DNA from: Candidatus Poseidoniaceae archaeon
Lineage (GTDB): Archaea > Thermoplasmatota > Poseidoniia > Poseidoniales > Poseidoniaceae
Assembly (NCBI GenBank): GCA_943789275.1
Contig: CALSTM010000002.1
Span: 330,001 to 362,000 of the forward strand
DNA: 32,000 nt
Direction: 5' to 3'
How positions within the stretch are numbered: position 1 is the stretch's first letter; the number at the start of each line of letters is the position of its first letter. Both the position numbers and the translations under genes were made by a program. This document shows, piece after piece, positions 1 through 32,000 of the stretch. The notes beneath the pieces are model-generated. The model searched no databases and was not told the origin of the DNA. It saw nothing but the letters and a program-made list of their open reading frames with translations.

Positions 1-995
1 AGTCCGCCAGTTGCGGAATCCTGAACCAGTTGACGAACAGCAGGTCCGCCGCCGAGGTGGTCAGCCAGATACATCGTGAAGATGAAACCTGCACCGTAAT
101 CTGCAAACCGTTGGTTCCACCAGCGAACCGAAAGTTCTGAAGATTGAGTCCACTGGTTGAGATGGCTTACAAGCGTCGAGTCTGCTCCAAAGCAGAGGTA
201 AATAGCGACATCAGCGTTACCCTCATCGATCCAGAGGTTTTCATATGGATCTTGGGCATTGTGCAGAAGGTGCTCAAGTTCGTGGGCAAGAATGGATTTA
301 CCCCAAGAGAGCGTAACGTCTGCGTAATCAACGTAGACAGCTTCGCGGGCACTGGAGAGCGAAGGAGCAAAGTAACCGCCGATGTTGTAGGCACCATCGA
401 TGTCGTAAATGACAATTTGAACCTGACAATTGTTGTCAACATCGGGTGGAGCAAGTCCTCGACCGTCTTGGTAGTCCTTGCCGTAATAGGTGGTCATTGT
501 TGGATAAATGGTTTGGTCCCATGAAGAGGCGAGATTGTTGAGAACTGTTGAACTCAATGTTCGACCGGATTGTACCAAGAACGCTACAGTCGTCGTCGTC
601 TTAGCGACATAGGTGTCAATTGAACCACCTGAGGTAGGGACCGTCAATTGGTCGTTGACAATGTGAGGGGAGCATGCCCTCCCAGCAGCACGCCCGGAGG
701 TAACAGGCTCGTAGGACATGTCTTCAACGCCAGGTCGGCCGGCATCGATCCACTCCTGTTTGAGGAATGAAAAGGCAGAAACAACGGGTTGTTCCTCTTC
801 AATCATGAGATATTGGTTGCCCATTTCCAGTTCGAAATCAGCCACATCACCGATGACTATGCCACCGGCATCGTAAGGCAGCACCTCATATGTTTCCTCT
901 GATTCTGCGCTAACATTGAGGAGAAGTGGAGAGACACCTGAGACAAAGAGCAGCAGCACGAGGAGCATGGCGGTATTGGAGCGTAGTTCCGACAT
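1..995 (-). CDS. Exported zinc metalloprotease (MA-clan gluzincin-like, HEXXH); C-terminus lies beyond the left edge of the window
   Basis: The minus-strand frame is open from the ATG at 995-993 to the window edge. It is absent from the ORF track, presumably because it is truncated. My own translation starts MSELRSNTAMLLVLLLFVSGVSPLLLNVSA, which looks like a signal peptide. It contains ILAHELEHLLHNAQDPYENLWIDEGNADV, with HELEH encoded at 270-284 in the same codon phase as 995. This is the HEXXH plus downstream WxxEG glutamate pattern of gluzincins. A TGAGGT SD-like motif lies about 10 nt upstream of the ATG. Confidence 0.7.
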   Translation of the reverse strand, partial: MSELRSNTAMLLVLLLFVSGVSPLLLNVSAESEETYEVLPYDAGGIVIGDVADFELEMGNQYLMIEEEQPVVSAFSFLKQEWIDAGRPGVEDMSYEPVTSGRAAGRACSPHIVNDQLTVPTSGGSIDTYVAKTTTTVAFLVQSGRTLSSTVLNNLASSWDQTIYPTMTTYYGKDYQDGRGLAPPDVDNNCQVQIVIYDIDGAYNIGGYFAPSLSSAREAVYVDYADVTLSWGKSILAHELEHLLHNAQDPYENLWIDEGNADVAIYLCFGADSTLVSHLNQWTQSSELSVRWWNQRFADYGAGFIFTMYLADHLGGGPAVRQLVQDSATGG

Positions 996-1051
996 TTATG
1001 GGACCTCAAAGAACAGCAAGACTGCTAACATCTACACCAGTCGAAAAGAGG

Positions 1052-1059
1052 TATTTAAG
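1052..1059 (+). promoter_or_regulatory. TATA-box-like element (TATTTAAG) preceded by a purine-rich BRE-like CGAAAAGAGG
   Basis: It lies 24-31 nt upstream of the ATG at 1083, a spacing typical of archaeal leaderless transcripts. It sits in the 87-bp divergent intergenic region 996-1082. Confidence 0.35.
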
Positions 1060-1082
1060 AGTGGGTCTATGAGGCTTCATAC

Positions 1083-2342
1083 ATGCTCATGCCTAAACCG
1101 ACGGTTTTTGCAACTGGTTGGAGGAAACCAACTGTTGCGATTCTCCTCATACTGTGTCTATGCAGTACCCCATTTACTGCTCAAGCAGACAAGGTACATT
1201 CACCCTACCAACCGGTTGAGATGTGCGGATTTGTCGATGATTTAAGTTTCAACGGAACCTTAGCCAACCAATCGGTTCAGTGGCAATCAAGTCTCGGGCC
1301 TCGAACAATCGGTTCTGATGCCTCTGCCCTCTTCCGCTCATCGGTTGAAGAAAACGTGACTGGATGGAACCAAGAAAACTTGACTCACTGGAACGTAAGT
1401 ATGCACGAATATACTGTTGAAAATCTTACCTTTACCAATATACAAGCCTCACTGAGGCCAGCCAACTTCAGTGAAACTACGCCAAGAATTGTCTTGGTTG
1501 CCCACTACGACAGCAGAGATGCCGCTGAACGAGACCCTGACATGAATCGTACAGGTGAACCAATTATCGGGGCCAACGACGGGGCCAGTGGAGCTGCAGC
1601 ACTCCTCGAATTAGCTCGAATCATTCCACCAATGCAACTTGACTATGAGGTCGAATTGTTGTGGACCGATGCTGAGGACAAAAACCACAAACCACACACT
1701 TTCTTTGGCGCAGACGCTTGGGGTGGAGACCAAACCGAGGTAGATATCAACCGTACCGATGCATACATCGTGCTCGATATGATTGGTGATGCCGACCTTC
1801 AACTGACCCATATATGGCCAGGGAATGGTTCTCTGTGGAGCACCATAACCCCACTCGCACAATCACTCGGAATGGTCGAAGGGCATCCGGATTGTAAGGG
1901 AGTTCCCGGCGTGAAGATTCTTGATATGAACACCTCATTCGGCGTATCAGACGACCATCTCGCTGCACTTGAGATTGGCATTCCTGCTATCGACCTTATC
2001 GATATTCGGTTTGGGCCGAATGCTACGGCGTTCGGAGGTTACTGGCACACTCACGAAGACACTCCTGACAAAGTTAGCGCCGAATCACTGCAAACTGTAG
2101 GGCGATTAGTCGAATTGGGGCTCAAAAGCAACGCTTGGATTTGGAACGCTTCAATACGGCAGTATGCTGCAGAAACAGCAGAAACCGAACCCGTGGTGGA
2201 ACAAGAACTCAATGAAGACCGGGATGACGAACTGGAGCCAAAATCGTATCCACTCTTGGCTTTTATCGCTGGCTCTTCGGTAGTGGTTCTACTTGCATCC
2301 ATCTTGGTTTTAAATTGGCAATTTAGAAAAACTGTGAAGTGA
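1083..2342 (+). CDS. M28-family metallopeptidase (aminopeptidase / glutaminyl-cyclase-like) with N-terminal signal peptide and C-terminal TM anchor
   Basis: Motifs: VLVAHYDSRD, GANDGASGAAALLELARI, LLWTDAEDK, VLDMIGDAD, SDDHLAALEIGIPAIDLID and YWHTHEDTPD. These are M28 zinc-ligand and catalytic blocks. The N-terminus TVAILLILCLCSTPFTAQA is signal-like. The C-terminus is an acidic linker, then LLAFIAGSSVVVLLASILVL, then RKTVK. Confidence 0.8.
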   Translation: MLMPKPTVFATGWRKPTVAILLILCLCSTPFTAQADKVHSPYQPVEMCGFVDDLSFNGTLANQSVQWQSSLGPRTIGSDASALFRSSVEENVTGWNQENLTHWNVSMHEYTVENLTFTNIQASLRPANFSETTPRIVLVAHYDSRDAAERDPDMNRTGEPIIGANDGASGAAALLELARIIPPMQLDYEVELLWTDAEDKNHKPHTFFGADAWGGDQTEVDINRTDAYIVLDMIGDADLQLTHIWPGNGSLWSTITPLAQSLGMVEGHPDCKGVPGVKILDMNTSFGVSDDHLAALEIGIPAIDLIDIRFGPNATAFGGYWHTHEDTPDKVSAESLQTVGRLVELGLKSNAWIWNASIRQYAAETAETEPVVEQELNEDRDDELEPKSYPLLAFIAGSSVVVLLASILVLNWQFRKTVK

Positions 2343-2405
2343 TTTGGCGCGGCAAGTGAAGGGAAGGGTATTATCCGCGCATGAGTTGTCAAGGATAAGG
2401 CGGAG

Positions 2406-3293
2406 GTGAGGAGAGTGGATGAAACGGAGATGGAAGAACGACGCGCTGCCCTTCGCTCCCGCGTTCAATCGCAACTTGAAGCATCGCAAGCTGCAACCAA
2501 ATCTCGGAAGCAGGCGGCCAGTGAAGAGTTGGTAGTGGAATCTTCAGAACTGGAACGAGCGGTGGAAAAAGCGACCGTGCTGTTTCAAGAGAAAATCGAA
2601 GAACTGGATCACTCTGACCGTTCACGAATCCTCACACTTGCGGCCTCGTTAATTTTGATTGGAAGCATTTTCGGCATGGCAACCGGTGCGTTAATTCTCA
2701 ACGGAAATCCGGACGAATTGTTGAACTCCACGCTCTTTGAAACAACGGACACGGTGGGATTGACTGGATTAGCAGTCGAGGCCGTGGAGGGAAACGGTGT
2801 AGAAAATGTCACCGTACAATTGCTACGGTTTGGAACCGAGGAAATAATTGGAGATACACTGACCGATGAGTATGGATATTTCAATTTCCAAAATGTGCTT
2901 ACTCAACCTACTACAATGCGAGTGATTGCCGACGGGTACGTCACAGTCGAGCGAGATTTCGTTCCTGAGGAAGCGGGCGTCCGACCCATCACCATGACGC
3001 CAGGAGACGGGGAACGGTACGAAAACCACATCGCAAATAACGACGGATGGACTTTAGAATCAGCAGTGGGACTTTCGACCGCCATCGGTGTGATTACCGT
3101 GATGACGGCTTTTGTCGGATTCCAGGCGGCAGTTGAAGTTCGACGGGCAAAGCATTATCGGAGAACACAATACTTAGCAGGCATTTCTCTGTTCAGTCGC
3201 GGTCTTATCGTATTCGGGCCACTGCTTATTTTGATTGGAATGATTATGCTGGTCATCGCCAAGGAACAATTTAGCGATGTTGGTGATGATTGA
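2406..3293 (+). CDS. Membrane protein with a carboxypeptidase-regulatory-like (Ig-like beta-sandwich) ectodomain
   Basis: There are three predicted TM helices: ILTLAASLILIGSIFGMATGALIL, AVGLSTAIGVITVMTAFVGF and GLIVFGPLLILIGMIMLVIA. Between them lies VTVQLLRFGTEEIIGDTLTDEYGYFNFQNV...MRVIADGYVTVERDF, a CarboxypepD_reg-like pattern. The start is uncertain: GTG 2406, in-frame GTG 2415 (which has GGAGGTGA just upstream) or ATG 2430. Confidence 0.55.
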   Translation: MRRVDETEMEERRAALRSRVQSQLEASQAATKSRKQAASEELVVESSELERAVEKATVLFQEKIEELDHSDRSRILTLAASLILIGSIFGMATGALILNGNPDELLNSTLFETTDTVGLTGLAVEAVEGNGVENVTVQLLRFGTEEIIGDTLTDEYGYFNFQNVLTQPTTMRVIADGYVTVERDFVPEEAGVRPITMTPGDGERYENHIANNDGWTLESAVGLSTAIGVITVMTAFVGFQAAVEVRRAKHYRRTQYLAGISLFSRGLIVFGPLLILIGMIMLVIAKEQFSDVGDD

Positions 3294-4651
3294 TGTACCT
3301 CATCACGGTTGAAGGCGGTGACGGTTCGGGAAAAGGCGAGGCTGCTCGAATACTTCTCGAACTGGCTGCTGAATACCCGTTTCCTGAAGTCCACGCCACT
3401 CACGAGCCAAGAAGGCACAGCGAACTCGGTAAGTTAGCCCTTACATCGGTCAAACTCGGGAATAAAACCCCGCTCGAAGAAGCGGGCCTGTTTGCCGCAG
3501 ATCGACTCGACCATTCCCATACATGGATACGACCGCTCTTGCAAAAAGGACACATTGTAATATCAGACAGAAATATTCACTCCTCCCTTATTTACCAAGG
3601 CATTGTTGGCGACCTCGGTGTCGAGCAGGTGGCTAAAATGAATGCTGCTGCAATGATTCCAGACCTTGTGCTTTGGATTGATTGTGACCCAGACAAGGCA
3701 ATGAAGCGAATTGAATCCGGGACTTTGAGAATGAACAGTGAAAAACAAGAGTATTTTGAAACTGCGGCGATTCAGCGCACCATTCGTAGAGGATTCACCG
3801 ACTTGCTGTCGGGTGACATCAAAGCACCCTCTCCGTTCGATAAATGCAATGTAGTTGGACCAATATTGAATGAAGGCGGGTTGGATGAACTGAAGAAGAA
3901 ATTACGAAAAGAACTGCGTGCCTTTTTCAATCGAAAACCAGCACCTTTGAACGTCGTTGCTGATGAAGTGGACAGGCACCTGCTTCGGACACTGGTTGCC
4001 GACGTAAAGAAACAGACTCGCCTTCCAGGCGCACCTCAAGAAAAGACGGGAATCCACATTGGATGGTTATCAGGCCGTTCACCCGCTGAATGGATGAAGT
4101 ATGCCGAAGAAAAATGGGATGCTGAGCATGCAGGTGGTTTTGATGTGCCTGCAGCCCCTCACGCCCACTCATGTTGGTCGGTTCTAGGAACACTTTCCCT
4201 GATTGTTGGCTCGTGTGAAGTGCCTCGACTTCACAAGGCATTTGGACCTCATAGAATGGTGACACAACGCCATACTCAACGCCTCATCAAGTGGCTTGAA
4301 AAAACACGATGGATTCACAAGCAGCAATCGCACGTTCCGTTTGCTGAAGCTCAAGTTTTCAAACTCCGTGACAGCCGTTTGGGATACGGTAGGCTTGCCT
4401 TGGCGATGTGGCCGTTACGTTCCAACCTTGCCTCTTGGAGAAGAGCAAACCCCGAAGCCGACTGGGAAACTGCATTGCGTTCATTGCTTGTTCCAGAAGA
4501 AGGAAGACAACCTCGTCCTTCGGTGCGTAAGGCCATCGAACACATCTGCAAACGATTGGAGATGTTGAGCAGTGGCCATGAAAATTGTCCGGTTCCAACG
4601 ACCATCGACGAAATCTTAGCATGGTGGGAAACTCCACCTCCAAAGTCATGA
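3293..4651 (+). CDS. tmk: Thymidylate kinase-like N-terminal domain fused to a basic, Trp-rich C-terminal domain of about 240 aa with unknown function
   Basis: Tmk-family blocks: YLITVEGGDGSGKGEAARIL (P-loop), HEPRR, LFAADRLDH, SDRNIHSSLIYQG and PDLVLWIDCDPDKAMKRI. The ATG at 3293 overlaps the upstream TGA (TGATG). The track start at 3290 is a TTG one codon upstream. The C-terminal half, from roughly aa 215 onward, contains no motif I recognise. Confidence 0.7.
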   Translation: MYLITVEGGDGSGKGEAARILLELAAEYPFPEVHATHEPRRHSELGKLALTSVKLGNKTPLEEAGLFAADRLDHSHTWIRPLLQKGHIVISDRNIHSSLIYQGIVGDLGVEQVAKMNAAAMIPDLVLWIDCDPDKAMKRIESGTLRMNSEKQEYFETAAIQRTIRRGFTDLLSGDIKAPSPFDKCNVVGPILNEGGLDELKKKLRKELRAFFNRKPAPLNVVADEVDRHLLRTLVADVKKQTRLPGAPQEKTGIHIGWLSGRSPAEWMKYAEEKWDAEHAGGFDVPAAPHAHSCWSVLGTLSLIVGSCEVPRLHKAFGPHRMVTQRHTQRLIKWLEKTRWIHKQQSHVPFAEAQVFKLRDSRLGYGRLALAMWPLRSNLASWRRANPEADWETALRSLLVPEEGRQPRPSVRKAIEHICKRLEMLSSGHENCPVPTTIDEILAWWETPPPKS

Positions 4652-5413
4652 TTACTCTTCTTCGTTTTGAAGTTCGAACTTGGCATTGGCTGGTAAAACA
4701 ACTTCACTTGCATTCTTGAAGAAATTTGGACGAGCAGAGTAGGCTGCAGCGGTTAGAATTGCAATTCCAAAGCCGAAAGGCGCACCTGTCAACGGTCGAG
4801 TGATGTTGTTTGATTCATAGCCTGTAAGCAATTGAGTAAAGCCATCAAGCAGCAAGGGAATACAGAGAAGGCTTCCTAAACCTATCCAAGCCATCGTCCT
4901 GCGATTTGTTCTATAGATTCCCTCAAGCCAAGCATCCGGAAGGAGAGAAAGACATGAGTCTCGTACAGTCCATCGATTGTAGCCAAACCGTGAATACACC
5001 AGACCACCCATTGCTAGACCGAAGAAAATACCGACATCACGGGTACAAACAGGCATCTGATTCTCATTGAGCACCCATGACCTCTCGTGTTTGTTATGGC
5101 AGTTGAGATCTCCGAACATGTAGATGAATCCACTGTATGGGTCAAGTTCCGTCCAAGCAAACGGCTCGTGAAGATGAATCGAGCCATCCTCGTGAACATG
5201 CTTCAGGCCCTCTTGTGAATTACCTCCAGAGAAAGCGCCGTCTGCAGTTGCATAATCCAGTGCGTTTGCACGGGCGCCAAGTTCAGGAACACTGCCGGTC
5301 GGTAGGAGAAAAGGTGTAAGGAAAAAAGAAATGAAGAAAAAGGCGCTTACGCCAAACACCCATCGGCCCACCTTGCGTTCTCGGTTACGGTCCGCCAAAC
5401 CGTTTTTCTCCAT
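4652..5413 (-). CDS. DUF2085-family integral membrane protein
   Basis: CHNKHERSWVLNENQMPVCTRDVGIFFGLAMGG matches the DUF2085 signature (CHQ..ERSF....PVCARCtGIY.G). It has multiple TM helices. I prefer the ATG at 5413 (MEKNGLADRN...) over the track start at 5503, because the longer version would overlap the divergent neighbour. Confidence 0.6.
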   Translation of the reverse strand: MEKNGLADRNRERKVGRWVFGVSAFFFISFFLTPFLLPTGSVPELGARANALDYATADGAFSGGNSQEGLKHVHEDGSIHLHEPFAWTELDPYSGFIYMFGDLNCHNKHERSWVLNENQMPVCTRDVGIFFGLAMGGLVYSRFGYNRWTVRDSCLSLLPDAWLEGIYRTNRRTMAWIGLGSLLCIPLLLDGFTQLLTGYESNNITRPLTGAPFGFGIAILTAAAYSARPNFFKNASEVVLPANAKFELQNEEE

Positions 5414-5495
5414 GAGCAACGCAACGACCCATAACCCATCAAGTTTGGTACGAATAAATGCGAGTATTGATGAGCAGCACCAGCCTCGTCGAGAT

Positions 5496-6128
5496 ATGAG
5501 CACGAAGGAGGGTGAACCGGTTGGCTTGGGAACTGGTTTGCAGGCCGGGGCATTTATGGGGCTCTACCTCGGATTCAGTTTATCTGTTGTATCCGTGCTC
5601 ACCGATCCGAGTCAACTGCAACGACTTGCTACACTAATGTGCATACCACCGATGCTTGGTGCCATACTCTTAGGACCGTTCCTTGCCCGAAGAAAACGCC
5701 CAGTTTTCCTTGGGAGTAAGCCGCTTCAGGTGGCGCGTGAATTGTTGAACCCGTTCAACGAGGGACAGGGCCACTGGCGAGTTTTGAGTCACGTCAAAAG
5801 CGATGGGATGTCCATACGAATCGATATGCACAACTTGACCAATGTAGTTGGTGTAGTCGATGCGGCATTGGAACTGGCGGACCATCACTCTGTACGGTTC
5901 ATTGTAGGCCAAGGAGTGGCTAACAGCCGCCAACCAGAACTTCGGGCCAAAGTTCTCAACAGAATCGAAGAAAAAGTCAGTGTTGCTCGCCGTAAAAGAA
6001 GCGCTAAATCAATTGAAGTTTCCCCTGAACCGACGGTCAAATATGTCGATCAACAAAGAAAAATCAACCGTGCTATCTTGATACTTTTACCCATTTTTTC
6101 CTTCTTCGCTTGGCTTGAAATGCGTTAA
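5496..6128 (+). CDS. Membrane protein with a possible degenerate Smr-like domain
   Basis: I prefer the ATG at 5496 (MSTKEGEPVG...). The track ORF from 5331 would overlap the DUF2085 gene in antisense. There are two N-terminal TM helices and one C-terminal TM helix. The central IRIDMHNLTNVVGVVDAALELADHHSVRFIVGQGVANS...LRAKVLNRI loosely resembles Smr (LDLHG...IIHGKG), with HG changed to HN and HGKG changed to GQG. Confidence 0.45.
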   Translation: MSTKEGEPVGLGTGLQAGAFMGLYLGFSLSVVSVLTDPSQLQRLATLMCIPPMLGAILLGPFLARRKRPVFLGSKPLQVARELLNPFNEGQGHWRVLSHVKSDGMSIRIDMHNLTNVVGVVDAALELADHHSVRFIVGQGVANSRQPELRAKVLNRIEEKVSVARRKRSAKSIEVSPEPTVKYVDQQRKINRAILILLPIFSFFAWLEMR

Positions 6129-6172
6129 CAGACCGGGATATTACTTAAACATGCGAAGGCTGTCCATAGACC

Positions 6173-7099
6173 ATGCGCGAAGTTACATTCTTTTGGAAAA
6201 TCAACCGTGTTGAGCATTTAGACATAGGCTTGGTTGTCAAAATTTTTCGCCGAATCGAATTTCTATCCTATGTCAAAAGAGTACCAAAAGATGTTCGCTG
6301 CCTCATGAAATGCCATTTCGTTGATGGGAAAGGACCTGAAGATATCTCCGAGTTGTACTTCGTTGATTTTTTGGAGACCATTGTGAAGCCTGATACACCA
6401 GATGAACCGTATATCCTCATGCTACGGTTCAATCACTCGCTAACGAATTTGAATGCACGAACCAACGGTACAAGCGCTGTTCCGAACGAGTGTTATCTCG
6501 ACGGAGAAGGACTTCACTATACAATCCAAGGACCGAAATTAAAGCTGAGACTCATCTCAGGCTTAGCCCGAATGATAGCAAAACCCGACCGAATAAGTGC
6601 ACGCAGCATACACACATCACTCAGCAGCGCAAATGGCGCTTTGTCGCCCAAACAAATGAAACTCGCCAAATTTGCTTACGATCAAGGATACTTTGACATC
6701 CCGAAAAGAACACGGATTTCGGATTTGTCCAATGAATTAGGGCTTGCTCGTGCAACGGTTTCCGAACACATGGCCAAAATCGAATCAACGGTCATGGATG
6801 ATATGTTCTCGTCGTTGGACAACGTCTATCTCTCTCCGGAATCCGTCCGTAAATGCATCGAAACGATGGTCATCGATGCACGAGATATCGGTTTTTCAAA
6901 CACAGACGGTTTCCGTGAAATGATGAGCTTGATGCGTTCAAATCTGGAAAAGGAACTTTCAGCACAAGAGTTGTATCTGCAAAAGCGTCACGGTAGCGAT
7001 GATGAACTCATTCAAGCAAGCATGGATGAACATCGTCATAATCTCTCTCATATCGATGAAATACTGAGGTCGAAAGATTCCCAAACGGCAACCATTTGA
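6173..7099 (+). CDS. HTH_10 (bacterio-opsin-activator-type) transcriptional regulator
   Basis: LSPKQMKLAKFAYDQGYFDIPKRTRISDLSNELGLARATVSEHMAKIESTVMDDMF is the characteristic HTH_10 block seen in halobacterial Bat/DmsR-like regulators. The N-terminal sensor-like domain of about 160 aa is unassigned. Confidence 0.7.
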   Translation: MREVTFFWKINRVEHLDIGLVVKIFRRIEFLSYVKRVPKDVRCLMKCHFVDGKGPEDISELYFVDFLETIVKPDTPDEPYILMLRFNHSLTNLNARTNGTSAVPNECYLDGEGLHYTIQGPKLKLRLISGLARMIAKPDRISARSIHTSLSSANGALSPKQMKLAKFAYDQGYFDIPKRTRISDLSNELGLARATVSEHMAKIESTVMDDMFSSLDNVYLSPESVRKCIETMVIDARDIGFSNTDGFREMMSLMRSNLEKELSAQELYLQKRHGSDDELIQASMDEHRHNLSHIDEILRSKDSQTATI

Positions 7100-7147
7100 G
7101 ATGATTCTAGCCCATCCTTTACATGGGCCGGGGATTTTAACACATCC

Positions 7148-8134
7148 ATGACGGACATGCCCGGCTTGCTGCGGCGCCTTGAGAAAGGCGGCATTGAAGT
7201 CCCTGCTCACGTTCAAAAAGCAATGCTGGACATCGATGTTGCCGACTTTACCGACTACGATGTTGAACCTTTTTTTGCCGACCGCCCAATTCCTTTTCTT
7301 GAAACCGATGAAGGTGGCATCAAGACCATCTCTGCACCGCACATGATTGCAACTCTATTGCATCATCTGGAATTATCTGAGGGGCAAGAAGTCGTAGTAC
7401 TCGGCGCAAAAGGCGGCTATGTCGCTGCATTGATTGCCATGATTGTTGGTGAGAACGGTCGAGTTCGTCTGCTTGACCCCTCTCAATTGGCCGTTGAGCA
7501 CGTCCAATCCCGCCTCACACACTGGCCAACCGTTGAATCACGAGTTTTGGAAGCGGTTGAAGTTGCGCCTGTAGCGTTCCCGGGGGAATTGAACCGAGTA
7601 CTGATCACAGGACAAATCCGTGAATTGCCTGAATGGCTTTCGTCACGAATCGTCGACGGGGGATTTGCCCTTGCTCCGCTTGGCAACACTGCAGGCCAGC
7701 ACTTGATGAAAGTCGAACGTCAGGGCGATGAGATGTTCTCAACCGACTTAGGACCGGTCTCGTTTGGCCCCATTGATGTCAGAGATACTGAAACTGGCCC
7801 AATGAACCCCTATGAACTGGCTGATTTACTCGAATTAACCCTTGAAACATGTGAAGAACTCGACATGGCGAATGAAGACGAACGTATTGCTTTGCAAGAC
7901 CTCATTGTCGAACTGCGCCAACTTCCTGCAGACTTACCGCCACCTGGAGAAGGTGGCATTTCAATGGGTGAACATCCAATGTTCCAGTTGATGTGGGAAG
8001 CTGCTCCTTCTTTCCTGCGCCTTTGGCCAATGGTGCAATTGATGTTGCGTCCAAACCTTGCTCAACCCGGTGCTGAAGGCTGGAATGAAGATGATGGCGA
8101 TGACGGTCCGCATTTTGACGAGTTCAAGCGTTAA
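7148..8134 (+). CDS. Protein-L-isoaspartate O-methyltransferase (PIMT)-like protein with a degenerate SAM motif and an acidic C-terminal extension
   Basis: TISAPHMIATLLHHLELSEGQEVVVLGAKGGYVAALIAMIVG aligns to the PIMT core (vSAPHM...LEvGTGSGy.aAl). Motif I reads VVLGAKGG (nt 7391-7420) instead of LEVGTGSG. About 110 extra C-terminal residues are rich in D/E. Confidence 0.7.
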   Translation: MTDMPGLLRRLEKGGIEVPAHVQKAMLDIDVADFTDYDVEPFFADRPIPFLETDEGGIKTISAPHMIATLLHHLELSEGQEVVVLGAKGGYVAALIAMIVGENGRVRLLDPSQLAVEHVQSRLTHWPTVESRVLEAVEVAPVAFPGELNRVLITGQIRELPEWLSSRIVDGGFALAPLGNTAGQHLMKVERQGDEMFSTDLGPVSFGPIDVRDTETGPMNPYELADLLELTLETCEELDMANEDERIALQDLIVELRQLPADLPPPGEGGISMGEHPMFQLMWEAAPSFLRLWPMVQLMLRPNLAQPGAEGWNEDDGDDGPHFDEFKR

Positions 8135-8207
8135 TGTCGAAACGCATCTACTACGTTTGAACAAGAGCGATGCACATCCCTATGAGGCACCGTCATCTCC
8201 GTAAGCC

Positions 8208-9209
8208 ATGGCACGGGGTGGACTGGACAGCGAAATTGCTCGCTTGAAGCACAAAGATGTGCGACAGCGTAGACGCGCTATACGGGTCTTGTTTGATACC
8301 GATGTACCTCGGGCACTGGAAGGATTTGTACCTTTGCTCAACGATAAGGATGCTTGGTTTCGCTCCAAAGCACTTGAGGCTCATCGCAAATGGGCCCCGA
8401 AGCAAGGGGTTGAGTCCTTGCGAACTTTAGCCACTCACTCTTGGCTTGATGCACGACGCTGCGCTGCGAATCTGCTCGGAGACTTCTCGCAAGACACCAC
8501 TGAAATCGCACTCCTCTTGATTGAAGATGACGACTTGACCTGTACGAGGAAAGCAGCCGAAGCCCTTCTCAAAGGTGAAGAAGCAACGAAGTATTCAGCC
8601 GAGTTTCAATCTCATTCCGACAGCGCAATTCGGCGTTTAGCAGTCTTGAGTAAAGGCGCTGATGCTGAACATCGAAACGCCGCTCTGATCGACGAATCAA
8701 ACAACGTCAGAGAAGCAGCGCTACAAGCCGTTGTTGACAACGGTGAAACGCTTTCCGAAGACGGTATGAAGGAGATGCTCGAGCGTGGTATCGACACCAA
8801 ACCGTTGCTTTCCTCTGCTGTTCAAAACGCTGGAGAGGTCTTGGTTGAAATTGCTGAGAAAGCCGATGCCCAAACCATGAAAGCACTTGTCAAAGAACTG
8901 CGTAGCCAGTGTGACTCGTTACAAGATGGTGCGCTTCAGATTCTGTTGGAGAATGAAATGTACGCAGTGGCTGGACGATGGATGCAAGGTAAGAAAAATC
9001 AAGAAATCGATGCATTGCGATGGGAAATCATTCGTAACGATTCGGTTGATGTGATCGAACGTGCCCGATTACTGGAGCGTCTTATCGGGCGATGTGGTGA
9101 GGTGGAAATCGCTGAAGAAAACCGTCGGTTCCTTGACGAATGCACGGATGAGTTGCTCCGTATTTCAGCAGAGAACCTTTCAACCGCCTCCACTGAACTG
9201 GGTCTATGA
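8208..9209 (+). CDS. HEAT / PBS-lyase-like repeat protein
   Basis: It has recurrent helical repeat units of the HEAT type: DVRQRRRAIRVLFD, DAWFRSKALEAH, DARRCAANLLGD, TCTRKAAEAL, DSAIRRLAVL and NNVREAALQAV. Its stop overlaps the next gene's start (ATGA at 9206-9209). Confidence 0.65.
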   Translation: MARGGLDSEIARLKHKDVRQRRRAIRVLFDTDVPRALEGFVPLLNDKDAWFRSKALEAHRKWAPKQGVESLRTLATHSWLDARRCAANLLGDFSQDTTEIALLLIEDDDLTCTRKAAEALLKGEEATKYSAEFQSHSDSAIRRLAVLSKGADAEHRNAALIDESNNVREAALQAVVDNGETLSEDGMKEMLERGIDTKPLLSSAVQNAGEVLVEIAEKADAQTMKALVKELRSQCDSLQDGALQILLENEMYAVAGRWMQGKKNQEIDALRWEIIRNDSVDVIERARLLERLIGRCGEVEIAEENRRFLDECTDELLRISAENLSTASTELGL

Positions 9210-11041
9210 GCCGCCAATCCTCAGGCATCCGCTTCCTTATCGACGCTACAGAAGGTGAATCTCGACGCTTGTGCGTCGGCATCCAAATCAACGGACCTTT
9301 TACCTCATCCAACCTCATAATGCACTTTCCTCGATGGGTACCTGGTTCCTACTTTTTACGAGAACCTATCCAACATATGACGGATTTTGTAGCAACCGAC
9401 CAATCCGGAAACATGCTCTCTGCATCAAGGAAAGGCGTTGACGCCATGCGCATCAAACTCTCACCAACGACGACCAGTGTCATGCTGACCTATCGGCTTC
9501 TAGCGGTCAATCTCTCTGTTCGTGCAAACCATTTGGATACCACACATTTGCACATGATGCCGCCCTTTACGTGGTTCATGCCAACCGAAGGGATTGATTC
9601 AAGCCGAATGAACATGGAGCACATCGTTGAATTGCATTCTCCAAAAGGTTGGACGCCTGCGACACAATATACCTCAACCGGAAACCGTTCAGGAAAAGGT
9701 GAACTGACCCCGAATCAGGGCACAACGCACTGTTTTACCTCTCCAAGCCGTGATGAATTCCTCGACGCTATTATCGAATGCAATCCAAACCCGATGGATT
9801 CTTGGGTCGTTGATGGACGAACGCACCATCTCAAATTGTGGGACAGTGGAGGGCATTCCATCGATGCAGGGATGCTTGAGCGATTCAAGGAAGACATGGA
9901 TCGTGTGGTCAAAGAACACCACGCATTGTTCGGCATACCCAAGTGGGACAATTACGTCACCGTCATTCACCTTACAGAAAACATGAGAGGTGGACTTGAA
10001 CATCTGAATTCACAAACTTCGATGCTCCCTCGGCAATGCCTCATACCCGGCCATGAAGATGAGTACAGGGACTTAGTGAGCCTGTACAGTCACGAATACC
10101 TCCACCAATGGAACGTGAAGCGATTACGCCCTCGGAACTTCCTTGACTACGATTTGCAACGTGAAGGTCATTCCGATTTATTGTGGTGGTTTGAAGGCGG
10201 AACCTCATGGCTGGGCGATATGTTATGTGTTCGTTCTGGAGCATGGTCTGAAGAAGACTGGCGCAAGGATTTCATGCGCAAAATGAAACGCCATACGTCC
10301 AGACACGGTATGGAAAGCGAATCATTGGCTGAATCAAGCCATGATGCGTGGATTCACTTGTATCGAGGCCACGCCTTCTCAAGAGAGACTCAAATCTCAT
10401 ACTACCTTGAAGGAGAATTGGCACTGATGCAATTGGATTCAGAATTACGACGGCGGTCGAAAGGAGAGGTTGGCGTCTGTGACTTGGCTGCAGAGTTGTG
10501 CCGTAAACATGCTCTGGAATACGAAGGCGTCGAGCGCCTTGGTGTGACCTACAAAGACATTCGACGAACGTTAACCTCCATGAAAGGAGGCCGGCAATTA
10601 GGCTCGATGCTCGACGCTTTGATGCATGAGAGAAAAGCCCCTGACATGGAGGCAACAATGGCCTATTTTGGACTCAAACTGGTTGCTGAAAATCCACTTA
10701 AAGAAGGGGATGAGAAGCACGGATGGCTTGGAGTGAATCTCTCGACCAAGAGTGGAAAAATCATCGTATCGTCTCACCTAAGTGACTCGCCAATACGCCA
10801 TTGCGTCATGCCAAGTGATGAAATTATCGCCGTTGACGGGGTGCGAACTTCTTCACTTCATGGCTTGAAAACTTCACTGAAAAATAAAGCTGGAACGGAA
10901 GTGGAATTGACCATATCACATGAAGGAATCGTGCATCAACATACGGTCAGTCTGGTTTCTGCTCCACAACACGGAGTGAAATTAGAAGGGAAAGGAAACG
11001 CCAGATGGAGAGCCTATCTTGCCACCCGTCAAGACGAATGA
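9206..11041 (+). CDS. M61-family metalloprotease (glycyl aminopeptidase family, COG3975-like) with a C-terminal PDZ domain
   Basis: SHEYLHQWNVKRLRP is the M61 HEXXH block, and DLLWWFEGGTSWLGD follows it. The N-terminal FPRWVPGSYFLREP is typical of the family. The C-terminal GWLGVNLSTKSGKIIVSSHLSDSPIRHCVMPSDEIIAVDG is PDZ-like. Confidence 0.85.
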   Translation: MSRQSSGIRFLIDATEGESRRLCVGIQINGPFTSSNLIMHFPRWVPGSYFLREPIQHMTDFVATDQSGNMLSASRKGVDAMRIKLSPTTTSVMLTYRLLAVNLSVRANHLDTTHLHMMPPFTWFMPTEGIDSSRMNMEHIVELHSPKGWTPATQYTSTGNRSGKGELTPNQGTTHCFTSPSRDEFLDAIIECNPNPMDSWVVDGRTHHLKLWDSGGHSIDAGMLERFKEDMDRVVKEHHALFGIPKWDNYVTVIHLTENMRGGLEHLNSQTSMLPRQCLIPGHEDEYRDLVSLYSHEYLHQWNVKRLRPRNFLDYDLQREGHSDLLWWFEGGTSWLGDMLCVRSGAWSEEDWRKDFMRKMKRHTSRHGMESESLAESSHDAWIHLYRGHAFSRETQISYYLEGELALMQLDSELRRRSKGEVGVCDLAAELCRKHALEYEGVERLGVTYKDIRRTLTSMKGGRQLGSMLDALMHERKAPDMEATMAYFGLKLVAENPLKEGDEKHGWLGVNLSTKSGKIIVSSHLSDSPIRHCVMPSDEIIAVDGVRTSSLHGLKTSLKNKAGTEVELTISHEGIVHQHTVSLVSAPQHGVKLEGKGNARWRAYLATRQDE

Positions 11042-11460
11042 GACGGTTCTTGTTGTGCAAGTATCTCTAAAGATACATGGATTGGAGGCAAGTGATCAGC
11101 AATGGTGTGACGGCTTGTCTTGGGAGGATAGACATTGCCTGAGAGGCACATGTCAATGACTTCTTGCTTGGTAATCGATTTGAGTTCTGAAGCCGGCCAA
11201 ACACCGACTTCTATTCGTTCATCCGCCAAATAATCAACACAAATTGCTGGAACACGGGCTAATTTGAGTTCACCGGCAATCGAGTAACGATGATGGCCGT
11301 CCAAGATAGCACCCGTTCGCTTATCGACAATCAACGGTTTGGTAAAGCCGCCCCATCGCTTGGTCATTTCAAGCAACTTGTCACGATTACGCGGCTTGAT
11401 TTCTTCATGCGGTTTAAGCCATTCATACGGCACCAGGTGAACTTCTTCATCATCCCACAT
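11029..11460 (-). CDS. Small ParB/sulfiredoxin-fold (ParB N-terminal-like) protein
   Basis: LKPHEEI...KPLIVDKRTGAILDGHHRYSIAGELKLARVP matches the ParB-like nuclease / Srx-fold core (kPhE ... ilDGhHR). Its 3' end overlaps the convergent M61 gene by 13 nt. Confidence 0.65.
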   Translation of the reverse strand: MWDDEEVHLVPYEWLKPHEEIKPRNRDKLLEMTKRWGGFTKPLIVDKRTGAILDGHHRYSIAGELKLARVPAICVDYLADERIEVGVWPASELKSITKQEVIDMCLSGNVYPPKTSRHTIADHLPPIHVSLEILAQQEPSHSS

Positions 11461-11536
11461 TGAGCCCTTCGAACGGCTCTTCTGCGATAATGCTTTGTCT
11501 GTTATGCGCCCCCATTCGTCGTAAAGGAGGGAGCTT

Positions 11537-12904
11537 ATGGGAATCGAAGGATGGCCGATACCGGCATTAGAAGCAGATGTTCCCGCCGTTGAATGCCCCG
11601 CACACGTGCTTCAATGGATTGATGCGCTCCCATCTGAAGTTCTCGATATCGTTTCAACCGTTGCACAAAATGGCGGTGGGATTTGGGTTGTTGGTGGCGC
11701 TGTTCGGGATGTATGCCTTGGCATAGAGGTCCATGACATTGATTTCGCTGTATCACTGGAACCCGAACATATGATGCAAATATTTCCTGACGCCGTACCT
11801 ACGGGCATCGATTTCGGAACTGTGAGCCTGAGAGGTGAAGAAGCGTTCTACGAAGCAACTACCCTTCGAATTGAAAGCAACTATACCGATGGACGTAGAC
11901 CTGAACAGGTCAGGTGGGGCACTTCTCTGTCCGAGGATTTAGAACGCAGAGACTTCACGATTAATGCGATGGCCATCGATGTGGCGCGCAAAGTGATGCA
12001 TGACCCTCATCACGGCATTCAAGATATGGAACGAGGATTGATTCGGGCTGTTGGTCAAGCGTACGGCAGACTTTCTGAAGACGCTTTGAGAATCCTTCGC
12101 GCTTACCGGTTTTTAGACCGTGGAAAAGCAGGAATATGGGATTTTGACTTTGAACTAAGTGAAGCACTGCGGCAAAATGCGCATAAATTGAAAGTCGTGA
12201 CCAATGAACGTATTTGGATGGAATGGCTAAAAATATTGAACGGTCGAAACGTTGCTAAAGTCGTTGAGAAAATGGCCCATGATGGAGTACTCGACACCTT
12301 TTTGCCAGGCAACTGGGCTTCACAACATGTTCTCCTTTCAGCCCTTCAACACCCGTATGTACGCGACTTTGACGGCCTCACTCGCTTTGCCCTTCTACTC
12401 TGTGAAACCTTTTCTATAGAGGTCGATGAAGCATTAGTGGGACTGAAACTCTCAAAGAAAGAGCGAAACCATATTTTGGACCTTCACCAGCGTTTTGGCC
12501 AACTCCCTACGACCTCTACCTCCAGCCTTCGAGTGTTCCGAGCTGTGCTGGGTGAAAAAGCGGAATTGCACCTTCAACTCGAAGTGGTCACTCGCAGCCA
12601 TAACCTCTCTCCGTCTATGGGTGGAAGCGAAGAAAAGGTAGACGATGTGTATGCGTTGTTGGAAAAATTGGAGAATTTACCGCCACTCAAAGCCGGCCAT
12701 TCCTCACTGGTTGATGGGCATTGGATTATGCAAAGAACTGGCCTGCCAAAAGGCCGAGCTCTTGGGAAATTGAAAGCTTGGCTTCACAGGATACAGATCG
12801 AACGCGACTTGGCGAGCGAAGAAGAAATCGAAGATGTTCTCTGCTCGCTTCATTGGAGCGAAGAAAATTATCTTGATTGGCCGGTTTTACAATTTCCCGA
12901 ATGA
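11537..12904 (+). CDS. cca: Class II (bacterial/eukaryotic-type) tRNA nucleotidyltransferase, likely CCA-adding
   Basis: Motif A is VVGGAVRDVCLGIEVHDIDFAV, motif B is RRDFTINAMA, motif C region is DPHHGIQDMERGLIRAVG, and motif D is EDALRILRAYRF (the EDxxR template). An AAGGAGGGA SD lies 5-6 nt upstream of the ATG. Confidence 0.8.
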   Translation: MGIEGWPIPALEADVPAVECPAHVLQWIDALPSEVLDIVSTVAQNGGGIWVVGGAVRDVCLGIEVHDIDFAVSLEPEHMMQIFPDAVPTGIDFGTVSLRGEEAFYEATTLRIESNYTDGRRPEQVRWGTSLSEDLERRDFTINAMAIDVARKVMHDPHHGIQDMERGLIRAVGQAYGRLSEDALRILRAYRFLDRGKAGIWDFDFELSEALRQNAHKLKVVTNERIWMEWLKILNGRNVAKVVEKMAHDGVLDTFLPGNWASQHVLLSALQHPYVRDFDGLTRFALLLCETFSIEVDEALVGLKLSKKERNHILDLHQRFGQLPTTSTSSLRVFRAVLGEKAELHLQLEVVTRSHNLSPSMGGSEEKVDDVYALLEKLENLPPLKAGHSSLVDGHWIMQRTGLPKGRALGKLKAWLHRIQIERDLASEEEIEDVLCSLHWSEENYLDWPVLQFPE

Positions 12905-12946
12905 AGTTGGCATCAAGTTGATGAACAGGAATGACTTCCTTTGGTT

Positions 12947-14239
12947 ATGCAAGGCGGGACAATCAAGGATAAGGCCTTAGAAAAAATCGGCCAAAAACTC
13001 TTAGACAAAGGATTCAACCTTACATCCTTGAACGATAAAGAATTGGCTGAAATCGCCGTTCGGTTCACTGGAGACAGTCCTCCAGCACACATTCCAAGAG
13101 AAACGGTCATCGAGATATTGTCCCAACAAGATTCCGTCAAACAATGGGCACAATCCATCAGACAAAACATGGCGCCTCAAGCGAAAGAAGCCGTCACTGA
13201 AAACATCCGTAACCGTGTCGATAACGTTCAGGCTACGGTGTCCAAGAAAATTGAATCCGACCCTATGGCTGCTAAAATGGCGGACAAATTTGGTGAATGG
13301 CTCAAAGACTCCGGCTACACTACAGCACAACTCACCCAAATGCTCGATTCAAATACGGACATGTACATCTCCAACGATGAGGCGATTAAATTTGTTCGAA
13401 AAATTTCCAAGACCGAACCTCCTCAATGGGTCATTGACTCGTTAATGAAAATCATGGATTCGAACGATGATGGCCGACTATCGGTGGAGGAATGGTGGAT
13501 GTTCCTCGAATCAATTGGGTTCGAAAAAATTCCTGAAACAGCCACTGAAGTTGAAGAAGAAGTCAATGATGAATTTGGAGACCTTGAGGAAGAGTTTCAA
13601 GCCGATGTCAAGTCGATTGAAGAACTCAAAATCGACCAAGATGAAGCCGCTCGCATTATGGCACAAGCCAATAAAGAGGCTGCTGAAAGAATCAAAAAGC
13701 AGGAAGAGGAGCTTAAGCGTACAATGGCCAGTGTGTCCATCGAAGATACAACAGAAGAAATCGAGGATAATGCCCGAGAAATGGCTTCGGCAGTCGGAGT
13801 TGCAAGCATGGGTGCTGCATTGGTTGCATCCCAAATCGATGAGTCGACTGAGATTGTTCGTGTACCCGTCACTGATGGCTCTATTTCCTGGGAAATTGAA
13901 AACCCGAATGAGATTATGATTGAGAAATTAGAACGATCTCGCCTGTCCAGCGAGGCTGATGCAATCATTGCTGAGTGCCACGAACATCTTTGTGCTCTTC
14001 GTGTCGAAGAAGTCGGTCGTACACTGCTCGCAAAGGATGAGTTCCGTGGTGGCTATACCGTTGTCGGTGAATTCGATGGCGGCCCATTCACCGCAGGAGT
14101 GATGTTCCCTGAATCTGAGAACGACAAAATACTTGCCTTCAAAATTGGCTCGACCATCAATTGTGTCGGGAAAATCGTGAAGTGGTCAAGCGGAAGAAGG
14201 GAAGCGGTCCTCAAAGGAAGGGACCCTATTCTGCGTTAA
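12947..14239 (+). CDS. EF-hand pair protein with an acidic coiled-coil region and an uncharacterised C-terminal beta-rich domain
   Basis: There are two calcium-binding-loop matches: DSNTDMYISNDE (13346-13381) and the canonical DSNDDGRLSVEE (13457-13492). An E/D-rich helical stretch follows, then a conserved-looking C-terminus GGYTVVGEFDGGPFTAGVMFPE...INCVGKIVKW. I prefer the ATG at 12947 over the TTG at 12941. Confidence 0.65.
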   Translation: MQGGTIKDKALEKIGQKLLDKGFNLTSLNDKELAEIAVRFTGDSPPAHIPRETVIEILSQQDSVKQWAQSIRQNMAPQAKEAVTENIRNRVDNVQATVSKKIESDPMAAKMADKFGEWLKDSGYTTAQLTQMLDSNTDMYISNDEAIKFVRKISKTEPPQWVIDSLMKIMDSNDDGRLSVEEWWMFLESIGFEKIPETATEVEEEVNDEFGDLEEEFQADVKSIEELKIDQDEAARIMAQANKEAAERIKKQEEELKRTMASVSIEDTTEEIEDNAREMASAVGVASMGAALVASQIDESTEIVRVPVTDGSISWEIENPNEIMIEKLERSRLSSEADAIIAECHEHLCALRVEEVGRTLLAKDEFRGGYTVVGEFDGGPFTAGVMFPESENDKILAFKIGSTINCVGKIVKWSSGRREAVLKGRDPILR

Positions 14240-14240
14240 A

Positions 14241-15410
14241 TCACTTGAGAGCTCGAGCAATAACGATTCGTTGGACTTCTTGGGTACCTTCGTAAATCTG
14301 TGTGATTTTTGCATCTCGGAAGAACCGTTCCACTGGGAACTCCTTGGTGTAACCATAGCCGCCCAAAACTTGTATGGCTCGTTCTGAGACCCACATTGCC
14401 GTATCACCTGCATACAACTTCGCCATGCTTGCTTCCTTTGAATGCCGAGGGCCGTTGTGTTCGTAGTGTTGTTGTTTCACCCATGAAGCACGATAGACCA
14501 GAAGGCGAGCAGCATCAATTCGTGTGGCCATGTCAGCCAAATACGCCATTATCATTTGATGGTAGGCAATTGGTTTTCCAAAGGCTTCACGTTCGTGAGC
14601 GTACTGAAGGGCAGCTTCATAAGCGCCTTGAGCGATACCGAGCGCCTGAGCAGCGATACCTATTCGACTGTTATCCAAAGCATTCATTGCAATCGGGAAT
14701 CCTTTGCCAACACCCTTCAAGACATTCTCGACAGGGACCTTGCAGTTCTCCAGAATCAGCGTACATGTGTCCGATGAACGGATACCGAGTTTGTCTTCCT
14801 TTTTGCCAACTGAAAATCCTTCGAACGATGAATCGACGATGAATGCTGTGGAGCCCCCGTGCTTCTTGACGCCATAGTCGGGGTGGTCGACATCCTTGGC
14901 GAACAGAACTAAAATCTGGGCTTGTGCCCCGTTTGTGACCCACATTTTCTCACCGTTAAGGAGGAAGTGCTTACCATCATCCGAGAGTTTTGCCTTACAA
15001 ATCATAGCCGCAGCATCTGTTCCTGCTCCTGCTTCGGAGAGTGAATAGGCGCCAACATCACCTGCTGCCAAGCGTGTGAGGTACTGCTCCTTTTGCGAAT
15101 CATTACCGTGCAGTGCAATGGTCTTCGCACACAAGCCAACGTGAACGCAGTACATCACTGCGAAGGACGGGTCCACTCGGGCGAGTTCTTCAACGATAAT
15201 CGATTCAGAAATATCATCGACAGGAGAGCCGCCGTACTGTTCAGGAATAGTGACGCCTTGAAGTCCGAATTCGAGGAACTCTTGCCACTCTGCCGCCGGA
15301 GGTATTTGATTTTGATCGCGATGTTCCACAGTGGGTGCGAGTACACTTTCGGCAAAATCCCGTACGAGTTCGCGAATCATTTGCTGTTCATCGGTTTCGG
15401 CGTAATCCAT
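14241..15410 (-). CDS. Acyl-CoA dehydrogenase (short/medium-chain type)
   Basis: The sequence is full-length ACAD-like: MDYAETDEQQMIRELVRDFAE, AYSLSEAGAGTDAAAM, KMWVTNGAQAQILVLFAK and QIYEGTQEVQRIVIARAL. I prefer the ATG at 15410 over the GTG at 15443, based on the typical ACAD N-terminus. Confidence 0.9.
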   Translation of the reverse strand: MDYAETDEQQMIRELVRDFAESVLAPTVEHRDQNQIPPAAEWQEFLEFGLQGVTIPEQYGGSPVDDISESIIVEELARVDPSFAVMYCVHVGLCAKTIALHGNDSQKEQYLTRLAAGDVGAYSLSEAGAGTDAAAMICKAKLSDDGKHFLLNGEKMWVTNGAQAQILVLFAKDVDHPDYGVKKHGGSTAFIVDSSFEGFSVGKKEDKLGIRSSDTCTLILENCKVPVENVLKGVGKGFPIAMNALDNSRIGIAAQALGIAQGAYEAALQYAHEREAFGKPIAYHQMIMAYLADMATRIDAARLLVYRASWVKQQHYEHNGPRHSKEASMAKLYAGDTAMWVSERAIQVLGGYGYTKEFPVERFFRDAKITQIYEGTQEVQRIVIARALK

Positions 15411-15531
15411 AGGCGACCAAAGGGTGCTAAAACGCCGACTCACTTAACCCGTTTGTCGTATTTGCCTGAAACCAAAATATGCCTCAGATTCATATACAAT
15501 GGGGTTCGGGGCGATTTAAGGATGATTAACC

Positions 15532-15933
15532 ATGGACGATGAAGTGGTAGAATTCAGCGTAGCCCACAACAGAAAATATTCTCGAGACCACCTTTGGTAT
15601 CAAGAGAAAGACGAACGCTTGATGATTGGCGTCAGCGAGTTCCTCGCTGTTGAAATCGGAGAGGTTTTGCGAGTAATTCTCCCGCAAGCAGAATATGAAA
15701 TCGATGAAGGTCGTGACATGTTTTCGATTTGGACTGCAGAAGAAAAAGTTGCTTTCCCATCGCAATACTCAGGTATAATCGCTGAAGTTAACGGCGAAGT
15801 TGAAATCAATCCAGACCTTGTGAATGATTCCGCATACGACCACGGATGGATCATCATCATCGAACCTCACGAAATGGACCTCGAGAATCTCCTTGACCCT
15901 GATGAGTACGTCGAGTTCCTTGCTGAACTTTGA
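15532..15933 (+). CDS. Glycine-cleavage H-protein-like (lipoyl-carrier fold) protein with a non-canonical lipoylation site
   Basis: YSRDHLWYQEKDERLMIGVSEFLAVEIGEVLRVILP...YSGIIAEVNGEVEINPDLVNDSAYDHGWIIIIE aligns along the length of GcvH. The ESVKA block is replaced by WTAEEKV. Confidence 0.6.
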   Translation: MDDEVVEFSVAHNRKYSRDHLWYQEKDERLMIGVSEFLAVEIGEVLRVILPQAEYEIDEGRDMFSIWTAEEKVAFPSQYSGIIAEVNGEVEINPDLVNDSAYDHGWIIIIEPHEMDLENLLDPDEYVEFLAEL

Positions 15934-15969
15934 GTAAAGGTCATACCCCGTCACTCAAAGCCCTGTGGC

Positions 15970-16548
15970 ATGACCGATGCAATGATTCGACTTCGAGAGA
16001 GTCTACGAAACGCCCCTGTTATTTGGAAAGGGGATTATCCATACTTCATTCACCCCATCACTGATGGCGTCCCTCGACTCGACCCGATGGTACTGAAAGC
16101 TGTGACTGACTTGTGTGAGAAAGCCATTGATTGGAACGGTGTCGACCTTATTCTTGGTATTGAAGCGATGGGTTTGCCCCTTACAGCGCCCCTAAGCGTT
16201 CGTACTGGAATTCCACTGATTATCGCTAGAAAGCGCTCCTATGGCCTCGAAGGAGAAGTGACCATCGGACAAGAAACTGGTTATTCGAAAGGTGAAATGT
16301 TTCTCAATGATTTGAAGCCTGGTGAAAAGGTCGTTATTGTTGACGATGTACTTTCAACGGGCGGTACGCTCAAAGCAGTTCTTGAAGGAGTCCGTCGAAC
16401 CGGTGCTCAGGTAACGCACATCATCGCTGTTGTCGAAAAAGGACCGGGTTTGGCGCTCCTGCAGTCCGAATACCCAGAGGTGGCCATCGAATCTCTGGTG
16501 CGCCTCGAAATGGACGGAGCGCGTATTATTTTACTCGACGAAGAATGA
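15970..16548 (+). CDS. hpt: Archaeal-type hypoxanthine/guanine phosphoribosyltransferase
   Basis: LRESLRNAPVIWKGDYPYFIHPITDGVP and the PRPP motif VVIVDDVLSTGGTL closely track the archaeal Hpt family, as I recall it from MJ1655-type proteins. Confidence 0.85.
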   Translation: MTDAMIRLRESLRNAPVIWKGDYPYFIHPITDGVPRLDPMVLKAVTDLCEKAIDWNGVDLILGIEAMGLPLTAPLSVRTGIPLIIARKRSYGLEGEVTIGQETGYSKGEMFLNDLKPGEKVVIVDDVLSTGGTLKAVLEGVRRTGAQVTHIIAVVEKGPGLALLQSEYPEVAIESLVRLEMDGARIILLDEE

Positions 16549-16606
16549 CCGTCACCGTAGGGTGGATTCATGAGGGAGTGGTGTTCCGGTCATATTGGGG
16601 AAGGGC

Positions 16607-17716
16607 ATGGACTTAGACCGTCACGATTTTCAATTGACTGAATTAATGGAACGAATTCAAGCGAACGATAATCGCTTGATTGCTCTTCAAGTCCCCGAAG
16701 GACTGAAAATGCAAGCCCTCGAAATGATGGACTCCATCGAAACAGAAACCAGTGCGAAAGTGATCTTGGCCGCTGACCCGTGTTACGGTGCTTGTGATTT
16801 GGTCCATGATAAAATGCAGATGATGGGTGTCGAACTTGTCGCTCACATGGGCCATTCACAAATGAACATCGATTCTGGAATGCCAACGCAATTCATTGAT
16901 GTCACCTATGACGGAGACCCTGAACTCAAACCAGTACTTGCTTACTTAGAGGCACACAGAGCAATGGCACGTGATCGAATGCACAACCAACCGGCGCCAG
17001 AAGCACTGTCTGAGGAAGAAGCACAGGACCGATTCATGGACGCTGTTGGGCGACTCGCCCCGCTGACTGGTACGAAACTTGGCTTGGTTGGTTCTATCCA
17101 GCATTTGCACCTGCTTCCCGACTTCCATGACCGATTGGAGAAAGCGGGCTTTGAGGTAGAGATTCCAATTGGTGGCGCACGGCTGTCTTTCCCAGGACAA
17201 GTCCTCGGTTGCAATTACTCAGGCGATGATGATTCCATCGGACACTACCTTTTCCTCGGTTCGGGCGACTTCCATCCGATTGGATTGGTACTTCACACTG
17301 GAAAACCTCTAGCAATGCTTGACCCGTACACGGGCGATGCCGAAGAAATGTCTCTTGAGAGAATTGAGCGTATACTCCGGCAGCGATTCGGACTGATTAT
17401 GGCCTCAGGAGAAGCACAACGTTTCGGCATCCTCATCGGAGAAAAGCCCGGACAGATGCGTCGTAGCTTGGCCTTGCGAATGAAGCGCCTGCTCGAAAAG
17501 CACGGAAAGAAAGGGTATTTGCTTGCTCTTGAGCACGTCGGTCCTGAACTGATTGACTTCTATCCAGTTGATGCCTTCGTGAACACGGCTTGCCCACGAA
17601 TTGCAATTGACGACGCTGTCCGATACCAAAAACCCCTCATCACACCCTTTGAGTTGGAAGTGGCTCTTGGTGAAAAGAAGTGGGAAACTGGCTATCAATT
17701 CGACGAGATACCCTGA
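16607..17716 (+). CDS. dph2: Diphthamide biosynthesis enzyme Dph2 (2-(3-amino-3-carboxypropyl)histidine synthase)
   Basis: IALQVPEGLK is present. Three Cys-containing blocks sit at the expected Fe-S ligand positions: ADPCYGACDL, QVLGCNYS and NTACPRIAIDD. I prefer the ATG at 16607 over the TTG at 16595. Confidence 0.85.
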   Translation: MDLDRHDFQLTELMERIQANDNRLIALQVPEGLKMQALEMMDSIETETSAKVILAADPCYGACDLVHDKMQMMGVELVAHMGHSQMNIDSGMPTQFIDVTYDGDPELKPVLAYLEAHRAMARDRMHNQPAPEALSEEEAQDRFMDAVGRLAPLTGTKLGLVGSIQHLHLLPDFHDRLEKAGFEVEIPIGGARLSFPGQVLGCNYSGDDDSIGHYLFLGSGDFHPIGLVLHTGKPLAMLDPYTGDAEEMSLERIERILRQRFGLIMASGEAQRFGILIGEKPGQMRRSLALRMKRLLEKHGKKGYLLALEHVGPELIDFYPVDAFVNTACPRIAIDDAVRYQKPLITPFELEVALGEKKWETGYQFDEIP

Positions 17717-17768
17717 GTGACAACAATTTTGCTCACAATTCACGCTGTTTCAGATGAAATGAAACCGT

Positions 17769-19001
17769 ATGTTCAATAACGGTTGGCGAAAGCCTTCCGA
17801 TGTTATGAGTAACTACCTCGACCGAATTGGCGCTGGCTGGGTACTGGCGAATCCCGAAGTGTTCAACTTCGATTATGTCCCAGATGAACTGGTTGGCAGA
17901 GAAGATGTTCAAAACGAGTTGGCCTCCAAATTCACCACACTTCATTTGCCTGAAGGCTCGGGCCGCGTGGTCATTACTGGTCCAGTCGGCAGTGGAAAAA
18001 CCGCACTTGCTCAAACTTTTTGCCGTGACATACAACGTCATCTCTCCAACAAGAGGAACATTCGTTCTGTACACGTCAACTGTCGCAACGCTTCAACGAG
18101 CATGCGCGTTGTTCAGCGCATCTTGCACGAATTAGCACCCGGTCATCCAGACCGTGGACTCTCAATGGGAGAACTGTTGATGAGCCTACGGCGTATTCTG
18201 CGCAAGGAAACATCTCATCTCATCGTTGTCCTGGATGAAGTGGACCATATGCTGCGCCGTTCAGGCGATGACCTGCTATACCAACTGTTACGTATCGACG
18301 AGGATCAAAGTGGAAAGGGTACACTGTCGCTCATCCTCATCAGCCAAGAACAGGTTCTTGATGTACTGGAAACCGCCGTCATCTCGAGAATGGGGAGTAC
18401 CAATCATCTTCGAGTTAAACCGTACGGCATCGAAGGTCTTGCTGCGATTGCAACACAACGAGCAATACAAGGATTGGTGCCGGGGACATGGACACCCGAA
18501 ATTATTCGTATTTTGGCTGAAAAAGCGGCGATAACCGGCGATGCTCGGCGAGTGATTGAATTACTCAATGCAGCGGTGGAACGATGTGAATTCCGCCAAG
18601 ATGCTCACACTGAACGACGGCTTATCATCGACGATATTCACGTCCCGCTCAACAAAGAACCAACAACGTCGGGAAGTAATCTTGAACACATCGATGACCT
18701 CAATCCAAATGCAATGTTGGTGCTTCTGGCTTTGTGCAGACGATTGACAAAAGAAGAGTCGATGACAACCGGTGATGTCGAGCAACTCTACGCCGTAGTT
18801 TGTGAGGAGTATGAACAAAAAATGAAGAGTCATACCACGGTTTGGAAATATTTGAAAGATTTTGAAGAGCGCCAAATCATCTCTTCCAGGGTGGCTACAA
18901 TCACCGGTGGAAGGGGGCGGACAACTCATCTGAGCATGCCACATTTCCTACCAAAAGACCTCGCCAGTCGGCTCGAAATGCTGTTGAAAAAGAGATTTTG
19001 A
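17769..19001 (+). CDS. cdc6: Orc1/Cdc6 replication initiator (AAA+ with C-terminal winged helix)
   Basis: DYVPDELVGREDVQNEL, Walker A GPVGSGKT, Walker B VVLDEVDHM, GDARRVIELLNAA and a C-terminal wH region (TTGDVEQLYAVVCEEY...ITGGRGRTTHLSM). Confidence 0.9.
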   Translation: MFNNGWRKPSDVMSNYLDRIGAGWVLANPEVFNFDYVPDELVGREDVQNELASKFTTLHLPEGSGRVVITGPVGSGKTALAQTFCRDIQRHLSNKRNIRSVHVNCRNASTSMRVVQRILHELAPGHPDRGLSMGELLMSLRRILRKETSHLIVVLDEVDHMLRRSGDDLLYQLLRIDEDQSGKGTLSLILISQEQVLDVLETAVISRMGSTNHLRVKPYGIEGLAAIATQRAIQGLVPGTWTPEIIRILAEKAAITGDARRVIELLNAAVERCEFRQDAHTERRLIIDDIHVPLNKEPTTSGSNLEHIDDLNPNAMLVLLALCRRLTKEESMTTGDVEQLYAVVCEEYEQKMKSHTTVWKYLKDFEERQIISSRVATITGGRGRTTHLSMPHFLPKDLASRLEMLLKKRF

Positions 19002-19080
19002 CGCGTCTTTTGTCAGTTGCGTCCATACGGTGGGGCTAAATAGAGGACGATAGTCGCAAGGGCGTTCTTGAAGTGATATT

Positions 19081-19569
19081 ATGGCTGTTGGACAACAAGG
19101 AGAATTCGTCGCAGTAGTGAATGACACCGACCCGAAGAACGGCGGTAAGTCATATTCACTCAAAATTAGTGGAAACAATCACGCCCAATTGTTGGGTAAG
19201 AAAATCGGCGATACCGTCGACGGAATCTTCATCGGAGAAGGCGAACAAACACTTTCCGGATACAAACTCCAAATTACCGGTGGGTCCGACAAAACTGGAA
19301 CACCTCTTCGTCGAGACCTTGAAGGTGGCCGCCGTCAAGCAATCTTGGTCACCCGCTCAACTGGTTTCAAGGGACACAGTCTCGTCTTCAAGAACAAAGG
19401 TGGCGAAAAGAAGCGATTCCGCTACAAGCCTGACGGCCTCCGTAAGCGACGTTTCTTCCGTGGCAACACCATCAGCCAAGATACCCGCCAAATCAATCTC
19501 AAAGTCATCGAAGCTGGTAAGAAGTCACTCGGCGACATCCTCGCAAAGCCAGAGGAAGCATCGGAGTGA
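19081..19569 (+). CDS. rps6e: 30S ribosomal protein S6e (eS6)
   Basis: GYKLQITGGSDKTGTPLRRDLEG, TGFKG, RKRRFFRGNTISQDTRQINLKVI. Confidence 0.9.
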   Translation: MAVGQQGEFVAVVNDTDPKNGGKSYSLKISGNNHAQLLGKKIGDTVDGIFIGEGEQTLSGYKLQITGGSDKTGTPLRRDLEGGRRQAILVTRSTGFKGHSLVFKNKGGEKKRFRYKPDGLRKRRFFRGNTISQDTRQINLKVIEAGKKSLGDILAKPEEASE

Positions 19570-19607
19570 AACCCGAGAGGGCTTTCGTAGAACAGGAGTG
19601 AGGAAGC

Positions 19608-20846
19608 ATGGCACGAAAGCTTCCCGCACAACCTGAAATCAACATTGGTCTTGTCGGCCACGTTGACCACGGCAAAACAACCCTCACCCAAGCATTATCC
19701 GGTATTTGGACCGATACCCATTCTGAAGAAAGAAAACGTGGTATTTCGATTAAACTCGGCTATGCAGATACCGCCTTTTACAAAACCAAAGAAGGACAAT
19801 ACTACGCCACTGGCCGCCATCCCGAAGGCAAAGAAGACGAACCAAAAGAATTGGAACGGGTAATCTCCTTTGTCGACGCTCCTGGCCACGAGACACTGAT
19901 GGCCATCATGATCACTGGTGCATCAATTATGGATGGAGCAATGCTGATGGTTGCTGCAAACGAAACATGCCCACAACCGCAAACGCGAGAACATTTAATG
20001 GCCCTTGAAATCGCAGGCATTGAGAACATCGTCATCGTTCAAAACAAAATTGACCTGGTTACGAAGGAACGTGCACTGGAATCCTATGCTGAAGTCAAAG
20101 ATTTCCTCAAAGGCACCATCGCAGAAAATGCTCCAATTATCCCTGTTTCCGCTCACCACGATGTCAACTTGGATATTCTCATCGATGCCATCGAGAAGAC
20201 CATTCCAACTCCTGATCGCTCTCAACACAAGCGTTCAATCATGCACGTTGCTCGCTCATTCGACATCAACAGGCCCGGTACTCGGCCGACAAAACTCCGA
20301 GGTGGAGTCATCGGTGGAAGTATCATCGAAGGAAACTTCGACATTGGCGATGAAATCATCATTGGTCCCGGTCGTAAGGTCGAAAACGGTTCGAAAACAA
20401 CATGGGAGCCAATCGAAGCGACCGTCAAGAGTATGCAAGGCGGTGGATTGGATCTTGAAAGCATGCATTCTGGCGGTCTATGCGGTATGGCAACTATGCT
20501 CGACCCGTCGATTACGACTTCAGATAACCTGTCTGGACAAGTTGTCGCACGTAAGGGTGACCTCCCTGAAGTTCGTAATTCAATTTCAATCGACATCAAC
20601 CTGATGAAAACAATGGTTGCCGGAGAAGGTGAAGCACCGGAAAAAATCTATCCACTTCGAAACAACGAGATGTTGATGATTAACGTTGCAACTGCAACAT
20701 CAGTTGGTGTTACCAAAAATTCAGAAAAAGGCAAGGCAACACTCGACTTACGTCTCCCGATTTGTGCGGATACTGGGCAGCGAGTTTCGCTTTCCCGACG
20801 AGTTGGTTCTCGCTGGCGCCTCATTGGATACGGAACAATTCTATGA
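19608..20846 (+). CDS. eif2g: Translation initiation factor aIF2 gamma subunit
   Basis: NIGLVGHVDHGKTTLTQALSG, FVDAPGHE and VQNKIDL GTPase motifs, with aIF2-gamma-like domains II and III. An AGGAGTGAGG SD lies upstream. Confidence 0.95.
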   Translation: MARKLPAQPEINIGLVGHVDHGKTTLTQALSGIWTDTHSEERKRGISIKLGYADTAFYKTKEGQYYATGRHPEGKEDEPKELERVISFVDAPGHETLMAIMITGASIMDGAMLMVAANETCPQPQTREHLMALEIAGIENIVIVQNKIDLVTKERALESYAEVKDFLKGTIAENAPIIPVSAHHDVNLDILIDAIEKTIPTPDRSQHKRSIMHVARSFDINRPGTRPTKLRGGVIGGSIIEGNFDIGDEIIIGPGRKVENGSKTTWEPIEATVKSMQGGGLDLESMHSGGLCGMATMLDPSITTSDNLSGQVVARKGDLPEVRNSISIDINLMKTMVAGEGEAPEKIYPLRNNEMLMINVATATSVGVTKNSEKGKATLDLRLPICADTGQRVSLSRRVGSRWRLIGYGTIL

Positions 20847-21256
20847 GCGTGAGCCAGTTGAAGGTGGTCATCTCTCAACAGGTTTTGGTCGACGCCTGTG
20901 GGTGGGCGGCCGTCATTGATTCAGGGATGAACATCGATACGGAAATGAACCGTGTGTTCGGACCTGCTCAACTTCGACTTCTTGACAGTGTGAAGCAAGA
21001 AATCGAACGACTCAACGAAGAACGACCTCGGAAAAAGAATCTACTCCTCCCTCTCTTAGAACAAAAATCTGAATCAATCGAGGCCTTAATCAGTGATTCA
21101 GAACATGCAGACGACCAGTTGTTTGAATTGGCATCGGAACTGAAAATACCGGTTCTTACTGTTGATGTCGATTTGAAGCGAAGACTCTACAATGCGGATT
21201 TACCCATTCTGGAAGTGAGTAAAAACCAACGTCTCCAACTGGTTGAATCTCTATAG
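20843..21256 (+). CDS. PIN-domain protein (Fcf1/Utp24-like, COG1412-type) coupled to aIF2-gamma
   Basis: The ATG at 20843 overlaps the eif2g stop (ATGA). Blocks VLVDACGW, LDSVKQEIERL, HADDQLFELA and VLTVDVDLKRRL fit the PIN pattern. The position downstream of eif2g matches the conserved archaeal gene order. The track ORF from 20762 is an implausible N-terminal extension inside eif2g. Confidence 0.6.
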   Translation: MSVSQLKVVISQQVLVDACGWAAVIDSGMNIDTEMNRVFGPAQLRLLDSVKQEIERLNEERPRKKNLLLPLLEQKSESIEALISDSEHADDQLFELASELKIPVLTVDVDLKRRLYNADLPILEVSKNQRLQLVESL

Positions 21257-21276
21257 AACAAGTAGTTGGGATTCGT

Positions 21277-21576
21277 TCATGGTAAAGTGAACAGAACATC
21301 ATCCCCGTGTCCATCGAGAAGACCAATCTTGACACCTGCGTCAATCCAAGCATGAGCGTAGTTAATTGCTCCAAAAGCCCGAACATGGTCTCCGATCGAT
21401 AAAAAGTGAGCCGCATCTGAAGCATAATCGTCTGCCATTCGCATCATAACGGCTAATTTTTGGGCATCTGCACTGCCTTGCTCACAAAGTGAAGTCGCCT
21501 TTGCTCGTGCTCTCTTGGTGATGTCGAGATACTTCTCAACACGCTCTGTAGTGACCGTTTTCATGTCTTCACTCAT
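21277..21576 (-). CDS. Small DUF357-like archaeal protein
   Basis: The pattern DYASDAAHFLSIGDHVRAFGAINYAHAWIDAGVKIGLL resembles the DUF357 signature (Y..Da..f...gD...Al....Ya.g.lDa) as I recall it. An AAGGAGGGTGGAG SD lies upstream. The start overlaps the upstream stop (ATGA at 21573-21576). Confidence 0.45.
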   Translation of the reverse strand: MSEDMKTVTTERVEKYLDITKRARAKATSLCEQGSADAQKLAVMMRMADDYASDAAHFLSIGDHVRAFGAINYAHAWIDAGVKIGLLDGHGDDVLFTLP

Positions 21577-22622
21577 TCTCCACCCTCCTTTTGGCGTTTC
21601 AAAAGCCGTCGTACATCCTCTGTACGACCGAGGGCTCCATAGAGTTCAACCGCTCGTGAAAGTCGTCCTTCGTCTTCAGCTGTTTGTGCACGCATGAACA
21701 ACGCCTTACGTTCTTCCCAATTCTTTGCTAATGCGGCTTCTGCAGCCGCTTGATAACGGCCTTGTCGTTCTGATTGGGCCAGATGCGGAGCTGTCCACCG
21801 TCGGATCAGGCCCGCTCGTGTTGCAGTCACCATCGTATCCGGAGTAAGACCAATCAATAGGTCGCCGAGGTCCATTGATTCACCAAGCAAAGAAAGGGCT
21901 TGGTTGTCTTCATGTGCTGAAAGGTGATGAAGGTGCCCTTCAATGCCGAGTACCCACCATCCATCCGCACTTCGAACGCCTTCCATAGGCTCCAGTGATT
22001 CGTATTCAATTCGTTCCAGTGCATCCCACCCAAACGGATGCGGTACACCTTCCCAAATGCCACCGTCGCTTGATTGCATCAATAATCGACCGTTCATGAG
22101 CGGAGTAACCCAACTCCATACTCGGTCTTCGAGAACTCGTTTCTGGTCGCTTTGAGCCAGGCGAGCGCACCAGAGTTTGCCTTCAGCGTCTTGCCACATC
22201 ATGTGTTCACGGTCAAGCCAGCCAAGCAAACGACGAACTTTACCGCTATCGAGCCTACGAAGGCCTGTTCCTTCGTGCGTAAACAAATGCAGGTGCCCTT
22301 CACGCCCAGACAGAATCCAACCGCCTCCAGGACGTGCCAGAAGTTCAGCAAACCCACCGGGTGTCGAACGGCCTTCATGAAGTAAAGAACCATCCGATGT
22401 CGAAAGAACATAGAATCCATGCGCTGCTAAAATTCCGAGTACGCCGTTGTTGGCTTGAGCACAATGTGCTTTGAACGGTAACTCTACCTTCCATCGGACC
22501 GAACCATCTGCTTCGATCATGAACAAATCTAATCCACTGCTGACCACCATGCCCCCTTCAACAGGAGCGAGTGCAGCAATGCGTTGAGGTGCTTGCCACG
22601 ACCATGTGATTGACCACGACAT
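21573..22622 (-). CDS. Cytoplasmic beta-propeller (PQQ-like repeat) protein with a C-terminal helical, TPR-like tail
   Basis: It has repeating blade-like units: GGMVVSSGLDLFMIEADGSVRWK, NGVLGILAAHGFYVLSTSDGSLL, GGGWILSGREGHLHLFTHEG, NGRLLMQSSDGGIWEG and ADGWWVLGIEGHLHHLSAHED. There is no signal peptide. The C-terminus is FMRAQTAEDEGRLSRAVELYGALGRTEDVRRLLKRQ. Confidence 0.6.
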   Translation of the reverse strand: MSWSITWSWQAPQRIAALAPVEGGMVVSSGLDLFMIEADGSVRWKVELPFKAHCAQANNGVLGILAAHGFYVLSTSDGSLLHEGRSTPGGFAELLARPGGGWILSGREGHLHLFTHEGTGLRRLDSGKVRRLLGWLDREHMMWQDAEGKLWCARLAQSDQKRVLEDRVWSWVTPLMNGRLLMQSSDGGIWEGVPHPFGWDALERIEYESLEPMEGVRSADGWWVLGIEGHLHHLSAHEDNQALSLLGESMDLGDLLIGLTPDTMVTATRAGLIRRWTAPHLAQSERQGRYQAAAEAALAKNWEERKALFMRAQTAEDEGRLSRAVELYGALGRTEDVRRLLKRQKEGGE

Positions 22623-24517
22623 CAGACATCACCCCCGAGTACTTTCCAAGCGATCAGTTGGGCACGAGCAGCCTGCGTCAATTCGTAGTATCTGTTTCGT
22701 CCAATGGTTCGAACGCTCAACACACCGCCTTTGAGAAGACGGTTGCTAATTTGAGAGAGGCGAGCCCGTTTGATGCTTAATTGCGTTAGTATTTCTTCAT
22801 CGGATGGAGAAAAACGCCGGTCGTTAGCAACGGAAATCACAATCATCTCGTGGCTGGTGAGCGTCGATAAAAGCGAGGTGTTCAATGCATAGTCTTGTTT
22901 TTTCCCTGTTGGTTTTCGCTGTAAAGCCTCCAAAGCATCAACCAATTTTCGACGATTCACGACCGTATCAAGGCCGTCCGAAGGCTGGAGAGCAAGTTGC
23001 AATGCCTTCATCACAGGAACCATTCCTGCAAGTTCGCTCAACAAGCCATTTGGGGCCTGCGAAGGTTGTTCTGATGGTTCGATATGCTCCGGTCCAGACT
23101 CAAACAATTGCTCAATTGGAGTTGGTTCCAACTCTTCATGTTCAAAGAAGCCCACTTCATCATGGAGCAAGAAAGCCGAATCGTCCTCCGAAATCACTTC
23201 TTCCTTTGGCTCAGGAGGCCTGAGTGAAGGGTCTTCCCACAATTCCGCACCTTCGGCTGAATCAACCAATTCTTCCTCTGGAGCCTCGGCATCGGAAACT
23301 TCAGCGTACGATTGGTCGGTAAAGGCTCGATTTCGAGCGAATAAACCCGTCATGCCTTTGGTTGCTATCGGGTCAAGTGGCGGCCTCTGCATCGGTTCTG
23401 GTTTTGCTTTCGGTGGTGTTGCTGGATAGCCATCACGATAATTCTCAACCGCTTCCAAATCCTTCAATGCTTCCTGATTTTCTTGATCTTCGGTGAGTTG
23501 AGCGAGATTCAAATCGAAACTGTTGTTCATGTCTTCTAGACTCTCCATGATTTTGGCATCTTGAACCTCCTGCAGCGTCTGGAATTCCGAGTCTTCATTG
23601 GGCAGGTCTGGTTGCTCAAAGGATGCCTCTTCTTCAGCAGCAAACATAGATTCGAAGGTAGGATGGATTTGAGGCTCAACCGATGGCGGAGTAAACTGAG
23701 GTTCTGAAACAGGTGTTGCTTGGTCGTATCTGGGGTCTACATAGGTGAATTGTGACATTTTGGCACTGTCAATGGCATCACGCATGACCCGAATGACTTC
23801 AGCTGGAAGACCGCTGGTCTGTTCCAGCAAATGTTCTGCGTCTTCAATCGCAAATGAAAACGCTTGACTGGTTGACTTTTCAATGCGTTTCTCAACAAGC
23901 AATTGAATTTCTTCTGCCGTCAAGTTTGGTAACGGGTTCATTTGCTCGAGGCGTTGGAGAATGGATGCGGGTAGCATGTTCTTATCCTTCGTTTCCAAGA
24001 CAACGACAATGACTGCTTGAAGTCGCTCGAGAAGCGGAAGTGTGTCTCGCAAGGCGACGTTGAGTGCCGAGATATCGACGGTAGATGCGTCGAGTACAAT
24101 CAAAGGCAAGGCCCCGGAAAAGTCTTGAGTAGCGCCTAATATTTGGCCAATAAGTTCGTTTCGATTCTCTGGAGGATTCGTATGCACAAAATGAGTGAAC
24201 ATTTCTTTCAGCAAATTCAGACCTGCGTTGGAATGAGAAATATGGTCAATGTAAATCGAAAGCGGGGCTGTTTCCGAGGCACAGCGAAGCAATGAAGTTC
24301 GCCCCGAACCGTGTTCCCCCATCAGCAAAATACGACGGGGTGAGCGGAATTTCATGTACTGTGAAAGGATCGTTAACATGTGGTTACGTCCAACAAGGAG
24401 ATTCGAATCGCTCGCTTCTAAGGGCAAAGTCGAGAATGGATTGGCGTCCATAGGAGGAAGGGTCATTTCTTTGCCAACAATTCGCATAATGGAGCCAATC
24501 CTCTTTGGGTATTTCAT
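22622..24517 (-). CDS. ORC/Cdc6-like AAA+ protein with degenerate Walker motifs, an acidic disordered linker of about 270 aa and a C-terminal winged HTH
   Basis: N-terminus: NPFSTLPL...LLVGRNHML...RRILLMGEHGSGRTSLLRC. The Walker A-like GEHGSGRT (nt 24296-24319) has Arg in place of Lys. The Walker B-like PLIVLDAS has no Glu. A lid-like region reads NPLPNLTAEEIQLLVEKRI...SGLPAEVIRVMRDAID. A long E/D/P-rich segment follows. The C-terminal LSIKRARLSQISNRLLKGGVLSVRTIGRNRYYELT is MarR/TrmB-like wHTH. Confidence 0.65.
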   Translation of the reverse strand: MKYPKRIGSIMRIVGKEMTLPPMDANPFSTLPLEASDSNLLVGRNHMLTILSQYMKFRSPRRILLMGEHGSGRTSLLRCASETAPLSIYIDHISHSNAGLNLLKEMFTHFVHTNPPENRNELIGQILGATQDFSGALPLIVLDASTVDISALNVALRDTLPLLERLQAVIVVVLETKDKNMLPASILQRLEQMNPLPNLTAEEIQLLVEKRIEKSTSQAFSFAIEDAEHLLEQTSGLPAEVIRVMRDAIDSAKMSQFTYVDPRYDQATPVSEPQFTPPSVEPQIHPTFESMFAAEEEASFEQPDLPNEDSEFQTLQEVQDAKIMESLEDMNNSFDLNLAQLTEDQENQEALKDLEAVENYRDGYPATPPKAKPEPMQRPPLDPIATKGMTGLFARNRAFTDQSYAEVSDAEAPEEELVDSAEGAELWEDPSLRPPEPKEEVISEDDSAFLLHDEVGFFEHEELEPTPIEQLFESGPEHIEPSEQPSQAPNGLLSELAGMVPVMKALQLALQPSDGLDTVVNRRKLVDALEALQRKPTGKKQDYALNTSLLSTLTSHEMIVISVANDRRFSPSDEEILTQLSIKRARLSQISNRLLKGGVLSVRTIGRNRYYELTQAARAQLIAWKVLGGDV

Positions 24518-24548
24518 GTTTCACTCTCATCAGAGGTGTAGTAGACCT

Positions 24549-24648
24549 GTTAGGACATGTTAACTGTGCGGCGGGATACGCTTTGGAAGCCTAATTAACG
24601 CACCACTAACGAGTTCTTAACGCGTTAATCGAACCGTTAAAACCGTTA
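24549..24648. promoter_or_regulatory. Array of GTTA(A/G) / (T/C)TAAC motifs in the divergent promoter region, including a 12-bp palindrome and a tandem 8-mer
   Basis: The motifs are GTTAG 24549-53, GTTAAC 24559-64, TTAAC 24595-99, CTAAC 24606-10 and the perfect palindrome TTAACGCGTTAA 24617-28. The tandem AACCGTTA lies at 24632-39 and 24641-48. The array sits in the largest non-coding stretch of the window, 24518-24761. Confidence 0.45.
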
Positions 24649-24761
24649 GAGGAGACAGAGAGATGGACAAGAACCTGAAGAAGAGGAAGCACACGCTTGA
24701 ATCAAGTATTGCCGATTGCTTGATGGGGTAAGGGCCCGTGGAGAGGACTGGTCGTGACCTT

Positions 24762-26060
24762 ATGGCAGTTGAGAACAGTCGTTTGAGTGGTTTTTTCAGA
24801 CACAGCGTCGCTGAACGTCGAGCCATCGTTGCCGAGATGGCGAACCTGACACAGGAGCAAGTCGATGCACTGGAAGCCTGTGGCGCCCTCAGCGAAGATT
24901 CAGCAGACCGCATGATTGAGAACGTCATTGGCACCATGTCGCTTCCTGTTGGCATTGCGACAAATTTTGTCATCGATGGAAAGCATTACCTCATCCCCTT
25001 CTGCCTCGAAGAATCAAGCGTTGTCGCTGCGGCATCGAACATGGCGAAACGTTGTTTGAAAAACGGAGGATTCAGCACCAATTCCGATGCTCCAATGATG
25101 ATTGCTCAACTCCAAGTCTTGGATTGTCAAGACTGGAAGAAAGCCGAGCAAGATATCCTGGAAGCAGCAGACGAACTCATGGCATTGTGCAACAGCCTTC
25201 CATCCACGATGATTCGACTTGGAGGCGGTTGCAAGCGCATTGAAACACGACTCTTAGACACCATCAGTGGACCGATGCTGATTGCACACATCATTGTGGA
25301 TTGCAGAGACGCTATGGGCGCTAATGCCGTGAATACCATGGCTGAATTGATCGCCCCTCGTATCGAGCAAATCACTGGTGGCCGAGTCCATCTGCGCATT
25401 CTTTCAAACCTCGCAGCCCACCGATTAGCACGAGTTCAAGCGGTCTTCACCCCGGAAGAGATATCTGAAGATGGAACGCACGAGAACGGAGTATCGGTAA
25501 TCGAAGGCATCCTTGAGGCCCAACACTTCGCAATGGCTGACCCGTTCCGAGCTGCAACCCACAACAAAGGCGTGATGAATGCAATCAGCAGCGTTGGCGT
25601 GGCTTGCGGCCAAGACTGGCGAGCGATTGAGGCTGGCTGCCATGCTTGGGCAGCATACAGCAATGGAACATACGGTTCAATGACCTCATGGGAGAAAGAC
25701 AGTAATGGGAACTTGGTTGGTACCATTGAAACACCGATGGCTGTGGGCATCGTTGGAGGCGCCTCTAAGGTGCATCCGGTAGCACAAGCCAACCTTGCCA
25801 TACTTGGAGTCGAATCAGCTCAAGAATTGGCTGGAATCATTGCTGCTGCGGGTTTATCACAAAACCTTGGAGCATTGAGGGCACTGTCAACCAAAGGCAT
25901 TCAAGCAGGCCACATGAAATTGCATGCACGGAATATGGCCGTTTCTGCCGGTGCAGTGGGCGATGAAATCGAAATTGTTGCCGCACGACTTCAAGAAGCA
26001 ACAGGACCCAAGACGCAAACGCTTGTCGGCGAATTGCTTGAAGCACTGCGAAACGAATGA
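24762..26060 (+). CDS. hmgA: Class II HMG-CoA reductase
   Basis: ENVIGTMSLPVGIA, LEESSVVAAASN, VDCRDAMGANAVNTM, RAATHNKGVMNAI, PMAVGIVGGASKVHP and GIQAGHMKLHARN track class II enzymes (MvaA / P. mevalonii type). The start is ATG 24762 (MAVENSRLSGFF) or GTG 24738. Confidence 0.9.
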   Translation: MAVENSRLSGFFRHSVAERRAIVAEMANLTQEQVDALEACGALSEDSADRMIENVIGTMSLPVGIATNFVIDGKHYLIPFCLEESSVVAAASNMAKRCLKNGGFSTNSDAPMMIAQLQVLDCQDWKKAEQDILEAADELMALCNSLPSTMIRLGGGCKRIETRLLDTISGPMLIAHIIVDCRDAMGANAVNTMAELIAPRIEQITGGRVHLRILSNLAAHRLARVQAVFTPEEISEDGTHENGVSVIEGILEAQHFAMADPFRAATHNKGVMNAISSVGVACGQDWRAIEAGCHAWAAYSNGTYGSMTSWEKDSNGNLVGTIETPMAVGIVGGASKVHPVAQANLAILGVESAQELAGIIAAAGLSQNLGALRALSTKGIQAGHMKLHARNMAVSAGAVGDEIEIVAARLQEATGPKTQTLVGELLEALRNE

Positions 26061-26061
26061 T

Positions 26062-26685
26062 TCACTCTTCTTCTCCAAGCGGAAGAGTTGATTGAATGAG
26101 ACCGCCAATCTCAGACTCTTCCTTTAGCACCGCAGCATCTTCCATTCCATCAAACATGCCGGTTGTCTTCACTTGCTCTCTGAACCATTGTTTGACTTTC
26201 TTACGGTCGGTGTAGGGGCAACCAAATGTTTCCGAGAAACGACGGGTCGTTGAAAGTCGGCGAGTATTACCATCTTTACGACGGTCAACCATGCCCAATT
26301 GAGCAAGTTCACGAACATAGTCGTAGGCTTTCTGGCCCAGTAATTCCACCAGTCGAGATTGGGGCATTGGCTGATGGTAAGCGATGAGTGCTGCGGCTTT
26401 CAACAACTTTTGTGGAATTTCAGTTTTGGTTTCTTTGGGTAGGTGACTCGCAATATCGGGTTTCACTTCAATGGCCCATCGGTCCCCAACCTCTGCTACC
26501 TGCAAGGCACCTCCACGGCGTCGCTTTAACGTAGAACGCAAGGAATAGAGCGAATCAAGCATCTCATCTTCATCGTAACCGAGGGCCGTCGATAATTCAG
26601 GTACACTCATCGAGCGGCCTGCGCCAAAGAGGGTGGCTTCGAGCAAAGTATCGATCGGCACTTCTGTCATTTCCTTCACCTTCAT
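26062..26685 (-). CDS. scpB: Segregation and condensation protein B
   Basis: LLEATLFGAGRSMSVPELSTALG, LKAAALIAYHQPMPQSRLVELLG and GMVDRRKDGNTRRLSTTRRFSETFG form the tandem-wH ScpB pattern. The start overlaps the scpA stop (ATGA at 26682-26685). Confidence 0.85.
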   Translation of the reverse strand: MKVKEMTEVPIDTLLEATLFGAGRSMSVPELSTALGYDEDEMLDSLYSLRSTLKRRRGGALQVAEVGDRWAIEVKPDIASHLPKETKTEIPQKLLKAAALIAYHQPMPQSRLVELLGQKAYDYVRELAQLGMVDRRKDGNTRRLSTTRRFSETFGCPYTDRKKVKQWFREQVKTTGMFDGMEDAAVLKEESEIGGLIQSTLPLGEEE

Positions 26686-27896
26686 TCAACCAACCATTCA
26701 TGGTCATCGTACGACTGTTCTTCAACTCCAGTCGGTTCATTTATCTCAACGGCTGTTTGTTCTTTTTGCTGCTTAGCCAGTGCTCGTTCTTGCCTACGAA
26801 CGGATTCTTCTTCAGCCAAACGTGCTTTTTCTGCCCGTAACTTGGCATGGCGAACTGAACCGGTGTCTTGCTCCTGAATACGTTGGTTTTCAGCGTTTTG
26901 TTGGTCTTCAATCAATTGACTGATTTCCTCAAAAGTCTCGATTTGAGGCCATGCATCTTCCAAGTAGATGACGCCATCAGGAACGCTGTCCTGGGTAATC
27001 GAAGCAAAACCGCGATGCGTGAGGAAAAGACCTGCGATAAATGAAGCAACTTTGGCCTCATCATCGTAGCCTTCTGGAACAGAACCGAACGTTTGTTCTA
27101 AAATCGGCTTCAGCGATTCCATCACCACAAGTACCGGGACCTTGGTCGAATCAGATGCTACGCAAGACGTCCTCAGTGCTTGCCAGCAGCGTTTGATATC
27201 ACCCTCGAGGTCTTCGTTGTGCATACGTCCTCCAACATCTGAGAGGTATTCTTTCAATTCTGCTTCATGGGCAAGTCTGTTTTCCTCTCGCAAACGAAGT
27301 GATTCTGCATCGTCTGAGGCATCTTTGAACGCTGAAAGTAATTCGACAAGAGTAACTGGTCGGCCTTCATCACGTCGAACCCGGTTTTCCAATAAATCAG
27401 GAAGGAATTCATCCGCAGTGCCTTGAAGGACTGAATTGGTGAAGAAGAAATCCTCGTCGTTGTAATCCGCTTCCCATCCAAAGCCCAGCCCGTCATCCCA
27501 GTCGTCTTCAGTATCGTTGTATTGGACTCGCTCAAACAAATCTTCAGCTTGATGATGAAGAACTTCCCAAGACATGCGTATCAGGCGCCCACAAGCTGGA
27601 AGGTCAAGCGTTGCGGCGTCTGACTTGACACGGGTTGTGAACACTTTGAGGAAACTCGACAAGTCAATGTTCCAAGCATCGAGCCCTTCATCCCGAACCA
27701 GGGAAAGTACGAGAGCGACGGAGCGGTCAAACGGATCAACAAGCGTTTGGTGCTCTGCCTCTTCACGCTCAGCAATCGCCATAATTTTGTCTCCGAAAAG
27801 AGCTGCTTCTTGTGATTCCTCACCTGATGCGAGCAATTGGTCAATAACATCCTGACGCAGGAACCATTTGTCCAATCCAGATTGTTGCTCACTCAT
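26682..27896 (-). CDS. scpA: Segregation and condensation protein A (kleisin), extended form
   Basis: N-terminal LVLSLVRDEGLDAWNIDLSSFLKVF and C-terminal WHD-like VASFIAGLFLTHRGFASITQD. A GAGGTGA SD spans the smc stop. Confidence 0.8.
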   Translation of the reverse strand: MSEQQSGLDKWFLRQDVIDQLLASGEESQEAALFGDKIMAIAEREEAEHQTLVDPFDRSVALVLSLVRDEGLDAWNIDLSSFLKVFTTRVKSDAATLDLPACGRLIRMSWEVLHHQAEDLFERVQYNDTEDDWDDGLGFGWEADYNDEDFFFTNSVLQGTADEFLPDLLENRVRRDEGRPVTLVELLSAFKDASDDAESLRLREENRLAHEAELKEYLSDVGGRMHNEDLEGDIKRCWQALRTSCVASDSTKVPVLVVMESLKPILEQTFGSVPEGYDDEAKVASFIAGLFLTHRGFASITQDSVPDGVIYLEDAWPQIETFEEISQLIEDQQNAENQRIQEQDTGSVRHAKLRAEKARLAEEESVRRQERALAKQQKEQTAVEINEPTGVEEQSYDDHEWLVE

Positions 27897-27905
27897 TCGC
27901 TCACC

Positions 27906-30900
27906 TCAAACTGTTTCTTCTTCAATGTCAGCCGGTTCGACAGTTTCCTGATGTTCTGCTGCTTCAGCAGCTTTTACTGCATGAGCGACTTCTGCATATT
28001 CTTCGATATCTTCGGTCATCTCCACAGTCCGTTCTGTGAGTGCTTCAAGTCCGGAGGTAGCAACTGCCTCAGGTTGGACATCGGGCATGTGGTTGAGCAG
28101 TCCACCAAGGCTCGTGGGTGTTGCTAAAGGCTCAGGAACAATTGGCATTTCATGAGATGCAGAAGATGCTTCTTCAATACGCGAATGGTTTTTGTCGTTG
28201 TCTTTTTCTGCCTCAGCAAGGGCTTTTTCACCAAGAGCAATCGCCTTTTCACGGTCAAAGTCAACGATGCGACGGCTGCAACCATCTCCGCCGTGCGTGA
28301 TGCCAATATGGTGGTCTGCAAGCCGGAGCGAAACTTTACGCAATGTGACCATAATGAATTGTGCCCGTTTACTGCGTTCTCGACACATCAACGCAATACG
28401 CTCTGCGTTGTATCCATCGAGGTTCTGATCCACCTCGTCGAAGTAATAGAACGGACTTGGGTCGTAATCTTGAATAGCAAAAATAAGCGCCAATGCTGCC
28501 ATGGATTGCTCTCCGCCGGACAACTGATGTCGCGTGACCTTGGCTGACTTTCCACGAGGCTGAGCCCACAATTCGAGCCCACCTTTGAACGGTTCATCCT
28601 CGTTTTCGAGGAATAATTCTCCACGTCCTCCGTCGCTCAAGGATTTGTAAGCGACCTTGAAGTTCTCGTTGACCTTTTCCAAAACCTTGACCAGACGTTC
28701 CTTGCGTTGTTCTTCGAGTTTTCCAGTGACGTCAATGAGGTGCTTGCGGCGATGTTGCAAGACCTTGAAGTCGCCTTTCATTTCAGCCAATCTTGCCTCG
28801 CAAGCATCGAACTGCTCAATTGCGAGCATGTTCACAGGTCCATGGGAATCGAGTCGGCGTTGAAGCGTGCGTTCATTTCGTTCTGCATCACCTACGCTTG
28901 GCAAAGATACGCCTTCTTCAGCAGGCTCGATGTTGTTCTGGGACATTTCGAGTTGAGTTTCTCGAATCGACTCGTCTTTGAGGTTGAGTGCCCGCCCCAT
29001 TTCCTCAACCATTCCACGCCGGGAGCGTGCGTCAAGGGCCTTTTGTTGGAGTTTGACTTGAAGACTGGTACGCTCTTCGATGAGTTCCAACCGTTCGTCT
29101 TCAAGCCCTTGATTTTCTTCAAGATACTGCGAGCGCTCCTCTTCTTTCGCCCTAAGTTCTATAGAGTTAGATGCGACGCCTGCTTGCAGGGTATCGATTC
29201 GTTCACTGCGAGTTATTGCATTCTCGTTGAGTGAGTGAATTCGCTTGTTGATTTCATCAACTCGATTTTCCAATAATGATTGGTGGTTCGCATCGCCATT
29301 CAGTGAGATTTGGGCTTGAGCCTTCGTGCTTTCCGCCTCAATGCGCTTTACCTTTGCTGCATGCAAACGGTCTTTGAGATGAACTGGGCTTGCTTCTTCC
29401 AGTTGGTTTTGAGCCTCCGTACGAACTTCGTCCATCGAAGCAAGATGTTGTTGTGCAGCATCGAGTTCACGCAGTTTACCTGAGCCTTCAAGGCGCAGTT
29501 CCCCAAGTCGCTTCTCAAGAGTTGCCACATTGCCCAAGGCAGAAACGTGATTGGCTTTCACTTGCTTATGTTCTGCTCGCCATTCTTGGAAGCGAACAGC
29601 ATGCTCGCCATCGGTAAGAGCATTGATTTTGCTTCGAAGTTCCGATTGTGTACGACGAGCGTCAGCAAGTGCGGCGTTCACGGTGTCTGCCATGAGACGA
29701 AACCGTTCCACGTCAGAGGAAAGCGCCTCAACTTCACTGGCGCCCTGAATGTTTCCGCCGAAAGCCACCATCGACCTTCTCTTCGAACCGCCAACCATTG
29801 CACCGCCGGCTTCGGTCACATCGCCACGAAGAGTGACTAAGCGGACACCACCCATGTTGGCACGGGCAGTTGACATGCTATCGACAATCAACGTATTACG
29901 AAGTACGAAGCGTACAGCAACATCGATTCGTGGGTCATAGTCCAACAACTCGCTGGCAAATCCTACGACGCCAGGCTTGCGGGAAACCATCAGCGCCTTA
30001 CCCGCAGCACGTGATTGGGTGAGTTTGTTTAACGGCAAGAAGGTGGCACGGCCTGCCTTGTTTTGTGACAACCATTGGATGGCACGTGCTGCATCTTCAT
30101 CGCTGTCAACAACCACGGACGTCATTCCACCACCGACGGCCGTAGCAAGGGCGTCGGTATGTGTGGGGTCTCTTGGTTGACACAGTTCCGCTACCGTACC
30201 GATCACGCCGCGTAATTCTCCACGGTCTCGTGCGGCAATAATAGCAGCAGCACCACCAGCCATTCCTTTGGCTCCACTCTTGTTTTCCAATTCGTTCCTG
30301 GCAGTATTGAGTCGGCGTTCTGTATCTCGGAGTCGATTTTCAATAGATTGTGATTCTTCAACCAGTTTCGCTTCAGAACGTTGGGCTGTAAACAATTCTT
30401 CTGCGAGTTGTTTTCGATTCTGGTCTGGCGCGTCAGCACCGAGTTCTTCACCCGTAAGTTGTGATTCACCTAAAGCAAGACGAGCAGTCTCTGCGGCTTC
30501 TTGAGCGGTTGAGATTTGTTCGTCCAACATCTCTGCTTGCGTTGCGACTCGGTTTACTTCCTCTTGAGCGGTGTTGAGGGCAGCAGAAGCTGTTTCAGTG
30601 CCTTCAATCGCCTTCGAGAGAGCACGGGACAGTTCAGCGTTTGCCGTACCGGATGATTCAAGCAACCCTTGCACCTCAGATTCTTCTTTCTTAGCTTCTA
30701 CAAGTGCTTTCTCAGATTCTTCCAAATCGATTCGCGCATTCGCCAGCCCAAGCTTAAATTCATCCAGTGAATCAATTGCTTTTTGCAGTGATTCTGCTAA
30801 TTCAACCAATTCTGCTTTGTCCTCGATGTCTTTTTCTTCAGCCTCATCGATTCGGTCTCCGCTGGTAGCAATCCGAATCTGAAGTTGGTTGATAGCGGCA

Positions 30901-31811
30901 AGCAAACCGTTCGAATCTCCTCCCATGAGGTCCTCAATTTGCTTCTGCAATACCCCTATTTGGTCTTCCAGCCCGAGTAAAACTTGGGCACCTTGCTTCA
31001 CGTCCGCCTCCATCTGCGCGGCTTCGGACTCAATTCGAGAACGCTCCTCAACCATGTAGGTACGCTCAGAAATCTGACTGGCCAACTTGGATTGGGCAGA
31101 TACGATGCGGGCTGTTTGAAGTTCCTTGACTAGGTCTTGGACCTTGAGTGCGAGGTTCTTCTCCTTGGTCAAATCTCGGAGTCGGACTTTTTGTTCCTCC
31201 TCAAGCAGCCCAATCCGTTCGATATAGCCCTCGACCATTTCCTTTTGTCGCTCTGCCTTTCGTATCTCATCGTCGTATGAAGTGACACCAGCGACGCCAT
31301 CCAGGACCTTACGGCGCTCTTTTGCAGTCATCTTAGCGAGTTTAGTAACGTCGCCTTGCAAGACAATATTGTAGCCGTCCGGACGTGCGTTTGCAGCACC
31401 TAGCAATCTATGGAATGTCTTTTGGCTGCTTTCCTCTCCATCAAGTAAGTAGTTTGTTACAATGTTGTTCGCCTTGGTCAGGCGCACGGCACGGGTCATT
31501 CGAACCTCGTCTTGTTCAAGAGGGAGTCTGCGGCGTCCATTGGTGAGCATTGGGTTCGCAAATACGAGTGTGACTTCGCACGAACGAGCAGGTTTGGAGT
31601 TCTTACCGCCGTTGAAAATAAGATCCTTTGCATTTTGAGCTCGAATCACCTTATTGCTCCTCGGACCAAGAACGAATTGAATGGCATCGCCACAATTCGA
31701 TTTACCTGAACCGTTCGGCCCGGTGATTGCTGTAAATCCTCGATCAAGTGGGACGGTAATTTCACCTTTGAACGATTTGAAGTTTGAAATTTCCAGTGCT
31801 TGAAGATACAT
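27906..31811 (-). CDS. smc: Chromosome segregation ATPase SMC
   Basis: MYLQALEISNFKSFKGEITVPLDRGFTAITGPNGSGKSN (Walker A), long coiled coils, a hinge (GVIGTVAELC...ATAVGGGMTSVVVDSDEDA), the signature LSGGEQSMAALALIFA and Walker B FYYFDEVDQNLD. I prefer the ATG at 31811, which has a GGAGGGATAGGG SD, over the track start at 31907. Confidence 0.95.
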   Translation of the reverse strand: MYLQALEISNFKSFKGEITVPLDRGFTAITGPNGSGKSNCGDAIQFVLGPRSNKVIRAQNAKDLIFNGGKNSKPARSCEVTLVFANPMLTNGRRRLPLEQDEVRMTRAVRLTKANNIVTNYLLDGEESSQKTFHRLLGAANARPDGYNIVLQGDVTKLAKMTAKERRKVLDGVAGVTSYDDEIRKAERQKEMVEGYIERIGLLEEEQKVRLRDLTKEKNLALKVQDLVKELQTARIVSAQSKLASQISERTYMVEERSRIESEAAQMEADVKQGAQVLLGLEDQIGVLQKQIEDLMGGDSNGLLAAINQLQIRIATSGDRIDEAEEKDIEDKAELVELAESLQKAIDSLDEFKLGLANARIDLEESEKALVEAKKEESEVQGLLESSGTANAELSRALSKAIEGTETASAALNTAQEEVNRVATQAEMLDEQISTAQEAAETARLALGESQLTGEELGADAPDQNRKQLAEELFTAQRSEAKLVEESQSIENRLRDTERRLNTARNELENKSGAKGMAGGAAAIIAARDRGELRGVIGTVAELCQPRDPTHTDALATAVGGGMTSVVVDSDEDAARAIQWLSQNKAGRATFLPLNKLTQSRAAGKALMVSRKPGVVGFASELLDYDPRIDVAVRFVLRNTLIVDSMSTARANMGGVRLVTLRGDVTEAGGAMVGGSKRRSMVAFGGNIQGASEVEALSSDVERFRLMADTVNAALADARRTQSELRSKINALTDGEHAVRFQEWRAEHKQVKANHVSALGNVATLEKRLGELRLEGSGKLRELDAAQQHLASMDEVRTEAQNQLEEASPVHLKDRLHAAKVKRIEAESTKAQAQISLNGDANHQSLLENRVDEINKRIHSLNENAITRSERIDTLQAGVASNSIELRAKEEERSQYLEENQGLEDERLELIEERTSLQVKLQQKALDARSRRGMVEEMGRALNLKDESIRETQLEMSQNNIEPAEEGVSLPSVGDAERNERTLQRRLDSHGPVNMLAIEQFDACEARLAEMKGDFKVLQHRRKHLIDVTGKLEEQRKERLVKVLEKVNENFKVAYKSLSDGGRGELFLENEDEPFKGGLELWAQPRGKSAKVTRHQLSGGEQSMAALALIFAIQDYDPSPFYYFDEVDQNLDGYNAERIALMCRERSKRAQFIMVTLRKVSLRLADHHIGITHGGDGCSRRIVDFDREKAIALGEKALAEAEKDNDKNHSRIEEASSASHEMPIVPEPLATPTSLGGLLNHMPDVQPEAVATSGLEALTERTVEMTEDIEEYAEVAHAVKAAEAAEHQETVEPADIEEETV

Positions 31812-31957
31812 CCCTATCCCTCCAATCGAAGTATGTTCCCTCGACCTTATCCGCGACACCCATTCCCCACAGGTCTTAAACAATCCGAGTGATGAAGGGT
31901 CAGTCACGCGCTTTTGACCACGGTTGTTGAACAGCCGAAGAGGTCGTTTGGAGCATC

Positions 31958-31982
31958 AAAAAATGTGATAAAAAGAATCACA
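31958..31982 (-). terminator. Hairpin plus oligo-T (TGTGAT-N7-ATCACA-TTTTTT on the minus strand); a possible terminator for a gene beyond the right edge
   Basis: On the minus strand, 6-bp arms (31982-31977 and 31969-31964) are followed directly by T6 (31963-31958). Oligo-T tracts are archaeal termination signals. The stem is short and AT-rich, so the call is weak. Confidence 0.3.
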
Positions 31983-32000
31983 GTGTTCCGGTTTGGCCGC

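Follow-up and report, generated by a model that had tools for sequence, protein, structure and literature searches.

An AAA+ protein with degenerate catalytic motifs and a conserved upstream repeat array in a core operon of the Poseidoniales

Closest described systems

The 32 kb window (the whole stretch of DNA analyzed here) carries an operon whose first protein, P1, joins an AAA+ domain to a C-terminal winged helix. The nearest described proteins are archaeal ATPases of the AAA_16/ATPase_2 type (PF13191/PF01637) that end in a MarR/ArsR-type winged helix, such as P0475, P0493, and P0507; they share with P1 an N-terminal NPF..P motif, a vGR box, the P-loop core, the lid, and the C-terminal winged helix. 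These relatives are ~400 to 440 aa long, retain canonical GxxGxGK[ST] and hhhhDD/DE motifs, and lack the long acidic linker of P1; their genomic context also differs (P0475 lies in a defense-like island), whereas P1 is fixed in a housekeeping operon. P1 further resembles Orc1/Cdc6 (2qby, 2v1u) in its order of AAA+ base, lid, and winged helix, in having two helices between β2 and β3, the position of the initiator-specific motif, and in a lid motif (GxP..IR.[LM]RD..D) reminiscent of GDARRAIDLL in Orc1/Cdc6. However, sequence similarity to Orc1/Cdc6 is confined to the P-loop, the Walker B Glu and the arginine finger are missing from P1, and its winged helix is of the ArsR type and lies 236 disordered residues away from the lid.

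Three other systems offer partial parallels. Like DnaA on arrays of DnaA boxes, P1 combines an AAA+ domain with a helix-turn-helix type domain, and its candidate target consists of helically phased short sites; the homology is limited to the AAA+ fold, though, the P1 target is putative, and DnaA hydrolyzes ATP whereas P1 probably does not. ArsR/SmtB repressors (BigR, HlyU) have the signature ..LSQ..N.L...GIL..R..GR.R.Y.L that is also found in P1, and the central site of the candidate target is palindromic, but ArsR proteins are small, metal- or thiol-sensing homodimers of ~100 aa, whereas in P1 the domain ends a 620-aa AAA+ protein and the candidate target is a multi-site array. Finally, clamp-loader delta and delta-prime and some ORC subunits keep the AAA+ fold with degenerate catalytic residues, as P1 does; these inactive subunits sit in hetero-oligomers with active partners, whereas the P1 operon encodes no active paralog.

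A translationally coupled core-genome operon of the Poseidoniales

The genes and their junctions are as follows.

22622-24517, minus strand: P1 open reading frame, longest version, 631 aa
22622-24487, minus strand: P1 coding sequence from the probable true start, M11, 621 aa (coordinates include the stop codon)
21573-22622, minus strand: P2 coding sequence, 349 aa
21277-21576, minus strand: P3 coding sequence, 99 aa, DUF357 family
22620-22624, minus strand: P1 stop/P2 start overlap, TGATG (reverse complement read directly)
22628-22636, minus strand: Shine-Dalgarno-like GGGGGTGAT, preceding the P2 start
21573-21576, minus strand: P2 stop/P3 start overlap, ATGA (reverse complement read directly)
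21578-21590, minus strand: Shine-Dalgarno-like AAGGAGGGTGGAG, preceding the P3 start
24507-24524, minus strand: conserved BRE/TATA-like box GTGAAACATGAAATACCC

The earlier note described three minus-strand genes chained by TGATG and ATGA; both junctions read that way and are kept across the order. Among ~66 Poseidoniales loci, P1 and P2 overlap by 1 nt in 45 and by 4 nt in 9, a count to be read as at least 54 of 66, the other loci being also TGATG or script artifacts. P2 and P3 overlap by 4 nt, as ATGA or GTGA, in 62 of 64 loci. Conserved overlaps, together with Shine-Dalgarno-like sequences ahead of the P2 and P3 starts, bear out the proposed co-expression of the trio: P1, P2, and P3 are real, tightly coupled genes of one Poseidoniales operon.

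The gene order ScpB, hmgA, P1, P2, DUF357, PIN_9, eIF2-gamma is common to 71 GTDB species loci, and the same order from ScpB to eIF2-gamma recurs in 80 metagenome loci, reaching Thalassarchaeaceae. Just 222 of 1.84 billion representative proteins are related to P1, and their context is identical wherever it could be read. The locus is single, its housekeeping context is conserved across the order, and the trio is an operon of the core genome of the Poseidoniales (marine Group II archaea).

The start of P1 had been placed at 24517, giving 631 aa, and has been moved. Most P1 orthologs begin MRI/MRV, and the upstream ATG (24517), which is missing in locus L001, sits within the BRE/TATA-like box; these points make M11 (ATG at 24487-24485) the most likely true start, giving a predicted protein of 621 aa. 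The box stops 19 nt short of the M11 ATG, and its ATAC core 22 nt short of it. Across 16 aligned loci the box is invariant or nearly so and at a fixed distance, and it is also present in 65 intergenic regions. This spacing implies that the operon mRNA would be leaderless or nearly leaderless. No conserved RNA structure and no Rfam family were found in the leader, which favors an element acting at the DNA level.

P2 and P3, the other two products of the operon

Two parts of P2 are distinguished.

Residues 1-277, minus strand: seven-bladed β-propeller of P2 (AF2)
Residues 279-346, minus strand: four-helix tail of P2 (AF2)

The AF2 model of P2 (pLDDT 88, pTM 0.75) has 27 strands followed by 4 helices, in agreement with the original description of a signal-less propeller with a tail; the tail is helical. 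Foldseek returned BamB, WD40, and Ycf48 propellers (E = 2 × 10−13 to 1 × 10−10; BamB, 2.3 × 10−13; WD40 TM, 0.6 to 0.65). The label "PQQ-like" is apt at the level of the fold but not at the level of sequence families: P2 matched no Pfam family, and 0 of 24 orthologs matched a propeller repeat family (PQQ, WD40) at E ≤ 0.1. P2 matched TPR_16 only at an E value of 0.008. P2 is absent from ~40% of Thalassarchaeaceae-type (distant) loci, in which P1 is kept, and is best read as an accessory protein-binding propeller that was lost in parts of the Thalassarchaeaceae.

P3 matched Pfam PF04010 at 69.3 bits (cutoff, 29.4; E = 2.9 × 10−19), consistent with its earlier identification as DUF357-like, and resembles the solved structures PDB 2pmr (8.6 × 10−7) and 2oo2 (1.4 × 10−6). 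DUF357 corresponds to arCOG01224, present in 463 of 524 archaeal genomes; this pan-archaeal core gene has conserved neighbors of its own elsewhere (PMC6393860). P3 is a pan-archaeal housekeeping protein that is co-transcribed with P1 and P2. The earlier note had also considered a complex of the three proteins probable. Because P2 is lost in some clades and DUF357 is near-universal, the three proteins are not an obligate three-part system. The same two facts argue against an obligate three-protein complex, and any complex of P1, P2, and P3 is putative.

P1 retains an AAA+ fold with degenerate catalytic motifs

The AAA+ domain and its nucleotide-binding motifs were located as follows.

23744-24460, minus strand: P1 AAA+ domain, residues ~20-258 (631-aa numbering)
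24296-24319, minus strand: Walker A GEHGSGRT, residues 67-74, with Arg replacing the catalytic Lys
24083-24103, minus strand: Walker B remnant LIVLDAS, residues 139-145 (IVLDAS, 140-145), with Asp kept and no Glu next to it

An N-terminal hairpin and the NPF motif, which is invariant, accompany the P-loop core and lid in this domain, which AF2 modeled with a pLDDT of 73 to 88. The model contains an alpha-beta-alpha P-loop core and a helical lid, so the AAA+ superfamily fold is present. Foldseek matches of P1 include Orc1/Cdc6, TnsC, RFC, and MuB (E = 6 × 10−7 to 3 × 10−6), the top structural match being archaeal Orc1/Cdc6 (2qby_A; E = 5.9 × 10−7); P1 had 288 PDB matches at E ≤ 1 × 10−3, and the best 50 listed were nearly all AAA+, with one STAND-type resistosome. 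The claim of an Orc1/Cdc6-like architecture stands for the AAA+ fold and the top match, but P1 is not specifically Orc1/Cdc6-like. In hhalign comparisons, the P1 profile aligned with the Orc1 of the window (17769-19001) over 39 P-loop columns at 72.6% probability, versus 232 columns at 96.8% probability with P0475 (AAA_16/ATPase_2 plus a MarR-type domain). By these sequence profiles, P1 resembles archaeal AAA_16/ATPase_2 proteins that carry a MarR-type domain more closely than it resembles Orc1/Cdc6. P1 itself scored 29.4 bits against AAA_16 (cutoff, 32.6), and 31 of 32 family members matched at E ≤ 0.01; P0475 exceeds the cutoffs of AAA_16, ATPase_2, and AAA_22. P1 gave no Cdc6_C or Cdc6_lid Pfam match, and TIGR02928 reached an E value of 0.094.

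P1 does not fit the description of an Orc1/Cdc6 initiator: it has none of the canonical GxxGxGK[ST], the hhhhDE motif, the arginine finger, and a Cdc6-type winged helix directly after the lid, and it shows no profile-level homology to Orc1 across the whole AAA+ domain.

The Walker A (GEHGSGRT) and Glu-less Walker B (IVLDAS) sequences reported earlier map to residues 67-74 and 140-145. Among 129 distinct orthologs, position 73 is only ever R (118) or K (11), and the P-loop glycines G67, G70, and G72 are invariant. D143 is kept in 129/129; the next residue is Y, F, A, or V in 104/129, and the commonest residues listed include neither D nor E. Over the same 129 orthologs, residues 183-200 contain no conserved Arg, and hence no conserved arginine finger, while the sensor-2-like R246 is kept in 115/129. 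Of the two Walker substitutions, then, the missing Glu proved to be conserved, but the K-to-R change, although it predominates, is not universal. The 11 Lys-bearing orthologs occupy the same syntenic slot. As noted before, the neighboring Orc1/Cdc6, 3.6 kb off (stop to P1 stop), keeps GPVGSGKT and VLDEVD. The degenerate state of P1 is derived, since there are relatives that keep the canonical K and DD/DE.

In RecA and Rad51, mutants with the Walker A K-to-R change still bind ATP but are poor at hydrolyzing it. Given that P1 keeps the P-loop and the Walker B Asp and has lost the Glu and the arginine finger, the nucleotide is most likely a ligand rather than a fuel. From sequence, we infer that P1 would bind nucleotide without hydrolyzing it, with binding by an Arg-type P-loop assumed.

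The earlier note proposed a nucleotide switch with a detachable repeat-domain partner; on this reading, P1 and P2 would be the two halves of a split STAND/NOD-like sensor acting in signaling or defense. Family members do show weak matches to nSTAND1 (12/32) and matches to AAA_16 (31/32), in the distant relative P0500, AAA_16 and a winged helix are fused to TPR repeats, and the canonical relative P0475 lies in the defense-like island. However, the nSTAND1 matches are confined to the N-terminal 50 residues, up to and including the P-loop; P1 is without effector domain and without repeats; no PADLOC model did better than E = 0.0035; and P1 persists in the distant loci from which P2 is absent. The locus is, in addition, single and set in an order-wide housekeeping context. 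We consider this idea improbable.

An acidic linker leads to an ArsR-type winged helix

The remainder of P1 comprises two regions.

23036-23743, minus strand: P1 acidic linker, predicted disordered, residues 259-494, pLDDT < 50
22643-22885, minus strand: P1 ArsR-type winged helix, C-terminal, residues ~545-625

The E/D/P-rich disordered linker previously put at ~270 residues has the expected composition and low pLDDT but a length of 236 residues (D+E, 24.6%; P, 11.9%; net charge, −46). In Poseidoniaceae it contains the short conserved motifs FDLNL, GLxxRxR, and ELW. No part of P1 is more conserved than the winged helix, which has the core SPSD..L..L.[IV][KG]R.RLSQI.N.L.K.GIL.VR..GR.R. A profile of 28 diverse P1 C termini matched BigR (3pqj; E = 6.2 × 10−5) and several ArsR and HlyU chains (3f6v, 0.004; 6o8k and 4k2e, ~0.01), versus an E value of only 0.26 for Cdc6 (2qby_A), and the profile shows the ArsR/SmtB recognition-helix and wing signature. 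A winged helix had been proposed and is present; its type is ArsR (BigR, as above), not Cdc6. The homolog P0397 is labeled "ArsR family regulator" by a JGI annotator.

A phased repeat array upstream of P1

The array and its neighboring half-sites lie between the operon and the divergent hmgA.

24596-24648, unstranded: six TAACG/CGTTA cores, unit AAnGCGTTAAt, commonest spacing 11 bp
24618-24627, unstranded: central palindrome TAACGCGTTA, the array layout being three cores, palindrome, three cores
24546-24564, minus strand: two extra half-sites TTAACATGTCCTAACAGG, in phase and lying between the promoter box and the array

The motif array pointed out upstream of P1 comprises these six cores and is conserved in all loci examined; it is the strongest feature of the locus. 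Within the 32 kb window, the TAACG/CGTTA cluster is unique, and in 1.56 Mb of loci scanned there was at most one cluster per locus, always in the P1/hmgA intergenic region. Counted over loci with a readable intergenic region (66 + 54), the exact central palindrome occurs in 66/66 Poseidoniaceae-type loci, and an array of at least 4 cores occurs in 54/54 distant loci, including those that lack P2. Lineages with a K-type P1 have the array as well. The array has five to six GCGTTAA sites with ~11-bp phasing; 615 instances were found in 117 distinct intergenic regions, with 11 bp as the dominant spacing (160 same-orientation pairs). Intergenic alignments also showed a conserved block, TTAACnTGTCCTAACnGGTC, in the half-site region. 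The array lies at a fixed distance from the P1 start, ~105 to 170 nt upstream of it, and both the array and the P1 recognition helix are nearly invariant. Among the genes of the immediate locus, only that of P1 encodes a DNA-binding domain. The array is probably a control site of the operon, and P1 binding to it is putative.

We give a probability of roughly 0.5 to the reading that nucleotide-bound, non-hydrolyzing P1 oligomerizes on the array and regulates its own operon and possibly hmgA. Under this scheme, the P1 gene would be read from a leaderless start, and P2 and P3 would be translated by coupling through the Shine-Dalgarno sequences in the last codons of the preceding gene. P1, which keeps G-x-x-G-S-G-[R/K]-[T/S] and the Walker B Asp, would use nucleotide as an allosteric ligand, not as fuel; several copies joined through their AAA+ domains may occupy the ~11-bp-phased GCGTTAA sites and, from there, would regulate the operon and perhaps the divergent HMG-CoA reductase gene. 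Counting against autoregulation by P1, >100 nt separate the array center from the core promoter, a long distance for a typical archaeal repressor.

The array could instead be a replication-origin or centromere-like element, with P1 as an Orc-like initiator or a partition/SMC-loading factor that binds ATP without hydrolysis. P1 does have an AAA+ domain and a winged helix, its best structural match is an Orc1/Cdc6 bound to origin DNA, inverted repeats adjoin its gene as they do at archaeal origins, and SMC and ScpB are adjacent; moreover, orc1/cdc6, ~5.5 kb off, has only 52 nt upstream, leaving no room for an origin there. However, the window contains no AT-rich unwinding element, a GC-rich stretch follows the array, GC skew across the 32 kb merely tracks the coding strand with no skew signal, and the winged helix of P1 is ArsR-type rather than Cdc6-type. 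The repeats are also not known to resemble ORB elements, a further point against this reading. It is very improbable.

The array may also be the operator of another transcription factor, such as a regulator of hmgA (mevalonate pathway), with P1 having an unrelated role, for example in chromosome organization, and its adjacency incidental. We consider this unlikely. hmgA (HMG-CoA reductase) diverges from P1 and shares the intergenic region in every locus, and the SMC-ScpB cluster adjoins. On the other hand, the spacing of array and P1 ATG is nearly constant (SD, 9.9 and 14.9 nt), whereas that of hmgA ATG and array is much more variable (SD, 19.4 and 48.3 nt); the additional in-phase half-sites extend toward the P1 promoter; and the only DNA-binding domain of the immediate locus belongs to P1. 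The intergenic region also contains a second conserved element, ATCAAG-N12-CTTGAT (24701-24724), so it holds more than one control site, a point in favor of an operator for another factor.

A conserved operon in a housekeeping neighborhood. P1 (a degenerate AAA+ protein with an acidic linker and a winged helix), P2 (a beta-propeller protein), and P3 (a DUF357 protein) are encoded consecutively:

22622-24517, minus strand, P1 open reading frame (ORF), 631 aa
21573-22622, minus strand, P2 ORF, 349 aa
21277-21576, minus strand, P3 ORF, 99 aa

The stop and start codons overlap exactly as the earlier note described, with TGATG at 22620-22624 and ATGA at 21573-21576. The three genes also stay together in related genomes: the order ScpB, hmgA (opposite strand), P1, P2, DUF357, aIF2-gamma (opposite strand) was found in 71 species-level genome loci, read wherever the contig was long enough, in a scan seeded with an alignment (A1) that reaches close relatives only. 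P1 and P2 overlap by 1 nt (TGATG or TAATG) in 45 loci and by 4 nt in 9; P2 and P3 share 4 nt (ATGA or GTGA) in 62 of 64. Shine-Dalgarno-like sequences lie ahead of P2 (GGGGGTGAT, inside the last codons of P1) and ahead of P3 (AAGGAGGGTGGAG, inside the last codons of P2), which probably explains the strong conservation of the C-terminal GG[DE] of P1 and KEGGE of P2. Hundreds of close relatives of each protein were found in marine metagenomes.

The genes around the trio are housekeeping genes. One flank encodes diphthamide synthase, Orc1/Cdc6, ribosomal protein S6e, aIF2-gamma, and a PIN_9 protein; the other carries divergent hmgA (HMG-CoA reductase), ScpB, an ORF in the kleisin position, and SMC. 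Horizontal transfer of the trio was rejected, given that the GC and GC3 of the three genes are those of their neighbors, and searches for a defense system at the locus with PADLOC and PHROGs yielded nothing meaningful. The 404-aa ORF between SMC and ScpB (26682-27896, minus strand), where kleisin ScpA is expected, had no Pfam match at E <= 1e-3, nor is one on record for its orthologue in the related locus L001; it may be a highly divergent kleisin. PIN_9 lies between DUF357 and aIF2-gamma in loci for which called genes are listed. In the window, its mechanically called ORF (20762-21256, plus strand, 164 aa, TTG start) shares 85 nt with the end of aIF2-gamma, and 21 nt separate its own end from the stop of convergent DUF357; since orthologues have 122 to 127 aa, its start is probably further downstream.

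P1 joins a degenerate AAA+ module to an ArsR-type winged helix. The AlphaFold2 model of P1 is confident for residues ~20-258 (pLDDT 73-88), of low confidence for residues 259-494 (pLDDT below 50), and of moderate confidence for residues ~545-600 (pLDDT 75-82). The N-terminal module has an AAA+ fold whose top PDB match is Sulfolobus Orc1/Cdc6 on origin DNA (2qby_A; E 5.9e-7), followed at similar scores by TnsC, RFC subunits, MuB, ORC subunits, Hda, and RuvB. The Orc1/Cdc6-like architecture proposed previously holds at the level of an AAA+ fold, but by sequence P1 is not specifically Orc-like: the window's own Orc1/Cdc6 aligns over only 39 columns around the P-loop (profile comparison; 72.6% probability), compared to 232 columns (96.8% probability) for P0475, a canonical AAA_16/ATPase_2 protein that carries a MarR-type domain. 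The C-terminal domain likewise departs from Cdc6. The profile built from 28 diverse C termini matched the ArsR/SmtB-type protein BigR (E 6.2e-5) and several other ArsR and HlyU structures, whereas the Cdc6 winged helix reached an E value of only 0.26. This winged helix is the best-conserved part of P1 across the family. Short matches among the representative proteins that might have been stand-alone winged-helix relatives proved to be genes cut at contig ends, from the same locus where the context was readable. The linker is acidic and proline-rich, as claimed (24.6% Asp plus Glu; 11.9% Pro; net charge of -46), and is modeled at low confidence; it spans 236 residues rather than about 270. Two linker motifs, FDLNL and SAxLLHDE, were considered as markers of P2; they are missing from loci without P2 and also from distant P2-bearing loci, so that the pattern reflects phylogeny and not a tie to P2.

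The ATPase motifs reported for P1 are present (GEHGSGRT at residues 67-74; IVLDAS at residues 140-145), as are GPVGSGKT and VLDEVD in the neighboring Orc1/Cdc6 (17769-19001). Searched exhaustively with a profile, 1.84 billion representative proteins yielded only 222 P1 relatives, many of them fragments cut at contig ends, and motif states were counted in 129 distinct orthologous N-domains. Here, the glycines G67, G70, and G72 never vary, position 73 is occupied by Arg in 118 domains and by Lys in the other 11, and position 74 is Thr or Ser without exception. The Walker B Asp is also invariant; the next residue is mostly Tyr, Phe, Ala, or Val, and acids are not among the commonest residues there. 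The arginine-finger region contains no conserved Arg, and a sensor-2-like arginine (R246, within G.P..IR.[LM]RD..D) is kept in 115 of 129. The missing Walker B acid appears to be a family trait, and the Lys-to-Arg change is common but not universal; the Lys-type proteins (e.g., P0377 and P0366) are found in this P1-P2-DUF357 slot as well. In the most distant relatives (P0475, P0493, and P0507) the motifs are canonical (GxxGxGK[ST] and hhhhDD/DE), which argues that the catalytic apparatus was lost in the ancestor of the P1 family. In these alignments, the phosphate-binding loop is still under strict selection, with only a positive charge accepted at position 73. RecA K72R and Rad51 K191R are analogues of the P-loop Lys-to-Arg change, and by this analogy the pattern fits, without proving, nucleotide binding with little or no hydrolysis.

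A conserved repeat array lies upstream of P1. The region between hmgA (probable ATG at 24762) and P1 is 274 nt long and contains the only cluster of its kind in the window:

24596-24648, array of six TAACG/CGTTA cores: three cores, the palindrome TAACGCGTTA, three cores

The palindrome was found, with a fixed offset pattern, in 66 of 66 Poseidoniaceae-type loci. By chance, this 10-nt palindrome would be expected ~0.9 times in 838 kb, versus the one observed per Poseidoniaceae-type locus with an intergenic region. In distant loci the layout is rearranged and the core unchanged; all 54 of these, P2-less and Lys-type lineages included, carry at least four cores. Across 117 distinct intergenic regions, 615 instances gave the unit consensus AAnGCGTTAAt, with mostly five or six copies per array and a commonest spacing of 11 bp (160 same-orientation pairs). 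No locus contained a second cluster in the 1.56 Mb of sequence searched. In the window, two further in-phase half-sites (24546-24564) extend the array toward a promoter-like box. The array keeps a far steadier distance to the P1 start (SD of 9.9 nt in the near group of loci and 14.9 nt in the far group) than to the hmgA start (19.4 and 48.3 nt, respectively), which assigns it to the P1 side of this control region. It is conceivable, if somewhat doubtful, that another factor binds the array and P1 does something else.

The P1 start itself appears to need revision. Orthologues mostly begin with MRI or MRV, equivalent to M11 in the 631-aa reading, and the ATG at 24517 falls within a block conserved at the DNA level, (G/C)AAA(C/G)A(T/A)nA(A/T)ATAC(C/T), that lacks any ATG in several loci. 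In all aligned loci, 22 nt separate the end of its ATAC core from the M11 ATG. From its position and composition, the block is probably the BRE/TATA element of a leaderless operon mRNA, in which case P1 would start at 24487 (621 aa). In public gene calls, several P1 orthologues (P0001, P0019, P0032, P0046, and P0071) have a 10-residue MKYPK... extension from the ATG inside this TATA-like box (24507-24524 in the window), likely a recurrent start-site misannotation.

On the opposite side, the mechanical HMG-CoA reductase ORF (plus strand) starts at GTG 24738; orthologues begin with MAVENS or MPVENS, which points to ATG 24762 as the real start. An inverted repeat, ATCAAG-N12-CTTGAT (24701-24724, plus strand), lies ~40 to 60 nt upstream of this probable start; the block CATCAAGCAATCGGCA is conserved in 65 Poseidoniaceae-type intergenic regions. 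This may be a control element of hmgA in its own right, or its promoter.

Could the array be an origin or a centromere-like element? The Orc-like fold of P1, the inverted repeats, and the nearby SMC genes speak for this. So does the spacing at orc1/cdc6: in many archaea the replication origin lies directly upstream of the initiator gene, and here only 52 nt (17717-17768) separate the diphthamide synthase gene from orc1/cdc6, leaving no room for an origin at that site. Nevertheless, the window contains no AT-rich unwinding element and the winged helix of P1 is not of the Cdc6 type; we consider this explanation highly unlikely. GC skew over the 32 kb, examined as an origin signal, merely follows the coding strand, and no further repeat clusters were found in the window. 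A structured RNA or riboswitch in the 140-nt leader was also rejected (RNAalifold on 16 loci gave no pairs); the array region showed no conserved RNA structure or Rfam family, and an Rfam search of the whole window gave no match. Finally, a GCGTTAA regulon in viral contigs (three phased copies) was dismissed: each of the 39 matches was an unrelated perfect tandem repeat, and no P1 relative was encoded at those loci.

P2 is dispensable and DUF357 is universal. P2 was modeled confidently (pLDDT of 88; pTM of 0.75): 27 strands make up a seven-bladed propeller, and four helices follow. Its N terminus is directly the first strand, with no hydrophobic leader. The earlier description of a signal-less PQQ-like propeller with a TPR-like tail is thus borne out for the fold, the absent leader, and the helical tail, but Pfam propeller repeats matched none of 24 orthologues, structural matches were generic (BamB, WD40 proteins, and Ycf48), and the tail matched TPR_16 only weakly (E 0.008). 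A 16-nt direct repeat (21927-21942 and 22287-22302) encodes the blade motif EGHLH (REGHLHLF and IEGHLHHL) and is a trace of internal propeller duplication. P2 is better conserved than P1, with identities of 46 to 82% where those of P1 are 27 to 40%.

P3 is, as proposed, a clear DUF357 protein. DUF357 (arCOG01224) is present in 463 of 524 archaeal genomes and ranks as a top-priority unknown; its links elsewhere are to DUF555 and a TagD-like cytidylyltransferase (PMC6393860). Anvi'o counts it among its 76 archaeal single-copy markers (PMC12680538).

A metagenome scan seeded with distant P1 relatives added 80 loci, one cluster of which belongs by NCBI names to Thalassarchaeaceae, the other family of the order. 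The order hmgA, P1, DUF357 is kept in all 80, and P2 is missing in ~40%, where DUF357 starts 20 to 35 nt after P1. Thalassarchaeaceae-type loci of this kind keep the array upstream of P1:

L097, L102-L103, L106-L109, L112-L115, and most of L122-L152, P2-less loci with the array

In an HMG-CoA reductase tree, the P2-less loci form two coherent clades of 11 loci each, which points to real evolutionary loss and not assembly error. Given its presence in both families at ~40% identity, P2 is ancient but dispensable; DUF357 is universal, and P1 is the lineage-specific constant. These losses also bear on the proposal that P1 and P2 form a split STAND switch, the propeller being a detachable sensor. 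Some matches, themselves weak, favor it; with P2 lost in some loci, no effector domain, and a single-copy housekeeping location, we regard it as quite improbable.

A model for P1 as an autoregulator. An operator beside its own promoter is the classic layout of an autoregulated transcription factor. We propose that P1 grips DNA via its ArsR-type winged helix, that its nucleotide-loaded, nonhydrolyzing AAA+ module would allow self-association, and that it would thereby fill the helically phased multisite operator just upstream of its own leaderless promoter, with divergent hmgA as a possible second target. The acidic linker could serve as a flexible tether or an autoinhibitory DNA mimic, and P2 as an adaptor docking on the AAA+ module or on linker motifs. 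We assign this model as a whole a probability of about 0.5. A bolder version, which we think improbable, makes P1 a new type of regulator: its Arg/Lys P-loop would sense a ligand containing an adenine nucleotide (ATP, ADP, or even CoA or HMG-CoA), and ligand-bound, nonhydrolyzing P1 would form a filament on the 11-bp-phased GCGTTAA array, setting the expression of hmgA and of its own operon with P2 as cosensor or adaptor. If true, this would offer a first clue to the function of DUF357, which is nearly universal in archaea but uncharacterized.

DnaA and Orc1 are AAA+ proteins with a helix-turn-helix type domain that assemble on repeated sites, and P1, if it binds the array, would be analogous. 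It differs from Orc1/Cdc6 in Walker A, Walker B, arginine finger, winged-helix type, and profile homology. P1 is instead homologous to poorly characterized archaeal AAA_16/ATPase_2 proteins with a winged helix; in contrast to these, it has lost the catalytic residues, has a long acidic linker, and sits in a fixed housekeeping operon with an associated array. A literature search, including Poseidoniales with Cdc6, found nothing on the P1 family. The locus is a clean, testable regulator-operator candidate, but the system is not categorically new.

Few archaea of the surface ocean are as abundant as the Poseidoniales (Marine Group II); to our knowledge, none has been cultured, and their gene regulation is almost wholly unstudied. 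The locus pairs a lineage-specific DNA-binding protein with an unusually conserved candidate multisite operator beside the gene for HMG-CoA reductase, the key enzyme in making isoprenoid lipids and retinal precursors. P1 provides a natural case of an AAA+ module that kept its phosphate-binding loop and shed all catalytic residues. DUF357, moreover, shares a fixed operon here with a DNA-binding protein, an association that, if functional, narrows the search for its role.

The canonical-motif relative P0475 occupies a different setting. In locus L153 (56-7971), it lies in a defense-like island with a PRTase-CE protein and an ORC-CDC6-like (PF24389) protein, and a 767-aa HerA/mad8-like ATPase (PADLOC mad8; E 8e-16) overlaps its end.
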